Part shown: positions 1 through 64,000 of the stretch, one piece after another
How the letters are laid out: each line of letters begins with the position of its first letter
Position numbering within the stretch: the stretch's first letter is position 1
From: Pseudomonadota bacterium
GTDB lineage: Bacteria > Pseudomonadota > Gammaproteobacteria > Steroidobacterales > Steroidobacteraceae
DNA: 64,000 nt
Direction of reading: 5' to 3'
Assembly (NCBI GenBank): GCA_023457495.1
Contig: JAEWLQ010000113.1
Location: 19,629 to 83,628, forward strand
The notes under the pieces: generated by a model
What the model was told of the DNA's origin: nothing
Seen by the model: only the letters and a program-made list of their open reading frames with translations
The model's database searches: none
Made by a program: the position numbers and the translations under genes

Positions 1-613
1 CCAGGCCGCGGTCGTATTCGTACATGCCGGATTCGAAAATGCCGCTGACCGTGAAGCGTTTCGTGCGCGGCACGAAACCGGCCGGCGTCGCGGTGCCCTC
101 GGGCGCCATCAACACGACGGTCTGGCCGACCGTCACCCCGAGCTCGGTCGCGAGCGCGTTGCCCAGCACCATGCGGAACTTGCCGGGCTCGAGGTCGTCG
201 AGACTGCCCTGCGTGAGCCGGGAGCCGAGGCCCACGGCGCGCGCCTCCTCCTCGGGCAGGATGCCGCGCACCAGCGTGCCGGCGACGCGCTCGCCGTTGG
301 CGAGCAGGCCGCGCGACTCGACGAACGGCACCACCGCGATGACGCCGGGCGTCTGCGCCGCCTGCTGCTGCGCGCGACGCCACTGCGGGATTTCGCCCTC
401 GACACCCGTGATCGACGCATGCGAGGTCACCGCCAGCATGCGGCTGCGCAGTTCGGTCTCGAAGCCATTGAGCACCGACAGCACGACGATCAGCACCGCG
501 ACGCCGAGCGCGAGCCCCAGCACCGACATGAAGGCGACGAACGACACGAAGCCGCTGCGATGCGTCGAACGCAGATATCGCGCGGCCAGGAGCACTTCGT
601 AGGGAGCGCGCAT
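1..613 (-). CDS. LolC/LolE-family lipoprotein-release ABC permease, 5' part only (continues past window start)
   Basis: Absent from the ORF track because there is no stop inside the window. My minus-strand translation from ATG at ~613 reads MRAPYEVLLAARYLRSTHRSGFVSFVAFMSVLGLALGVAVLIVVLSVLNGFETELRSRMLAVTSHASITG..., a typical LolC/E (FtsX/MacB-type) N-terminus. It starts about 7 nt after the stop of the upstream paralog. Confidence 0.8.
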   Translation of the reverse strand, partial: MRAPYEVLLAARYLRSTHRSGFVSFVAFMSVLGLALGVAVLIVVLSVLNGFETELRSRMLAVTSHASITGVEGEIPQWRRAQQQAAQTPGVIAVVPFVESRGLLANGERVAGTLVRGILPEEEARAVGLGSRLTQGSLDDLEPGKFRMVLGNALATELGVTVGQTVVLMAPEGTATPAGFVPRTKRFTVSGIFESGMYEYDRGL

Positions 614-620
614 CGCCAAA

Positions 621-1868
621 CTACTCGTACCGCAGCGCGTCGGCCGGCGGCACACGCGAGGCGCGCAGCGCCGGGTAGATCGTCGCCAGCAGCGTGATCA
701 GCATCGCGATGCCGGCGATCCAGGCGATCTGCCCGAAACGCAGCTCGGACGGCAGCTGGTTGATGACATAGACCTCCGAGTTGAAGAACTCGAAGTGGAA
801 CAGCCGCTCGAGGAATTTCGCGATGACACCCGCGTTGTGGCCGATCAGCGTGCCGAGGATCACACCCAGCGCGACACCGAACCACGCGATGACCATGCCC
901 TGGACCAGGAAGATCGCCATGACCCTTCGTGGCGAAGTGCCGAGCGTGCGCAGGATCGCGATGTCGGTGCGCTTGTCCGTCACGACCATGGCGAGCATTG
1001 CGACCAGGTAGAAGGCGGCGACCGCGACGATGAGCATGAGGATCAACGCGACCATGGTCTTCTCGATGCGGATCGCGCGGAAATAACTCGCGTGATCGCG
1101 GGTCCAGTCCGCGACGGCGACGCCGGGCGGTAGTCGGGTCGCGAGCCGCGCGGCGTATTCCGGCGCGCCGAGCGCGTCGCGGAAGTTCACGTGCATGCCC
1201 ATGCGCGTATCGGCGCCCGGCAACACGGCGCGCACGTCATCGAGCGCGGCAATCAGCAATGAGCTGTCGTAGTCCTGCAGCGCGACGTCGAACACGCCGG
1301 CCACGGTGAACTCGCGCAGGCGCGGCTCGGGCGCGCCGTTCGCGTCGGTGGTCGGGATGAGCACCGTGATCGGGTCCCCGACTCCCACGCCCAGCATCTG
1401 CGCGATGATCCGACCGATGACGACGCGGTCCGAGCCCGGGGTGAGATCGTCGAGCCGGCCTTCGACCATCGCCTGCGCGATGCGCTCGACCTCCGTCTCG
1501 TGCGCCGGGTCGATGCCCCGCAGCCGCACCGGCAGCATTTCCGGCTTGCGAACCGCCAGCGCCTCGATCTCGAGAAACGGCGCGGCGGCGACGACATCGG
1601 GCGCGGCGCGCACCTCGCGCGTCAATGCCTGCCAGTCCGGCGCGGGTGAGCCGGCGGGCACGTAGATCCGCGCATGCGATGACAACGCGAGCAGCCGGTC
1701 GCGCAGCTCCCCTTCCAGGCCATTCATGACCGACAGGATGACGATGAGCGCGGTCACCCCCAGGCACACGCACAGCAGCGAGACCCAGGTGATGAAGGAA
1801 ACGAAGAACTTGTGAGAGCGGGCCCGCACGTAGCGCAGGCCGATGAACAGGGGCAGGGAATTCAGCAT
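621..1868 (-). CDS. LolC/LolE-family lipoprotein-release ABC permease
   Basis: Track ORF 621..2282 trimmed to Met139 (MLNSLPLFIGLRYVRARSHKFFVSFITWVSLL...), giving 415 aa. It has TM1, a periplasmic domain and a C-terminal FtsX-like TM bundle. The 138 upstream codons are Arg/His-rich junk overlapping the divergent gene. Confidence 0.9.
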   Translation of the reverse strand: MLNSLPLFIGLRYVRARSHKFFVSFITWVSLLCVCLGVTALIVILSVMNGLEGELRDRLLALSSHARIYVPAGSPAPDWQALTREVRAAPDVVAAAPFLEIEALAVRKPEMLPVRLRGIDPAHETEVERIAQAMVEGRLDDLTPGSDRVVIGRIIAQMLGVGVGDPITVLIPTTDANGAPEPRLREFTVAGVFDVALQDYDSSLLIAALDDVRAVLPGADTRMGMHVNFRDALGAPEYAARLATRLPPGVAVADWTRDHASYFRAIRIEKTMVALILMLIVAVAAFYLVAMLAMVVTDKRTDIAILRTLGTSPRRVMAIFLVQGMVIAWFGVALGVILGTLIGHNAGVIAKFLERLFHFEFFNSEVYVINQLPSELRFGQIAWIAGIAMLITLLATIYPALRASRVPPADALRYE

Positions 1869-2012
1869 TGCGGGCCATTCTGGGCGAAAAACCGGACGGA
1901 GATCACAAAACCACCCATGGAAACGGTCGGCAGCTGGCGACAGCGCCTGACTTTGCCATAGCGCGGCGTATATTTCCGCCACGGTCGAGTCGCTGGCCGG
2001 GAGGGAAGAAGC

Positions 2013-2303
2013 ATGCTTGCAAGCAAGATGACCACTGGATTGTTGATAGCCGCAGGTCTGGCGGTCGCGGTGCCGTCCTTTGCCGAAACGCTGGCCATCG
2101 ACGGCCAGGTCGTGGTCAAACCCTCCGGGGTCGAAACGCCGCAACGCGGCTCGAGCATGAGTGCGGTCGAAGCGCGCTTCGGCGCCCCCGCCAACAAGAG
2201 TTCGCCGGTGGGCAATCCGCCCATCACCAAGTGGTTCTATCCGAACTTCGTGGTGGTGTTCGAGCACGACAAGGTGCTGCACGCGGTGGTCGGCGCGAGC
2301 TGA
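2013..2303 (+). CDS. small secreted protein of unknown function
   Basis: 96 aa with a signal peptide (MLASKMTTGLLIAAGLAVAVPSFA-ET). It sits alone between the lol genes and mfd. No family recognised. Confidence 0.6.
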   Translation: MLASKMTTGLLIAAGLAVAVPSFAETLAIDGQVVVKPSGVETPQRGSSMSAVEARFGAPANKSSPVGNPPITKWFYPNFVVVFEHDKVLHAVVGAS

Positions 2304-2329
2304 TTCCTTTTCGAGTCGATTGATCCGAT

Positions 2330-2353
2330 CCGGCGCCGCCCCGAAGGCGCCGG
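2330..2353 (+). terminator. GC-rich hairpin after the small secreted-protein gene
   Basis: CCGGCGCC-gccccgaa-GGCGCCGG, an 8-bp perfect stem 27 nt after the stop. There is no clear T-tract. Confidence 0.4.
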
Positions 2354-2435
2354 AATGGGCCCTGTAGGATCGTTGCGCGCGTAACTCAGCGATTTCTCAC
2401 CCGGCACCTACGAGGGGCGGCTTGCAGCGAGCGCG

Positions 2436-5400
2436 ATGACAGGTAAGCTGCCGCGCTCCGCAATGCCCGCCCTCCTTCATCCACCTATCCCCGCAGCGGG
2501 GACCCGCGCACGCTGGCGCCAGCTCTATGGCTCGGCGCGCAGCCTGGCGCTGGCCGAGGCCATCGCGGCAGACACGCGTCCGTACCTGGTGATCGCGCGG
2601 GACGTGCGCGAGCTGGATCAGCTGCGCGCGGAGCTCGGCTTCTATCTCGGTGGCGCACGCCCGATCCACGCCCTGCCCGACTGGGAAGTCCTGCCCTACG
2701 ACCTCTTCTCGCCCCACCCTGACATCATCTCCGAGCGTCTCGCGGCGCTGTCCGAGCTCCCGCGGCTGAAGTCCGCCGTCCTGCTCGCCTCGGCCGACAC
2801 GCTGGGGCAGCGCCTCGCGCCGCGCGGCTACGTCGAGGGGCGCACGTTCAATCTCGCCGTCGGCGACCGGCTCGAGATCGAGCCGCTGCGCGCGCGGCTG
2901 GTCGAGAGTGGATATGCCTCCGTCTCGCAGGTCTCGGCGCCGGGTGAATTCGCGCTGCGCGGTTCATTGTTCGACGTGTTCCCGATGGGCGCCGACTCAC
3001 CGCTTCGCGTGGACCTGTTCGACGACGAGATCGAGGTGATCCGCGAGTTCGATCCGGAGACCCAGCGCTCCGGGGCCACGCTCGAGCGGGTGCGTTTGCT
3101 GCCGGGGCGCGAGCTGCCGCTCGATGCCGATTCGGTCAAGGCGTTCCGGTTGAGATACCGCAAACGCTTCGAGGGTGATCCGACCCGCAGCGTGATCTAC
3201 CGCGGCGTCAGCGATGGCATCGCCCCGCCCGGCATCGAGTTCTACCTGCCGCTGTTCTTCGACACCACCGACACCCTGCTCGACTATCTACCGCAGGAGA
3301 CGGTGGTGTGCGCGGGCGCGGACCTGCCCGCCGCGATCGAGGCCGCCACGCGCGTCGTGGCCGAGCGCCACGAGGAGCGCCGCCACGACGTGGAGCGTCC
3401 GATCCTCGCGCCGGACGAACTGTTCCTCACCGCCGACGAACTGGCGGCGCGGCTCGACGGTTTCACGCGCATCGACATCGATCGCTTCAAGTCGGAAAAC
3501 GAGGCCGACAACTTCCCCACGAGCGCGCCGCAGGAATGGCGCGTGGACCTGCGAGCCGACCGCCCGCTCGCGCCACTCGAGAATTTCCTCGCCACCTATC
3601 CGGGGCGCGTGCTGCTCGCCGCGGATTCGGCGGGTCGGCGTGAAGTGCTGCTCGAGATGCTGCGTGCGCATTCACTCGCCCCGGCGCCCGTCGCCGGCTG
3701 GCGCGAATTCGTGGACGGCGAGAAGAAGTTCGCCATCTGCGTGGCGCCGGAAATGGCGGGGCTCAACGTCGTTGCGCCGCCAATCACCGTCCTCGGCGAG
3801 GCGCAGCTCTTCGGCCAGCGCGCGCGCCAGGAACGCCGCCGGAGACGCGCGGCCGCCGATCCGCAGGCCATCCTGCGCGACCTCACGACGCTCGGACCCG
3901 GGTCACCGGTGGTGCACGAGGAATACGGCGTCGGGCGCTACGTCGGCCTGCAGATGATGCAAGTCGCGGGACAGGACGGCGAATTCGTCGTGATCGAATA
4001 TGCGGGCGGCGACAAGCTCTACGTGCCGGTGCAGCAGTTGCACCTGGTATCGCGTTACTCCGGCGCTGCGCCCGAAAGCGCCCCGCTGCACAAGCTCGGC
4101 ACCGACCAGTGGGCCAAGGCCCGCAAGCGCGCCGCGGACAAGATCCGCGACGTCGCCGCCGAACTACTCGACCTGTACGCGCAGCGGCAGGCCAAACGCG
4201 GACCGCCGCTGCCCTCGAAGGAGCTCGAGTACCAGGCGTTCGCGAACAGCTTCCCGTTCGAGGAGACGGCAGACCAGGCCGAGGCCATCCGCCAGGTACT
4301 GGCCGATCTCGCGAACGAAAAGCCCATGGATCGCGTGGTGTGCGGCGACGTCGGCTTCGGCAAGACCGAGGTCGCGATGCGCGCGGCGTTCGTGGCCGCG
4401 CAGGCCGGCAAGCAGGTCGCGGTGCTGGTGCCGACCACGCTTCTGGCCGAGCAGCACGCCAACAATTTCCGCGACCGCTTCGCCGACTGGCCGGTGCGCA
4501 TCGAGGCGCTGTCGCGTTTCCGCTCGGGCAAGGAATCGAACGCGGTGCTCGAAGGCATCGAGCGAGGCACGGTCGACATCGTGATCGCGACGCACCGGCT
4601 GCTGCATGCCAACGTGCGCTTCAAGGATCTCGGCCTCGTGATCGTCGACGAGGAGCACCGCTTCGGCGTGCGCGATAAGGAAAAGCTCAAGACGCTGCGC
4701 GCCGAGGTGCACGTGCTGACGCTCACGGCGACGCCGATTCCGCGCACGCTGAACATGGCGCTTGGCGGCCTGCGCGACCTGTCGTTGATCACCACGCCTC
4801 CTTCCGAACGGCTCGCGATCAAGACCTTCGTCACCGAATGGCATGCCGCGACGCTGCGCGAGGCCGCGCTGCGCGAATTCCGCCGCGGCGGCCAGGTGTA
4901 CTTCGTGCACAACGTGGTGGAGTCGATCGACAAGACGGCGCAGGAGATCGCGAAGCTGATCCCGGAAGCCGACGTGCGCGTGGGCCACGGCCAGATGCGC
5001 GAGCGCGACCTCGAGCAGCTCATGGTCGACTTCTATCACCGGCGCTTCAATTTCCTGGTGTGCACGACGATTATCGAGAGCGGCATCGACGTTCCGACCG
5101 CGAACACCATCATGATCGATCGCGCGGATCGGCTTGGGCTCGCGCAGCTGCACCAGCTGCGCGGCCGCGTCGGCCGTTCCCATCACCGCGCCTACGCCTA
5201 CCTGCTCACGCCGCCGCGCAAGGCCCTGTCGCAGGACGCCGTGAAGCGCCTGGAGGCCATCGAATCGCTCGAGGACCTGGGCGCCGGGTTCGTGCTCGCG
5301 ACCCACGACCTGGAGATCCGCGGTGCGGGCGAGTTGTTAGGCGAGTCGCAGAGCGGCGAGCTCACCGAGATCGGCCTCACGATGTATCTCGACCTGCTCG

Positions 5401-5981
5401 AGCAGGCCGTGAAGGCGATGAAGGAAGGCCGCGAGCCCGAGCTCGACCGGCCACTCGCGGCGACCGCCGAGGTCGAGTTGCGGCTGCCCGCGCTGCTGCC
5501 CGAAAGCTACGTCGCGGACGTGCCCGCGCGCCTGGCGATGTACAAGCGGCTCGCCGCCGCGCCGGACAATGGCGCCATCGATTCGCTGACCGAGGAGATC
5601 GTCGACCGCTTCGGGCCGCTGCCCCCGCCGGCGATGAATCTGCTACGTGTCGCGCGCCTCAAGCTGCTGGCGCGCGCCCTGGGCATCCGGCGTCTCGACC
5701 TCGGCCGCGAAGGCGGATACGCGCTGTTCGAGGAGAAAAACCAGGTCGATCCGCGCGCGGTCATCCGGCTCGTGCAGCATCCGGACCAGGACTATCGTCT
5801 CGACGGTCCACTCAAGCTGCGCATCTCGGTGGAAACCGAGGACGATGCCGAGCGGTTCGAATTCGCCGAGTCCTTCCTGCAGGGATTGCGTGGCGGCGGT
5901 GAAAGCGCCGCGAAGTCGCCGCGGGCAGACAGGATTGCCCCACCGCCCGCCCGGAAACCCGCGGGCGGGAACCGGCGCTGA
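2436..5981 (+). CDS. mfd: transcription-repair coupling factor Mfd
   Basis: 1181 aa. CarD/TRCF RNAP-interaction motif VVHEEYGVGRYVGL, helicase motifs GDVGFGKTEVA and VIVDEEHRFGV, and a C-terminal TRCF domain. The real start may be Met10 (2463). Confidence 0.97.
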   Translation: MTGKLPRSAMPALLHPPIPAAGTRARWRQLYGSARSLALAEAIAADTRPYLVIARDVRELDQLRAELGFYLGGARPIHALPDWEVLPYDLFSPHPDIISERLAALSELPRLKSAVLLASADTLGQRLAPRGYVEGRTFNLAVGDRLEIEPLRARLVESGYASVSQVSAPGEFALRGSLFDVFPMGADSPLRVDLFDDEIEVIREFDPETQRSGATLERVRLLPGRELPLDADSVKAFRLRYRKRFEGDPTRSVIYRGVSDGIAPPGIEFYLPLFFDTTDTLLDYLPQETVVCAGADLPAAIEAATRVVAERHEERRHDVERPILAPDELFLTADELAARLDGFTRIDIDRFKSENEADNFPTSAPQEWRVDLRADRPLAPLENFLATYPGRVLLAADSAGRREVLLEMLRAHSLAPAPVAGWREFVDGEKKFAICVAPEMAGLNVVAPPITVLGEAQLFGQRARQERRRRRAAADPQAILRDLTTLGPGSPVVHEEYGVGRYVGLQMMQVAGQDGEFVVIEYAGGDKLYVPVQQLHLVSRYSGAAPESAPLHKLGTDQWAKARKRAADKIRDVAAELLDLYAQRQAKRGPPLPSKELEYQAFANSFPFEETADQAEAIRQVLADLANEKPMDRVVCGDVGFGKTEVAMRAAFVAAQAGKQVAVLVPTTLLAEQHANNFRDRFADWPVRIEALSRFRSGKESNAVLEGIERGTVDIVIATHRLLHANVRFKDLGLVIVDEEHRFGVRDKEKLKTLRAEVHVLTLTATPIPRTLNMALGGLRDLSLITTPPSERLAIKTFVTEWHAATLREAALREFRRGGQVYFVHNVVESIDKTAQEIAKLIPEADVRVGHGQMRERDLEQLMVDFYHRRFNFLVCTTIIESGIDVPTANTIMIDRADRLGLAQLHQLRGRVGRSHHRAYAYLLTPPRKALSQDAVKRLEAIESLEDLGAGFVLATHDLEIRGAGELLGESQSGELTEIGLTMYLDLLEQAVKAMKEGREPELDRPLAATAEVELRLPALLPESYVADVPARLAMYKRLAAAPDNGAIDSLTEEIVDRFGPLPPPAMNLLRVARLKLLARALGIRRLDLGREGGYALFEEKNQVDPRAVIRLVQHPDQDYRLDGPLKLRISVETEDDAERFEFAESFLQGLRGGGESAAKSPRADRIAPPPARKPAGGNRR

Positions 5982-6003
5982 GCGACCCGTTATACTTTCG
6001 CCC

Positions 6004-6642
6004 ATGAATGCACATGGCCGACCGCGACTGCGCTCCCTGCTCACCGCCGCCCTGTTCGCTATCGTTGCGGCGGCCAGTTCGTTGCCAGCCGCGCGGGCGC
6101 AAACCCCTGCCCCGTCGGCGACCGTCTACACCGTCGAGATCATCGTATTCCGCAACATGACCGGCGCGGGCGGCCCCGAGGACTGGACCGCCAAGCCCGT
6201 GGCCCGCGGCCCCGATCAACCCGACTCGCCGGTCACCGGGCGTTTCATCGCCGCCGTGCCCGCGGCACAGTTCCAGCTCAATGACGTGGCCGCGAAGCTG
6301 CGCGCGTCGGCTAACTATCAGCCAATCGCCCATTTCGCCTGGCAGCAGACCGCGAGCTCGTGGGGCTCGCGCGCGGGCTTCACGATCAACAAGCTCGCGG
6401 GAAACGTGCCGGGGCTCTCCGGCATCATCTTTCTCGAGGCCGGCACCTACCTGCATCTCGGCATGTCGCTGAACTACCAGACCTCGAATCCGCCCGCAGG
6501 CCTCGCGGCGACGCCGGGCACCGTCTTCACGATGGCCGAATCCCGGCGCATCAAGCGCTTCGAGCGCAACTACTACGACCACCCCGCCTTCGGCGTCATC
6601 GCCCTCGTGACCCCCGCGAACCGCGCCACCGGCGGGCGGTAA
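6004..6642 (+). CDS. csiV: CsiV-like periplasmic protein
   Basis: Track ORF 5647..6642 trimmed to Met120 (MNAHGRPRLRSLLTAALFAIVAAASSLPAARA = signal peptide). The C-terminal NYYDHPAFGVIALVTP resembles the CsiV family. The position directly downstream of mfd matches Vibrio, as recalled from memory. Confidence 0.55.
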   Translation: MNAHGRPRLRSLLTAALFAIVAAASSLPAARAQTPAPSATVYTVEIIVFRNMTGAGGPEDWTAKPVARGPDQPDSPVTGRFIAAVPAAQFQLNDVAAKLRASANYQPIAHFAWQQTASSWGSRAGFTINKLAGNVPGLSGIIFLEAGTYLHLGMSLNYQTSNPPAGLAATPGTVFTMAESRRIKRFERNYYDHPAFGVIALVTPANRATGGR

Positions 6643-6656
6643 TCAGCAACTGATGG

Positions 6657-6677
6657 ACGCCCCCGCTTCGGGGGCGT
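6657..6677. terminator. bidirectional hairpin between convergent csiV-like and GGDEF genes
   Basis: ACGCCCCC-gcttc-GGGGGCGT, an 8-9 bp GC stem in the 54-nt convergent spacer. Confidence 0.55.
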
Positions 6678-6696
6678 GAGAAGTGGCCGTCAGGCC

Positions 6697-7620
6697 TCAG
6701 AAGTCGGATTCTTCAGCGACGATCACGCGGTTGCGGCCCTGCTCCTTGGCGCGGGCCACGGCGGATTCGACCGCCTTGAGGAAGCTCGCCGCGGTGTCTT
6801 CGGGGCGCGCAGTGTGGATCGCGACACCGCCGCTCACGGTCACGTAGCGCTGCGTCGAGCGTGGATGATGGATCTGCTGCTCGCGGACGCGATGCGCCAC
6901 GGTGGTCGCATGCTGAATCACGTGATCCGCGGGCGTTCCGTGCATCAGCACGATCACGCTCGCGCCTTCCCAGCGGCCGACGATGTCCGTACCCCGCCGG
7001 AAGGAACCTGCGATGGCGCGCGCCACGCGTTTGACGACGGCATCGCCGCCGGCGCGATCGAAGATTTCGTTGTAGGGACCTAACTGGTCGATGTCGAACA
7101 GCAGCAGCGCGATGTCGGTCTTGTCGCGTTGCGCCAGCGCGAAGTCGCGCTTGAGCACGTCCTCGAAGTAGTAACGCGAAGCAAGACCGGTCAGGCGGTC
7201 CTCGCGCACCCAGCTCGGCAAGCCGCGAATGCCGGTATCACCGGTGCGCTGCCGCGTGCCGCCTTCGCGGTGATAACCGATGAAGTGCGTAACCTTGCCA
7301 TCCCCGTTCTTCAGCGGGTGGATGTGCATGTCGTTCACGAACACCGTGCCATCCTTGCGCTGGTTGCGCAGCAGCGCGCGCGTGGAGTCGCCATGTCCCA
7401 GCGCCTCGCGCAGGCCTTCGAGCTCCTGCTGATCGCGGTCCTCGCCCTGCAGCAGCCGCAGGTTCTTGCCGAGTAGTTCGGAGACCTCGTAGCCGGTCAG
7501 CCGGCAGAACGCGGGATTGGCGTACACGACCAGGCGATCACCGCCGGCCTCGGTGATGACGACACCGTCGGGCGAAACATCGAGCGCACCGCGCAGGAAA
7601 TCGTCCTTGAAGCCGTTCAT
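6697..7620 (-). CDS. LOV-like PAS domain / degenerate GGDEF domain protein
   Basis: 307 aa. The N-terminal half aligns by eye to LOV cores (VVITEAGGDRLVVYANPAFCRLTGY...GKNLRLLQG...NQRKDGTVFVN...THFIGYH). The C-terminal half is GGDEF-like (DRLTGLASRYYFEDVL, FDIDQLGPYNE), but the active site reads EGASV after an intact RGTD. Confidence 0.85.
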   Translation of the reverse strand: MNGFKDDFLRGALDVSPDGVVITEAGGDRLVVYANPAFCRLTGYEVSELLGKNLRLLQGEDRDQQELEGLREALGHGDSTRALLRNQRKDGTVFVNDMHIHPLKNGDGKVTHFIGYHREGGTRQRTGDTGIRGLPSWVREDRLTGLASRYYFEDVLKRDFALAQRDKTDIALLLFDIDQLGPYNEIFDRAGGDAVVKRVARAIAGSFRRGTDIVGRWEGASVIVLMHGTPADHVIQHATTVAHRVREQQIHHPRSTQRYVTVSGGVAIHTARPEDTAASFLKAVESAVARAKEQGRNRVIVAEESDF

Positions 7621-8684
7621 GCGTTGCCCGCCGTGCCGCTGCCCATCGTGAAGTCGAGGGGCGGGGCTTCCGCCGACCTCGCCAGCAGGTCCTGGCTTGC
7701 GCGCCAGGCGTGACCCGCGAGCAATTCCTCGCGCTCGGGCGCCGCACGCCCGCGCATGCGCACCAGGCGCAGGTGCGAACTCGGCTCGATCTCGAATTCG
7801 AGCTCATCCAGCAGGCGCGCGACCGAAGGACGGTCGTTGCAGACCGGCAGCACGTCGCAGCCCGCGGCGAGCGCCGCCTGCGCGCGCGCGACGATATCGC
7901 CGTATTCGGCGGCGCCGCCCATGGACAGATCGTCGGTGAACACCGCGCCCTCGAAGCGCAGCTCCTCGCGCAACGCATTCTGGATCCAGCGCCGCGAGAG
8001 GCTCGCTGGCTCCGGCGCGACGGCGGGAAACAGCACGTGCGCAACCATGACGCCGTGCAGGCCGTTCGCCATGAGGCGCCGGTACGGCAACAGGTCGTTG
8101 CCGAGTTCGTCCCAGGCACGCCGGTCCACCGGCAGCGACTGGTGCGAATCCGCGACCACGGCGCCGTGACCGGGAAAATGTTTGGCCGTGGCGGACATGC
8201 CGGCATCCTTCATGCCCTGCACGTACGCGAGCGCGAGTTGCGCAACCGCCTCCGGCTTCGAATGGAACGCGCGATCGCCGATGACCTCGCTCACACCGTA
8301 GTCGAGATCGACGCAGGGCGCGAAGGACAGGTCCACTCCGTGCGCGCGCAACTCGGCGGCCATGAGCCAACCCATCGAACGCGCGAGCGTGAGACCTTTT
8401 TTGGGATCGACATCGAATTCGTGACCGATGCGCCGCGGCGGTGGCAGGCGCGAGAACTCGGGACGGAAGCGCTGCACGCGCCCGCCCTCCTGGTCGACGG
8501 CGACGATCAGGGCCGGCGAACGCACGGCATGGATGTCGGCGACGAGCTTGCGGAGCTGGTTGGCGCTGGCGTAATTGCGCGTGAACAGGATGACGCTGCC
8601 CACGAGAGGATGGCGCAGCACGTCGCGGTCCTCGGGCGTGAGCTCGAGACCTGCCACGTCGACCATCAATGGGCCCAGGGTCAC
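7617..8684 (-). CDS. nagZ: beta-N-acetylhexosaminidase NagZ
   Basis: 355 aa GH3 with motifs SFAPCVDLD and KHFPGHGAVVADSH. Its stop overlaps the downstream start by 4 nt. Confidence 0.93.
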   Translation of the reverse strand: MTLGPLMVDVAGLELTPEDRDVLRHPLVGSVILFTRNYASANQLRKLVADIHAVRSPALIVAVDQEGGRVQRFRPEFSRLPPPRRIGHEFDVDPKKGLTLARSMGWLMAAELRAHGVDLSFAPCVDLDYGVSEVIGDRAFHSKPEAVAQLALAYVQGMKDAGMSATAKHFPGHGAVVADSHQSLPVDRRAWDELGNDLLPYRRLMANGLHGVMVAHVLFPAVAPEPASLSRRWIQNALREELRFEGAVFTDDLSMGGAAEYGDIVARAQAALAAGCDVLPVCNDRPSVARLLDELEFEIEPSSHLRLVRMRGRAAPEREELLAGHAWRASQDLLARSAEAPPLDFTMGSGTAGNA

Positions 8685-8710
8685 CGTCGTTCCTATCTCG
8701 GGAGCCCCCT

Positions 8711-10051
8711 CTACGATGCCCGGTCGAGCACCGCCATGGACTCCACGTGTGTCGTGTGCGGAAACATATCAAGTACACCGGCGGCACGTAAGCGGAAGCC
8801 ATGATCATGGACGAGCACGCCCAGATCCCGCGCCAGCGAGCCGGTATGACAGGAGATATACACCACCCGGCGCGGCGCGATATGTGCCACGGCGCTCAAA
8901 ACCTCACGCGCGCCGACACGCGGAGGGTCTAACAGGACCGCATCGTACCCGCCGCGCAGCCAGGGGATGGTCGCGTCGGGGGGCGCCGACAGGTCGGCGA
9001 CGTGGAATTCGGCATTGGTGACCCCGTTACGCCGGGCATTGCCGCGGGCCCTTTCAATGAGACCGGGTTCACCTTCGACGCCAACTACCGAGGCCGCGTG
9101 CCGCGCCAGCGGCAGCGTGAAGTTGCCCAGGCCGCAGTACAGGTCCAGGACCCGGTCGGTCGGCCGGACCTCGAGTAGTTCGATCGCGCGGGCGACCATG
9201 CCGTGATTGATGGCCGCGTTGACCTGGACGAAGTCCGAGGGCCCGAAGTCGAGCTTGAGACCGAACTCATCCAGGCGGTAATGCAGGTCGACCGGACCCG
9301 GCGTCAGCGGCACGATGGTATCGAGCCCGCCGGGCTGCAGCATGATGCGCAGGCCCTGGGCTCTTTCGAATTCGGCGAGCCGGGCGAGATCGCCTTCGGT
9401 CAGCGGATCGAGGATGCGCATTACGAGCACGCGCTCGCCGTCGGACAGCGATACCTCGATCTGCGGGATGCTCTCGCGCCGCTCCATGCCCGTGAGCAGT
9501 TCGCCGAGCGTGCCGACCAGTGCACCGACCGGCTCCGCGAGCACTTCGCAGCGCTGGACGTCGGCGACGTACTTGCCCTGCTTCTCGCGGAATCCCACGA
9601 GGCTGCGGCCCTTCTTCGACACGAAGCGGGACGACAGGCGCGCGCGGCGGCGATAGCCCCAGACGGGGCCTAACAAAGGCTGCAGCCAGGTTTCGGGCGT
9701 CACCTTGCCGATGCGCTCCAGGTTGGCGGCGAGCTCGTTCTGCTTCGCGGCGATCTGCTTCGCGGGGTCGAGGTGCTGGAGCGCGCAACCGCCACACACA
9801 CCGAAATGCGCGCAGCGCGGTGTGACGCGGTCAGGCGAGGCCTCGAGCACTTCGAGGAGCTCGGCCTCGTCGTGACTCTTGTGGAAGCTGCGACGCCGGA
9901 AGGAAACGCGCTCGCCCGGCAACGCGCCGGCGACGAACACGGTCTTGCCCTGCGTTTCCGCCGCTCGCACCACGCCTTCGGCCTCGTGGGTCAGATCCGC
10001 GACCACGCCCGTTTCTGGCACGGCATTGGCCGCGCGCGACGCGCGGCTCAC
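8711..10051 (-). CDS. rlmD: 23S rRNA (uracil1939-C5)-methyltransferase RlmD
   Basis: TRAM-like N-terminus, Cys cluster CAHFGVCGGCALQH, SAM motif VLDLYCGLGNFTLPLA, C-terminal VVYISCH. The start is placed at in-frame GTG 10051, which forms a GTGA overlap with the upstream stop. The longest ORF would start at 10132. Confidence 0.9.
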   Translation of the reverse strand: MSRASRAANAVPETGVVADLTHEAEGVVRAAETQGKTVFVAGALPGERVSFRRRSFHKSHDEAELLEVLEASPDRVTPRCAHFGVCGGCALQHLDPAKQIAAKQNELAANLERIGKVTPETWLQPLLGPVWGYRRRARLSSRFVSKKGRSLVGFREKQGKYVADVQRCEVLAEPVGALVGTLGELLTGMERRESIPQIEVSLSDGERVLVMRILDPLTEGDLARLAEFERAQGLRIMLQPGGLDTIVPLTPGPVDLHYRLDEFGLKLDFGPSDFVQVNAAINHGMVARAIELLEVRPTDRVLDLYCGLGNFTLPLARHAASVVGVEGEPGLIERARGNARRNGVTNAEFHVADLSAPPDATIPWLRGGYDAVLLDPPRVGAREVLSAVAHIAPRRVVYISCHTGSLARDLGVLVHDHGFRLRAAGVLDMFPHTTHVESMAVLDRAS

Positions 10052-10842
10052 GAGACCGTCTCCTCGCCCGAGGTCGCGGGCCAGGCGGCGAGAAACTCGT
10101 CGAAGTGCGGCAGACGCGCCTCGGTGAGCCACGCCCGCGTACGCGCGAGCTCATCGTCTAGTCCGACATCCGTGAGCCGGCCGCGCATGTGCTGGAAGCG
10201 CAGGAAGACCAGCCAGGTGTTGATGACATCGGTCTCGCAGTAATGGCGGATGCGCGTGAGGTCGCCCGCGCGATACGCGTCCCACACCTGCGATCCGTCG
10301 AAACCGAGTTTGCCCGGGTAACCGAGCAGCACGGCCGCATCCGACAGCGAAGCCCGCGCGCGCGCCTGGTATCCGGACAACACGTCCATCACGTCGATGT
10401 GCCGCCAGTGAAAGCGCCCTAGATAGTTGTTGTAGCGGAATGCGTTGTCCTCGTCGCCGGTTTCCCAGTAGCGAGGCGCCTGCACCCTGTGCCGCAATGC
10501 GCGGTAATGCAGCACGGGCAGGTCGAAGCCGCCGCCATTCCAGCTCACGAGGTCCGGTGAGAATTTCTCGATGCCATCGAAGAACCGCATGACGAGCTCG
10601 CGCTCGGAGGCGGACTCCTCGCCGAGACTCCACACGCGAAATCCCTCGCGCGAGCGGAACGCGCAGGAGATCGCGACGATGCGATGCTGGTCGTGCGGCA
10701 GGAAATCGCTGCCCGATTCCTGCCGCGCGCGCGCCTGCATCGCCTTGCCGACTTCGTCGTCGGAGAGTCCGTCGAGGCCAAACAAACGACGGCCGAATTC
10801 CACGTCCGGCACCGTCTCGATGTCGAAAACCAGTGTGTTCAT
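10048..10842 (-). CDS. DEDD 3'-5' exonuclease, PolB-exonuclease-domain-like
   Basis: 264 aa. ExoI FDIETVPD, ExoII-like SWNGGGFDLPVL, ExoIII-like HYCETDV. There are 4-nt overlaps with acpS upstream and rlmD downstream. Confidence 0.7.
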   Translation of the reverse strand: MNTLVFDIETVPDVEFGRRLFGLDGLSDDEVGKAMQARARQESGSDFLPHDQHRIVAISCAFRSREGFRVWSLGEESASERELVMRFFDGIEKFSPDLVSWNGGGFDLPVLHYRALRHRVQAPRYWETGDEDNAFRYNNYLGRFHWRHIDVMDVLSGYQARARASLSDAAVLLGYPGKLGFDGSQVWDAYRAGDLTRIRHYCETDVINTWLVFLRFQHMRGRLTDVGLDDELARTRAWLTEARLPHFDEFLAAWPATSGEETVS

Positions 10843-11297
10843 CGGCGCACCCGGCGGCGCGTCGCGGAACGCACGTTCTTGCGTCGCGCCCGTTTGCGCG
10901 CGGCGCGTTTCGCCGGTTCGGCGGTCTCGAGCACCGCGACCGCGACGATGAGACCCGCTTCATCGGTGAGCGTCACGTGTCCGCCACCGATGCCGAGCTG
11001 GCGGCGCACCTTCTCGCCGCGCGGTGAATAGACGACCTCGGGCCGGCCCCAGGCGTTCTGCACGACGCCCACGTCACGAATCCAGATGCCATTCGCGAAG
11101 CCCGTTCCCATGGCCTTCACGATGGCTTCCTTGGCCGCGAAACGCATCGCGAGGAACCGTTCGGTCCGCTTCGTCTTGGACATTTGCGCGCGTTCGGCCG
11201 GCATGAGCAGGCGCTCGACGAAATGCTCACCGTATTTGTCGAAAAGCTTCTTCACGCGCGCGGCCTCGAGCACGTCGACGCCGATTCCGAAGATCAT
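10839..11297 (-). CDS. acpS: holo-[acyl-carrier-protein] synthase AcpS with basic C-terminal tail
   Basis: Track ORF 10839..11378 trimmed to Met28 ([15 protein letters not shown]...[13 protein letters not shown]). ATGA overlap with the pdxJ stop. 152 aa, of which the last ~27 are Arg/Lys-rich. Confidence 0.9.
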
Positions 11298-12037
11298 CGG
11301 CGCGCATCCTGCATCAGCGCCTTCATGTCGCGCACCGCGGCATCGAGCCCGGTGAAGATCGCGCGCGCGACGATGCAATGGCCGATGTTGAGCTCGACGA
11401 TCTCGGGAATGGCCGCGACGGGCGTCACGTTGTTGTACGTGAGTCCGTGGCCGGCGTGAACCTCGAGGCCAAGCCCCGCGGCGTATTTCGCCGCGCTCGC
11501 GAGCCGCTCGAGTTCGCGCGCCTGCGCGGCGCCGCTCGAGTCGGCATAGTTTCCGGTGTGCAGCTCGATGACGGGCGCGCCGGAGCGTTTCGCGGCATCG
11601 ATCTGCGCCGGGTCCGGGCCGATGAACAACGCGACGCGAATGCCGGCCGCCGCCAGCTCCTTCACGCCCGCAGCCACGCGCTCGAGATCCGCGGCGACGT
11701 CGAGCCCACCCTCGGTGGTGATTTCCTGGCGGCTCTCGGGCACGAGACAGCAGTCATGCGGCCGCACGCCGATCGCGATCCCGATCATTTCGCGGGTGAG
11801 ACCCATCTCGAGGTTCATGCGCGTCTGCAGCAGCGGACGCAGGCTGTGCACGTCGCGATCCTGGATGTGGCGCCGATCCTCGCGCAGGTGCAGCGTGATG
11901 TTGTCCGCGCCGGCCTGTTCCGCCAGCAGGGCCGCATGCACGGGATCCGGGTACGGCGCGCGGCGCGCCTGGCGGACGGTGGCGACGTGATCGATGTTGA
12001 TGCCGAGCGCTATGGGCCCGCCGGATCTGACACTCAA
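11294..12037 (-). CDS. pdxJ: pyridoxine 5'-phosphate synthase PdxJ
   Basis: 247 aa with [15 protein letters not shown] and EVHAGHGL motifs. TTG start overlaps the recO stop. Confidence 0.95.
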
Positions 12038-12738
12038 GTTTGCAACCCTCGCCGTGTCATCGCGCGCGCAACCGTGCGGGTGCGCAACTCACGGCCTTCG
12101 AGACAGTGGTCCAGTGCCTGGCGCAACACGCGCCGCGCGGCGTCGAGCGCCTGCGGGTCGTCGAGCGACTCTTCGCGCAATGCGATGAGACAGCGCCCGG
12201 AATAACTTCCGGGAGCGTCCTCGCGCACTTCGCTCAGTCCCTGCGCCGGTCGATATTGATAATGGATATCCGGCAAAACGTCGATCTCGAGGCCGTAACC
12301 GATAGACTCGAGCAGCCGCTTCTCGAAGACCCGCAGCGCGGGCTCGGGCTGCGAGTCGAGACACAGGCGGGCGACGGTGCGTGCGTAATCCTCGAACAGC
12401 TGCGGCTGCGGATCGTGCCGGGTAGTCAGGTTGATGATGAGTTCGTTGAGGTAGAAGCCGGCCATCACCCGTCCGGGCGGAAGGGTCAGCGCCTCACCAC
12501 CCGGCTCGGCGGCGGACAGCTGCGCGGCATCGCCGCGTCCCGTCCATGAGACCAGCAGCGGGCGGAATGGCATGAGCAGCGACGCGAGCTTCGACTTGGG
12601 TCCGCGCGCGCCGCGCGCGAACAGGGTGAGCCGCCCGTGCCGGGCGGTGAAGACGTCGAGAATCCGGCTGGTGTCGCGATACTCCCGATGGTGCAGCACG
12701 AAGGCCGGCTCGAGCGCGATGCGTTCCCGGGGCTGCAT
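12034..12738 (-). CDS. recO: DNA repair protein RecO
   Basis: Track ORF trimmed to Met15 ([31 protein letters not shown]...). Conserved era-recO-pdxJ order. Confidence 0.9.
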
Positions 12739-12745
12739 GAGGCGA

Positions 12746-13642
12746 CTATTCCATACCGAGTTGCGCGAGCGCCCGCGCATCGTCGGCCCAATCCTCGCGC
12801 ACCTTCACCCAGAGATTGAGGTGCAGCCGGCGTCCGAGCCGCTTGTTGAGCTCCTGGCGCGCCTTCTGGCCCACGCGCTTGAGCCGCTCACCTTTCGCAC
12901 CGATGACGATGGGCTTCTGCCCGGCCCGATCGACCCAGATGACGGCGTCGATGACGAGTTGTTCGCCCTCTTCCTTCTTCTGCTCGATCTCGACGGCGAT
13001 GCCGTAGGGCACCTCCTCGACGAGCTCCATCGTGAGCTTCTCGCGGATGGTCTCGGAGATCTGGAAATCCTCGCCCCGATCGGTGCGCTGCTCGGGCGGG
13101 AACAGCTCGGGGGACTCGGGCAGGCGCGACGCGATGACCTCGACGAGGCGGTCGAGATTCGCGCCTTTCTCCGCCGATACCGGCACGACGTCCAGGAACC
13201 CGTGTAGCGCCGCGAGCTCGGCCACGAACGGCAGTAGTTTGTCCTTGGGATTGACCTTGTCGACCTTGTTCACGACCGCGATCGCGTCGCGGCCGCTGTC
13301 CTTGATGCGCTTCAGCACCGCTTCGTCTTCCTCGCCGAAGCGCAGGGCCTCGACGACGAACACCACGAGATCCGCATCGGCGAGCGCGGCGGCCGCGGTG
13401 CGGTTCATCGCGCGATTGAGCGCGCGCCGTTCGCCGAGATGCAGTCCCGGCGTATCGACGAAGGCGATCTGCATTCCCGGCCGGTTGAGCACGCCGAGCA
13501 CGCGATGCCGGGTGGTTTGCGGCCGCGATGTGACGATCGAGAGTTTTTCGCCGACCAGGGCATTGAGCAGCGTCGACTTGCCGACGTTCGGCCGGCCGAC
13601 GAGTGCCGCGAATCCGGCGCGGAATGGCGCTTCGTTACTCAT
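12746..13642 (-). CDS. era: GTPase Era
   Basis: 298 aa. G1 GRPNVGKSTL, G3 DTPG, NKVD, and a C-terminal KH domain. Confidence 0.96.
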   Translation of the reverse strand: MSNEAPFRAGFAALVGRPNVGKSTLLNALVGEKLSIVTSRPQTTRHRVLGVLNRPGMQIAFVDTPGLHLGERRALNRAMNRTAAAALADADLVVFVVEALRFGEEDEAVLKRIKDSGRDAIAVVNKVDKVNPKDKLLPFVAELAALHGFLDVVPVSAEKGANLDRLVEVIASRLPESPELFPPEQRTDRGEDFQISETIREKLTMELVEEVPYGIAVEIEQKKEEGEQLVIDAVIWVDRAGQKPIVIGAKGERLKRVGQKARQELNKRLGRRLHLNLWVKVREDWADDARALAQLGME

Positions 13643-14336
13643 CGGAGCCCAGCGCGTTCAGCGCCGCCTGCGCCGCGATCTGCTCGGCGCGACGGCGGCT
13701 CGCGCCCTCGCCTTCGGTTTCGAGGCCCGTGTCCGGCAGCACGCACGACACCAGGAACACTTGCGCGTGCGGCTCGCCGCTCGTGCGTTTCACGGTGTAC
13801 ACCGGCAGCGGGCGGCCCTTCGACTGCAGACGTTCCTGCAGCCGGGTCTTCGCGTCCTTGAGCGTCGCGGGCTCTGGCAGGGAAGCGATGCGGGCTTCGA
13901 ACATGGGTCCGATTTTCGCGCGTACGACTTCCAGTCCGCCATCGAGATACAGCGCGCCGCACAGCGCCTCGAAGGCGTCCGCGAGGATCGACTGTCGGCG
14001 GAAGCCGCCGGTCTTGAGCTCGCCCGATCCCAGGTGCAGCAGCTCGCCGAGCTTCATGACCTGCGCGACCTCGGCCAGCGGCTCCTCGCTCACCAGCCGC
14101 GCGCGCAGGCGCGAGAGGTCGCCCTCGCTCGCCGTCGGGAATTCGCGGTACAGGCGCTCGGAAAGCAACAGGTTCAGCACCGAGTCGCCCAGGAACTCCA
14201 GGCGCTCGTTGTTGGGTCCGTCGGCGCTGCGATGCGTGAGCGCGACGACGAACAACGCGCGGTCGCGCGGTTCGTACTCCAGCCGCGCGGCGAGCGCGTC
14301 CACCTGGCTGGCCGGGATCATGCCCATGAGCGCCAT
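13635..14336 (-). CDS. rnc: ribonuclease III
   Basis: Track ORF 13635..14756 trimmed to Met141. RNase III signature NERLEFLGDSVL and a C-terminal dsRBD. It overlaps the era start by 8 nt. Confidence 0.93.
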   Translation of the reverse strand: MALMGMIPASQVDALAARLEYEPRDRALFVVALTHRSADGPNNERLEFLGDSVLNLLLSERLYREFPTASEGDLSRLRARLVSEEPLAEVAQVMKLGELLHLGSGELKTGGFRRQSILADAFEALCGALYLDGGLEVVRAKIGPMFEARIASLPEPATLKDAKTRLQERLQSKGRPLPVYTVKRTSGEPHAQVFLVSCVLPDTGLETEGEGASRRRAEQIAAQAALNALGSDE

Positions 14337-14341
14337 CGCAT

Positions 14342-14704
14342 TCAGTTGATGGTCACCGTCTGGTTGAATGCCATGAGGAGATGCAGGTTGCCGAACAGCG
14401 GGACGGTTTTCTCGTAGTCGGCGGTCATCGTCCAGCCATCGGCGCCGCGCGCGACATCGATATCCTTCGCGGTCGGCTCGTCCACGTACCCCGTGTCGAA
14501 GCGCTTTCCGAGCGCGCCCCGGATCGCCGTCGGCGACAGGGTTTCGTCGCCCTTGAGCTGCGAAGCCGTTTCTTTCATCGCCGTGACCACCTTGAAGTAG
14601 TTCATGTATTCCGGCGCGACCCGGATCGCGGCATACAGTGTGATTGCCATGGGAATCAACAAGAATATCCAACCGATCATCGTCACGCCGCGTTGTCTGC
14701 GCAT
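14342..14704 (-). CDS. DUF4845-like small membrane-anchored protein
   Basis: One N-terminal TM (GVTMIGWIFLLIPMAITLYAAI). Conserved lepB-x-rnc position. Start set at Met17, which has a GGAGG Shine-Dalgarno upstream. An alternative ATG at 14752 overlaps the lepB stop. Confidence 0.65.
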   Translation of the reverse strand: MRRQRGVTMIGWIFLLIPMAITLYAAIRVAPEYMNYFKVVTAMKETASQLKGDETLSPTAIRGALGKRFDTGYVDEPTAKDIDVARGADGWTMTADYEKTVPLFGNLHLLMAFNQTVTIN

Positions 14705-14748
14705 ACGTCCTCCCGAACGCCCGTTGTTTGGTGCAATCGTCGATGTCG

Positions 14749-16098
14749 TCATTCAATGCTCTGGCCGATGCGCCCGGTGTTGACCCACTGGGAGCGCTGC
14801 ATGTCGAAATTGAACCAGATTCGCGTGGCTTTTCCGACCAGATTCGCCTCGGGGACGAAGCCCCACACGCGGCTGTCTTCGCTGTTGTCGCGATTGTCGC
14901 CGATCATCAGGTAGTGCCCCGCGGGCACGACCTGGGGGAAAACGAAGTCACTGCGATCGCGCCAGTCACCCGGCGGCGACTCGCTGCAGATCAGCTCTTC
15001 ATTCCCCAGCGCCATTCTCCGTCGATCGCATTTTGGCAGGCCTTCGAGGCTGGCCCCGTACTGGTAGGCGCGGACCGGGCCCACCGGCGAATGGCATGAG
15101 ATCACCTGGTGCTCGTGCCCACCCAGCCGTTCGGTAGATAGGCGCATGTCGATGTAACAGCCATCGGTGAAGCGGCCCGCTTCGACCTGCGGAATCATCT
15201 CCCCGTTGATGATGAGCTGATCGCCTCGCACCTCGACGCGGTCGCCGGGCAGACCCACGAGACGCTTGATGTAGTTCATGCTCGGATTCGGCGGGTAGCG
15301 GAACACGACGACGTCGCCGCGCTGCGGCGTTCCGACATCGACGAACTTCTCGTTGATCACCGGCCAGCGCAGCCCGTAGGAATACTTGTTGACCACGATG
15401 AAATCGCCGTCGAGCAGCGTTGGCATCATCGAATCCGACGGAATGCGGAATGGTTCGAAGATGAACGCCCGGACCAGCAGCACGATGAATGCGACCGGAA
15501 AAAAGCTGCGCGCATAGTCGACGGTGCCCGGTTCGGGCAGCGCGACCGGCGCCGGCTTGGCCGCCGCGGCGGCCGCTTCGCGCGGCTTTCGGAACACGAA
15601 GTGGTCGATCGCCCAGACGATGCCGGTCGCGACCGACAGCACCAGCAGCACGAGGCTGAAGTCGAGCGTCTCCGCGGTGATCATGCGCACGATGACCGCG
15701 ATGACGAGCACCGGCAGCACTGCATAGGCGGCACGCAGCAGCGGCGGATCCGGGACCCTCGCGGAGCCCGCGGCAATGGCGCGGCGCGGCGCGAACAGCC
15801 AGCTGTCCAGGGCGCACCACACGCCGACTGGCGCCGCGAGCCAGCTCAGCGGCACCGCAAGTTCCTTGACCCAGCCGAACACCTTGGGCGCTCCGATGAA
15901 CAGCACCGCGCCGATGATCACGAAGGGCAGCAGTTTGTGCGCGATCTGCACGTAGCGCGGCCCGGGCTCGGGCACCCCCTCCGCGGTCACGGGCCGCTTC
16001 GGGCCGAGCACGAATTGGTCGTAGATACAGACGAGGACCACCGGAACCGCCAGCACCGCGAGGAGAAGGATCAGCAGGTCGAGCAGTTGTTTGATCAT
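14749..16098 (-). CDS. lepB: signal peptidase I LepB (long N-terminal polytopic extension)
   Basis: 449 aa. Catalytic Ser box IPSDSMMPTL, Lys box YIKRLVGLPGDRV and GDNRDNSEDSR. About 190 extra N-terminal residues with several hydrophobic helices. Confidence 0.92.
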   Translation of the reverse strand: MIKQLLDLLILLLAVLAVPVVLVCIYDQFVLGPKRPVTAEGVPEPGPRYVQIAHKLLPFVIIGAVLFIGAPKVFGWVKELAVPLSWLAAPVGVWCALDSWLFAPRRAIAAGSARVPDPPLLRAAYAVLPVLVIAVIVRMITAETLDFSLVLLVLSVATGIVWAIDHFVFRKPREAAAAAAKPAPVALPEPGTVDYARSFFPVAFIVLLVRAFIFEPFRIPSDSMMPTLLDGDFIVVNKYSYGLRWPVINEKFVDVGTPQRGDVVVFRYPPNPSMNYIKRLVGLPGDRVEVRGDQLIINGEMIPQVEAGRFTDGCYIDMRLSTERLGGHEHQVISCHSPVGPVRAYQYGASLEGLPKCDRRRMALGNEELICSESPPGDWRDRSDFVFPQVVPAGHYLMIGDNRDNSEDSRVWGFVPEANLVGKATRIWFNFDMQRSQWVNTGRIGQSIE

Positions 16099-16119
16099 CT
16101 TTCTTGCCTGGTTTCCGGC

Positions 16120-17916
16120 CTACTTCTTTCCCACCTTGAGCACGGCGAGGAACGCTTCCTGCGGGATCTCCACCTGGCCGATGTTCTTCATGCGCTTCTT
16201 GCCTTCTTTCTGCTTCTCCAGCAGCTTTTTCTTGCGCGAGATGTCGCCACCGTAACACTTGGCGAGCACGTTCTTGCGCAGGGCCTTCACGGTCGCGCGG
16301 GCGATGATATGACTGCCGATGGCCGCCTGCACCGCGACCTCGAACATCTGGCGCGGAATCAGCTCCTGCATCTTGTCGACGAGCTGGCGGCCGCGCTCGT
16401 AGGCCGAATCCTTGTGGACGATGATGGACAGCGCGTCCACCTTGTCGCCGTTGATGAGCACGTCGAGCTTCACCAGCGGCGCGGTCTGGAAATGACTGAA
16501 GTCGTAGTCGAACGACGCGTAGCCGCGGCTCGTCGACTTGAGGCGGTCGAAGAAATCGAGCACCACCTCGGCGAGCGGCAGTTCGTACTGCAGCGACACC
16601 TGGGTGCCCAGGTACAGCATCTTCTTCTGCACGCCGCGCTTGTCCGCGCACAGCTGCAGCACACCGCCCACGTGATCCGGCGGCACCAGGATGTTGGCGA
16701 GGATGATGGGCTCGCGCAGTTCCCCGATCTTGTCCACCGGCGGTAGTTTGGCCGGGTTGTCCACGTTCAGCGTCTCGCCATCCGTGGTCGTGACCTCGTA
16801 CACCACCGTGGGCGCCGAGGTGACCAGGTCCATCTCGTATTCGCGTTCGAGGCGCTCCTGCACGATCTCCATGTGCAGCAGGCCCAGGAATCCCACGCGG
16901 AAACCGAAGCCCAGCGCGCCGGAGACTTCCGGCTCGTAGTGCAGCGCGGAATCGTTGAGGCGCAACTTGCTCAGCGCGTCGCGGAACTTGTCGTAGTCGT
17001 CTGAGGCGATCGGAAACATGCCGGCGAACACGCGCGGCTTGACCTGCTTGAAGCCCGGCAACGGCTCGGCGGCCTGCTGACGTTCCAGCGTGATGGTATC
17101 GCCCACGGGCGCGCCGTCGATTTCCTTGATGCCGCCGATCACGAAACCCACATCGCCGGGGCCAAGTTCCTTGGCCGGCACGGATTTCGGCGTGAAGCGG
17201 CCGACCTTGTCGACCAGGTGCGCACGGCCCGTGGACATCACGCGCATCTTGTCGCCGGCCTTGATGGTGCCGTTGACGATACGCACCAGCGTGACGACGC
17301 CCACGTAGTTGTCGAACCAGGAGTCCACGATCAGCGCCTGCAAGGGCGCGGCCGGATCACCTTTCGGGGCAGGAATGCGCTCGATGAGGCGTTCGATCAG
17401 TTCCTCGACGCCCTCGCCCGTCTTGCCGGACACCTGGAGCGCATCGTCGGCGGGAATGCCGATGACCGCTTCGATCTCCTTGGTGACACGGGCGGGATCC
17501 GCCGATGGAAGGTCGATCTTGTTGATGACCGGCACGACCTCGAGGCCGAGCTCCGTGGCCGTGTAGCAATTGGCGACGCTTTGCGCCTCGACGCCCTGCG
17601 TCGCATCGACGACGAGCAGCGCCCCATCGCAGGCCGCCAGGGAGCGCGAGACTTCATACGAGAAGTCGACGTGCCCCGGGGTATCGATCAGGTTGAGCTG
17701 GTAACGCTCGCCGTCGCGCTGCGAGGTGTAATAAAGAGTGACCGATTGGGCCTTGATCGTGATGCCCCGCTCCCGCTCCAGCGCGAGCGAATCGAGGACC
17801 TGCTCCTGCATTTCGCGGGCGGCGAGACCGCCGCAAATCTGGATGAACCGGTCCGCCAGGGTGGACTTGCCGTGGTCGACGTGGGCAATGATCGAAAAGT
17901 TGCGTATGCGTTGCAT
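16120..17916 (-). CDS. lepA: elongation factor 4 (LepA)
   Basis: 598 aa with [23 protein letters not shown] and the LepA C-terminal domain. Confidence 0.97.
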
Positions 17917-17991
17917 CGAGGCTCGAGGTCGGCCTGCCGCCGTCGGGACCGCAGGTGTGCGACCCGATGCGCCGGCAAAATGAGCGCGCGA

Positions 17992-18261
17992 TTATAGCTT
18001 CAGGATGCGCAAAAGTTCGTTGGAATTCAGCGTGTAATGGCAAATCACGCTGCCATCGAGCAGCAATACCGGCACTTTGAGCCCATAGCGGCGGACGAGC
18101 TCCGGATCGCCATCCACATCCACGACCTTGATCGGCGGGAGGGCATGTGCGCGATCCAGCTCCGCGAGTTCGTGGAGCATGTCGTCGCACAGGCCACAAC
18201 CTTCGCGGCTGACGACGACGAGGCCCGGCGGCAGGAAGTGAGTCTCGTCCGGCGGAATCAC
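17992..18261 (-). CDS. glutaredoxin-like (thioredoxin-fold, CxxC) small protein
   Basis: 89 aa with a CGLC motif followed by a beta-alpha-beta pattern. GTG start forms a GTGA overlap with the rseB stop. Confidence 0.65.
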   Translation of the reverse strand: MIPPDETHFLPPGLVVVSREGCGLCDDMLHELAELDRAHALPPIKVVDVDGDPELVRRYGLKVPVLLLDGSVICHYTLNSNELLRILKL

Positions 18262-19292
18262 TTCCGCGGCGGCGCGGCCGGCGCGATTCCGAGCGCCTGC
18301 GTGGCGGCCTTCGAGGCCTTGACCTGCGTGGCGATGAACTTCACGGTGTTAGGCGGCACTTCGCCCACCGCCGTGACCTGATGGTCGTCGATGACGGTCG
18401 AGAAAGCCGAAGAGGATCCGACGCGCGCCGGACCCTGGGCAGTCTGCGAATCGGGTTTGCGCGGCTCGACGAATACGGACACGGATGCAATGCCATCGGT
18501 GAAAACCAGGTGGGCGACCGGCTCGCTCGAACCGGGCAGCGCCTGCGCGGAACGCGTGGCCATGCGGAAACCCGGAGGCAGCCTCATCGCTTCCCACAGG
18601 GCCGGTGGGGCCGCATTGTTCGCGAGGTGGCGGTCAGCACGCAGCCAGCGATAGCTGGACGCATCGACCAGGGGCTTGAACATCGAGTTCGGAATACGCT
18701 CGGGCAGATCGATGTTGGAGAACACGATCTGCTCGATGACCTCGCCGGATGACGTGCAAAGCTGCGTCTTCAACGGCATCGAGGTCTGCTCATCGATCCA
18801 CAGACGATAGCCATAACGGTATTCGTCACGCGGATGCAGTGCGACCACGCGGGTCATGCGACCGAGCAGCCGCTCGCGCTCGCCGCCGCGGATTTCGTAG
18901 ACCTTCGAGTCGCCCTCTTCGAACGCCGGCAGCGCGCCGAGCAGCGGACCATCCGGAGCGCGTCGCTCGACGAGCACCGTGCGCTTGTCGGGGAAATAGC
19001 AGGTGAGCTCGTCGCCTTCACGGATGAACTCGCGGCCCGAGCCGTCGAGCGACAACAGGCGTTCGGAGACTTCCTTGCCACGCACCCGGTGGATGATGCG
19101 CAGGGTCTCGACGCGGCCGCCGTGCACGTGCGTGAACACGCCGACGTAGTTGCGCGTCGTGAGCGCGTGATTCATGCGCTCGAGCCATTCCTTGGGTTCA
19201 GCGCCGATTGCGATTCCCACTCCGAACAACAATGAAATCGCGGCCAGTCTTGCCGCATTGCCGCGCACGCCCGCGTGCAAGTTACGGCGCAT
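18258..19292 (-). CDS. rseB: sigma-E regulatory protein RseB/MucB
   Basis: 344 aa with a signal peptide and MucB/RseB-type N- and C-domains by eye. Located in the rpoE-rseA-rseB order. Confidence 0.88.
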   Translation of the reverse strand: MRRNLHAGVRGNAARLAAISLLFGVGIAIGAEPKEWLERMNHALTTRNYVGVFTHVHGGRVETLRIIHRVRGKEVSERLLSLDGSGREFIREGDELTCYFPDKRTVLVERRAPDGPLLGALPAFEEGDSKVYEIRGGERERLLGRMTRVVALHPRDEYRYGYRLWIDEQTSMPLKTQLCTSSGEVIEQIVFSNIDLPERIPNSMFKPLVDASSYRWLRADRHLANNAAPPALWEAMRLPPGFRMATRSAQALPGSSEPVAHLVFTDGIASVSVFVEPRKPDSQTAQGPARVGSSSAFSTVIDDHQVTAVGEVPPNTVKFIATQVKASKAATQALGIAPAAPPRK

Positions 19293-20037
19293 CGTTCGCC
19301 TCCGCGTCCATGCCGACGTTCACTTCCGTGGACTCCGGAAACGCAGCCGAATCCGCGGGATCCGTCGCGACGAGTCCGAGGAGCGCGAGCCGGCGGGAAA
19401 GCGGGCCCGAATATTCGCTATGGGCGACGACATAGTTCGCCAGGCGGGCCGGCGGTCCGATGCTCGTCTGGTTGCTGGGCTGCGGAGTCACGTAGCGCTC
19501 CGGTTCGCCATTGGAAATGGACGCACCCGGCGCCGCGGCGGTCAGGCCGCTCGCCTCCTGGCCCGCTTCGACGGAAATGGACGGCGCCGCGGTGCTCGCC
19601 ATCAGGGGCTCGACGCCCTCCTGGTTCTGCAACCACAGGATCGAAACTGCCGCGACACCCGCGGCGATGCCGGCGCCCGCGACCGGACGCGCGAACCTCA
19701 TCCACGGCTCAGTGGCGAAGCCGGATTTTCCAGACGGCGTCGCGGCGATACCGCGGACGTTGGCGGAGGCTTCGCCGTACGAAGGCTCCTGGGCCAGCGC
19801 GTTCTGCACACGCCAGGCAACACGGTCATGCAACACGACCCCACGCTCGGCACGCAACGCCGCACCGATCATGGAGTAACGGGACCATTGCGCGCGCAGC
19901 GATTCATCTTTCACGAGGCGTCGTGCGAGTAATTCGCATTCGCCTGCTGGCAACTCCCCGTCGAACATCGCGGAGAGCTGGCTATCCCGCTCCGCATGCC
20001 GCTCGACTGGTTGCTCGCTGTGGCGCTCTTCCGTCAT
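19282..20037 (-). CDS. rseA: anti-sigma-E factor RseA/MucA
   Basis: N-terminal anti-sigma domain LSAMFDGELPAGECELL...WSRYSMIGAALR and a central TM. ATGA overlap with the rpoE stop. Confidence 0.88.
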   Translation of the reverse strand: MTEERHSEQPVERHAERDSQLSAMFDGELPAGECELLARRLVKDESLRAQWSRYSMIGAALRAERGVVLHDRVAWRVQNALAQEPSYGEASANVRGIAATPSGKSGFATEPWMRFARPVAGAGIAAGVAAVSILWLQNQEGVEPLMASTAAPSISVEAGQEASGLTAAAPGASISNGEPERYVTPQPSNQTSIGPPARLANYVVAHSEYSGPLSRRLALLGLVATDPADSAAFPESTEVNVGMDAEANDAP

Positions 20038-20642
20038 ACCATTTCCTCGGTGCGGCCCAGGCCGCCTTCAAAAACTTCGCGCAGGCGTTTGTCGATCGCT
20101 TCGCGCGCCCTGAAAATTCGCGAGCGCACCGTGCCCACCGGACACTCCATCGCCGCTGCAATTTCCTCGTAACTCAGGCCATCGAGCTCTCGCAATACAA
20201 TGGCTGTCTTGAGTTCCTCAGGCAGTCCTTCGATCGCAGAGTTCACGATGCCGCGAATTTCTTCCGTGAGCGCCATCCCCTCGGGCGTATCCGGATCCTG
20301 AAGCTTCGTCTGCACGCTGTGCGACTCCTCAGGATCAGTCAGGTCGAGGTCATACGCGATGGGACTGCGATCTCGAGAAGCGAGCTGATTCTTCGCCGTA
20401 TTGATCGCGATGCGGTACATCCAGGTATAAAAGGCACTGTCGCCGCGGAACTGCGGCAACGCCCGATAAGCTTTGATGAAGGCTTCCTGGGCAATGTCTT
20501 CCGCTTCCGCCGGGTTTCGCACGTAACGCAACACCAGCTTCACCACCTTGTGCTGGTACTTGCGCACCAGCAGATCAAACGCGGTCTTGTCTCCACGCTG
20601 TACGCGCTTGACGAGAACCAGGTCACTCTCTTCAACGGTCAC
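20034..20642 (-). CDS. rpoE: ECF RNA polymerase sigma-E (RpoE/AlgU)
   Basis: 202 aa. Region 2 FYTWMYRIAINTAKN and region 4 LSYEEIAAAMECPVGTVRSRIFRAREAI. GTG start. Confidence 0.96.
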   Translation of the reverse strand: MTVEESDLVLVKRVQRGDKTAFDLLVRKYQHKVVKLVLRYVRNPAEAEDIAQEAFIKAYRALPQFRGDSAFYTWMYRIAINTAKNQLASRDRSPIAYDLDLTDPEESHSVQTKLQDPDTPEGMALTEEIRGIVNSAIEGLPEELKTAIVLRELDGLSYEEIAAAMECPVGTVRSRIFRAREAIDKRLREVFEGGLGRTEEMV

Positions 20643-20670
20643 GGGAGCACCCCGGCTCCGTGAAGGCTGA

Positions 20671-20699
20671 ATAGACCCTGAACGCCGGCGAAAGTTTCC
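20671..20699 (-). promoter_or_regulatory. candidate sigma-E-dependent (autoregulated) rpoE promoter
   Basis: The minus strand reads GGAAACTT-N16-TCTAT about 30 nt upstream of the rpoE start. This resembles the sigma-E/AlgU consensus GAACTT-N16/17-TCtgA. Confidence 0.5.
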
Positions 20700-20771
20700 G
20701 CCGCCAGCGGGTCTAATCGAATGATTTTCAATGCCTCGTGACGCACTTCAAAGCCTGTGGGGCGGATGGTA

Positions 20772-21269
20772 TCAGCTTGGCGGGCCCGAACCCGGCGGCG
20801 GGCGGCGAGAATGGGTTTTCAGGTACCGGCAAAGCCTCCGGAAGGACACCGGATCCTGAACCGAGACATCGATTAGAACGAAGCGTACGCCAAACCCGGT
20901 CGACAGACGCAGTACCAGTACCTGGTTGCCGAGCCGAAAAGAGCCCCTCGCCAGTCCAGCGGGGCTCGGGGTCAGCGTCGGCCCCGAATAGGCGGTGAAT
21001 CCCCCGCTTTGGGACCAATCCAGCCGCCGCACCGCCTTCGACCCCAGCACGAGGACGCTGGACCAGCTGACAGGCAGGCAGATCCCCACGATGGCCGCGC
21101 AAATGGCCAGGCGCGCAAGAAATGGCAGAGCGACTCCGTGAAAAATCGCGCAACACAGGGCCAACAACCAACCGAACCACAGCAGCGCGGTGCGCCGTGA
21201 GGGGCTGATTTCAATCCGATTGCAGGAGTGCGCGGCACAACGCGGCGCGGCGTGGATCTTCGGGTTCAT
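20772..21269 (-). CDS. YgfX(CptA)-like inner-membrane protein
   Basis: Two adjacent TM helices (LLWFGWLLALCCAIFHGVALPFLARLAICAAIVGICL) followed by a soluble tail, directly downstream of sdhE as in E. coli ygfY-ygfX. The longest ORF overlaps the sdhE 3' end by 59 nt. True start uncertain. Confidence 0.55.
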   Translation of the reverse strand: MNPKIHAAPRCAAHSCNRIEISPSRRTALLWFGWLLALCCAIFHGVALPFLARLAICAAIVGICLPVSWSSVLVLGSKAVRRLDWSQSGGFTAYSGPTLTPSPAGLARGSFRLGNQVLVLRLSTGFGVRFVLIDVSVQDPVSFRRLCRYLKTHSRRPPPGSGPPS

Positions 21270-21450
21270 CGCCCGCGATGAGATAGCCGGCGATTTCAGG
21301 GTCGGGCAATTCGAGAAATTCGATGAAGGCGGCTTGTTCTTCGCTTGTCGCTCGAACGAATCGTTCTTTCAGATACCGCGTGAGGAGCAGGTCGAGCTCC
21401 TTCATCCCCCGCCGACAACGCCACTGCAAGCGGCGAATTTCAACGTTCAC
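21211..21450 (-). CDS. sdhE: FAD assembly factor SdhE (YgfY/CptB)
   Basis: RLQWRCRRGMKELDLLL...FLELPDPEIAGYL is the SdhE signature (RGxxE). Start placed at in-frame GTG (residue 93 of track ORF 21211..21726), 2 nt after the sdhB stop. 79 aa. Confidence 0.88.
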   Translation of the reverse strand: MNVEIRRLQWRCRRGMKELDLLLTRYLKERFVRATSEEQAAFIEFLELPDPEIAGYLIAGDEPEDPRRAALCRALLQSD

Positions 21451-21452
21451 GG

Positions 21453-22241
21453 CTAGTGCTGCCGATCGATCATCATCTTCTTGATTTCGGCGATTGCCTT
21501 GGCCGGGTTGAGGTCCTTCGGGCAGGCCTCGGTGCAGTTCATGATGGTATGGCAGCGATACAACCGGAACGGATCCTCGAGATCGTCGAGTCGTTCGCCG
21601 GTGGCCTCGTCGCGCGAATCGATGATCCACCGGTAGGCCGCGAGCAGCGCCGCGGGCCCGAGATAACGATCGCTGTTCCACCAGTAGCTCGGACAGGAAG
21701 TCGAGCAGCAGGCGCAGAGAATGCAAGCCGAGGGACGATCGATCTTTTCCTGGTCTTCCTTCGATTGCGGACGTTCACGATCCGGCGGGGCGGGCGTGCG
21801 CGTCTGCAGCCAGGGCTTCACCGCGGCGTATTGCGCGTAGAAGTTCGTGAGGTCGGGAACCAGATCCTTCACCACCGGCATGTGCGGCAGTGGATAGATC
21901 TTCACGTCGCCCTTCACCTCGCTGCATGCCTTGGTGCAGGCCAGCGTGTTGAGGCCGCCGATGTTCATGGCGCAGCTGCCGCAGATGCCCTCGCGGCACG
22001 AACGACGGAACGTGAGCGTGGAGTCGATCTCGTTCTTGATCTTGATGAGCGCGTCCAGAACCATCGGACCGCAGCTGTCCATGTCCACTTCGTAGGTGTC
22101 CATGCGCGGGTTCTGCCCGGAATCCGGATCGAAGCGGTAGATCACGAACTTGCGGACATGCTTCGCGCCGGCGGGCGCCTTGTGCGTCTTGCCGGCGGAC
22201 TTGTCGATCTTCGAGTTGGCGGGAAGCATGAATTCGGCCAT
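21453..22241 (-). CDS. sdhB: succinate dehydrogenase iron-sulfur subunit
   Basis: Trimmed to Met41. Three Cys clusters: [36 protein letters not shown]. Confidence 0.96.
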
Positions 22242-22252
22242 CGTCCTGCTCG

Positions 22253-24040
22253 TCAGTAAGTGCGCGCCTTCGGCGGAATCGGCTCGACGTCCGTCGTGAG
22301 CGTGTTCATGTGAACCGGGCGGTATTCGATGCGCGTCTTGCCCGCATCGTCGACCCAGCACAACGTGTGCTTCTGCCAGTTCGCGTCATCGCGCTCCTTG
22401 AAGTCCTCGCGTGCATGCGCACCGCGGCTTTCCTGGCGATTCTCGGCGGAAACAATGGTCGCGGTCGCCTGGCCAAGCAGGTTGTCGAGCTCGATCGTTT
22501 CGATGAGATCGGTGTTCCAGATGAGCCCACGATCCGCGATGCGCACGTCGGCGAACGACGCATGCGTCTTGCCCAGCGCCTGGACGCCCTCTTTCAAAGT
22601 CTGCCCCGTACGGAAGACGGCCGCGTCGCGTTGCATGGTCTTCTGCATTTCGAGGCGGATATCGGCGGTGCTGCGCGAGCCCTTGGCATTGCGCAGCCGA
22701 TCGAGCCGCGCGACGGCGAAATCGCCGGCGTCCTTCGCCAGTGGCGCATGCGACTGGCCCGGTTTGACCACGGTGGCCGCATGGCGGCCCGCCTCGCGAC
22801 CGAAGACGACGAGGTCGAGCAGCGAATTGCTGCCGAGACGGTTCGCGCCGTGCACGGAAACGCACGCGGCCTCGCCGACGGCCATGAGCCCCGGCACCAC
22901 GGTATCGGGATCGCCGTTTTTCATCGTGACGACTTCGCCGTGCACGTTGCAGGGGATTCCGCCCATGTTGTAGTGCACCGTCGGCAGCACCGGGATCGGA
23001 TCCTTGTTGACGTCGACTCCCGCGAAGATGCGCGCGGTCTCGGCGATGCCGGGCAGGCGCGCATGGATCACCTCGGGGCCGAGATGCTCGAGGTGTAGAT
23101 AGATGTGGTCCTGGTGTTTGCCGACGCCGCGGCCTTCCCGGATCTCGATGGTCATCGAACGCGAGACGACGTCGCGCGAGGCGAGGTCCTTCGCGTTCGG
23201 TGCGTAACGCTCCATGAAGCGTTCGCCTTCGGAGTTGGTCAGGTAACCGCCCTCGCCGCGCGAGCCTTCGGTGATGAGACACCCCGAGCCGTAAATGCCG
23301 GTGGGATGGAATTGCACGAACTCCATGTCCTGCATCGGCAGTCCCGCGCGCAACGCCATGCCACCGCCGTCGCCCGTGCAGGTGTGCGCGGACGTGCAGG
23401 AGAAATACGCGCGGCCGTAACCGCCGGTCGCGAGGATCACCGTGTGCGCGCGATAGCGATGCAGGCGGCCCGTCGCCATGTCGAGCGCGACCACGCCGCG
23501 GCAGGCACCGTCCTGCATGATGAGATCCAAAGCGAAGTATTCGATGAAGAACTCGGCGTGATGCTTGATCGACTGCTGATACAAGGTATGCAGCATCGCG
23601 TGGCCCGTGCGGTCCGCCGCCGCGCAGGTGCGGTGCGCAGTGCCCTTGCCGTAGTTCGTGGTCATGCCGCCGAACGGCCGCTGGTAGATGCGCCCGTCCG
23701 CCGTGCGCGAGAACGGCACGCCGTAGTGCTCGAGCTCGATGACCGCGGCCGGCGCTTCCTTGCACATGAACTCGATGGCGTCCTGGTCGCCGAGCCAGTC
23801 CGAGCCCTTGATGGTGTCGTAGAAATGGAAGCGCCAGTCGTCCTCGCCCATGTTGCCGAGCGCGGCCGAGATGCCGCCCTGCGCCGCAACCGTATGGCTG
23901 CGGGTCGGGAACACCTTCGTCAGGCAGGCGGTAGATAGACCGGCCTCGGCGAGCCCGAGGGTCGCGCGCAGCCCGGCGCCGCCGGCGCCGACCACGACGA
24001 CGTCGTAGGTGTGATCGATGAATTCGTATTCTTTGGTCAT
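22253..24040 (-). CDS. sdhA: succinate dehydrogenase flavoprotein subunit
   Basis: Trimmed to Met102 ([26 protein letters not shown]...). FAD-binding and HPTG motifs. 595 aa. Confidence 0.97.
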
Positions 24041-24411
24041 AACGCGAGCACGAGGATCGCGAACACGCCGACGACGGCCGCGCCGGCGTGCACGAAGATC
24101 GAGGAAAGCAACAGCACAGTCTTGGCGCCCTTGCCGTGCACGTAGTCTTCGATGACCACCTGCACGCCGAGCTTCGAGTGCCACGCGAGCGTGAGGATCA
24201 GCAGGATCGTGATCACCGCGGTCCAGGGCTGCGACAACCAGGCGCGCATCTCTTCGTAGGACTGCAGCGAGTGGCCCAGCAGACTGATGACGAACGACGT
24301 CGTCAGCAGCAGCAATGCGACCGCCGTGACGCGCTGCACCCACCAGTGCCCGACGCCCTCGCCGGCCGCGCCGCGACCGAGTACTTTGCCGAGCGGCGTG
24401 CGCAGGCTCAT
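24037..24411 (-). CDS. sdhD: succinate dehydrogenase membrane anchor SdhD
   Basis: Trimmed to Met148 of track ORF 24037..24852. 124 aa with three TM helices. ATGA-type overlaps on both sides. Confidence 0.88.
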
Positions 24412-24806
24412 GGGATCGACTCCCCGCCCATTGCCTGGCAGGCGAACCACAGCACCAGCGCCGTCAGCAGCAGCGACGCGACGACCACCGCCGCTCCGCT
24501 GCGCCGCGCCTGCGCGCGTTCGAGCCCACGGCCCGTGTCCCACACCAGGTGACGGATGCCGTTGCAGAAGTGGTAGACGAAAGAGAACGTGAAGCCCACG
24601 AGCAGTAGTTTGCCGAACGCGCTCGACAGGCAACGCATCGCGGTCGCGTAGGCGTCGGGGCCCGAGGCGAGCGCCATCAGCCACCAGACGAAGACGAGGA
24701 ATCCCACCGTCGCCACGCACCCGGTGATCCGATGCAGGATCGAAAGCGACATCGTGTACATGAACTTGTACACGCCGAGGTGCGGTGACAGTGGGCGGGA
24801 AGGCAT
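24408..24806 (-). CDS. sdhC: succinate dehydrogenase cytochrome b556 subunit SdhC
   Basis: 132 aa. [12 protein letters not shown] and SILHRITG motifs, three TM helices. Confidence 0.92.
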
Positions 24807-24818
24807 CAGGACCGGTTC

Positions 24819-24977
24819 CTAGAAGTCGATGCAGCGACCATTTCTTTCCCAATCACCGAAACGAGTGGGTTCCGGACCCGGAGGGCCCCCGGATTCGCCG
24901 GGTTGCGGCTCGGGTGCCGGCGGCGGCTGAACCACCTTGGTGTTCTCGTCGGTGTCTGCGGGATGGGCATTCGGCAC
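24819..24977 (-). CDS. DUF1674 / SDHAF4-like small protein
   Basis: The C-terminus GGPPGPEPTRFGDWERNGRCIDF* is the signature end of DUF1674 proteins. It is buried in a 258-aa junk track ORF (24819..25595). Start set at in-frame GTG because third-position GC drops upstream. An ATG at 25058 is also possible. Confidence 0.65.
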   Translation of the reverse strand: MPNAHPADTDENTKVVQPPPAPEPQPGESGGPPGPEPTRFGDWERNGRCIDF

Positions 24978-25038
24978 GGGCGCGAATTCTGCCAGAATCG
25001 TCAGTTCCCGACCACTTGAAATCCCTGACAAAACAAAG

Positions 25039-25899
25039 ATGAGCAAGCCGGTTTGCATCGATCTGAGCGCGGGCGCCACCGCGCTGGGCGTGCTCGCGAT
25101 CCGCGGGCCGGATGCAGCGCGTTTTCTGCAAGGCCAGCTCTCGGCGGAAATCGAGAAGCTCAGCGTGGGCAAGAGCACGCTCGCGGGCCTGCACAACCCC
25201 CAGGGACGTGTCGTCGCGCTGCTCGCGCTCGCACGGACGGCGCCGGACGAATTGTTCGCCATCCTGCCTGGCGAGCTCGCCGCGGACGTCATGAACCGCC
25301 TGCGCAAGTATGTCCTGCGCGCGAAGGTGCGCATCGAGGACGTCTCGTCGAGCCTGCGGGTGATTGGCTGTCCGGACCCGCGGCCGGATGCACTGGCATC
25401 GGTCGAATGGGGCGGACGATGGATGGCGCTCGCGAACGCGAACGGCGACGCCGCCGCGGCAGACGAACTCACGCGCGCGCAGTGGGAAGAACATGATGTG
25501 CGAGCGGGACTTCCACAGATCTTTGCCGCGACCCGCGAAACCTTCGTCGCGCAGATGCTGAATCTCGACCTGTTGGGTGCGATCGCCTTCGACAAGGGTT
25601 GTTATACCGGGCAGGAAGTCATCGCGCGCGCGCACTACCGCGGCCGTGTGAAACGCCGGATGCAACGCTGGCGATACGCGGGCGGCGAACCGCTCCGCCC
25701 CGGCGACGCGGCGCGCGCTCCGGACGGTCGGCCGCTGGTGATCGTGCGGGCCGCCCCCTCCGCGGCGGGCGGACAGGAAGTGCTGGCGGTGGGCAATTTC
25801 ACTCCGGCGGGTGACGAAGCCCCCGCCGCGGGCGGCGAGGATGGCGCGGCCATCCGGCTGGAAGGTCCGCTGCCGCTGCCGTACGCCCTGCCCGAATAA
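25039..25899 (+). CDS. ygfZ: folate-binding Fe-S cluster repair / tRNA-modification protein YgfZ
   Basis: Trimmed to Met35. Hallmark KGCYTGQE motif with GcvT-like fold features. Confidence 0.9.
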   Translation: MSKPVCIDLSAGATALGVLAIRGPDAARFLQGQLSAEIEKLSVGKSTLAGLHNPQGRVVALLALARTAPDELFAILPGELAADVMNRLRKYVLRAKVRIEDVSSSLRVIGCPDPRPDALASVEWGGRWMALANANGDAAAADELTRAQWEEHDVRAGLPQIFAATRETFVAQMLNLDLLGAIAFDKGCYTGQEVIARAHYRGRVKRRMQRWRYAGGEPLRPGDAARAPDGRPLVIVRAAPSAAGGQEVLAVGNFTPAGDEAPAAGGEDGAAIRLEGPLPLPYALPE

Positions 25900-25904
25900 C
25901 GCGC

Positions 25905-27278
25905 CTAACTACTCACCCGCATCTGGCGCGCGAGGCGCCAGGCCACCGCCCCGAGCGAGAGCACCCCGACGCCGAGCGCGGCCCAGAGGACCGCGATGCG
26001 CCATCTGCCCGAGGGGGCGGGCGCCATCAGACGCTCCAGGCCCCCGGCGATCCGCGGCTCGGAAAGCTGTGCGTACGGCTGGGCGATCATCGCGTCCGCG
26101 GTCAGCGTGTCGCCCGGAAGAATGTCCGGCAGCGCGGTTTCCGCGTTCTCCGCGACGAAATTGCCATACACCAGCTCGAACGGCGCGGCGCCCCGCGCCA
26201 CGAACACCACCCGGTGCGGCAACCAGCCGGTGCGCAGCGCGGGAACACCCGCGCCGAATCCGCCGCCGCGCGGGTCGACGACCACCCTCCAGTAGCGGCT
26301 GGCAACCACGGATATCGCCTGTGGCGGGGAGCGCAATTCCTCGTTCGCCGCCTGCAGACGGTAGACGCCCGCGCGTGTCACGCGTCGCCACGGAGCGTCG
26401 TGCGCGCGGCGCGCGAAGTATTCGACCTGCGCGACGGTGTTGACTTCCGGTAGTTCGAGATCGAGCCGATCGACCGGCAACTGCGCGCCGAGATCGAACA
26501 GGTATTCGCCTGGCTTGGCGCCCGCCTGCCCGGGAACGGACTGCTCGCGCCTGGCGACCGCGACGTTGCCGGCGACCGGAGCGGCCACGACGCCGGTGAA
26601 TTCCGGCAAGGTGGCGCCCGGCGGCGCGCGCAGGCGCCAGTAGTTCGCGCGCGTGGGCGCGAAAGAAGCGGTGAGGTTCTCGAACAGCGCGCCGCCATGG
26701 CGCAATCGCGTCAACGGCACCGTTCCCCCAACCGGGCGCCAGCGCGCCAGGTCGTCGCTGGTCTCGAGCGTCGCGGACAGCGAAAAATCCGGCGCGGTCT
26801 GTGTTAGTTCGAACGTCAGCGATTCGACCATGGCATCGACGCCGCGCGCGTCGATCAGATAGGCGGCGAGCGGCGCGGTGGCTGGGACGGCCGCACCACC
26901 CTGCACTTCGAGGGACGTCGTATCGCCGCGAATCGTGAGACTCAACGCCGAGGGCGCCTCGGCCTGCGCGCCCCGCAATGGAAACTGCTGAAGCCGAAGC
27001 ACGGGCACGGGCCGCTCGACCTCGGAAGCCGGCCGTTGCAACGCGAACGGTACGACCTGGCCGCTGCCATTGAGCACGCGCAGGTCACGCATGCCCTGAT
27101 CGGTCGCATCCCGGTACACGGCGAGCGGCAGCTCGAACCACTGCAGTGGCGCGCCGGGCCACGGCGCGACCGTTGCGGCGTAGGCGAACTGGTCACGCAC
27201 GTTCTCACCGAGCGCCGGAACCGCCACGCACAGCGCGGCGAGCGTCGGCAGCCATCCCGGCCGTCGTTTCAGCTTCAT
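25905..27278 (-). CDS. DUF3999-like exported protein with C-terminal TM anchor
   Basis: Track ORF 25905..28658 trimmed to the Met giving 457 aa. Signal peptide MKLKRRPGWLPTLAALCVAVPALG, a beta-rich ectodomain, and a C-terminal helix IAVLWAALGVGVLSLGAVAW. ATGA overlap with the upstream gene. Family name is from memory. Confidence 0.7.
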   Translation of the reverse strand: MKLKRRPGWLPTLAALCVAVPALGENVRDQFAYAATVAPWPGAPLQWFELPLAVYRDATDQGMRDLRVLNGSGQVVPFALQRPASEVERPVPVLRLQQFPLRGAQAEAPSALSLTIRGDTTSLEVQGGAAVPATAPLAAYLIDARGVDAMVESLTFELTQTAPDFSLSATLETSDDLARWRPVGGTVPLTRLRHGGALFENLTASFAPTRANYWRLRAPPGATLPEFTGVVAAPVAGNVAVARREQSVPGQAGAKPGEYLFDLGAQLPVDRLDLELPEVNTVAQVEYFARRAHDAPWRRVTRAGVYRLQAANEELRSPPQAISVVASRYWRVVVDPRGGGFGAGVPALRTGWLPHRVVFVARGAAPFELVYGNFVAENAETALPDILPGDTLTADAMIAQPYAQLSEPRIAGGLERLMAPAPSGRWRIAVLWAALGVGVLSLGAVAWRLARQMRVSS

Positions 27279-29998
27279 GCTTTCTCCGGTTGAGGCTCCG
27301 CCGGTGGCGCGGGCGAAAATCGTCCGATGATCAGCATCAGGACACCGACGCCGATGAACGAGACGATGCGCGCCACCGTGCCGGTGCGCGACAGGTCGAC
27401 CAGGAACATCTTCGCGAGCGCGATGGCGAGCAGCGCCGCGCCCGTGAACCACACCCATCGCTCCGCCCGGCGCGTGCCCAGCACCATCGCCAGCAATGCG
27501 AGCGCACCCCAGAAGATGGACAGCGCCGCCTGCACCAGCGTGGACGCCGCGAGCGCGTCCGGCGTGTACGCGACGCCGGTCACGTGATGGATGACCCGCA
27601 GCAGGATGGCATTCGCCACCGCGAAAGCCGCCAACGCGAAGGCGGCCACGAGGGCGCGACGCGTATGCACGGGCAGCCAGGCGTGCGGCGCGCGCCACTG
27701 GCCGAGCAGCCAACCCGCGATCGCGGCCAGGGCGAAGCCCTGACCGATCTCGACCGGGTTGATCGCCGGTAGATAGGGCAAGGGGCGCGCACTGGCGTCG
27801 TCGAAACACATCGACAGCACCCACAGCCATAGATAGGCGGCCAGGCCGCCGGCGGCGACGCCGACGTACGCCTCCGGATGCGCGTTCACCGGCCAGCGGG
27901 CGCGGCTCCACGGCGTCAGCAGGATCACGAGGGCGGCCGCGGGCACCAGACCGGACACACTGCGATGCCACGCGGCATCTCCCAGCCCCGGCAGCGCGAT
28001 CCACCAGGTCAACTCGCAGGCGATCCACGCGACGAAAAACCACAGCGTCGCGACGTGAAACGCCGGTTCCGCGCCCGACAGTTCCGGGCGATGTTTCCAG
28101 CGCAGCAGCCAGAACCAGGCTCCGAATGCGAACGGCCAGGCTATCCACCCGCCGTCCACGAGGAAATGGCCGTCGTCGAAAACCGCGAGCATGGCGGCGA
28201 TCATCATGACGGGCAGCAGCAGCGGCGTCGGCGTACGCGCCTCGCGCCATTCGTTCCAGCGGGACAACGCGGCGCAGCCGAGTGCGGTCGCCGTGACGAA
28301 CGCCAGCAATGCGGGCAGGCGATGCGGCCCGGGCAGGAACTCGTTGATCTCGCTGGCGCCCGCGAACGTCCACCACGCGAGCGCCCAATAGAACGGCACG
28401 GCCGTCGATGAAGCCAGGGACTGCGGCAACCGCTCGCGGTGCACGTGGGCGATGCGAGCGGTTACGAATCCGCCGACCGCGATCAGCAATGCTCCGACGA
28501 ATTCGCTGTTGGCGAGCGGCAGTTGGTGCGGGGCGACGTCGTGGCCCAACGCGTATGCCACCGCGGCGCCGAGCTGCAGCAACAGGCCCGACCCGATCGC
28601 GAGCGCCCGCCCCTGTCGCACGCCGACCCAGAAAATGGCCGCGCCTTCCAGCGCCCACGTGCCGGCGGTCCAGTGACCGTCGAGCGCCAGCGGCACCGCG
28701 AGCGTCAGGAACGCCACGCCGAGCGCGAGGAAGGATTCGGCGAGCAGGCGCAGCCCCTCACCGGCGCGCCGCCAGGCGAACCGCGCGGCCAGTAGATAGA
28801 TGGCGCCGAGCGCCAGCGCGCTGAACGCCATCGCGTACGGGCGGTCGCGCACCAGCGCGGACTGCAGCAGCATCGTCATCACCGGCGTGCCGAACACCAA
28901 CGTTCCGTCGACGTAGTCCGTGAGCCGCGGCGCCGTGCGCAATGCGAACAACACGGCCACGGCGAGGAACATGAAGAAGAACAGGATCACGAAGGGCTCG
29001 ACCGTCGCGAAATCCTCGGGCGCGTACCGCAACACTCCCCACGCGGTGCCGATGCCATACGTGAACACGAATGCCAGCAAGTTGAGCGGACGCCACGCCT
29101 TGAACCAGGCGATCGAAACGATGCCGGCATTGAGCAGCGCGTAATAACCGAACAACACCACGTGATTGCCCTGGCCCGTCGAGGCCAGCACCGGCGCGAG
29201 GAATCCACCCAGCGCGCCCATCACCGCCAGCGCGAGCGCGTTCTGGCCGATGGCCAGGAACGCCGAGAGCGCGGCAATCGCCACCAGCATCGCGAAGACC
29301 GCGGACGCGGGCAGCAGGTCGTACAGCCGCAAGGCCGCGAAGGCCGTCAGATACAGCAGGCCGACGCCACCGCCCTGCAATGCCAGCGCGTATTGCCGCA
29401 ACCGGTTTCGCAGGCGCCAGCCGATGACGAGCAGTGCCGCACCGCCGAGCGCGGCGCCCGCGAGACGGAATTCGATCGGCAGCATGTTGCGCTCGGCCGC
29501 GAACTTGAGCAGGAAGCCGACGCCGATGAACAGCACCAGCACGCCGACACGCACGACGAGATTGCCGCCGAGGAACCAGTCGCGGATCCACGCGACGAGC
29601 GCGGGTGGCTCGTCGTTCGCCGTGACTCGTGGGCGTGGCGGCGGGAAAGGTCTCAAGGGCTCGGGGTGGGATGCAGCCAACGGCGGAATCGGCGCCGGGG
29701 GTGCGGGGATTGGAGGCGGCTCGACCGCCGGAACCGGCGCGCTCTCGCGCGCTTCGGTGGCGTCGACCCGTTCAGGTATGGGCGCGACGTTCCGCGCGGC
29801 CGGCCTCGCCGGCGCTTGTTCGTCGATCGTGCGGCTGAGCTCGAGCTGACGGACCGTGCTTTCGATCTCGTCGAGCCGCGCGCGCAACTGGATGTTCACG
29901 CTGATGGCGTAACCCAGCGCCACGCCCGCCAGCGCTCCTGCCCAACCACCCATGACGCCACCGACAAAGGCGCCGGCCAGCATCAGCAAGATCTGCAT
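27275..29998 (-). CDS. DUF2339-like giant polytopic membrane protein
   Basis: 907 aa. N-terminal TM, a coiled-coil (RARLDEIESTVRQLELS), a Pro-rich linker, then more than 20 hydrophobic helices. Family name is from memory. Confidence 0.75.
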   Translation of the reverse strand: MQILLMLAGAFVGGVMGGWAGALAGVALGYAISVNIQLRARLDEIESTVRQLELSRTIDEQAPARPAARNVAPIPERVDATEARESAPVPAVEPPPIPAPPAPIPPLAASHPEPLRPFPPPRPRVTANDEPPALVAWIRDWFLGGNLVVRVGVLVLFIGVGFLLKFAAERNMLPIEFRLAGAALGGAALLVIGWRLRNRLRQYALALQGGGVGLLYLTAFAALRLYDLLPASAVFAMLVAIAALSAFLAIGQNALALAVMGALGGFLAPVLASTGQGNHVVLFGYYALLNAGIVSIAWFKAWRPLNLLAFVFTYGIGTAWGVLRYAPEDFATVEPFVILFFFMFLAVAVLFALRTAPRLTDYVDGTLVFGTPVMTMLLQSALVRDRPYAMAFSALALGAIYLLAARFAWRRAGEGLRLLAESFLALGVAFLTLAVPLALDGHWTAGTWALEGAAIFWVGVRQGRALAIGSGLLLQLGAAVAYALGHDVAPHQLPLANSEFVGALLIAVGGFVTARIAHVHRERLPQSLASSTAVPFYWALAWWTFAGASEINEFLPGPHRLPALLAFVTATALGCAALSRWNEWREARTPTPLLLPVMMIAAMLAVFDDGHFLVDGGWIAWPFAFGAWFWLLRWKHRPELSGAEPAFHVATLWFFVAWIACELTWWIALPGLGDAAWHRSVSGLVPAAALVILLTPWSRARWPVNAHPEAYVGVAAGGLAAYLWLWVLSMCFDDASARPLPYLPAINPVEIGQGFALAAIAGWLLGQWRAPHAWLPVHTRRALVAAFALAAFAVANAILLRVIHHVTGVAYTPDALAASTLVQAALSIFWGALALLAMVLGTRRAERWVWFTGAALLAIALAKMFLVDLSRTGTVARIVSFIGVGVLMLIIGRFSPAPPAEPQPEKA

Positions 29999-30053
29999 CG
30001 TCGAGACTCCTGCCGGCCCTCCGCCAGCGGAACCAGAACCGCGAATCAGCGCA

Positions 30054-30935
30054 TCAGCGGCGCGCGAACGAGACCAGCACCTGGGCGTACTCGGCCGCGC
30101 GAGCGGGGTTCAGGATCGGATGATTTCCTTCGAATTTGTGGCCACGCGAATTGCGCGCGCGCTCGAGTGCGCGGTTGTAGGCGGGCGCGAGGATATCGGC
30201 GTCCGACGTCATCACCAGCACGCGCTGCGAGACTTCGCCGAGCCGCGCGAGGATGTCGTGCGTGGGCCGCGTTCCCTTCGCGTCCGCGTCGGCGCCGGAA
30301 GCGATGGCCTCGTAACCGAGCTCCAGGAAATCGCGCGTGTATTCGTAGACGACGGGCAGCGTTTCCGGCGTGAGCTCGAATGACGGGTCCCACTCCTTGA
30401 GCGTCCGCAGCATCACGTCGAAAGGAAAGCTGCGATAGCCACCGTCGTCCGACAGTTTCGGCGAGAGTCCGGAGGTCGGCGTGCTCATCTTGCGCAGCTC
30501 TTCGGGCGCGAGTCCCGGCACTCCGTCGAGTACGGCGCCCGTCACCTGCGCCGGCGAGGCCAGCAGCATCTCGACGGCGATCGAGGCGGAGAACCGCCCG
30601 CCGATCACGGTGTACGGCACCGTGTGGAGCGAGCCGCAGGCTTCGAGAATATCGGCCGCGTATTGCTGGACGGTCCAGTTGCGGTTCTTCTTGTGCGAAC
30701 GGCCGGTGCCCGCGATGTCGAACGCGATCGCGCGGAAACCCGCGCGCGCCAGCTGCGGCATGATGTGCTCATACATGCGGCCGCTGGCCGGCAACCACGG
30801 AAGCAGCACGATGTCCGGTCCCGCGCCGCAGGCGCGGAAGTGCAATTGTCCCGTCAACGTGTCCGCGAAACCGTAACGCATGGGCATCACGGCGCGGTCG
30901 TGCGGCACACCTGTTCGTTCTCTCATCAATCCCAT
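30054..30935 (-). CDS. alpha/beta-hydrolase-fold protein (no canonical GxSxG)
   Basis: 293 aa. Shows an HGG-region-like LLPWLPASG, AFDIAGTGRS and a C-terminal GHKFEGNHP. The nucleophile elbow position reads VIGGRFSAS. Start may be Met17 (30887). Confidence 0.7.
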   Translation of the reverse strand: MGLMRERTGVPHDRAVMPMRYGFADTLTGQLHFRACGAGPDIVLLPWLPASGRMYEHIMPQLARAGFRAIAFDIAGTGRSHKKNRNWTVQQYAADILEACGSLHTVPYTVIGGRFSASIAVEMLLASPAQVTGAVLDGVPGLAPEELRKMSTPTSGLSPKLSDDGGYRSFPFDVMLRTLKEWDPSFELTPETLPVVYEYTRDFLELGYEAIASGADADAKGTRPTHDILARLGEVSQRVLVMTSDADILAPAYNRALERARNSRGHKFEGNHPILNPARAAEYAQVLVSFARR

Positions 30936-30994
30936 CCCGTGTTCTCGACCCGGCTCAGCCGGGGCGCCAAGTGTAACCGTCTTATGGAAAGTGT

Positions 30995-31810
30995 CTAAAG
31001 ATCGATCGTTTCGACTTCGCGGACGCCGATCGATGAGCCGAGGAAACGCGCACCGACCCGCGCGAAGCGTTCCGGGCTGTCCGTCGCCATGAGTTTAATG
31101 GCGCCGGAATGCTCCGCGCCGCGCAGCAGGCCACCCTGCGCCAGCAGTTCCCTGCTCGCCCGTGCCGTGGTGGCCGCCGAGTCGACCACGCGGCGGGTCG
31201 CCCCGAGCTCGGCCGCGATGGCGCCGGACAGCAGCGGAAAATGCGTGCAGCCGAGCACCACCGTGTCCACCCGCGCATCGAGGTGCGCCAGGTAACGGGC
31301 GGTGACCGACTCGACCGCGACGCCCTCGCTCCAGCCCTCCTCGGCCAGCGCGACGAAGATCTGGCAGGCGATCTGTGTGACCACGGCATCGGCGCGCACC
31401 GCGCGGATCGCGCGTTCGTACGCGCCGCCCTTCACCGTGCCCTCCGTCGCCAGCACCGCGATGCGGCCGCTCGCGGAGACTTCACAGGCGGCCCGCGCGC
31501 CCGGCTCGATCACGCCGATGACCGGCATGTCCGGGAAGCGCTCGCGCAGGCTGGGCAAGGCGCTCGCGGAGGCGGTGTTGCAGGCGACGACCAGCGCCTT
31601 GATTCCGCGGCTCGCGAGAGCTTCCGCGGCCCGTACTGAATAACGCGCCACGGTCTGCGGACTCTTGGTGCCGTACGGCAGGCGCGCGGTGTCGCCGAGA
31701 TACACGAAATCCTCATGCGGCAAATCGGCGATGAGCGCGCGCAGCACCGTCAGGCCGCCGACCCCCGAATCGAAAACTCCGATCGGCGCGTCGCTGCGCG
31801 GCTCGCTCAC
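30995..31810 (-). CDS. murI: glutamate racemase MurI
   Basis: [21 protein letters not shown] and [10 protein letters not shown] motifs. Confidence 0.95.
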
Positions 31811-33339
31811 GGCGTATGCGATTCCGGACGCATGTGCGGGAACAGCAACACGTCGCGAATCGACGGCGCGTCGGTGAAGAACATCACCAGGCGATCGATG
31901 CCCACGCCGAGTCCGGCGGTCGGGGGCATGCCGTATTCGAGCGCGCGCACGAAGTCCGCGTCGTAGTACATCGCTTCGTCGTCACCGGCTTCCTTGCGCT
32001 CGACCTGCGCGCGGAAACGCGCCGCCTGGTCCTCGGCGTCGTTGAGCTCGGAGAAACCATTCGCGATCTCGCGGCCCGCGACGAAGAACTCGAAACGATC
32101 CGTGAGGAACGGATCCGCGTCGTTCGCGCGTGCCAGCGGACTCACCTCGGCGGGATACGCGTACACGAATGTCGGATCCATGAACGTGTGTTCGGCGTTC
32201 TTCTCGAAGATCTCGATCTGCAGTTTGCCCGCGCCGTCGTGCGGCTTGAACGGAATGCCCTGCTGCGTGCACAGCTCGCGTAGATAGGCGACGTCGCGCG
32301 CGCGGCTCATGTCGAAGCCCGGCGTATGCTCGGCGACCGCATCGATCACCGAAATCCGCCGGAACGGTTTGTCGAGGTCATATTCGCGGCCCTGGTAGCT
32401 GAACTGCCGCTTGCCGAGCACGACGTCCGCGAGTCCCTGCATCGCGCGCTCGACCATCACGATCAGGTCGTTGTAGTCGGCGTACGCGACGTACAGCTCG
32501 AGCATCGTGAATTCCGGGTTGTGCCGCGTCGACACCCCCTCGTTGCGGAAATTCCGGTTGATCTCGTACACGCGCTCGAAGCCGCCGACCGTGAGGCGCT
32601 TGAGATACAGCTCCGGCGCGATGCGCAGGTACATGTCCATGTCGAGCGCGTTGTGATGCGTCTTGAACGGCCGCGCGGCCGCGCCGCCCGGGATCGACTG
32701 CAGCATCGGCGTCTCGACTTCGAGGAAATCCATCGAGTCGAGGAAATCGCGCAAGTACCGGATGATCCGGTTGCGTGCGACGAAGGTTTGCCGGCTCTGC
32801 TCGTTGACGATCAGGTCCACGTAGCGCTGCCGATAACGCGTGTCGACGTCCGACATGCCGTGCCACTTGTCGGGCAGCGGGCGCAGCGACTTGGTCAGCA
32901 GGCGCAACTCCTCGACACGCACCGACAGCTCGCCGGTCTTCGTCTTGAACAACGTGCCCGTCGCCGCGAGGATGTCGCCCACGTCGTATTTCTTGAACGC
33001 CTCGTAGGCGTCACCGAGCGCGTCGCGCTGCAGGAAGATCTGGATCTGCCCCGTGCGGTCCTGCAGCTTGGCGAAACTCGCCTTGCCCATGATGCGCTGG
33101 AACATCATGCGGCCGGCGACGTGCAGCTTCACCGGTGGGTTGGCGTCGAACCACTCCGCCGGCTTGTCGCCGTATTCGGTCTGCAGCAACGAGGCCAGCA
33201 CGTCGCGCCGGTAGTCGTTCGGGAACGCGGGCTGACCCGCGGCCCGGGCCGCTTCGCGCACGGCGGCGAGTTTCGCCCGGCGCTCCGCGATCAACTTGTT
33301 TTCGTCGGCCTTGTTCTGATCAACCGGTGCGTCGCTCAC
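31807..33339 (-). CDS. lysS: lysine--tRNA ligase (class II)
   Basis: Track ORF 31807..33615 trimmed to in-frame GTG (residue 93), which forms a GTGA overlap with the prfB stop. 510 aa. Class II motifs [18 protein letters not shown] and [12 protein letters not shown]. Confidence 0.95.
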
Positions 33340-34437
33340 AGTCCCGCCTTGAGTGAAGCTTCCATGAATGGATCGAGGTGCCCATCGAGCACCTTGTTGG
33401 TGTCGCCGATCTCGACGTCGGTGCGCAGGTCCTTGATGCGCGACTGATCGAGCACGTAGGAGCGGATCTGGTTGCCCCAGCTCACGTCCGACTTCGAATC
33501 CTCGAGCACCTTCGCCGCGGCGTTGCGCTTGTTGAATTCCAGCTCGTACAACTTCGCCTTCAGCATCTTCATCGCGGTCGCGCGATTCTTGTGCTGGCTG
33601 CGTTCGTTCTGGCACGCCACCACGATGCCGGTAGGTCCGTGCGTGAGTCGCACCGCCGATTCGGTCTTGTTGACGTGCTGTCCGCCGGCGCCGCTCGAGC
33701 GATAGACGTCCATCTTGATGTCGGCCGGATTCAGGTCGACCTTGATGTCATCGTCCACTTCCGGTGACACGAAGACCGACGCAAACGACGTGTGCCGCCG
33801 ATTGCCCGAATCGAACGGCGACTTGCGCACCAGGCGATGCACGCCCGTTTCGGTGCGCAACCAGCCATAGGCGTATTCACCCTTGATCTCGACGGTGGCG
33901 CTCTTCATGCCCGCGACTTCACCCGCGTTCGAATCGATGACTTCCGCGTCGAAGCCGCGCGCCGCGGCCCACTTGAGATACATGCGCAGCAGCATCTGCG
34001 CCCAGTCCTGCGCCTCGGTGCCGCCGGCGCCGGCCTGGATGTCGACGAAGGCGTTGTGCGAGTCCATCTCGCCGCGGAACATGCGCTTGAATTCGAGCTT
34101 GCGCACCTCGGCCTCGAGCTTGCCGGCGTCGCCTTCGATCTCCCGCGCCATGCCGGCATCGTTCTCGCCTTCGGCGAGCTCCAGTAGTTCGACCGCGCTG
34201 CTGATGCCGCCGGTGGCCTTGTCCATGTCGGTGAGCTCGGCCGTGAGGCGCGCGCGTTCCTTGCCCAGCTCCTGCGCCTTTTCGGGCTTCTGCCAGACGG
34301 CCGGGTCTTCGAGCTCGCGGCTTACTTCTTCGAGACGTTCTTTCTTCTGGTCGTACTCAAAGAAACCCCCTCAAGGAGATCATGCGCTCCTCCAGGTCTT
34401 TGAGCTGACGCTTCAGCTGGCCAAGTTCCAACGCCAA
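33336..34437 (-). CDS. prfB: peptide chain release factor 2 (two frames joined by programmed +1 frameshift)
   Basis: Track ORF 33336..34226 carries the SPF and GGQ ([17 protein letters not shown]) motifs. Upstream, frame 0 reads (TTG)[28 protein letters not shown], and +1 continues [23 protein letters not shown]... Total about 366 aa. Confidence 0.93.
34357..34371 (-). other. prfB +1 frameshift site (internal SD-like AGGGGG + CUU UGA G)
   Basis: The minus strand reads AGG GGG TTT CTT TGA G. The E. coli site is AGG GGG TAT CTT TGA C. Confidence 0.9.
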
Positions 34438-34476
34438 GGGATACCCCTGTTCGTGACATCAAATGGGGCGCGAATC

Positions 34477-34956
34477 CTACCTGAGCGCGCGTTCCATGAA
34501 TATCGACAAAGGGTCGGGCCGATAAGGCGGAAACGCCGGAATTTCCTTGAACCCCGCGCGCCGATAGAGCTTGAGCGCGCCCACGCTGACGTTGCCCGTC
34601 TCCAGCCGCGCGAGCGGCAGCCCTTCCGCGCGCGCCCAGTCGAGCAGCCTGACGAGCATTGCGAGCGCGATCCCGCCGCCGCGCGCCTTCGGCTTGAGGT
34701 ACATGCGCTTGAGCTCAGCCCAGTTGCCGCAGTTCTTCGCCGCGCCGCAGCCGACCAGCTCTCCATCCTGCTCCACGACGAGAAAGATGCTGCGCGTGCC
34801 GGCCAGTGCCTCCGGTGGATCGAAGTGATTGCTCTCGGCCGGATAAAGCGATGAGTTGAACGCGTCGAGCTCGGCGATCAGGGCGCGTACCGCCGGATCG
34901 AGCGGATTGCCCGGCCGGATGGAGTAGCTAGTTGTCTTGGCCGGGATCGAGTTCAT
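34477..34956 (-). CDS. GNAT family N-acetyltransferase
   Basis: 159 aa. Acetyl-CoA motif A region RGGGIALAML and the GNAT beta-alpha pattern. 4-nt overlap with the recJ stop. Confidence 0.85.
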   Translation of the reverse strand: MNSIPAKTTSYSIRPGNPLDPAVRALIAELDAFNSSLYPAESNHFDPPEALAGTRSIFLVVEQDGELVGCGAAKNCGNWAELKRMYLKPKARGGGIALAMLVRLLDWARAEGLPLARLETGNVSVGALKLYRRAGFKEIPAFPPYRPDPLSIFMERALR

Positions 34957-36665
34957 GGCAGCACGTGATCGACCAGCAGCTGCAGACGGCGCTCGCCTCG
35001 ATATTCGTTGATGTCGAGCCGATACACCAGACGCACTTCGCCATCGGGCAGTTTCGGCGACTCCTCGGATCCTTTGAAATTGAAGGCGATCGCGTCGAAG
35101 TTGCGCGCCTGGTCATGCGTCGACACCCACATCTTGAGGTGCTTTTCGCCCACCACGCGGGCGTTGCGCACCGCGAAACGTCCGTCGAAACAGGGCTCCG
35201 GGAACGCCTGACCCCAAGGTCCCCCGTCGCGCAGCGCCTGCGCGGTCTCGAGCGCGATTTCGTCGTTCGCGAGCTCGCCGTCGGTTTCCACCCGATTGGA
35301 AGGGATCGACGGATCGCGCCAGGTGGCCACCTCGGCGTCGAAGGCGCGCGCGAAGGCATCGAGATGACATTCCTCGAGCGTCAGCCCCGCCGCCATGGCA
35401 TGCCCGCCGAAGCGGCTGATGAGCTCCGGGCTGCGCGCCGCGATGGTGTCGAGCACGTCGCGGATGTGGATCCCCGGCACCGAGCGCGCGGATCCCCGCA
35501 GGGTGCCGTCGCCCGCGCGCGCGAACGCGATGACCGGACGGCGCACACGATCCTTGATGCGGCTCGCCACGAGCCCGACCACACCCTGGTGCCAGTCCGC
35601 ATCGAACAGGCACACACCGTGACGCGATGCGGCGCCCTCGCCCGGCTCGCGCAGCGCGCGCACCGCCGCCAGCGCCGCGCCCTGCATGCGCGTTTCGATC
35701 TCGCGGCGCTCCGTGTTGAGTTGATCCAGTCGCGTGGCGAGGGCCAAGGCTTCGGGTTCCGAATCGGTGAGCAGGCAGCGGATGCCGATCGACATGTCGT
35801 CGAGCCGCCCGGCCGCGTTGAGGCGCGGGCCGATCGAAAAGCCCAGGTCCGCCGCGGTCAGGTCGGCGAAGCCACGATTGCTGATCGACAGCAGCGCGCG
35901 GATGCCCGGAACCGAGCGCCCGGCGCGGATGCGGCGGATGCCCTGCGAGACCAGCACGCGATTGTTGACGTCCAGCGGCACCAGATCCGCGACCGTGCCC
36001 AGGGCGACGAGGTCGAGGAATTCGGTCACGGGCGGCTGCGCGTCGAGGCCGCGCGACTCGAGGTCGCGCCGCAGCGCGGCCATCACGTAGAACGCGACGC
36101 CGACGCCCGCCAGCGCGCGGCTGCGGAACTGGCTGCCCGGCACGTTCGGATTGACGATGACGTCGGCATCCGGGAGCTGCGCCCCCGGCAGATGATGATC
36201 CGTGATCAGCACCTGGATGCCGCGCGCCCGCGCGGCCGCGACGCCGGCGTTGCTCGAAATGCCGTTGTCGACGGTCACGATGAGCGTCGGCGCCCGCTCG
36301 GCGGCCAGCGCCACGATCTCCGGCGTGAGCCCGTAACCGTATTCGAAGCGGTTCGGCACGAGGAAGTCGACCGACGCGAATCCCCACGCGCGCAGGCAGC
36401 GCATGATGAGCGCGGTGCTCGTGGCGCCGTCCGCGTCGAAGTCGCCGACGACGAGAATGCGTCGTTCCCGGTGTTCGAGGATCAACCGCACCGCCGCTTC
36501 CACACTCTCGAGCGAACCAACCGGGATGAGCCGATCGAGACCGAGCAGAAGATCGTTGCTGTCACGCACGCCGCGGGCCGCGTACGCACGCCGCAGGACC
36601 GGATGCAGCCGGGAGTCGAGAAGTTCGTTGCCGGCGCACACGCGGCGTTCGATGACCAGTTCCAT
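34953..36665 (-). CDS. recJ: single-stranded-DNA-specific exonuclease RecJ
   Basis: Trimmed to Met65 (MELVIERRV...). DHH motifs VVGDFDADGATS and ITDHH, plus a DHHA1 region. Confidence 0.95.
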   Translation of the reverse strand: MELVIERRVCAGNELLDSRLHPVLRRAYAARGVRDSNDLLLGLDRLIPVGSLESVEAAVRLILEHRERRILVVGDFDADGATSTALIMRCLRAWGFASVDFLVPNRFEYGYGLTPEIVALAAERAPTLIVTVDNGISSNAGVAAARARGIQVLITDHHLPGAQLPDADVIVNPNVPGSQFRSRALAGVGVAFYVMAALRRDLESRGLDAQPPVTEFLDLVALGTVADLVPLDVNNRVLVSQGIRRIRAGRSVPGIRALLSISNRGFADLTAADLGFSIGPRLNAAGRLDDMSIGIRCLLTDSEPEALALATRLDQLNTERREIETRMQGAALAAVRALREPGEGAASRHGVCLFDADWHQGVVGLVASRIKDRVRRPVIAFARAGDGTLRGSARSVPGIHIRDVLDTIAARSPELISRFGGHAMAAGLTLEECHLDAFARAFDAEVATWRDPSIPSNRVETDGELANDEIALETAQALRDGGPWGQAFPEPCFDGRFAVRNARVVGEKHLKMWVSTHDQARNFDAIAFNFKGSEESPKLPDGEVRLVYRLDINEYRGERRLQLLVDHVLP

Positions 36666-36675
36666 TCGCGGCCGA

Positions 36676-37686
36676 TTATGCCTTCGACGCGGGCCGTCGA
36701 TTGAGCGAGTCGAGCCAGCCGCGTCGCTTGCTCCACCAGCGCCAACCGGCGCGCGCGCCGATCCGGAACCAGCGATCGTTGACGACGATGTCGACCGAGA
36801 CGAGATTTCCTTCCGACAGGGCGGCCCGCGCCGGGAGGAACCAGTTCGCCTCGGCATCGGCGAGCGAATGCCGCGGGTCGGTCATCGGGGAAAGCTCGAC
36901 GATGTGATGGTCCACCGCCGGATCGAGCGCGGCGAATTGCAGCGGCGGATCGCTGGACATCGCCCGCGTGGCGCGCGCGAGCCCCGCGAACCAGACGTCT
37001 CCGCCGTGGAGCATGAACGAGGCCGGCGGCGTCACCACGGCCAGCGCCAATGCGCCGGGCCTGCCACCCCAGAACCAGAACGCCGAGATGCGCGGGTGAC
37101 CGGCCCGGTGTCGCTCCTCGTTGAGCGGGGTCGCGTGCAGCCACATCTCGAGCTCCGCGCCGAGGCGTCGCAGTCCACCGGCGTTCGCGCCGCGAGGCAG
37201 CGACGGCGCCACGTCCGAATCCAGGAGCCGCGCGGGATCGACTGTCTGCGCGTCGGTCCCTTCGAGTCCGGTCAGCAGGAACCCCCGCTCACCGGCGGGA
37301 TGCAGCTTCACCTCCGGCCCGAACTCGCGCGCGAAGGCCTCGCTCCAGCGACGACCTTCATCGGCTCCGACGCGCAGCAATCCGCGATCCACGAGACGTA
37401 CGTGATCGAGACGAGCCTCGAGATGCACCGGCGTCGCGATCCACGCGTCGGCCGTGAATCCGGGCTCGACGAACGCACGCGCCGCCAGCCGCGCGAGTGG
37501 CTCCTGCGCGAGCGCGGCCTGTCCGATCTGCGCCGCCAGCCATGCGCGCCAATCGGGACAAGACACCGGCGGGCGCGCGAAGCGCAGCAGCCAGGCGAGC
37601 CCCGGAAGGTCAATCGCTGTCGGAATGACGGACGCAGCCTCTTCCGGCACGTACAGGTCGGAAAGGATCAACGTGAGGCGGCGCAT
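36676..37686 (-). CDS. conserved hypothetical protein, possibly RpfE-type (phosphoglycerate-mutase-like annotation in databases)
   Basis: 336 aa soluble protein directly upstream of recJ. I recall an rpfE gene next to recJ in Xanthomonas. No motif could be verified. Confidence 0.4.
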   Translation of the reverse strand: MRRLTLILSDLYVPEEAASVIPTAIDLPGLAWLLRFARPPVSCPDWRAWLAAQIGQAALAQEPLARLAARAFVEPGFTADAWIATPVHLEARLDHVRLVDRGLLRVGADEGRRWSEAFAREFGPEVKLHPAGERGFLLTGLEGTDAQTVDPARLLDSDVAPSLPRGANAGGLRRLGAELEMWLHATPLNEERHRAGHPRISAFWFWGGRPGALALAVVTPPASFMLHGGDVWFAGLARATRAMSSDPPLQFAALDPAVDHHIVELSPMTDPRHSLADAEANWFLPARAALSEGNLVSVDIVVNDRWFRIGARAGWRWWSKRRGWLDSLNRRPASKA

Positions 37687-37706
37687 GCCGGTATCGTAGC
37701 GGACCG

Positions 37707-38099
37707 ATGAAATTCACTCAGCAAGGTGCGCAGGGCGCGAACCTGATCCGCCGTTACGGCGCGGATTTCATCGCCATCGGCGAGGAAGAAATCCGCGCGA
37801 GTTGCATCGTGAGCGCATCCACGCTCACGCGCGACTGGCCGCCGCGCAGCGTCGAGGAATTGACTCCCGAACATTTCGCCCCGTTGTTCGCGCTCGCCCC
37901 GGAAGTCGTCGTGTTGTCGACGGGCGCCGCGCAGAAATTTCCGCGCGCCGCGCTACGGGCGGAATTCGCGACGCGGAAGATCGGACTCGAGGTGATGGAG
38001 ATCGGCGCGGCCTGCCGCACGTACAACGTGCTGGTCGGCGAGGAGCGCAAGGTGCTGGCGGCGATCCTGTTGCCGGGTCCCGAGAAGGATTCCGGGTGA
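37707..38099 (+). CDS. Mth938-like (DUF498/NDUFAF3-family) protein
   Basis: 130 aa. The pattern ...VVVLSTGAAQKFP...GLEVMEIGAACRTYNVL... is typical of the family. Confidence 0.6.
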   Translation: MKFTQQGAQGANLIRRYGADFIAIGEEEIRASCIVSASTLTRDWPPRSVEELTPEHFAPLFALAPEVVVLSTGAAQKFPRAALRAEFATRKIGLEVMEIGAACRTYNVLVGEERKVLAAILLPGPEKDSG

Positions 38100-38247
38100 A
38101 AGCACAGGGGGAGAAAGTTATCTAGCGAGGCCAATCTTTCGAAGCTGACAGACTCGATCAACTGGCGAATTTTTTCTTCTTCTGTTCGGCTTGTTCTTCT
38201 TGTTTCCGTGACTTCCCCGATCTCCCCTGTGCCTTCATCCGGAATCC
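38087..38247. repeat. 27-28 bp inverted repeat (arms ~38087-38114 and ~38221-38247) enclosing a 106-bp AT-rich core
   Basis: Arm1 is GGATTCCGGGTGAAAGCACAGGGGGAGA. The reverse complement of arm2 is GGATTCCGGATGAAGGCACAGGGGAGA, differing by 2 mismatches and 1 indel. The core is about 45-48% GC against about 68% in the flanks. Confidence 0.8.
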
Positions 38248-38440
38248 CTCGCGTCGTTTCGCGAACGGATGTCGGCGACCGGCGACATCAAAACATGTCA
38301 AATGCTGACTGACAAGCCCCGCGCTTCCTGTACCAACAATCCCCGGGAAAAATGGCCGCGCGCGGAAGTTGGTAAAACAATGAGTTAAGACGCGTTTCGC
38401 ATTCGAGAAATCACTCGAATTCCGTGCCGCAGCGTGCGGT

Positions 38441-39124
38441 TCAGGTGGTCCCGCCCAGCATCGGCACGAAGGACACCGCGCCCAGGACTTCACGTTCGAT
38501 GTGATCCCCGTTACGCGTGAAGCGCATCAGCAGCTGGTTTCCTTCGGGACCCACCGGCACGATGAGCCGGCCGCGGTTCGCAAGCTGCGCGAACAAGGCG
38601 TCCGGAACGGCCAGCGGCGCGGCGGCGACCAGGATGCCATCGAACGGTTTCTGCGAGCGCCAGCCAACGGTGCCGTCGCCATGTTTCACCATGACGTTCT
38701 TGATGCCGAGCTCCTTGAGCGTCGCCTTGGCGCGCTTGGCGAGCGGAGCGATGCGCTCGATGGAGTAGATCTTCTTCACGAGCGGCGCGAGCACGGCCGT
38801 CTGGTAGCCACAGCCCGTGCCGACCTCGAGCACCTTGCCCGGCTTGCGGCCGCCTTCGATCATCGCCTCCGTCATGCGCGCGACGATGTAAGGCTGTGAG
38901 ATCGTCTGGCTGAAGCCGATGGGCAGCGCGGTGTCTTCGTACGCACGCGACGCGAGCGCCTCGTCGACGAAGATGTGGCGCGGCACGTTGCGGATCCGGT
39001 CGAGCACCGCGAGGTTGGTGATGCCCTGGTCCTGCAGGCGCTGCACGAGGCGATCGCGCGTGCGCGCGGACGTCATGCCGATACCCGCGAGTCGATGTTC
39101 GTTCACGACCCGGGCCCGACCCAC
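38441..39124 (-). CDS. pcm: protein-L-isoaspartate O-methyltransferase
   Basis: SAM motif [16 protein letters not shown], in the surE-pcm order. Start may be Met17 (39076, [14 protein letters not shown]). Confidence 0.94.
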
Positions 39125-39867
39125 TCGCGCAGGCTGGCGAGCGTGGAGTGGTTAGTGAGGTCGACCGTGAGCGGCGTGACCGAGACGTAACCTTCCGACA
39201 CCGCGTGGAAGTCCGTGCCGGGCCCGGCGTCCTGCCCCGCTCCCGCGGGACCGATCCAGTACACCGGACGGCCGCGCGGATCCTCGGCCCTCATGAGCGC
39301 CTCTGAACGATGCCGGTTGCCGAGGCGCGTGACCTTGATGCCTTTCACCTGCCCGATGGGCAGATTGGGCACGTTGACGTTGAGGATGGCCGCGCGTCCG
39401 AGCGGAGTCGCAACCAGGCGCTCGACGATCACGCGGGCGAAATGCGCGCCCGTCTCGAAGTAACGCGTCGCATCGCCACGCAGGCCATCGGTGTTGAGCG
39501 AAACCGCCACGGCGGTCTTGCCGAGAAACCGGCCTTCCGTCGCCGCGGCCACCGTGCCCGAATACAACACGTCGTCGCCGAGATTCGAGCCATCGTTGAC
39601 GCCCGAAACGACCATGTCCGGCTCGAACGGGAACAGCCCCGAGATCGCCAGGTGCACGCAATCGGTCGGCGTGCCCTGGACGAAATACACGTCGGCGTCC
39701 GCCTGCTCGACACGCAGCGGCCGCTCGAGCGTGAGGGAATTGCTCGCGCCGCTGCGATTGCGGTCGGGCGCGACCACGGTCAGGTCGCCGACACCCTTGA
39801 GCGCTTCGCGCAGGGCGTTGATGCCGCGCGCGCGATAACCATCGTCGTTGGATATGAGGATTCGCAC
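39103..39867 (-). CDS. surE: 5'/3'-nucleotidase SurE
   Basis: Track ORF 39103..40695 trimmed to in-frame GTG giving [16 protein letters not shown]... (254 aa). The upstream 276 codons are Arg-rich junk antisense to the Smr gene. Confidence 0.93.
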
Positions 39868-39906
39868 CGGCGCGCAATATACTCGTTGCACACACGCGGA
39901 GGTAGC

Positions 39907-40479
39907 TTGAGCGCCAAACGCTCCCATCCGGACACAGACGCCGACAGCGAGCTGTTTCGCGAGGCGATGCGCGACGTGCGCCCGCTCGAAGATCGTGCGC
40001 GTGCGACGCCCGTGCGCCGCAAGCCGCCGGCGCGCGCGCGTTTCACCGCCGCGGATCGCGCGATGGTGCTCGTGGAAAGTCTGCAGGGTGTCCATGAAGA
40101 CTCGGGGGATTCGGGCGACGAGATCAGCTTCCGGCGCGCGGGCGTGCAGGACCGGGTCATGCGCAAGCTCAAGCGCGGCGAATACCGCGTCGAGGAAATC
40201 TGCGATCTGCATGGACTGCGCGTCGCGGAGGCGAAGACGGCGTTGCGCGGGTTCCTCGCCGAATCGCTGGCGCGCAACCTGCGTTGCGTGCGCATCATTC
40301 ACGGCAAGGGCATGGGGTCGGGTCCGCGCGGGCCGGTGCTCAAGACCGCGGTCAACATGATCCTGCGCAAGACGGGGCCGGTGCTGGCGTTCACCTCCGC
40401 GCGGCGCGTCGACGGCGGCACGGGCGCCATCAACGTGCTGTTGTCTAACCAGTCGACTTCTTCGCGAAACTCTTCTTGA
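39907..40479 (+). CDS. Smr (MutS2-related small endonuclease) domain protein
   Basis: Track ORF 39310..40479 trimmed to TTG at codon 200, preceded by GGAGG. The C-terminal Smr domain has [12 protein letters not shown]...IIHGKGMGS. Confidence 0.8.
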
Positions 40480-41221
40480 GCAACTGCCGGGTTTCCGGCA
40501 CCAGCCACATCTCGGCGCCCAGCGCGCCGAACTCGCTTTCGCGGATCGATGCGTGTTCGGGACTGCCGAACAACGACAGCAATCCGCCGCGCGCGAGCGC
40601 ACGCGTACGCAGCATCGCCTCCCGCGGCAGATTGGCGAACTCGCGCGCGACGGCGATGCCGCGTGCGACGACCTCCGCGGGCTCGGCAAGCTCATCGACG
40701 AGGCCGATCCGCAGCGCTTCGATGGGATCGACGAGCGCGCCGCGCGTCAGCAGCTGCGCCGCATGGCCGCCCGTCAGGCGCGCGAAGGCGCCGTGAATGA
40801 GGTCGCCCGGAAACAATCCCACCTGCACTTCGTTGAGTCCGATCCGGAACTCGCCGCGCGCCAGGATCCGGTAGTCGCCGTGGATCGCGAGCACCGTGCC
40901 TCCGGCCGGGCAATGCCCCGTCAGCGCGAACACCACGGGCACCGGACAATACGCGAGCGTCCGCTGGGCGCGGTACAACTCGACGAACACGGCGGTGAGT
41001 CCCTCGCGATCGAGCTCGAGCAGCGCGGGCACATCGAGGCCCGCGGAAAAAAGGCCGGGCTTTCCGCTGACGACGATGCTCGAGCTGTCGCGGGCGGCGC
41101 GTTCTATCTCGAGCCCGAGCTCGCGCAGCAGGTCGAGGTTGAGCGCGTTCACCGGCGGACGCGCGAGCCGCAGTTCGCGGATGCGGCCGTCTTCGTGGGT
41201 GATGTTCTGGATCATGGTCAC
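40445..41221 (-). CDS. enoyl-CoA hydratase/isomerase (crotonase) family protein
   Basis: 258 aa. Oxyanion-hole-like [13 protein letters not shown] and [10 protein letters not shown]. Confidence 0.82.
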
Positions 41222-42309
41222 TCGGCCTGTCCCTCGTCCCGGACCTCGGTGGTCGCGATGATCTCGCGAAGTACGGTCGTGGCAAAGCTCCCCGCGCCGA
41301 GCGTGAAGCTCAGCCGCAGCGCATCACCGTCGAACTCGTAGGACAGGTCGCGCACGCGCATGCGCAGCGCGCGGCGCTCGGCGTTCATGCCTTCGGCGGA
41401 GATCACGGCGAGCGCCTCGGGATAGGCCGCAGCCACGGATTGTTCGAGCGCGAGCGCCTCGCCCGAGGCGAGCGATTCACCCCTGCCGATGAGCGGCGCG
41501 GTCGGATGAATCTCGAGTCCGGCGCAGCGCGCCTCGAGCGTGGCATCGGGGATCGGCACGGCGAACACGCTGCCACGGCCGTCGAGGTTCGCGACATCGC
41601 CCGTCACGAGCCGGTCCCAGGCGCCGCGGCGGATCCGTTCGGCGAGAATCGCGTTGAACAAGAGGCTGCGCGCCGCCGACAGCATGAATCCGCGATCGTC
41701 GCGCCCGCGCCGCCGCGCGCGTGCATCTCGCGAATCCGCCGCCAGCCGGGCCGCGGCCGCGAGCACGCTGGCGAGATTCCCCGCATCGCGCCCGAAGCGC
41801 TGGGGGCCGAAGTAGTTGGGCACGCCGCCCGCGTCGATCCGTGACAGGCGCTCGGCGACCCTCGCGGAATCGCCCGCCAGGCCGCGTGCGATGATCGTGA
41901 AGCGGTTTCCCTCGAGTGCGCCGCGCGGCAGTTTGCGCTGATGGGCCGCCGCGGCGAGTACCTCGTACCCTTCGCCCGTGATGCCGGCGAACTCTTCCGC
42001 CGCGCGCTTGCCGCGCGGCACCGTGAAATGCTGCGTGGTGACGGCATTGCGATCCTTGAGCCCGGCGAAACCGACTTCGAAAGGCTTGCAACCCGCCACG
42101 CGCGCGAGCTCGCGCGCCACCCAATCGGTGTTGGCGCCACGTTTGCGCACGGTGAGCAGCGCGTGCGGTCCCTCGCCGCTCGCGACAAAACCCAGAATCT
42201 CATCGACCTGAAAATCTTCCGGCACCGCGCGCAACGTCGCGCTGCCGAGAGGCTCACCCCAGGCGGTCGGAGGATCGAGTGCCGCGAGCCGCCAGTGCTC
42301 CGGAATCAT
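41218..42309 (-). CDS. truD: tRNA pseudouridine(13) synthase TruD
   Basis: Trimmed to Met175 ([11 protein letters not shown]...). Catalytic [15 protein letters not shown] overlap with the ispF stop. Confidence 0.92.
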
Positions 42310-42794
42310 CCAGCCCGATCCGGCGCCGTCTCCAGCAACACGACGGCCTGCGCGGCCAGTCCCTCGCTGCGGCCCACGAAGCCGAGATGCTCGGTGGTGG
42401 TCGCCTTGATGTTCACCTGGTTCTCGGTGACGCCGAGCATCTGCGCGAGCGAGCGGCGGATCTCGAGCCGATAGGGCGAAACCTTCGGCGACTGCGCGAG
42501 CAGCGTGATGTCGACGTTGCCCACCTTGAGCTTGCGCACGCTCAGCATGTCGAGCACGGCCGCGACGAAACGCCGGCTCTCCGCGCCCTTCCAAACCGGA
42601 TCCGTGTCGGGAAAATGCATGCCGATGTCGCCGAGCCCCGCGGCGCCGAGCATGGCGTCGCACAACGCGTGCAGGACGACGTCGCCGTCGCTGTGTGCCA
42701 CGACGCCGCGCGTGTGCGGTATGCGCACGCCGCCGAGCACGATGGAACTGCCCGGCCCGAAGGCATGCACGTCGAAACCCGAACCGATACGCAT
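42306..42794 (-). CDS. ispF: 2-C-methyl-D-erythritol 2,4-cyclodiphosphate synthase
   Basis: Trimmed to Met41 ([12 protein letters not shown]...HSDGDV...). Confidence 0.95.
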
Positions 42795-43504
42795 CAGACC
42801 TGTTCTCCCGTTCGCGACGCGATGATCGCACGCGCGAGCGCGAGATCGTCGGCCGTGGTCACCTTGATGTTGTCCGTGCGCCCCGCGATGAGCCGCGGCG
42901 CGTGCCCTGCCCATTCCATGGCCTGGGCTTCGTCGGTTGGCAGCTTACCCACTGCCAGCGCCGCGTCGAGCGCGTCGCGCAACAGGCCCAACCGGAAAAC
43001 CTGCGGCGTCGCCGCGCGCCACAACCCGGCGCGATCGAGCGTAGCTTCGACGAAGGGGCGATCCACGCCCGCGGCGCCGCGCTTCAGCGTGTCCGCGAGC
43101 GGCATCGCCAGCAGGCCACCGACATCGTCGCCCGCGAGTTCTAGTTTGAGGCGTTCGAGATCGGCGCGCGTGAAGCAGGGCCGCGCGGCGTCGTGCACCA
43201 TGACCCAGTCGTCGGGGCGCGCGCGTGTCGCGAGCGTGCGCAGCGCGGACAGCACGGAGTGGGCGCGCTCCGCCCCGCCGGCCGCCACTTCGATGGCGCG
43301 CGGGCGCCGCGCGGAGATCAGCGGCCAGGTCGCATCGTTGGGCGCGATGGCGACAACGATGCCCGCGCAATCGGCATCCGCTTCGAAGGGCGCGAGCGCG
43401 TGCTCGATGACGGTGGCTGCGCCGAGCTCGGCGTATTGCTTCGGGATCGTCGCGGCGAGTCGCCGACCGCTGCCCGCGGCCGGAATCACGAGGTAGTAAC
43501 GCAT
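42794..43504 (-). CDS. ispD: 2-C-methyl-D-erythritol 4-phosphate cytidylyltransferase
   Basis: [13 protein letters not shown]-loop-like motif. 236 aa. Confidence 0.94.
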
Positions 43505-43534
43505 GCGGCGCGCAGCTTAACGCGTGCGCGACGA

Positions 43535-43861
43535 TCAGCGCGCGGCGGTTTGCGTGTGCGGAACCGGCTTGGGAGTGGTGCGCAACGAACGAATCGGCAC
43601 CACCTGATAGAAGGTTTCGTTGCGGCCGATCATGCCGAGCTCGCTGCGCGCGCGCTCTTCGATGGCCGCGAGTCCCGCCTTGAGGTCCGCGACTTCCGCG
43701 ACGAGCTGCTGATTGCGCTCGGCCGCTTCCGCGTTGTCCGCCTTCTGGCGCTCGACCGCCTCGGAAAGGCGCGCCAGCTCCCGCACCCCGTCGTCCGACA
43801 GCCATAGCCGGTACTGCAGCAGTACGACCGCGACGAGTAATGAGCCGGCGAGCCACTTCAT
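43535..43861 (-). CDS. ftsB: cell division protein FtsB
   Basis: 108 aa with an N-terminal TM (LAGSLLVAVVLLQYRLW) and a coiled-coil. Conserved position upstream of ispD. Confidence 0.9.
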   Translation of the reverse strand: MKWLAGSLLVAVVLLQYRLWLSDDGVRELARLSEAVERQKADNAEAAERNQQLVAEVADLKAGLAAIEERARSELGMIGRNETFYQVVPIRSLRTTPKPVPHTQTAAR

Positions 43862-43862
43862 A

Positions 43863-43890
43863 TTGTCACTAGACTAAACTAAACTAAGTT
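43863..43890 (+). promoter_or_regulatory. possible promoter/operator of the TA operon
   Basis: TTGTCA-N16-TAAGTT, with three perfect tandem ACTAA pentamers (about 43873-43887) in the spacer. It lies only about 4 nt before the GTG start, so the mRNA may be leaderless or the real start may be the second GTG (43910). Confidence 0.35.
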
Positions 43891-43894
43891 CACT

Positions 43895-44122
43895 GTGAAG
43901 ACCGGCAAAGTGAACATCCACGAAGCGAAGACCCACCTGTCGCGGCTCATCGAGGACGTGGCGAGTGGCAACGAATTCCTGATCGCCAAGGGCGGCCGGC
44001 CCATGGCGCGGCTCGTGCCCCTCGGCCGCGACGACATGCCGCGCCGCGCGGGCCTGCTCAGGGGCAAGCTTCGGATCGACGACGATTTCGAGCGCTCGTT
44101 CGACGCGCTGACGCCCTTGTAG
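43895..44122 (+). CDS. type II antitoxin, Phd/YefM-like (partner of PIN toxin)
   Basis: 75 aa. VNIHEAKTHLSRLIEDVASGNEFLIAKGGRPMARLVP plus a C-terminal DDDF motif. 25 nt upstream of the PIN gene. Confidence 0.85.
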   Translation: MKTGKVNIHEAKTHLSRLIEDVASGNEFLIAKGGRPMARLVPLGRDDMPRRAGLLRGKLRIDDDFERSFDALTPL

Positions 44123-44147
44123 GGGCGCCCTCCCCTACCCCGCCCAG

Positions 44148-44528
44148 ATGCGCCTGTTGCTCGATACGCAAATCTTTCTCTGGTGGCTTGTCGACTCGCG
44201 CAAGCTGGGCAAGGCAACCCGCGATCGCATCGAGGCCGCCGACGAGGTCTACGTCAGCGCGGCATCCATCGTGGAATGCGAAGCCAAGATCGCGGCGGGC
44301 CTCCTGGAGGCGGATGCGGCCGAACTCGCGGCCGGCATCCGCGCCAGCGGATTTCTCGAACTACCGGTGCGAGCACGCCCGGCCGCGGCGGCGGGTGATC
44401 TGAAACCGCAACCGGGCGTCGACTTCTTCGACCGCCTGCTCGTCGCACAGGCCATGACCGAGCCGCTGCGCTTTCTCACGGCGAATGCCGCCCTGCGCAA
44501 CTATTCGGAGCTCGTCGAGCTCGCCTGA
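44148..44528 (+). CDS. vapC: type II toxin VapC (PIN domain ribonuclease)
   Basis: 126 aa. N-terminal LLLDTQ (first acidic residue), SIVECEAK, and DFFDRLLVAQA near the C-terminus. Confidence 0.88.
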   Translation: MRLLLDTQIFLWWLVDSRKLGKATRDRIEAADEVYVSAASIVECEAKIAAGLLEADAAELAAGIRASGFLELPVRARPAAAAGDLKPQPGVDFFDRLLVAQAMTEPLRFLTANAALRNYSELVELA

Positions 44529-44556
44529 GGCGGTCATCGCGCACGCGACGACCGCC
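44529..44556. terminator. hairpin between convergent vapC and GG-leader peptide gene
   Basis: GGCGGTCaTCGCG-ca-CGCGAcGACCGCC, an imperfect stem of about 12 bp in the 37-nt spacer. Confidence 0.5.
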
Positions 44557-44565
44557 GAGATGCCC

Positions 44566-44865
44566 TCAGCGGATGCCGGTCACGTTGACGAACGTGAACT
44601 CCCCGTCGCCGCTCGTCAGCCGGATGCTCACCGTTCCCGAGGAGAGACTGCCGGACTGCGCGACGCTTCCGCCGCTGTTCTCGAACATGCGCGCGAGCTC
44701 GAGGATGTCCGCGGAACCAAGCGGGACCGTCATCGTCCCCGGTGGACCCCCCAGCCCATCCATCCAGCGCGAGATGGATTCCCAGAACCGATCCACCGCA
44801 CTCTTGCCTCCGGCGACTCGATCGATTTCGGGATTCGTGAGGGCAACGATTCCATTCGTTTTCAT
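44566..44865 (-). CDS. double-glycine-leader peptide (bacteriocin/microcin-like precursor)
   Basis: 99 aa. AAGGAG lies 5-6 nt before the ATG, and third-position GC is high in this frame. The leader MKTNGIVALTNPEIDRVAGG matches the GG-leader consensus at positions -1/-2, -4, -7, -8, -12 and -15. Confidence 0.75.
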   Translation of the reverse strand: MKTNGIVALTNPEIDRVAGGKSAVDRFWESISRWMDGLGGPPGTMTVPLGSADILELARMFENSGGSVAQSGSLSSGTVSIRLTSGDGEFTFVNVTGIR

Positions 44866-45020
44866 TTCAACTCCTTGTGAAATTGACTCTCGGATGAGCG
44901 GCGCAACTTACCGCGTCGAGTGGCGGTCCAGTGAGGGTCATACCTGGTCAATCACGGTCGAAACGTGAGCGTACTGGTGAGCCCCTCGTACAGCGATGAC
45001 CCGGCCGAGCCTGCTATGAG

Positions 45021-45620
45021 CTACTGGCCCAAAAACTCTCCTGAAACTTCGAGTCTCGACGCCGGCAGCAATTCATTGCAGCGCGCATCGGTATCCTGCT
45101 CGACATTCCATGTGATGCCCGATACTCCCGTGAGCCACGCACGAACTCGCTCGATATCAACCGCGTCGTGACTTTCCCAGATATTCGGCACTTCAGACCA
45201 GTCGCTGCGAAAGAGCCTCAAGCGCGTCAAAGTCAATGTCCGCGCAAGTTCCAGGAGTGATCGCATCTGCTCTGGAGACAGATGGGCGAACTTGTCGTTG
45301 AATGTCCCGGAACGCCCAATGGCTTCCTGATAGGAATAGTGATGAATAGTGCCGTCCGGGTAGACAGAGATCGCTCCGTCCTGGCAATTACGCGGACCGC
45401 GTACGAATACGTGCACCAGCCGACTGCGCTTGTATTCTGCACAGCGCGCCGCGGCATCAGGAGCTTGGCCTGACGACTGTGCGTCAACGCCTGGCGGACA
45501 GGCGGCTTCGAACGCATTTCCTTTGGTCCAAACGTGCTTTGTCGTGCCTGAATTCGAGCACGACGCCAATACGACGAGGCTCATCAGAGCCAGCATTCCC
45601 TGCACCCGGTCAAAATGCAT
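45021..45620 (-). CDS. lipoprotein of unknown function
   Basis: Track ORF 45021..45689 trimmed to Met24, with GGAG 6 nt upstream. Lipobox in MHFDRVQGMLALMSLVVLAS-C. Four further Cys. Gene GC is about 53-57%. Confidence 0.75.
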   Translation of the reverse strand: MHFDRVQGMLALMSLVVLASCSNSGTTKHVWTKGNAFEAACPPGVDAQSSGQAPDAAARCAEYKRSRLVHVFVRGPRNCQDGAISVYPDGTIHHYSYQEAIGRSGTFNDKFAHLSPEQMRSLLELARTLTLTRLRLFRSDWSEVPNIWESHDAVDIERVRAWLTGVSGITWNVEQDTDARCNELLPASRLEVSGEFLGQ

Positions 45621-45767
45621 GATCAACTCCTGGCGCCGCTTCCTTGAGCCCCTACCGCAGACTTCTTTGTCGTGATGGCCGTGCCCCATGACAGCAACAC
45701 GCCACCGAATCCATCAAGAAGGCAAACTACCAGAGTTCGACCCGTAACTCCGCCCGCACTTCTTCCC

Positions 45768-45807
45768 GAACACAAAAGAGAAAGGCCGGAGCCTTTCGGC
45801 CCCGGCC
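45768..45807 (-). terminator. rho-independent terminator after the M16 peptidase gene
   Basis: The minus strand reads GGCCGGGGCC-gaaa-GGCTCCGGCC followed by TTTCTCTTTTGTG, about 20 nt after the stop. Confidence 0.7.
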
Positions 45808-45828
45808 CTTGTCTTCCAATCGATCCAA

Positions 45829-48594
45829 CTACTTCGAGACGACTTTGCCGTCGGCGTCGAGCACCGTGACTTCGCCGAAGTTCAGCGCGCGCACGGACTT
45901 CTCGATCTTCGACAGATCGCCAACCACCACCCAGGTCAGCGCATCCGGCTTGACGAGCTTGCCGGCCGACGCGTTGACATCGGCGGGCGTCAGCGCGGTG
46001 AGATCGCCGACGAACGTATTCCAGTAATCATCCTTCAGGCCAAAGGTGAGGATCTCGCCGTACGAGTTCGCGATCTCATCCGAGGTCTCGTTGTTGCCCG
46101 GCAGCGCGATCGCGATGCTGTCCTTCGCGAACTTGAGCTCGGCCTCATCGGGCTTGCGCGTGGTCAGCACTTCGCGCAGTTCCTTGCGGATCTCGACCAT
46201 CGACTCGGCGGTCTTGTCCGTCTGCACGGCGCCGCCGGCGCGGAACGTGCCCTGCCCGATCGCACCCGTGATGCGCGTGCCAGCGCCGTACGACCAGCGC
46301 TTTTCCTCGCGCAGGTTCATGTTGAGCCGCGAGGTGAAGTTGCCGCCGAGCATCGTATCGAGCGCCACAAAGCGGATGTGATCCGGATCGGCGCGCGTGG
46401 GGCCGACTGTGATCGCCACGATCTGAGACTGCTCCGCGCCGGCGCGGTCGACCAGGAACACACGCGGCTTCTCGGGTAGTGAGACCGTCGAGATGTTCTT
46501 CGTTGGTTTGTCCCCGGGCGCCGCGCGCCAGCCGCCGAACCGCTGTTCGAGCAGTGGTTTGACGGCCGCGAGCGTCGTGTCACCGACCACCAGCAGCGTC
46601 GAATTGTCGGGGCGCACCCAGCGTTTGTAGAACGCGGCGAGCTCCGCGCCCTTGAAGCCCGCGACGGAATCCTCCGTTCCGAGTCCCGACGCGGGGTTCG
46701 CATACGGATGGCCCGCGCCGAAGAGCAGCTGCGGCGTGATGCGATTGATGATGCCCTGCGGCTGCGCCTTCTCCTGCTGGATCTGCGCGAGCGTCTGGCC
46801 GCGCAGGCGCTCGAGCTCCTTGTCGGGGAAGGTCGGGTTCAGCAGCACGTCGGCGTACAGGTCGAGCGACTCGCTCAGCCGGCCCGACAGCGCATTCATG
46901 CCGAGGTAGGAGCGATCGAGCGACGAGCCGATGCCGAGCGTCGCGCCCAGCGATTCGGCGCGCTCGGCGATCTCGAGTGAGCTCGCGGTCTTCGTGCCTT
47001 CCTGCAGCATCAACATCGCGAGTCGCGCGGTGCCGGGCTTCGCCTGGCTGTCCGCCGCGAATCCGACGTCCGAGATCAACGTGAAATCCACCACGGGCGC
47101 GTTGTGCCGCTCGACCAGCACGACCTCGAGACCGTTCGAGAGCTTCGTGCGCACCGGCGCGGGTAGTTTGAGCGAGGGCGGCTCTCCGGTCGCCGGCGGC
47201 TTGCTGCGATCCACCGTCGAGGCCACCGTTGTGTAGGTCGGCACCGGATCGACGTTGAGCACGAACACGCCATCGGACAGCCAGCGCTTCGCGGCGCCCT
47301 GCACCTGCACGGGAGTCGCCTTCGCCACCCAGTCGAGGCGCGTCTTGTAGAAGTCCGGCGAGCCGCCGAACACCTGGCTCTCGGCGAGGATCGCCGACTT
47401 GCCACCGAAACCGTCGATGCGCTCGATGCCGCGCGCGAAGCTCGCGTAGTTGGTCGTGCGGACGCGCTCGAGCTCGGCCGGGGTCGGGCCGGTCGCGAGG
47501 AAACGCGCCAACTCCTCATCCATCGCCTTCTCGACCACGGCCGGATCGACGCCCGGCTTCACGGTGACGACGAGTTGCACCTGCGAGCCGATCTCGAACG
47601 GCCCGACGAAGGCGCCCACCGAGGTCGCGGTGCGATCCGTGTACACCAAGCGCTTGTAGAGGCGGCTGTTCTTGCCGTTCGCGAGGATGTCGGCCGACAC
47701 GTCGAGCAGCGTAAAGTCGTGCTGGCGGTAGCCCGGGATGTTCCACACCTTGTAGATGCGCGCCTGCGGCACGCGATCCTGCAGCATCGCGCGACGCTCG
47801 CCCGTCATCTTGGCGACCCAGTCCGTCTGGCGCTTGATGACCGGGCCCGAGGGAATGTCACCGAAATATTTCTCGACCTTGGCCTTCGCCTCGGCGGCCG
47901 TGACGTCACCCGCGATCACGAGCACCGCGTTCGCCGCGCCGTAATACGTGCGGAACCACTCCTTCACGTCCTCGAGCGAGGCCGCGTTGAGGTCTTCCAT
48001 CGAACCGATGGTTTCCCACGAATACGGATGACCGGCCGGATACGTGCTCTGCGCGATGAGCTCGCCGACCTTGCCGTACGGACGGTTCTGCCCCTGGCGC
48101 TTTTCGTTCTGCACCACGCCGCGCTGCTCGTCGAGGACCTTCTGGTCGATCGCGCCGAGCAGATGGCCCATGCGGTCGGATTCCATCCACAAGGTCAGGT
48201 CGAAGGCCGAGGTCGGCATGTTCTGGAAGTAGTTGGTGCGGTCGAGCCAGGTCGTGCCGTTGAGCTTGGTGGCGCCCGCGGACTCCATGATCCGGAACCA
48301 GTCGTCGCGGTAGTTCTCCGAGCCGTTGAACATGAGGTGCTCGAACAGGTGGGCGAACCCGGTGCGTCCCGGGCGCTCGTCCTTGCTGCCGACGTGGTAC
48401 CAGATGTTCACCGCCACGACCGGCGCCTTGCGGTCCTCGTGGACGATGAGCGTGAGCCCGTTGTCGAGCACGAACTTCTGGTAAGGGATTTCCACCGCGG
48501 GCAACGGCGCCGTCTTCGGCGGCGCTGCCGCCAGCGTGGTTTGCATGGCGGTCGCGGTGAACATCAGCAGGACGGCGGATCGCAGCAACTTCAT
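45829..48594 (-). CDS. secreted M16-family zinc peptidase (two fused M16 units, PqqL-like)
   Basis: 921 aa with a signal peptide and the inverted zinc motif HLFEHLMFNGSENY. The second half is an inactive-type M16 repeat. Confidence 0.9.
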   Translation of the reverse strand: MKLLRSAVLLMFTATAMQTTLAAAPPKTAPLPAVEIPYQKFVLDNGLTLIVHEDRKAPVVAVNIWYHVGSKDERPGRTGFAHLFEHLMFNGSENYRDDWFRIMESAGATKLNGTTWLDRTNYFQNMPTSAFDLTLWMESDRMGHLLGAIDQKVLDEQRGVVQNEKRQGQNRPYGKVGELIAQSTYPAGHPYSWETIGSMEDLNAASLEDVKEWFRTYYGAANAVLVIAGDVTAAEAKAKVEKYFGDIPSGPVIKRQTDWVAKMTGERRAMLQDRVPQARIYKVWNIPGYRQHDFTLLDVSADILANGKNSRLYKRLVYTDRTATSVGAFVGPFEIGSQVQLVVTVKPGVDPAVVEKAMDEELARFLATGPTPAELERVRTTNYASFARGIERIDGFGGKSAILAESQVFGGSPDFYKTRLDWVAKATPVQVQGAAKRWLSDGVFVLNVDPVPTYTTVASTVDRSKPPATGEPPSLKLPAPVRTKLSNGLEVVLVERHNAPVVDFTLISDVGFAADSQAKPGTARLAMLMLQEGTKTASSLEIAERAESLGATLGIGSSLDRSYLGMNALSGRLSESLDLYADVLLNPTFPDKELERLRGQTLAQIQQEKAQPQGIINRITPQLLFGAGHPYANPASGLGTEDSVAGFKGAELAAFYKRWVRPDNSTLLVVGDTTLAAVKPLLEQRFGGWRAAPGDKPTKNISTVSLPEKPRVFLVDRAGAEQSQIVAITVGPTRADPDHIRFVALDTMLGGNFTSRLNMNLREEKRWSYGAGTRITGAIGQGTFRAGGAVQTDKTAESMVEIRKELREVLTTRKPDEAELKFAKDSIAIALPGNNETSDEIANSYGEILTFGLKDDYWNTFVGDLTALTPADVNASAGKLVKPDALTWVVVGDLSKIEKSVRALNFGEVTVLDADGKVVSK

Positions 48595-48709
48595 GGGAAT
48601 CCTCTATCAACAAAGCTGTGAACGATGAACGGAACAATGCCAGCCGCAACGGCCAGCCGTGCGGCTCTTTACGGTCAAGCGAGCGCGGGATGAGCCGAAC
48701 AGTGCTGTT

Positions 48710-49150
48710 TCACTGTCCATCGGCGGAGGTGAAACCCCGGCAGACCACGGCGAGCTTGTTGCCATCGGGATCACGCACGTAGGCTGCGTAGAAGTCGGGG
48801 TTGTACAGCAATCGCAGACCGGGAGCCCCTTCCGAAGTTCCACCGTGCGCGAGCGCGGCGGCGTGGAAGTCCTCGACCTCGCGCCAGCTCTTCGCCCACA
48901 ACGCCACCATGCTGCCATTGCCGACGCTCGCCGGTTTTCCGTTGAAGGGTTGGCAGATCCAGAGTGCGTCCTGCACGGCGCCGGACTCTTCGTACAACCC
49001 CCAGCCGATCCAGCCCGTCCAACTCGACTCGCTTTCGCCCGCCGTGTCGCAGCGCGCGTAACCGAGCACGCCGAGCACGGCGTCGTAGAACTTCGCCGAA
49101 CGCTCGAGATCATCGGAACCGAGGCAGATGTACGCGAACATGGATCTCAT
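48710..49150 (-). CDS. VOC (glyoxalase/bleomycin-resistance/dioxygenase) family protein
   Basis: 146 aa. The beta-alpha-beta-beta-beta pattern and the C-terminal YVRDPDGNKL are typical of the VOC fold. Confidence 0.72.
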   Translation of the reverse strand: MRSMFAYICLGSDDLERSAKFYDAVLGVLGYARCDTAGESESSWTGWIGWGLYEESGAVQDALWICQPFNGKPASVGNGSMVALWAKSWREVEDFHAAALAHGGTSEGAPGLRLLYNPDFYAAYVRDPDGNKLAVVCRGFTSADGQ

Positions 49151-49181
49151 GACGCGCGCATCCGGAATCTCGCGGAAATTC

Positions 49182-49646
49182 TCAGCGCCTCACGGGCACG
49201 ACGTACGTGTCCGCGATTCCGTCATGCCAGCCGCGCTCGCCGAACAGCACGGAGAATGCCTCGAAGGGGATCAGCCGACTGACGGTCCGCAGACAGATGT
49301 CGCGAAGACTGGGCGGAAGTCCGTAGTTGGTCACGACCTTCGTGCGAAACACCAGCTTGCCCGGCGTCCGCGCCCAGATACCCTCGAAGAACAGGTAATA
49401 GATCACGGTGACGATCACGCCAAACACGAGGTCGGGCGTGGACTCGAGCCAGTCGAGGGCATCCTCGCCAAAAAACATGACTGACAGAAAGCCGAAAACG
49501 AAGACGATCGCGAACATGCAGACGAGATCGACGATGTAGGTGCCGAAGCGCAATCCCTTGTGCGCCGGCTCGATTTCTTCCGCGGCCGGCTGCTCTTCCA
49601 CGATCGCCGCCTTCGGCGGCTGATAGGGATTGAATTCTTCGGTCAC
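49182..49646 (-). CDS. RDD family membrane protein
   Basis: 154 aa with 2-3 TM helices. RFGTYIVDLV and WARTPGKLVFRTKVV are RDD-like. Confidence 0.68.
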   Translation of the reverse strand: MTEEFNPYQPPKAAIVEEQPAAEEIEPAHKGLRFGTYIVDLVCMFAIVFVFGFLSVMFFGEDALDWLESTPDLVFGVIVTVIYYLFFEGIWARTPGKLVFRTKVVTNYGLPPSLRDICLRTVSRLIPFEAFSVLFGERGWHDGIADTYVVPVRR

Positions 49647-49749
49647 GAGTGGCTACCCCGCGTTTCGACCATCCACAGTCAATGGATTCGCTGCCACGAA
49701 CTGAGATTTCGTGACACCGGCCGGCGCTCCGGCCGTGTCCCGCCCCGAC

Positions 49750-49983
49750 CTATTCCGCCCAGCGGACCTCGATGCCCTCGGTTACCCCGATCGCCTTGCG
49801 CAGCAGCTGCGCGAGATCGATCGATGCGCCGTTGTTTTCCAGGATGTCGACCGTGTCGAGATTGATGAAGTAGTCGACGTCCTTGGAGTCTTCCTCCTCG
49901 AGCACGTCGACCAGGCACTGCACGTCTTCTTCGCTGATGGCGCCCAGGAGCGCGCCCGAGTTCTTGTCATAAAGATTCGGCAT
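49750..49983 (-). CDS. small highly acidic protein, unknown function
   Basis: 77 aa with 18 Asp/Glu against 5 Lys/Arg. It starts 27 nt after the eno stop on the same strand. A GC-rich hairpin at about 49714-49738 follows it. Confidence 0.6.
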   Translation of the reverse strand: MPNLYDKNSGALLGAISEEDVQCLVDVLEEEDSKDVDYFINLDTVDILENNGASIDLAQLLRKAIGVTEGIEVRWAE

Positions 49984-50010
49984 GTTCCCTCCCCTTCGAA
50001 TGAACGCCGT

Positions 50011-52124
<2,114 letters not shown>

Positions 52125-52240
52125 GGGTGGGTTATCTCGAAAAGAGGTGCGAAGGATACACGGCGCGCCGGGTGACGCGCAGCCCCGCCGCCCTGTCGGA
52201 ATGTCTCGCGAGTCAATGCCCGGCCGGACAAGCCAGAACG

Positions 52241-52756
52241 CTACGTGATACCGAGTTCGCGCAGCCGGGATTCCAGCTGCGCGATCGTGCTCCACCCGAG
52301 GATGACCGAATTGCGCCGCTCGTCCGGTGGATTGGATGGCAGACCATCGGACCAGCCTCCACAGCCCGTCAACGGCAGCAATGGGCGCTTGTGCAACCAC
52401 GCCAGCGAGACTTCCGAAATGGTGCCGGCGCGTCCGCCGATGACGATGCAGGCATCGCCGGCGAGCGCCATCAGCAGATTGCGGGCGTCGCCCATGCCGC
52501 AGGGAATGACCACGGTGGCCGGCCAGTCCGCCGGCGGCATCTCACCCGGCGGGATGATGCTGACGACCAATCCCCCGGCGGCGACCGCACGCTCAGCGGC
52601 GACACGTGTTGCCGGACTGCCGCATCCGCTGACGACGGTGATGCCGAGTCGGGCGAGCAAATCCCCCGCCGCGCCCGCGAGTTCGAAGGCGCGCGATCCG
52701 GGCTCTGCGCTGCCGAGGACACAGACTTGCGGCCGACGAATTGCTCTATCCACCAT
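52241..52756 (-). CDS. LOG-like / TIGR00725-type Rossmann-fold protein
   Basis: 171 aa. VCVLGSA...VVSGCG...[28 protein letters not shown] resembles the LOG/DprA-like (SLOG) pattern. Confidence 0.55.
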
Positions 52757-52771
52757 GCGTCATCCTCCCGT

Positions 52772-53101
52772 TCACCCAATCAGCTGTAAGACGATCACGA
52801 GCACCAGGCCGAACGCGAACAGGCTGCCGAAAATGCGCTTGTTGTGCCTGGCCAGCCACTCCGGCAGGTAGATGTCGAAGTTGTCGCGCCGATCGTCGGT
52901 ATATCTCGCGGCCACGTCGGTCAGCGGACAACGGAAGCGATTGACGAGCAATACCACGATCTCCACCGTGACGATTCCCACCAGCACCCACGCCATGCGG
53001 AAGTCGCCTCGCAACGCGAAGTAAGGCAGCGCGACGATGCAGCCGGCGAACAACGCCCAAACTACCGTGTGCAGGATCTTTATGGACTGGAGCGGAGTCA
53101 T
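52772..53101 (-). CDS. small 3-TM membrane protein (DUF2784-like?)
   Basis: Trimmed to Met47 of track ORF 52772..53239. 109 aa with three hydrophobic helices and a RFRCPLTD loop. ATGA overlap with the upstream GNAT stop. Confidence 0.6.
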   Translation of the reverse strand: MTPLQSIKILHTVVWALFAGCIVALPYFALRGDFRMAWVLVGIVTVEIVVLLVNRFRCPLTDVAARYTDDRRDNFDIYLPEWLARHNKRIFGSLFAFGLVLVIVLQLIG

Positions 53102-53637
53102 CGAACGCGGGCGAACATGAAGCAATCCCGCGGTTCCAGGGAGATGTTGGGATGGACCATGTGACGCTCGAGCCTGGCCTCCCGCTGGAACCCGGCCTTC
53201 TCGAGCGCTCGCTGCGAAGGAAGATTCTCGACGTCGCACAGTGCCTGGACACGCCGGAATCCGAGCTCATGTGCCCGCGCCGTCAGCGCCGCGATGGCCT
53301 CCGGCATGTAACCCCTGCCCCAGTGGGCGCGCGACAGGACGTAACCCAGCTCCGCGGTGGATCCCGAAGGCCGGGCATTGATCATGCCGATGACCGGGCC
53401 TGCGGGCGATTCGGTGATGGCGTAACTGACCCGGGCGCCCTGTTCCCACTCCGCGATGCTCGACACGAGAAATTCCCGCACGCCATCCACCGAGGACTGA
53501 GGTCGCCACAGCAGGTATCGCGTGACGAGCGGATCCTGCGCATACGCGCTGAAGATTTCTGGCGCGTCGGCTTCGGATGGCCGGCGCAGAAGGAGTCGTT
53601 GAGTTGTGATGTATTCAGGAAACACGTTCGATTCCAA
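53098..53637 (-). CDS. GNAT family N-acetyltransferase (RimJ/RimL-like)
   Basis: 179 aa. RLLLRRPSEADA..., HWGRGYMPEA and NLPSQRALEKAGF. Confidence 0.85.
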   Translation of the reverse strand: MESNVFPEYITTQRLLLRRPSEADAPEIFSAYAQDPLVTRYLLWRPQSSVDGVREFLVSSIAEWEQGARVSYAITESPAGPVIGMINARPSGSTAELGYVLSRAHWGRGYMPEAIAALTARAHELGFRRVQALCDVENLPSQRALEKAGFQREARLERHMVHPNISLEPRDCFMFARVR

Positions 53638-53643
53638 TCTTGA

Positions 53644-56600
53644 TCACGCCGACCGCTCGCGCTCGGCCCAGGCGTCCTCGAGGCGGCGTGCGGACACGGT
53701 GACCCGGGTCTTGAGCTGCTGCGCGAACAACGACACCCGGAACTCCTCGAGCAACCAGCGGAATTCGTCATCACCCGGCGGCCGCAGACCCCGCTCCTTC
53801 CGGACGCGTTCGCGGTAGCGAGTCTCCAGCGGCGCGATCTCGGCGGCAAGCTGCGCGTCGCGCCGCATGTCCCGGCCCGCTTTCTCGAGTCGTTGTTCGA
53901 TGGCCTGCAGATAGCGCGGAAACTCCTTTAGACGCGCCCAGGGGGTGGTGAGGAGGAATCCGGCCGGCGCCAGCCAGGCCAGCTGCGCGCGGATGTCGGC
54001 CGCCACGGGCGTCGCGGCTCTTGCCAGCGCCACCTGCACCCTGCCTAACTTCTCGAGCGCGGACTGCACCGTGCGCGAGATCTCCTGCGCAGGCAATCCC
54101 ATCCCGCCGCGCTGGGTCGCGATGCGCGCATCGAACGCGGCGCTGCCGCGCAACTCGGCGCGGCCCTCGAGGAACACCGTCATGACGACACGGTCGAGCA
54201 GGTCGTCGCGCAGATCGCGACCGGCGACCAGCTCCGGATTCAGCACCGGATGCGCGGCGAGCGCGCGATAGACCATCTCGCCCTGCACGTTGACCGCGAG
54301 ATCGCGGCGCAAGGGTTTGAGGTCGCGCGCCATCACCAGCCGGATGAGCCGCGTAGCGCCGCGTTCGTGGCTCATGCGCGCCTCGGCGGGAGTCGCGAAC
54401 GCGCGCAGGCCGACGCTGGCGCCTTCATCCACGAGGGCGGGATATCCCACCTGGCGGCGCTCGCCCTGCCCGACTTCCTGCCGTTCCGGAATCTCGCCGA
54501 ACACCCAGCTCTTCGCGCCGCTCGTCATCTGCGATTGCTTCGCGTAGTCCTGCTGCGACGCGCCGGCGTGCCGATCACGCAGCGCAGCCAGATCGCGCGA
54601 ACGCGCGATCACCTTGTCCGCGTCGTCGAACAACAGGAAGTTCATGCGCAGATGCGGCGGCAGCAGGTCGGCGCGGAATGCGTCGCGTGGGACCGGTACG
54701 CCTCCGGTGCGCAACAACGCCTCGGCGAGCTGCGCGTGCAGCGAGCCGCGACCGCGCTCGAGCAGCGGCAGCGCGCGCGCCGCCGCCTGCGGCACCGGCA
54801 CGAAATGCACGCGCAATTGCTTCGGCAACGCGCGGATGAGCGCCTCGACCTTTTCTTCGATAAGGCCAGGCACCAGCCACTCGAATGGTTCCTCGGATAG
54901 CTGGTTCAGGATGTGCAGCGGGATCAACGCGGAGACGCCGTCGTCCTCGTGACCCGGCTCGAAGCGATAACGCAGCTGCACCACCAGGGGACCGGCGGAC
55001 AGATGGTCCGGAAACCGCTCGCCGTCGAGCTCCGCATCCCCGGGAGAGATGTCGCGGGCGGTGAGCCAGAGTAGTTTGGGCTCCTTCGCCTCCGCTTCGC
55101 GCCGCCATTTCTCGAACGCCGCGCCCGTCGAGATGCCTTCGGGTACCCGGGCATCGAAGAACGCGTACAGCAGGTTTTCGTCGCCCAGCAGGTCGACGCG
55201 CCGGCCTTTCTGCTGCAGGTACTCGGTCTCTTCGAGCAGCTTGAGGTTGTGCGCGAAGAACGGCGCGCGACTGTCGTACTCCATGAGCACGAGCGCGTGG
55301 CGGATGAACATCTCGCGCGCGGCCGTGGGATCGATGCGCTCGTACGGAATGCTGCGGCCCGAAGAAAGCATCAGGCCAAAGAGCGTCACGCGCTCGTAGA
55401 TGGCGGCGCGCGAGGCGCGGCGCTCCCAGTGCGGCTCGTAGTGCTGGCGCTTCACGAGGTGCGCGCCGACCTGCTCCACCCACGCGGGATCGATGCGCGC
55501 CACGTTGCGCGCGTACACCTTGGTGGTCTGGACCTGCTCGGCGCTGACGATCCACGGCGGCCGCGCCTTGAACTGGCCGGACCCCGGATGAATGAAGAGC
55601 TTGGTGCCGTTGGCGCCGAGGTATTCGCCCTGCTCCTTGCGCTGCGCCACCTGCGACAGCAATCCCGCGAGCAGCGCGCGGTGGACAGGCGCGTATTCCC
55701 CGGGCCGCGTATTGAGCTCGAGCGCGAGCTCTCCTTTCACCACCTCCATCACCTGGCCGTGCACGTCGTGCCATTCGGTGAGGCGCAGGTAGGAAAGGAA
55801 ATTCTCCTTGCACCACGCGCGCAGCTTCGCACGCGAGAGTTGCGCGCGTTGCTCGTTCCACGCCTTCCACAATTTGAGCAGCGACAGGAAGTCCGACTGC
55901 TCGTCGCGCAGCGGCGCGTGTTTCTGATCGGCCTGCGTCTGCTTGTCGGCGGGCCGATCGCGCGGATCGGGCACTGACAACGCGGAGGCGATGATCGCGA
56001 CTTCCGCGAGGCAATGCTCCTGCGCGCCGGCGAGCAACATCCGGCCGAGCCGCGGGTCGAGCGGTAGTTTGGAGAGCCGTCGGCCCGTCTCCGTGAGTTT
56101 GTCGTCATCGGAGAGCGCGCCGAGCTCGCGCAGCGTGCGCAAGCCGTCGCGCACGTAGCGACCGTCGGGCGGCTCGACGAACGGAAAGGCCTCGATGTCG
56201 CCGAGCTTGAGCGCATGCATCTGCAGGATCACCGCGGCGAGATTCGTGCGCTGGATCTCAGGCTCGGTGAACTCCGGCCGCGCCAGGAAATCCTCCTCGG
56301 AGTACAGGCGGATCGCGACGCCCGGACCCACTCGGCCGCAGCGGCCCGAGCGCTGGTTGGCTGACGCCCGCGAGATCTTCTCGATCGGCAGGCGCTGCAA
56401 CCGGCTGCGGTGACTGTAGCGGCTGATGCGCGCGACGCCGGTGTCGATCACGGCGCGGATGCCCGGCACCGTGAGCGAGGTTTCCGCGACGTTGGTCGCG
56501 AGCACGATGCGTCGCCGCCCGGAGGGCTTGAAGACGCGCTGCTGCTCGTCCTGCGAGAGCCGCGAGTACAGCGGCAGTACCTCGCAACCCTGCGGGTGAT

Positions 56601-57573
56601 GCTTGCGCAGCGACTCGGCGGTCTCGCGGATCTCGCGCTCGCCGCTCAGGAACACGAGGATGTCGCCCGCCTGTTCGCGCCACAACTCGTCGACCGCGGA
56701 GAGGATCGCCGCCTGTTCGTCCACCGCGGTTTCATCCTCCTCGTCGAGCTCCACGGCGCGGTAACGGATCTCGACGGGATAACTGCGTCCCGACACGTTG
56801 ATGATGGGCGCGTCGCCGAAATGCTTCGAGAATCTTTCGGGGTCGATGGTCGCCGAGGTGATCACGAGCTTGAGATCCGGCCGGCGCGCCAGCAGCCACT
56901 TCAGATACCCGAGCAGGAAATCGATGTTCAAGGAGCGTTCGTGCGCCTCGTCGACGATGATCGTGTCGTAGGCATCGAGAAACCGGTCGCCCTGTGTCTC
57001 GGCGAGCAGGATGCCGTCGGTCATGAGCTTGATGAGGCCTTCCGGCCGGCTGCGATCCTGGAAGCGCAGCTTGTATCCGACGAGCCCGCCGAGCGTCGTG
57101 TGCAGCTCTTCCGCGATGCGCGACGCCACCGCGCGCGCCGCGATGCGCCGCGGCTGCGTGTGCCCGATCGCCCCCGCCACGCCGCGTCCCGCTTCGAGAC
57201 AGATCTTCGGCAGCTGCGTCGTCTTGCCCGATCCGGTCTCGCCGCAGACGATGACGACGGAGTGTTGCTCGATGGCGCGGCGGATTTCCTCGCGATTCGC
57301 CGAGACCGGCAGCTCCTCCGGATAGCCGATCTTCGGCACGCTGGCCGCGCGTGCGGCGCGCGCCGCGACCGACGCGGCTATCTTCTGCGCGAGCGCGGAC
57401 TCCGCCGCGGCGACGTCGTTACCGCGCAGGCGCTCGGCGCGCAGCCGGTCGCGCTCGCGACGCAGTCGGAACTGGTCGCGGCGCAGGCACAGCTCGATCT
57501 CGGGCGCATGTTCTATTTCGATTCTCCGCAGGGCACGCACACGTTGTTGGCGTGCCGGAACGCCAGCTTCCAT
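53644..57573 (-). CDS. hrpA: ATP-dependent RNA helicase HrpA (DEAH-box)
   Basis: 1309 aa. GETGSGKTTQLP, DEAHERS, HA2/OB and the long HrpA C-terminal region. Confidence 0.96.
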   Translation of the reverse strand: MEAGVPARQQRVRALRRIEIEHAPEIELCLRRDQFRLRRERDRLRAERLRGNDVAAAESALAQKIAASVAARAARAASVPKIGYPEELPVSANREEIRRAIEQHSVVIVCGETGSGKTTQLPKICLEAGRGVAGAIGHTQPRRIAARAVASRIAEELHTTLGGLVGYKLRFQDRSRPEGLIKLMTDGILLAETQGDRFLDAYDTIIVDEAHERSLNIDFLLGYLKWLLARRPDLKLVITSATIDPERFSKHFGDAPIINVSGRSYPVEIRYRAVELDEEDETAVDEQAAILSAVDELWREQAGDILVFLSGEREIRETAESLRKHHPQGCEVLPLYSRLSQDEQQRVFKPSGRRRIVLATNVAETSLTVPGIRAVIDTGVARISRYSHRSRLQRLPIEKISRASANQRSGRCGRVGPGVAIRLYSEEDFLARPEFTEPEIQRTNLAAVILQMHALKLGDIEAFPFVEPPDGRYVRDGLRTLRELGALSDDDKLTETGRRLSKLPLDPRLGRMLLAGAQEHCLAEVAIIASALSVPDPRDRPADKQTQADQKHAPLRDEQSDFLSLLKLWKAWNEQRAQLSRAKLRAWCKENFLSYLRLTEWHDVHGQVMEVVKGELALELNTRPGEYAPVHRALLAGLLSQVAQRKEQGEYLGANGTKLFIHPGSGQFKARPPWIVSAEQVQTTKVYARNVARIDPAWVEQVGAHLVKRQHYEPHWERRASRAAIYERVTLFGLMLSSGRSIPYERIDPTAAREMFIRHALVLMEYDSRAPFFAHNLKLLEETEYLQQKGRRVDLLGDENLLYAFFDARVPEGISTGAAFEKWRREAEAKEPKLLWLTARDISPGDAELDGERFPDHLSAGPLVVQLRYRFEPGHEDDGVSALIPLHILNQLSEEPFEWLVPGLIEEKVEALIRALPKQLRVHFVPVPQAAARALPLLERGRGSLHAQLAEALLRTGGVPVPRDAFRADLLPPHLRMNFLLFDDADKVIARSRDLAALRDRHAGASQQDYAKQSQMTSGAKSWVFGEIPERQEVGQGERRQVGYPALVDEGASVGLRAFATPAEARMSHERGATRLIRLVMARDLKPLRRDLAVNVQGEMVYRALAAHPVLNPELVAGRDLRDDLLDRVVMTVFLEGRAELRGSAAFDARIATQRGGMGLPAQEISRTVQSALEKLGRVQVALARAATPVAADIRAQLAWLAPAGFLLTTPWARLKEFPRYLQAIEQRLEKAGRDMRRDAQLAAEIAPLETRYRERVRKERGLRPPGDDEFRWLLEEFRVSLFAQQLKTRVTVSARRLEDAWAERERSA

Positions 57574-57655
57574 TTCCCGTCGCGCAGCATCCAGCCGTTG
57601 GTGTAACGCCGGCGCAGCGTCTTGCCTTCGTTCGGCGCACCCTTCGCCGGCGGCG

Positions 57656-58135
57656 TCAGCATCCGCTGATCTGCAGGGACGGGTTCGCCACCTTCATCTC
57701 GTACAGCACGGCATGGAGGCCGGTGAGCTGCCCCGGGAAGCGGATCTTTCCGTCGCGGTGCTGGAGCTCGTAGCCGGAGAGGTTCGCCTGGATATACAGA
57801 GTGCGCGGTTTGATGGAGAGCACGTTCGCCGCCCGCACCCGGGAAGTGGTGCGGAACGATTTGAACTCGAGCTGCTGGTCGTGCGTGACCGTCAGGCGGT
57901 ACGGAACCGACGCCATCGTCCACGCGAAAACCACGGCGAGCAGGGCAAACAACACCAGCGGAGGCCATGGAAAGTAAGGAGGCATGAGCTTCCCTCCCGG
58001 CGCGTCGATGTTGCTGAACACGACGAATGCGATGATCGGGAAACCCAGGAACACCACGATGGGCGCGATGGCCGCGAACTTCTGCGAGCTCGTCAGCACC
58101 AGGTCGCATTGACGGGGGGTTATCCGGGCGGTCAT
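57656..58135 (-). CDS. membrane protein of unknown function (2 TM + small beta domain)
   Basis: 159 aa. Two hydrophobic helices followed by a beta-rich tail of about 80 aa. No family recognised. Confidence 0.55.
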   Translation of the reverse strand: MTARITPRQCDLVLTSSQKFAAIAPIVVFLGFPIIAFVVFSNIDAPGGKLMPPYFPWPPLVLFALLAVVFAWTMASVPYRLTVTHDQQLEFKSFRTTSRVRAANVLSIKPRTLYIQANLSGYELQHRDGKIRFPGQLTGLHAVLYEMKVANPSLQISGC

Positions 58136-58251
58136 AACGGGTCTCTTGCAGGGTTTTGCCGAAAATTCCGTCGGAAGAATACCGAAATAGCGTGCATTTG
58201 CGGCTCCGCACCCTACACTCTCGCCCCCTCCCCGATGCCCGAGTTTTCCCG

Positions 58252-60090
58252 ATGACTTCTAACACCGCCGCCGTCCCGTTCAGCGAACTCGGCCTCTCCG
58301 AGACCGTGTTGCGCGCGGTGAAAGCCATCGGCTACGAGGCCGCCTCGCCCATCCAGGCGGCGACCATCCCGGCCATGCTCGAGGGCCGGGACATCCTCGG
58401 CCAGGCGCAGACGGGAACGGGCAAGACCGCCGCCTTCGCGCTGCCCGTCCTCTCGCGGCTGGACATGAAAAAGCACGCGCCACAGGCGCTGGTGCTGGTC
58501 CCGACGCGCGAGCTCGCGATCCAGGTCGCCGAGGCATTCCAGAAATACGCCGCCGGACAACATGGCTTCCACGTGTTGCCTATCTACGGCGGCCAGAGTT
58601 ACGTGCCGCAGTTGAACGCGCTCAAGCGCGGACCGCAGGTGGTCGTCGGCACGCCCGGGCGCATCATCGATCACCTCGACCGCCGCACGCTCAAGCTCGA
58701 CGGCATCCGTTGCGTCGTGCTCGACGAGGCGGACGAGATGCTCGCGATGGGCTTCGCCGATGCGATGGATGCGATCCTGTCGCAGACGCCGGAGGACAAA
58801 CAGGTCGCGCTGTTCTCCGCGACGATGGCGCCCAACATCCGCCGCATCGCGCAGACGCACCTCGAGAATCCGCACGAGGTGGTGATCAAGGGCAAATCCG
58901 CCACGGCCGCTAACATCAAGCAGAGCTACTGGATGGTGAGCGGGCTGCACAAGCTCGACGCGCTGACGCGCATCTGCGAAGTGGCGGACTTCGACGCGAT
59001 GCTGGTGTTCGTCCGCACCAAGCAGTCCACGCTGGATCTGGCGGAGCGGCTGCAGGCCCGCGGCTTCGCGGCCGCCGCGTTGAACGGCGACATCCAGCAG
59101 TCGATGCGCGAGAAGATCATCGACCAGCTCAAGAACGGGAAGATAGACATCCTGGTCGCGACCGACGTCGCGGCGCGCGGCCTCGACGTCAAGCGGATCA
59201 CGCACGTCGTGAATTTCGACGTGCCCTACGACACCGAATCGTACGTGCATCGCATCGGCCGCACCGGACGCGCGGGCCGCAGCGGCGAGGCGATCCTGTT
59301 CATCGCGCCGCGCGAACGCAACCTGCTGCGGCTGATCGAGAAGCACACGCGCCAGACCATCGAGCCGCTCAGCCTGCCGACCGCCGAAGACGTGAACACG
59401 AAGCGACTCGCGAAGTTCAAGGCGCGCATCGGCGAGGCGCTCGCGGCGGGCACCGCGGATTTTCATCGCAAGGCGGTGCAGGAAGTGGCGCTCGAGACCG
59501 GCGCGGACCTGCTCACCGTGGCCGCGGCGGTGGCCTCGCTCGTCGAGGGCGGCGGTCCCGTGGCGTCGCGGGCGCCCGAACAGACCTACACCGCGCCGGC
59601 GTTCGAGCGCGATGGCGGCGATGCGCCGCGCAAACCGAAGCGCGAACACGCGCCGAATCCCGACCTGCCTTCGGTCGCGGAAAACGAATTCGCGTTCGAG
59701 GACGACGGCAAGCAGATCACCTGGCGGCTCGCCGTCGGCCGTGAACACGGCGTGCTGGCGGGCAACATCGTCGGCGCGATCGCGAACGAAGCGCGGCTGC
59801 ATGGTCCGCAGATCAACGGCATCGACATCCGGGCCAACTACTCGACGGTGCGGCTGCCGGCCAACCTTTCGCCGTCGGTCATCTCGCGATTGTCGAAGGT
59901 GCGCGTGCGCGGACAGGAGCTCAGACTGGAAGCGGCCGACAACCTGCCACCGCGCGGCAAGCCGAAGTCCTTCAAGCAGGACCGGCCGTACAAGTCGGAC
60001 AAGCCGTACAAGTCGGACAAGCCGTACAAGTCGAACAAGCCTTACAAGCCGTACGCCAAGGGCGGCAAGCACCGGTCGGTCAAGTCTTGA
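58252..60090 (+). CDS. deaD: DEAD-box RNA helicase (DeaD/CsdA-like)
   Basis: Trimmed to Met33. Q-motif region, AQTGTGKTAAF, DEADEM, SAT, HRIGRTGRAG. DbpA-like C-domain plus a repetitive Lys/Pro/Tyr tail. Confidence 0.95.
   Translation: MTSNTAAVPFSELGLSETVLRAVKAIGYEAASPIQAATIPAMLEGRDILGQAQTGTGKTAAFALPVLSRLDMKKHAPQALVLVPTRELAIQVAEAFQKYAAGQHGFHVLPIYGGQSYVPQLNALKRGPQVVVGTPGRIIDHLDRRTLKLDGIRCVVLDEADEMLAMGFADAMDAILSQTPEDKQVALFSATMAPNIRRIAQTHLENPHEVVIKGKSATAANIKQSYWMVSGLHKLDALTRICEVADFDAMLVFVRTKQSTLDLAERLQARGFAAAALNGDIQQSMREKIIDQLKNGKIDILVATDVAARGLDVKRITHVVNFDVPYDTESYVHRIGRTGRAGRSGEAILFIAPRERNLLRLIEKHTRQTIEPLSLPTAEDVNTKRLAKFKARIGEALAAGTADFHRKAVQEVALETGADLLTVAAAVASLVEGGGPVASRAPEQTYTAPAFERDGGDAPRKPKREHAPNPDLPSVAENEFAFEDDGKQITWRLAVGREHGVLAGNIVGAIANEARLHGPQINGIDIRANYSTVRLPANLSPSVISRLSKVRVRGQELRLEAADNLPPRGKPKSFKQDRPYKSDKPYKSDKPYKSNKPYKPYAKGGKHRSVKS
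59980..60054 (+). repeat. 18-bp in-frame tandem repeat (about 3.5-4 copies) in the deaD 3' end
   Basis: GAC(C/A)(G/A)GCCGTACAAGTCG x3, then a degenerate copy. It encodes DRPYKS-DKPYKS-DKPYKS-NKPYKPY. Confidence 0.85.
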
Positions 60091-60592
60091 AGCTGATCAG
60101 GAAAAGCCGCTTCGACGCCGGGTGAAGCAACAGCACCTGGGCGGCGGTTGGCCGACGGTCGTGCAGCGTCACGGACCAGAAGCGAATCATCGTTTGATTC
60201 GAATTGGCCAGCTCGAAGGAAGGAATACATCCGGCGCCCTCGCTAGCCGCTAACTGAATCGCGAGGTCGAGTGCCTCCGATAGTTTCTCGTCCGGCTCGG
60301 GACCGAATCTCCAGGATTCGTGAGGCGATGGATCGACTGCCGCGTCCTCAAGCTGAATGCAATAGTGGTCCGCATGGTCGCCTGTCATGTTTCGCGCGGA
60401 TTTATTTGCATCGATCAGCGACCAGTTCTGGGCCGGCTTCATCTCGGCCCAATTCAGAACGAAAACCGCGTCGTCCCTGTCGGTCACCTTCGAAGAACCC
60501 GAGAAGCTTCGAAACAAAAAAATTGCGATCGCGGCACCGCCGACGATCGCCAGCGCACCGACGCCCTGCAGAAAGATTCGGACGAATTTCAT
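60080..60592 (-). CDS. N-terminally anchored protein of unknown function
   Basis: 170 aa. One N-terminal TM (IFLQGVGALAIVGGAAIAIFLF). Lower GC (about 52%). The 3' end overlaps the deaD 3' end by 11 nt. Confidence 0.55.
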   Translation of the reverse strand: MKFVRIFLQGVGALAIVGGAAIAIFLFRSFSGSSKVTDRDDAVFVLNWAEMKPAQNWSLIDANKSARNMTGDHADHYCIQLEDAAVDPSPHESWRFGPEPDEKLSEALDLAIQLAASEGAGCIPSFELANSNQTMIRFWSVTLHDRRPTAAQVLLLHPASKRLFLISFKT

Positions 60593-60824
60593 TCACCGAG
60601 CATGACTGCGGAATGTGGCGATCCACTGCGACACAGTGGCGGTTTCGGGCATGCGGATGCTGCGTTCGCACATGCGCGCGACAAATACCTCTCCGGCCCG
60701 CATTTGTGCGTAGCACTGAGCTGTCGTCGGATCCCGACAGATCGACAGCGACTTCAGCGCTGTGTACTTACATTCGGCGATCTCGTCCGAGGTCGCACAG
60801 CTTGCTATAGACAGGAGAGTTGGA

Positions 60825-61298
60825 ATGGCGTTGTGGAAAGATCAATCTGGCCGGGAACAGATGTCGGAACCCGCCGCGAAGGCGCCCGAGAAGGTATCCG
60901 TCCTGGCACCGGTGGGCGAGCAGGCAACGCGCCCTGCCCCAACGCCGAATCGCGCGGACGCGTCGACGAAGGAGTCGCTCATCGCCTCCGGCCTCACGAT
61001 CGAGGGAAAGATCGAAGGCGCGGGCAACGTGCGCATCGCCGGCACGTTCAAGGGTGACGTCAGCGTGCAGGGCAACCTGACCATCGAGCCGGGCGCGCAT
61101 CTCACCGGTGGCGTGAAGGCCGACACGGTGGTCGTCGGCGGACAGCTCGACGGCAACATCGATGCCGCCGCGCGCGTCGAACTACTCTCGACGGGCGTGC
61201 TCAACGGCGAACTCAAGGCCGGGTCGCTGACCGTGGCGGCGGGTTCGCGCATGCGCGGCAAGGCGGAATTCGGCTGGGACGAGAAGCCGAAGCACTGA
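60825..61298 (+). CDS. bactofilin family cytoskeletal protein
   Basis: Trimmed to Met22, with GGAG 7 nt upstream. Beta-helix repeats GLTIEGKIEGAGNVRIAGTFKGDVSVQGNLTIEPGAHLTGGVKADTVVVGGQLDGNI. Confidence 0.8.
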   Translation: MALWKDQSGREQMSEPAAKAPEKVSVLAPVGEQATRPAPTPNRADASTKESLIASGLTIEGKIEGAGNVRIAGTFKGDVSVQGNLTIEPGAHLTGGVKADTVVVGGQLDGNIDAAARVELLSTGVLNGELKAGSLTVAAGSRMRGKAEFGWDEKPKH

Positions 61299-61305
61299 CC
61301 GGCAC

Positions 61306-61656
61306 ATGAATGTCCGTGTCGGGACGCCCGGCAAGACGCGAGTCTGTCCCCACTGCAAGTCGACGATCCTGGAGAGCGCCAGGGTCTGTCCGAGTTGCCA
61401 GCACCACCTGCGTTTCGACCGCAAGTCGGACGTAGATAGCCGCAAGCAGCCGACGTTTTCCGCGCTGCGGGTAGAGGGCACGGTCCGTAATCCCGGGGGC
61501 GCGGACTCCTGGGAATATTCGGTCGTGGTGTCGATCCGCAATCACCGCGGCGAGGAAGTGGAACGCAAGGTCGTGGGTGTCGGCGCGCTCGCTCCCGATG
61601 AGACCCGCACCGTGATGCTGTCGGTCGACGTGTTCACGCCGCCCGATTCAAAGTAG
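61306..61656 (+). CDS. zinc-ribbon protein of unknown function
   Basis: 116 aa. CPHC-x11-CPSC followed by a beta-rich domain. It starts 7 nt after the bactofilin stop. Confidence 0.6.
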   Translation: MNVRVGTPGKTRVCPHCKSTILESARVCPSCQHHLRFDRKSDVDSRKQPTFSALRVEGTVRNPGGADSWEYSVVVSIRNHRGEEVERKVVGVGALAPDETRTVMLSVDVFTPPDSK

Positions 61657-62127
61657 CTAGTGCTCGACCCCTGGCGGGGCTCGCTCGAGCCCCTGCCAGG
61701 ACCACTTCGGCATCTCGAGGCCGCCCGGCACGTCGTCCGCCGAGCGGTGATATCGGGCCATCGTGTTTGTCGTCGTCCAGGCGAAATAATCGTGCAGCAC
61801 CTGCCAGAGGCGATCTGCGCGCGAAATACCGATGCGGTCCAGCGCCTGGTCGAAACACGCGATCGCCCGGCGATCCATTTCCTCGTGCACCCCGTTGCCG
61901 CTGTGCATGCGCACCACCGACGTCTCGTCTCCGTAACGCCCGGTGTACAGCGCGGGCCCGCCGAGCGCCTCGGCCCAATAAGCGGCAAGACGCTCGGTGT
62001 GCCGCGGATGAAATCCGTGGCTGAATGCGTGGGAAACCACCTCGTCTTCCATCACGAGCTCATGCCAGGCCTCGGCCAGTCGCGTCACGCCTTCGATACC
62101 ACCCAGAGCTTCATAGACAGACTGCAT
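61657..62127 (-). CDS. group II truncated hemoglobin
   Basis: Trimmed to Met6 (MQSVYEALGG...). The AYWAEALGGPALYTG...MHSGNG pattern is typical of trHbO-type globins. Confidence 0.72.
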   Translation of the reverse strand: MQSVYEALGGIEGVTRLAEAWHELVMEDEVVSHAFSHGFHPRHTERLAAYWAEALGGPALYTGRYGDETSVVRMHSGNGVHEEMDRRAIACFDQALDRIGISRADRLWQVLHDYFAWTTTNTMARYHRSADDVPGGLEMPKWSWQGLERAPPGVEH

Positions 62128-62662
62128 TTCCCTTGCCCTCACTACTCAACAAGATTTGCCAATAGGCCACGTCAACCCATCTTCCCTGCTTGAACCCCAC
62201 CTGCCGGAAAATGCCCGCGTATTCGAAGCCCAGCTTTCTGTGCAGCGCGATACTGGCCTCGTTGGGCAGCGCGGTTCCACCGATGGCCGTGTGGTGTCCG
62301 GACTCCCGGATCCGGGACAGTAGTTTGGCGTAAAGCATCGTTCCCAGGCCTTTTCCTTCGAAGCCGTGCTCGAGGTAGACCGTGGTCTCCAGGGAGTTTC
62401 GATAAGCACTGCGCGCCTTCCAGCGATTCGCATACGCATAACCTGCGACCGCGCCCTTCACCTCCGCGACCAACCATGGAAGTGGTGCGGAGTCGATCTC
62501 CGCGATGCGGTTCGCCATTGCCTCAGTGGGCACGGGATCTTCCTCGAACGTCACCGTCGTGTTCAGCACGTAGTGGTTATAGATCCGCGCAATCGCCGCG
62601 GCATCCGTCGGCCGTACAGGACGGATGAGAAAACCGCTGGCTGCGATCGCTGGAGTGCTCAT
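62111..62662 (-). CDS. GNAT N-acetyltransferase, phosphinothricin/MnaT-like
   Basis: 183 aa. IRPVRPTDAAAIARIYNHYV..TTVTFEE, GKGLGTMLY and LHRKLGFEYAG. Confidence 0.78.
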   Translation of the reverse strand: MSTPAIAASGFLIRPVRPTDAAAIARIYNHYVLNTTVTFEEDPVPTEAMANRIAEIDSAPLPWLVAEVKGAVAGYAYANRWKARSAYRNSLETTVYLEHGFEGKGLGTMLYAKLLSRIRESGHHTAIGGTALPNEASIALHRKLGFEYAGIFRQVGFKQGRWVDVAYWQILLSSEGKGNAVCL

Positions 62663-62810
62663 GAATCACTTCCCTGGCGAAAAACCGTTCGGCGGCCCGA
62701 ATGCCACATGTCCCACATCAGGCATCGCGATCCGGCCGATTGCGCAATATACGCCCGCGAGCGAAACGTCCGGTTCGCGGGAGGCTGCCTGCGATTCGAG
62801 GATATTTCAG

Positions 62811-63542
62811 ATGTCCGAGTTCGCACACTCCGCGGAACGACGTAGCCGGTTCGCCACCCGCCTCGCCCGATTGCGCGCCGCGGTCACCGACCCGCAATCG
62901 CTGCGCGCGTGGAGCGTGATCGCCAACGACGGCATCATTGCCACGGCCGGTATTCTCGAAGGCTTCGCGGGCGCCGGCGCCGGCCACGCGACGCTGGTCA
63001 CCGCGGCCACGTCCGCGACCATCGCCGGCATGTTGAGCGCGGGCGGCTCGGAATGGGCCGAGGCGGCAGCCGAACGTGAAGGTCAATTGTCGGCCGCCGC
63101 GGAAGAAGCGGCCGAACTCGAGCGCCAACCGGAAGTTGAACGCGCCGAACTCGTTGCCTACTACGAGGCAAAGGGACTCAGAACCGAACTCGCGGTCGAG
63201 GTCGCCACGGAGCTGATGGCTCGCGATGCGCTCGACGCCCAGCTCGAAAGCGAGCACGGCATCCTCGAGTTGAAATCACGCGGGGATGTGATGCGCGCGG
63301 GCGTCGGAGGAGCCATCGCGTATGGCATCGGCGCGGTCATTCCGCTGCTGATCACCCTCTCCGCTCCCGTGGAGGCCGAACCCTGGCTGATCCTGGTCGC
63401 GGCGATCGTGTCGCTCACGCTGACGTCGATCGTCAGCGCGCGCACCGGGCACATGAATCTGCCGCGCACGCTGCGACGGACTCTCACCGTCGGCGTCTCT
63501 ACGCTGCTCGTGAGCTACCTGGTGGGCAGGATGATCTTTTGA
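62811..63542 (+). CDS. VIT1/CCC1 family membrane protein
   Basis: Trimmed to Met63. ANDGIIATAGILEGFAGAG, a central charged helix region, and C-terminal TM helices. Confidence 0.7.
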   Translation: MSEFAHSAERRSRFATRLARLRAAVTDPQSLRAWSVIANDGIIATAGILEGFAGAGAGHATLVTAATSATIAGMLSAGGSEWAEAAAEREGQLSAAAEEAAELERQPEVERAELVAYYEAKGLRTELAVEVATELMARDALDAQLESEHGILELKSRGDVMRAGVGGAIAYGIGAVIPLLITLSAPVEAEPWLILVAAIVSLTLTSIVSARTGHMNLPRTLRRTLTVGVSTLLVSYLVGRMIF

Positions 63543-63556
63543 TACAGGACCCGAAA

Positions 63557-63814
63557 TCAGGAGAACAGCGCATGCAGCAGCTGAGCGACCTGGACGAGAC
63601 CGTACAGAACCACGAGCCCCACACCGAAGAAAACCATCCTGGACAACGTACCGCCGCCACTTTCTTGACCGGGCGTCTCGTTGGCGGCTTCGAGCTTGGA
63701 AGCCAGAATCAACATGGGCGCCGCCATGAGCAGCGTAACCACGATGGGCGCCTTGAACGTGATCGCCAGGCACGGCGGGACCACGAGAATCAGTATCAGG
63801 ATGTACTTGATCAT
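63557..63814 (-). CDS. small membrane protein, unknown function
   Basis: 85 aa with three hydrophobic segments. Lower GC. No family recognised. Confidence 0.45.
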   Translation of the reverse strand: MIKYILILILVVPPCLAITFKAPIVVTLLMAAPMLILASKLEAANETPGQESGGGTLSRMVFFGVGLVVLYGLVQVAQLLHALFS

Positions 63815-64000
63815 GCTGTCTGACAGGAATCCGAAGGAGCGAGGCCGATTGCCATCGGATCGTATTCCGCCGGTCGTGCGTTGCGAGCGATCAACAGCTC
63901 AAAGTGTGATGCACTGGTGATTGGTCAAAGCAAACCCGGATTGAGTCGCCACGTGGAATACGTGAGCGCCGAGGCAAACGTCACCCAGGCCAGGTAAGGA

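Follow-up and report, generated by a model that had tools for sequence, protein, structure and literature searches.

Comparative analysis of a 64,000-nucleotide window (the whole stretch of DNA analysed here) revealed a gene directly behind nagZ whose product we read, on balance and with some reserve, as a flavin-holding redox sensor that is unable to photocycle, fused to a putative c-di-GMP receptor. The gene belongs to a strongly conserved and previously undescribed family of soil Steroidobacteraceae. It is listed as a 307-aa open reading frame with an ATG start on the minus strand, and its product would be a soluble, cytoplasmic signalling protein with two domains, arranged as follows:

6697..7620, minus strand: coding sequence of the LOV-GGDEF protein, stop codon included (open reading frame list, Pfam, more than 260 homologues, dN/dS 0.11)
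7267..7587, minus strand: LOV-type PAS core, residues 12-118 (YtvA_fam score, LOV structures, AF2, Foldseek)
7201..7266, minus strand: inter-domain linker, residues 119-140 (Gly/Pro-rich, with the conserved GLPxWxRED motif as its C-terminal end)
6727..7200, minus strand: degenerate GGDEF domain, residues 141-298 (Pfam, Foldseek, dN/dS 0.055)

Pfam searches of the 307-aa protein matched PAS_9 at residues 17-118 (E 1.6e-16) and GGDEF at residues 141-298 (E 1.2e-28). The best match to a solved structure covers both domains and is the LOV-activated diguanylate cyclase LadC (8C05, E 4e-38), and dozens of LOV domains rank behind it (E 1e-28 to 1e-16); 8C05 is also the best structural match. The AF2 model employed here was built from a 146-sequence alignment (pLDDT 88), and replaced one from a shallow alignment of 40 sequences with at least 81% identity, in which the GGDEF part was poor (pLDDT 71).

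More than 260 relatives, with identities down to 42%, carry the same changes in the LOV and GGDEF domains, and the samples from which the family was recovered are exclusively soil, compost and rhizosphere. Intermediates with the Cys or with an intact GGDEF are exemplified by P0246, P0165 and P0184. A scan of a genome collection with the single protein reached no further than close relatives, at 82% identity or more; every one was a MAG, and no cultured Steroidobacter was recovered. Literature searches on the family, on nagZ with GGDEF, on c-di-GMP in Steroidobacter and on Cys-less LOV-like proteins with GGDEF turned up no account of it. The gene is covered by soil metatranscriptome contigs from close relatives, which measure 150-300 nt and none of which crosses the nagZ junction. 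It is under purifying selection, with a median dN/dS of 0.11 for the whole gene, 0.23 for the LOV-type domain and 0.055 for the GGDEF domain, which is thus under the strongest constraint. For comparison, nagZ returned a dN/dS of 0.15 in the same genome pairs.

Assignment of the PAS domain to the LOV clade is supported by both sequence and fold. In NCBIfam, the model of the YtvA-family blue-light photoreceptors reached 92.7 bits for the PAS region, where the generic PAS S-box model reached 55.9, and the top PDB matches of the PAS domain alone are all LOV domains. Foldseek matched the domain to short LOV proteins at 1.4-2.3 Å and 39-42% identity, and the pLDDT of the core lies at ~90-97. The N-terminal domain would be a descendant of LOV photoreceptor domains, putatively flavin-bound. 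Two of its residues occupy positions that are central to LOV function:

7459..7461, minus strand: codon of Leu54, at the position of the adduct-forming Cys (YtvA C62; alignments)
7270..7272, minus strand: codon of His117, at the position of the active-site Gln (YtvA Q123; alignments)

Alignment of GKNLRLLQG with the GKNCRFLQ of LOV domains places Leu54 on the adduct Cys; across ~260 relatives this site is Leu, Pro (in 13 close relatives) or Met, and in none is it Cys. Likewise, alignment of FIGYH with YLGIQ places His117 on the active-site Gln of the Iβ strand, and His is found there in 134 of 146 aligned family members, the rest having Tyr, Cys or Ser. At residue level, NQRKDGTVFVND of the 307-aa protein pairs with NYRKDGTIFWNE. 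The first-pass annotation had proposed a LOV-type PAS followed by a GGDEF domain, with Leu for the Cys, His for the Gln (FIGYH) and a LOV-like NQRKDGTVFVN motif; the Pfam and NCBIfam searches, the PDB and Foldseek matches and the residue-level alignments bear out this description throughout.

When 20 flavin-pocket positions of YtvA are compared, 13 are identical, four are aliphatic swaps and three are other changes, namely C62 to L54, Q123 to H117 and F64 to L56. The YtvA contacts N61, R63, Q66, R79, N94 and N104 are all retained, as N53, R55, Q58, R71, N86 and N96. Within the family, R55, Q58 and N86 are each conserved in 117/117 sequences and N96 in 114/117, while the R71 position holds Arg in 103 and Lys in seven of the 117, and that of N53 holds Asn or Asp. 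In LOV domains, the equivalents of R55, Q58, N86 and N96 hydrogen-bond the flavin and its phosphate. Hence, judging from these comparisons, the domain most likely still binds a flavin, probably FMN.

No cysteinyl adduct is possible, because the Cys is replaced by Leu. The active-site Gln of LOV domains relays N5 protonation, and this relay is absent because His stands in its place. Taken together, Leu54 and His117 therefore make it most likely that the domain reports the redox state of its flavin, through chemical reduction and re-oxidation, and not a LOV photocycle. The tested LOV precedents known to us cover each change singly, not Leu and His together. Halobacterium BAT-LOV*, with a natural Pro for Cys, binds flavin, responds to reduction and has been proposed as a redox or photoreduction sensor (PMC4682037). 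This and other LOV* domains likewise have a LOV-like pocket without the adduct Cys, and some members of the present family share the Pro of BAT, whose effector differs from the degenerate GGDEF domain found here. The published definition of LOV* asks for at least nine of the other ten LOV consensus residues, Q123 included (PMC4682037); the window protein has seven of the nine listed (F64 is Leu56 and Q123 is His117) and falls outside it, and those relatives that have Phe at position 56 lie nearer to it. As regards the Gln, engineered Gln-to-His LOV proteins, such as YF1 Q123H, bind flavin and lack a photocycle (PMC9098866). The natural LOV-deltaQ receptors likewise have this Gln replaced, His being among their variants, and a LOV-GGDEF(-EAL) protein is one of those tested (PMC9098866); compared with them, the window protein additionally lacks the Cys and its GGDEF domain is predicted to be catalytically dead.

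Sensors of this kind exist outside the LOV clade. In NifL PAS1, MmoS and Aer, a flavin in a PAS pocket reads redox state without a Cys adduct; their flavin is FAD, and they act through kinase or chemotaxis modules. MmoS (3EWK) is among the PDB matches of the window protein, and the NifL model of NCBIfam gave a weak match to the PAS region (E 1.7e-14, 53.2 bits, versus 92.7 for YtvA_fam), which is clearly closer in sequence to LOV domains than to NifL. The family constitutes a large natural set in which both residues presumed to define LOV photochemistry and signalling are replaced in a constant manner, by Leu and His, while the flavin ligands are still selected, and it offers a natural test of whether LOV domains and PAS redox sensors can turn into one another.

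With regard to the pocket itself, Leu54 is bulkier than Cys above the flavin C4a, and another ligand or an empty pocket would be possible. A heme or metal role for His117 was also considered and set aside: heme-PAS domains use the Fα helix for their heme His, and His117 lies on the Iβ strand, facing the flavin site.

A pocket without flavin would accommodate some other ligand, such as a peptidoglycan-recycling metabolite, or serve dimerisation only, and the GGDEF domain would still be a c-di-GMP receptor. That both residues of LOV photochemistry are replaced, that Leu54 may crowd the isoalloxazine site and that the tight linkage to nagZ suggests a cell-wall context all speak in its favour. Furthermore, three distant representatives (P0209, P0215 and P0227) have lost the flavin-contact residues and kept the RxxD motif of the GGDEF domain, and some branches can therefore do without the PAS pocket. 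However, R55, Q58, N86 and N96 are invariant or nearly so over 42-95% identity, which would be difficult to account for unless a flavin-like ligand were bound, and each of the two substitutions has, singly, proved compatible with flavin binding in experiments (PMC4682037, PMC9098866). We consequently regard a flavin-free pocket as unlikely.

The flavin-bound domain could also still be a blue-light receptor, in which light reduces the Cys-less flavin to the neutral semiquinone and thereby modulates a c-di-GMP-binding GGDEF domain. Indeed, Cys-less VVD and YF1 use the neutral semiquinone for signalling, and LOV* proteins occur in nature (PMC4682037); in addition, the flavin contacts are conserved in the family and the nearest solved relative is a light-activated LOV-GGDEF protein. 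On the other hand, replacement of Gln by His removed the light responses of YF1 and NmPAL (PMC9098866), and the habitat of soil, compost and rhizosphere, where light is not excluded, lends light sensing no support.

The inter-domain region also argues against such a receptor, as the Jα/coiled-coil helical relay of LOV-GGDEF photoreceptors is absent. In the AF2 model, residues 122-135 have a pLDDT below 50 and no Jα helix is seen; the 25 residues from E119 to L143 are rich in Gly and Pro and free of helix. The relatives share a Gly/Pro-rich linker, of 25-26 aa in most and of 32-37 aa in others, with indels. It is predicted to be flexible or disordered rather than a coiled coil. LadC proteins (MsLadC, 8C05) have the same LOV-then-GGDEF order, a similar size (~310-320 aa) and an RxxD motif; they possess the adduct Cys and the Gln, join their domains by a heptad coiled coil of 21 or 35 residues, and carry an active GGEEF site (PMC10396304). 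In contrast, the window protein has Leu, His, a disordered Gly/Pro-rich linker of 25 residues and EGASV, and between the D(I/V)(T/S) and DxLT positions it has neither of the two heptad lengths of LadC. A light receptor is, on these grounds, decidedly unlikely. For the redox sensor that we favour, coupling between the domains, if any, would be by docking rather than by a switch in helix register.

Foldseek matched the C-terminal domain to the GGDEF domain of WspR at 1.4-1.7 Å over ~168 residues, and the GGDEF fold is thus present. Its two ligand sites have fared differently, as seen at three positions:

6955..6969, minus strand: degenerate A-site E218-G-A-S-V222, replacing GG(D/E)EF (alignments to WspR and MsLadC)
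6985..6996, minus strand: I-site R209-G-T-D212 (RxxD), five residues ahead of the A-site (WspR alignment)
7126..7128, minus strand: codon of Arg165, the equivalent of the secondary I-site Arg198 of WspR (alignment and residue counting)

RGTD-IVGRW-EGASV aligns without gaps to RSSD-LAARY-GGEEF of WspR. Over ~260 relatives the A-site follows the consensus [ED]G[GA][STCR][ILVF], its third and fourth residues never being acidic. In the window protein, DxFK reads DQLG, the FK of the phosphate loop thus being LG, and GH reads DR. With the acidic A-site residues, the FK of the phosphate loop and the GH all lost, diguanylate cyclase activity is very unlikely.

The inhibitory site, in contrast to the A-site, is complete. 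R209 and D212 are invariant in both alignments (146/146 and 117/117 sequences), as is Arg165 throughout the family. With R209xxD212 and R165 all present, binding of c-di-GMP is the most likely function of the domain, which would make it a receptor or adaptor like PopA and PelD. Conservation of the RxxD and of Arg165 without exception, within the most strongly constrained domain, is the pattern expected of a c-di-GMP-binding receptor. It had been suggested at first pass that EGASV stands for GG(D/E)EF, that the RxxD is kept at its five-residue spacing, that cyclase activity is unlikely and that the protein is a receptor rather than a synthase. The alignments confirm the two motifs, and the comparative data agree with the two functional readings.

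PopA of Caulobacter and PelD of Pseudomonas likewise combine a degenerate A-site with an intact RxxD, and their I-sites bind c-di-GMP and give an output via protein-protein contacts (PMC12564702). The sequence hallmarks of these receptors, an RxxD five residues ahead of a degenerate A-site and a secondary Arg, are found in the window protein, whose output would similarly run through protein-protein contacts. The sensors differ: PopA begins with receiver domains, the N-terminal module of PelD is a membrane-anchored GAF domain, and that of the window protein is a LOV-derived PAS. The partners of PopA and PelD are known. For c-di-GMP biology, the family would provide a widespread candidate effector of soil bacteria, in which a "dead" GGDEF is more constrained than the adjoining enzyme NagZ.

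Degenerate GGDEF domains may also bind GTP, as that of PdeA/CC3396 does. By analogy, the domain could sense GTP or another nucleotide at a remnant A-site, or act as a nucleotide-free scaffold, the I-site being without c-di-GMP. The guanine contacts N184 (143/146) and D193 (146/146) are conserved, and D176 and K292 are kept as well, all four being present in the window protein. These residues, however, also belong to the scaffold of the fold, while loss or variation affects the phosphate-loop FK, the GH, R296 (variable in the family) and the two acidic residues of the A-site, and the invariant residues are the three of the I-site. Nucleotide sensing of this kind seems to us highly improbable.

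An active, unorthodox cyclase can be practically dismissed, given that AGDEF of VCA0965, one of several non-canonical motifs that are active, retains its DEF residues (PMC3974145), whereas the third and fourth A-site positions are Ala-Ser here and Gly-Ser/Thr/Cys/Arg in relatives. All other active non-canonical GGDEF variants of which we are aware keep the DEF residues. The equally improbable case of a decaying pseudogene is ruled out by the intact reading frame in more than 260 relatives and the dN/dS of 0.11.

The genomic setting of the gene involves three further features:

7617..8684, minus strand: nagZ (β-N-acetylhexosaminidase, GH3), the upstream cistron (NCBIfam, Pfam)
7617..7620, minus strand: ATGA overlap of the nagZ stop and the start of the LOV-GGDEF gene (sequence)
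6657..6677, no strand assigned: 9-bp GC-rich hairpin between the convergent stops of the LOV-GGDEF gene and csiV (folding)

The upstream gene is a genuine nagZ: its product scores 431 bits with the NCBIfam equivalog PRK05337, whose cut-off is 207, and matches Pfam Glyco_hydro_3 (E 1.6e-75). Positions 7617-7620 read tcat on the plus strand and ATGA on the minus strand, so that the TGA of nagZ and the ATG share the 4 nt already reported for this junction, and translation of the LOV-GGDEF protein would be coupled to that of NagZ. The junction is conserved as ATGA or GTGA in the close clade, and the overlap of -4 nt recurs in 41 of 67 metagenome loci, the remainder having gaps of 11-14 nt. All of the ~100 loci have the gene immediately downstream of nagZ, which answers the question, raised at first pass, of whether the linkage is conserved in relatives; the pair persists even where the downstream flank is rearranged.

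This arrangement may reflect a functional link to NagZ. The gene is nonetheless the last cistron of a housekeeping array (lepA-lepB-rnc-era-recO-pdxJ-acpS-exo-rlmD-nagZ), and such tight packing is usual throughout this long operon; the 4-nt overlap therefore points to co-expression and not necessarily to shared function. The fixed place behind nagZ does open a possible link to peptidoglycan recycling. Because the pair is exceptionless, translationally coupled and survives rearrangement of its flank, the protein may form a complex with NagZ or another component of peptidoglycan recycling, and set recycling flux by c-di-GMP level and redox state, a tentative reading that we consider doubtful. 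Knockout of nagZ is reported to raise c-di-GMP in Enterobacter cloacae (PMC11197897), and a physiological connection between c-di-GMP and NagZ would therefore not be far-fetched. If true, such a complex would represent a direct and previously unknown link between a second messenger and muropeptide turnover.

PADLOC defence models gave no match, and a scan for sigma-70 promoters over 6400-11600 found no internal promoter-like site, none being expected by chance either. Finally, the hairpin at 6657..6677 has a fold energy of -28 kcal/mol (z = -2.8 versus shuffles). It is missing from the consensus terminator scan because it lacks a T-run, and is a probable bidirectional terminator ending the operon.

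The protein studied here (X, with orthologues encoded behind nagZ) carries PAS_9/PAS at residues about 9-118 and GGDEF at 141-298 according to Pfam. By its profile scores, the product of the upstream gene is a bona fide NagZ, and the four-base sharing of its stop with the start of X, noticed in the first-pass annotation, was confirmed:

6697-7620, minus strand: reading frame of X, ATG start, 307 aa
7617-8684, minus strand: nagZ, upstream gene (NCBIfam equivalog PRK05337, 431 bits, cut-off 207; Pfam Glyco_hydro_3, E 1.6e-75)
7617-7620, minus strand: overlap of the nagZ TGA and the X ATG, 4 bases, reading ATGA
6657-6677: 9-bp GC hairpin 3' of X, -28 kcal/mol, z = -2.8

The proposal that the PAS domain belongs to the LOV subfamily is borne out by both sequence and fold. 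The region scores 92.7 bits with the YtvA-family photoreceptor model, against 55.9 for the generic PAS S-box and 53.2 for NifL, and among the leading PDB matches the PAS-only ones are all LOV domains. In an AlphaFold2 model built from a 146-sequence alignment (mean pLDDT 88; PAS core 90-97), the PAS core fits short LOV proteins to within 1.4-2.3 Å (39-42% identity). Residue-level alignment reproduced the motif readings made by eye: GKNLRLLQG aligns to GKNCRFLQ of MsLadC (PDB 8C05, a LOV-activated diguanylate cyclase, LadC) and short LOV proteins, the NQRKDGTVFVN-type motif (NQRKDGTVFVND) to NYRKDGT(I/L)FWNE, and FIGYH to (Y/F)(L/I)G(I/V)Q. The flavin pocket was mapped on B. subtilis YtvA, the sequence being checked against the residue numbers printed in PMC4682037. 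Of the 20 pocket positions, 13 are identical in X and four are aliphatic swaps, the remaining three being C62 to L54, Q123 to H117 and F64 to L56. The domain is thus LOV-derived, yet it fails both features that define LOV photochemistry.

These changes are common to relatives. The best 120 database matches (81-94% identical) have a common pattern: the Cys site is Leu, except for 13 with Pro, the Gln-site motif reads G(Y/F)H, the A-site (the catalytic motif position) [EDN]GAS[VI] and the I-site RG[TS]D. Searched exhaustively with HMMER, 1.8 billion representatives yielded a wider set of ~300-aa proteins (35-55% identity) retaining the signature GxNLRxLQ, G(F/Y)HR(D/E), a ...GLPxWxREDRLTGL linker and RRxxD; in these, DxLxxYNETFGR replaces DxFKxxNDxxGH, and A-sites include EGGTF, DGGSL and DDDQI. 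Canonical LadC-like proteins from the same search read NCRFLQ, GIQ, DHFK...GH and RYGGEEF. A profile search supplied 117 distant members, 42-51% identical to X.

Residues at key sites in the 117 distant members
Cys site: Leu 115/117, Met 2/117
Gln site: His 105/117, Tyr 7, Cys 4, Ser 1
R55, Q58, N86: each 117/117
N96: 114/117
R71: Arg 103/117, Lys 7
RxxD: 117/117
Arg165 (WspR R198 by alignment to WspR): 117/117
A-site: GG(D/E)EF in 0/117

Invariant columns of the combined 146-sequence alignment include Q58, N86, R165, D193, R209 and D212. The alignments thus describe a family rather than an accident, and the residues kept by selection are those that bind flavin in LOV domains and c-di-GMP in GGDEF I-sites, while the catalytic motif drifts. 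Among the HMMER matches, P0246 combines a Leu in place of the Cys with a retained Gln and an unaltered GGDEF motif, while P0165 and P0184 retain the Cys with degenerate A-sites; these three are possible evolutionary intermediates. In more distant branches (P0209, P0215, P0227), the flavin-contact residues are gone and RxxD is retained.

The most likely reading, to which we give moderate confidence, is that X would be a flavin-holding sensor unable to photocycle, fused to a c-di-GMP-binding receptor domain. The LOV-type domain would read redox state through its flavin, and the degenerate GGDEF domain would bind c-di-GMP. Flavin binding is suggested by the conserved ligands and by the published tolerance of each substitution alone: BAT-LOV*, a natural Cys-less LOV of Halobacterium with Pro for Cys, binds flavin and responds to reduction (PMC4682037), and YF1 Q123H has flavin bound but no photocycle (PMC9098866). 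The invariant I-site, together with the precedents of PopA and PelD (PMC12564702), points to c-di-GMP binding. X resembles a LadC stripped of Cys, Gln, coiled coil and catalysis, with a predicted redox input akin to that of NifL or BAT-LOV* and a predicted receptor role of the PopA/PelD type; it falls outside LOV photoreceptors, LadC and active cyclases because defining features of each, when tested, were absent. Literature searches found no paper describing the X family or a nagZ-GGDEF pair.

The rival readings are a light sensor based on photoreduction, a PAS pocket without flavin, which has against it the flavin contacts that are invariant or nearly so in distant members, a GTP sensor acting at the A-site, an active cyclase and a pseudogene. 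As first read, RxxD stands at canonical spacing before EGASV, RGTD-IVGRW-EGASV aligning without gaps to RSSD-LAARY-GGEEF of WspR. Public annotations label members of the family "diguanylate cyclase" or "cell cycle response regulator". The acidic A-site residues of GGDEF cyclases coordinate the metals; since EGASV lacks them, activity is very probably lost, in line with the initial expectation and with the distant members. AGDEF, an active exception in which DEF is kept (PMC3974145), is consistent with this. As a statement of activity, the "diguanylate cyclase" label is almost certainly wrong. Decay to a pseudogene is ruled out by dN/dS between the window and 18 orthologous loci (medians: whole gene 0.11, LOV part 0.23, degenerate GGDEF part 0.055; nagZ from the same genome pairs 0.15), the "dead" GGDEF domain being the most constrained part. 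Such constraint points to a domain that binds a ligand or a partner. In deep comparisons, NagZ is 58-66% identical and X 44-47%.

LadC photoreceptors relay their signal via a heptad coiled coil that is either 21 or 35 residues long (PMC10396304). The linker of X (E119 to L143, 25 residues) is Gly/Pro-rich, varies by indels among relatives and is predicted to be disordered (pLDDT <50 at residues 122-135), which rules out coiled-coil register-switching; any inter-domain coupling would therefore be via docking. No J-alpha helix was found in the AlphaFold2 model. An I-H-H-P-R loop of the GGDEF domain (6859-6873, minus strand; residues 250-254) is nearly invariant family-wide, with P253 in 146/146, whereas WspR (ISHDQ) and MsLadC (IHHKG) match it only partially; this conserved surface patch could be a partner-binding site.

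X closes a tightly packed array of genes in one direction, lepA-lepB-rnc-era-recO-pdxJ-acpS-(PolB-exo-like exonuclease)-rlmD-nagZ-X, in which four-base overlaps also occur elsewhere (e.g. acpS/exo, pdxJ/recO), and it converges on csiV-mfd. The nagZ linkage proved conserved: nagZ lies directly upstream in 29/29 genome loci of close relatives (Steroidobacteraceae MAGs where named), with the ATGA or GTGA overlap, in six divergent lineages (42-49% identity), and in 67/67 metagenome loci whose upstream DNA reaches 300 nt or more (4-nt overlap in 41/67). Downstream, csiV is missing from 11 metagenome loci that extend far enough on that side, and in L039, a divergent lineage, the downstream flank is completely different; as nagZ is always upstream while this flank varies, the pair is tighter than general synteny. 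The linkage shows co-expression and by itself does not demonstrate common function. Soil metatranscriptome contigs cover X in close relatives, none spanning the nagZ/X junction. In Enterobacter cloacae, nagZ knockout is reported to raise c-di-GMP (PMC11197897).

The convergent neighbour (5647-6642, plus strand) encodes a CsiV-family peptidoglycan-binding protein (Pfam PF10972, E 2.9e-15) and is followed by mfd, so X lies between two cell-wall-related genes. Relatives of 313-315 aa (L018:186-210; L007, L013, L020, L025, L028) have a 5-aa N-terminal extension, MNGxS preceding MNGF, apparently a tandem duplication of 15 nt at the start (GCATGAACGG...ATGAACGG); their upstream ATG retains the ATGA overlap. 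The exonuclease gene (10048-10842, minus strand; DNA_pol_B_exo2, E 8.9e-87), an insert unusual for the classical rnc-era-recO-pdxJ-acpS cluster, lies between acpS and rlmD and recurs in most related loci extending far enough. In the divergent locus L033, a CYTH-domain gene separates rlmD from nagZ (L033:4450-4932), and a DUF2147 gene follows X with a 4-nt overlap (L033:6939-7403). In L039 (6953-11610), csiV-mfd is replaced by an ADI-like gene, a CHASE4-HAMP histidine kinase and a receiver-GGDEF-EAL protein, so that X adjoins other c-di-GMP signalling genes. Two MAG records with close orthologues are labelled Alcaligenaceae (L004) and Croceibacterium (L018, a 2.4-kb contig); the synteny they share with loci of Steroidobacteraceae suggests that they were mis-binned or mislabelled.

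The remainder of the window (1-64000) is chromosomal DNA of housekeeping character, and its 64,000 nt contain no further c-di-GMP gene. It also encodes a macB-like permease, mfd, rseA/rseB, sdhA/sdhB, a 907-aa DUF2339 protein, a murI-like racemase, a class II aminoacyl-tRNA synthetase, recJ, pcm, ispD/ispF, an M16 peptidase, eno, hrpA, deaD and a bactofilin. The DNA runs holding near-identical sequence are compost metagenomes.

Follow-up and report, generated by a model that had tools for sequence, protein, structure and literature searches.

Export of double-glycine (GG) leader peptides by C39-ABC exporters (PCATs) is well known and, to our knowledge, almost all of the characterised Gram-negative cargo consists of enterobacterial microcins accompanied by small membrane immunity proteins. 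In pneumococci, some GG peptides are exported in trans, guided by their leaders, by PCATs that are encoded elsewhere. Class II microcins carry an N-terminal GG or GA leader of about 15-30 aa that is cut by a C39 PCAT, are exported with the help of an HlyD-type MFP, have a ribosomal core of <10 kDa that sometimes contains one disulfide, and are encoded in compact operons (PMC12219008). The pneumococcal PCATs ComAB, BlpAB and RtgAB, as summarised in PMC7018657, export diverse GG peptides, which include both signals and bacteriocins. Two further groups of systems are of relevance here. One is NSR, a membrane-associated S41 peptidase with a Ser/His dyad and no CtpA-type Lys, which inactivates a bacteriocin by proteolysis (PMC4698656). 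The other comprises the polymorphic toxin-immunity systems such as CDI and Rhs, where, in the outline given by PMC3482391, a constant N-terminal delivery part is followed by a hypervariable C-terminus and a partner gene.

The 64-kb stretch of DNA analysed here (the window) contains a small gene whose product is probably an extra cargo for a PCAT encoded at a distance in the same genome, which would cut it after Gly20 and release an acidic, Cys-free α/β mini-protein of 8.25 kDa. The features of the locus are the following:

44566..44865, minus strand: gene of the pre-protein (99 codons and a stop), which belongs to a new family of GG-leader cargo as a stand-alone ('orphan') member
44806..44865, minus strand: double-glycine leader, codons 1-20 (MKTNGIVALTNPEIDRVAGG), with predicted C39 cleavage after Gly20
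44569..44805, minus strand: mature domain of 79 aa (KSAVDRF...VTGIR), a predicted α/β mini-protein
44871..44876, minus strand: Shine-Dalgarno sequence AAGGAG, 5 nt before the ATG, as read from the sequence
44529..44556, no strand: GC-rich inverted repeat GGCGGTC-N14-GACCGCC, within the 37 nt that separate the peptide gene from the convergent PIN gene
45781..45810, minus strand: hairpin resembling an intrinsic terminator, behind the upstream gene for the M16 peptidase, with a 13-bp stem, 9 GC pairs and a T-rich tail

The original prediction regarded this frame as a real gene with a strong Shine-Dalgarno sequence, and both points hold. The ribosome-binding motif lies at the expected place with a 5-nt spacing, its GGAG core is unchanged (A/T-GGAG) in the upstream regions of six stand-alone loci, and about 25 clusters of homologous proteins were found. 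Purifying selection acts on the gene in the annotated frame, with pairwise dN/dS values of 0.09-0.53 among eight orthologs. When compared with its neighbours, however, the gene evolves fast: its dN of 0.30, versus 0.02-0.06 for the M16, PIN, Phd, FtsB, IspD and IspF genes, is about 5-13 times that of most flanking genes, and its dN/dS in the same comparison is 0.34-0.53 as against 0.05-0.16. Fast evolution with a dN/dS below 1 is typical for small secreted proteins. Regarding transcription, a counterpart of the hairpin at 45781..45810 is conserved in the orthologous loci, and this terminator sets the M16 peptidase gene apart from the transcription unit of the peptide gene. The inverted repeat at 44529..44556 is possibly a bidirectional terminator, which a simple terminator scan passed over because the repeat is not followed by a T-run. 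A scan for sigma-70 promoters around the peptide gene found none.

The close homologs, 51-72% identical to the window protein, share the order of the site, which runs from the M16 peptidase through the peptide and the convergent PIN/Phd pair to ftsB and ispD. The pair, at 43895-44528 on the plus strand of the window, encodes an antitoxin of the Phd/YefM type (75 aa) and a toxin with a PIN domain (126 aa); it is conserved at every copy of the ftsB locus and is absent both from L013, a locus of different context described below, and from the cassette loci. Directly upstream of the peptide gene, a 222-aa ORF (45021-45689, minus strand) shows a GC content of about 56-58%, versus 66% for the window, and a lipoprotein-like start (…MLALMSLVVLASCSNSG), and belongs to no Pfam or NCBIfam family. 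It occurs only in contigs of this species (L001-L004) and is missing from the same site in the relatives (L006, L008 and L016-L019), so that it looks like a recent insertion. The genes eno and ftsB are adjacent in many Gammaproteobacteria; in the window, their interval (45829-49983, minus strand) holds a 77-aa ORF, an RDD-family protein, a glyoxalase-like protein and the 921-aa double M16 peptidase, which has a signal peptide. The content of RDD genes differs among the relatives, with three in L008. Farther away, at 25905-29998 on the minus strand, lie adjacent large genes for a DUF3999 protein and a DUF2339 protein (a predicted membrane protein), with partly overlapping ORF calls.

The N-terminus of the ORF reads MKTNGIVALTNPEIDRVAGG directly before the mature start KSAV, and every leader position that had been predicted was verified: GG at -1/-2, V17 at -4, I14 at -7, E13 at -8, L9 at -12 and I6 at -15. 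Homologs without this pattern would have spoken against a leader, but the pattern is invariant in the 23 members of the family alignment. Nine columns are invariant there (M1, I6, L9, E13, I14, V17, G19, G20 and P42), seven of which (I6, L9, E13, I14, V17, G19 and G20) belong to the leader, whereas G5, V7, K21, W28, G37 and G65 are conserved in at least 90% of the sequences. The GG at residues 19-20 is likewise unchanged in all 23 aligned members, a set that does not include a cassette copy with GA that was found later. Of the 2647 candidate start sites in the window, a strict GG-leader regular expression matched that of the peptide gene alone, and over about 330 kb of related loci its matches were confined to genes of the peptide family. 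Curated models, however, did not recover the leader: for the window protein, neither the GG-leader and bacteriocin HMMs of NCBIfam nor Pfam gave any family at E ≤ 1. In the AF2 model, the leader is of low confidence or disordered except for a short helix at residues 11-18. The conservation described above shows that the double-glycine leader of the window gene is real; no other part of the protein is conserved as strongly, and the leader is the signature of the family.

A full-length pre-protein of 10.3 kDa would yield a mature part with a computed mass of 8253 Da, a pI of 4.77, 30% Gly+Ser, no Cys and a GRAVY of 0.0, in agreement with the earlier description of a Cys-free, Gly/Ser-rich and acidic product. 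That description also held such a core to be unlike the usual cargo, which stands with respect to the class II bacteriocins of Gram-positive bacteria but fails for Gram-negative class II microcins, among which an acidic, Gly/Ser-rich core of 8 kDa is not unusual. In the same AF2 model (with the 23-sequence alignment as input), a folded α/β core was obtained with pLDDT values of 77-87 across residues 21-99, consisting of a helix at 20-35, a Pro/Gly linker, a helix at 51-63 and three β-strands. The mature part is thus predicted to be a compact folded α/β mini-protein and not a linear peptide. A sequence-profile search of the PDB with the peptide gave a best E of 0.57, and a Foldseek search against the PDB returned nothing at E ≤ 0.001, with a best TM-score of 0.40 as normalised to the query.

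The protein belongs to no described microcin or bacteriocin family. Exhaustive phmmer and profile searches delimit a family of about 25 clusters among billions, with proteins of 99-134 aa whose mature parts drop to 23-31% identity with that of the window protein. Some phmmer matches to much larger proteins (801-3476 aa; P0007, P0009, P0011 and P0014, which are FG-GAP, SprB, DUF11 or MobA proteins) were dropped as compositional or repeat artefacts. Rfam gave no match for the window or for two cassette loci. Within the family, a stand-alone type and a cassette type can be distinguished. The stand-alone copy occupies a fixed chromosomal site beside ftsB-ispD across species, and four closely related MAGs share it at 92-97% identity; its leader is shorter than those of the cassette copies and does not show their long N-terminal extension. 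Distant and cassette-type members contain a conserved pair of Cys, located in the second helix and near the C-terminus, respectively, which would be in keeping with an extracytoplasmic protein stabilised by a disulfide. Both are missing from the stand-alone clade of the window, which has lost the Cys pair of the family, both residues together. A stand-alone-type copy in a different context is found in L013 (1-6189; 6720-9457), where a 59% identical protein, with no TA pair and no M16 peptidase, is encoded directly behind a protein with RTX repeats that exceeds 2062 aa, with two opposite-strand genes for rhomboid-domain proteins adjoining. RTX-repeat proteins are typical substrates of type I secretion.

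The original prediction found neither a peptidase-containing ABC transporter nor an HlyD-type adaptor in the 64 kb and offered, as a first alternative, that the peptide is cargo for a distant exporter. The absence was confirmed by Pfam scans of ten ORFs of the window, including all the unidentified ones of at least 550 aa, which detected no C39 or ABC exporter, and by tblastn searches of the 64 kb with the S41, HlyD and PCAT proteins, which gave a best E of 0.09. The alternative itself is favoured by what lies beyond the window. Paralogs of the peptide (P0008, P0024, P0022 and those of L025-L029) head a four-gene cassette, with the order GG(GA)-peptide, S41 protease, HlyD adaptor and C39-ABC exporter, and lie immediately 5' of the S41 gene; the linkage to the C39-ABC exporter and MFP is present for P0008, P0022, P0024 and L022-L027, with full cassettes in L022 and L023. 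The protease is of about 500 aa with Peptidase_S41 and Tricorn_C1 domains (Pfam), the adaptor is a protein of 415 aa of the HlyD/AprE type, and the transporter, of about 704 aa, combines C39, ABC_membrane and ABC_tran domains. No modification enzymes were found at either the stand-alone or the cassette loci.

A scan of GTDB species genomes found the stand-alone type in five MAGs. In four of them (JAKFFF, JAFAGC, JAEYUC and JAEZCR) a stand-alone and a cassette-type peptide occur on separate contigs, whereas the cassette of the fifth (JAEZCN, L026) was missed by the pattern-based scan because its peptide carries GA in place of GG. GA is an accepted variant of the GG cleavage motif, and this peptide (…ELVAGA, then K) maps to positions 9591-9923 of L025 and 3663-3995 of L026. 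The cassette locus, which follows the gene for pyruvate carboxylase in every related MAG, is therefore present in all five, and the PCAT itself is visible in three of them, since the contigs of the other two end there. For the window itself, a 99.9-100% identical counterpart exists in the ENA assembly ERZ24910792 (NODE_48, coverage 16.28) and likewise in a contig of the Logan run SRR13358376. The S41-HlyD-PCAT genes lie in the same assembly on NODE_216 (coverage 15.26), with a composition similar to that of the window, and are also in SRR13358376; the placement of window and cassette in one genome rests on this shared metagenome assembly and on the similar coverage and composition. The PCAT of this cassette contig (L030) is intact: its C39 domain retains the Cys motif QTEAAECGLACL, and Walker A and LSGGQ are likewise kept. 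Only 120 nt of the L030 contig precede the S41 gene, so that the peptide gene of this cassette is truncated by the contig edge. A frame in positions 1-120 that ends in '…ADGVATPSRITCTP…' resembles the C-terminus of a cassette-type peptide ('...RITCTP') with no stop where it would be expected, which may reflect a break in the assembly, a frameshift or a variant of greater length. One of the S41 homologs is labelled Steroidobacteraceae.

The 16-residue core of the leader is identical at 10 of 16 positions between the window and cassette copies, as against some 25-30% identity for their mature parts. The preservation of this core while the mature parts diverge would be expected if a single C39 domain constrains both copies. 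In the proposed pathway, the leader of the window protein (I6, V7, L9, E13, I14 and V17) would dock in the C39 domain of the exporter, which, acting in trans, would cleave after Gly19-Gly20, and the mature domain of 79 aa would then leave the cell through the PCAT-HlyD pair and an outer-membrane channel. The window copy is a stand-alone paralog of the cassette cargo, with the same leader code and no dedicated S41 protease. The stand-alone clade, with its shorter leader, no Cys pair and no partner protease, could nevertheless have a different fate. In most of its features the window protein behaves as a GG-leader PCAT cargo, the exceptions being a match to a curated HMM and a physical linkage to an exporter.

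The cassettes themselves show an unusual pattern of variation, as seen in the comparison of three closely related genomes (L022, L023 and L025), where pairwise identities are as follows:

flanking genes (pyc, MFP, RND): 97-99%
PCAT: 97-98%
HlyD: 92-97%
peptide, whole: 54-60%
peptide, mature part alone: 36-46%
S41 protease: 46-49%
hypervariable module (mature cargo plus S41): L022 4989-6828, with equivalents in L023 and L025; the rest of the locus is 92-100% identical

In a sliding comparison, the identity of the DNA stays at 95-100% across the promoter region and over most of the leader, is 81-90% in the step across the GG cleavage site and drops to 20-60% right past it, with a recovery near the stop codon of the S41 gene. 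From these comparisons, the mature cargo and S41 constitute a swappable, co-varying module of two genes inside a constant export locus, a pattern that looks like that of an effector paired with a cognate protease for immunity or processing. The region of about 130 nt upstream of the cassette peptide (L022 4749-4880) is 96-100% identical among close genomes, including L023 and L025, and is strongly conserved also in the distant L011 and L021 (…CTCGCCGACATGGGGTT.GTGAGCG…GGAGTAAGAAATG), with no match in Rfam; it could be a regulatory region or a 5' UTR.

In the case of the S41 protein, an N-terminal membrane anchor or lipoprotein-like signal precedes a domain with invariant S94-H95, S406 and E409 (the latter two in a SASAAE motif), and the position of the CtpA-type catalytic Lys holds D, N, E or S. 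Its model (pLDDT 87) matches CtpA, CPAF and Prc with a Foldseek probability of 1.0. The protein fits a Ser/His-type S41 peptidase similar to NSR and tricorn, with predicted catalysis. Its middle domain is the most variable, with a mean identity of 38% as compared to 55-58% for the helical and core domains, which fits a substrate recognition that co-evolves with the cargo. Since a periplasm-facing protease would meet the cargo only upon its re-entry, we infer that immunity is favoured over maturation. A more speculative extension, which we put forward tentatively, is that the PCAT/HlyD exporter with a swappable folded effector of about 80 aa and a membrane-anchored Ser/His S41 protease that specifically either inactivates or matures it would form an undescribed competition system, where the window copy is a non-polymorphic second cargo with a distinct role, such as a kin signal or decoy. 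If true, protease-based immunity or a 'pherotype' logic would be new to GG-leader systems.

As to the role of the window protein outside the cell, microcin-like antagonism and a diffusible signal are the leading guesses. The protein could be itself a toxin of the class II microcin type, exported by the distant PCAT, with immunity provided by an unrecognised gene or in trans by the S41 of the cassette. The GG leader, the acidic Gly/Ser-rich core of 8.25 kDa and an export by PCAT and MFP reproduce the layout described in PMC12219008, the cassette paralogs are hypervariable in a toxin/immunity-like manner, and the peptide gene outpaces its neighbours in evolution. We regard this as unlikely, however, for the gene has no adjacent gene for a small membrane immunity protein, its neighbours being the M16 peptidase, the species-specific 222-aa ORF and the PIN/Phd pair, and the predicted compact, soluble α/β fold is unlike that of the usual membrane-active microcins. 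Moreover, in four MAGs the stand-alone copy is 92-97% identical whereas the cassette cargo is only 54-60% identical, so the two are not engaged in the same arms race. This contrast, together with the lack of a partner protease, suggests that the stand-alone copy may be a conserved signal or accessory cargo instead of an arms-race toxin.

An exported 'public' cargo of that kind, such as a cell-cell signal or a matrix or adhesion factor, with the variable cassette cargo giving the strain specificity, is a possibility that we would hold only loosely. It would agree with the fixation of the stand-alone copy next to ftsB-ispD across species, with purifying selection on a protein that has no partner protease, and with the export by PCATs of signals besides toxins that is outlined in PMC7018657; neither a receptor nor a two-component system lies nearby in the window, however, and the dN of the gene still amounts to about 5-13 times the value for most neighbours. 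Far less credible is that the gene is a relic paralog whose product is no longer processed, perhaps cytoplasmic and tied to the PIN/Phd pair or to the M16 peptidase as a substrate. The loss of the Cys pair and of the long N-terminal extension of the leader would be compatible with a relic, as would the arrangement at the ftsB locus, where the gene invariably converges on PIN/Phd and follows the M16 gene, but the leader residues on which C39 recognition depends do not vary and dN/dS stays under 1. A functional tie to M16 or PIN/Phd was rejected, given the terminator that stands between the M16 and peptide genes and the members of the family that occur without either partner, such as the L013 copy beside the RTX protein and the cassette copies. 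Export of the window protein in trans by the distant PCAT is the reading that we prefer.

In comparison with the class II microcins, such as MccV with CvaA/CvaB/TolC, the layout of the cassette is alike in its leader, PCAT, HlyD-type MFP and small core, and the window product is similarly gene-encoded, below 10 kDa (8253 Da) and without dedicated modification enzymes. The window protein, however, shows no similarity to these microcins by sequence or HMM, its core is predicted as a folded α/β domain, and the slot usually taken by a small (≤216 aa) inner-membrane immunity protein holds in the cassette an S41 protease of about 500 aa, while the window copy has no linked gene for an exporter or for immunity. 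The likeness to the pneumococcal GG peptides lies in being GG-leader cargo for PCATs, but those systems are Gram-positive, handle short linear peptides and have neither an HlyD/TolC tunnel nor an S41 partner. With NSR, the cassette protease shares the S41 fold, the Ser/His arrangement and the absence of the CtpA-type Lys, although NSR is a resistance factor of non-producers against a lantibiotic, whereas the cassette S41 belongs to the export operon of the producer and co-varies with the cargo. As in the polymorphic toxins, the cassette paralogs show a sharp junction between constant and hypervariable parts and a hypervariable downstream partner; their delivery part, however, is a GG leader of 20-32 aa and not a large filament or shell, and the partner is a protease, where those systems have an immunity protein that is small and acts by binding. 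As for the window copy, it stands without a partner and shows no hypervariability in close relatives (92-97% identity among four MAGs), yet it evolves faster than its flanks.

What is new with respect to all these systems is a family of cargo, predicted as folded mini-proteins without known relatives and confined to an uncultured, probably gammaproteobacterial lineage, together with a dedicated operon where an S41 protease stands in for the immunity gene and co-varies with the cargo, and an apparent recombination breakpoint located at the leader cleavage site. Moreover, one exporter probably serves a second, conserved cargo that is unlinked to it, which indicates that genome mining should pair seemingly orphaned peptide genes with exporters genome-wide. 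The system also provides a model, open to testing, of self-protection or maturation by a protease.
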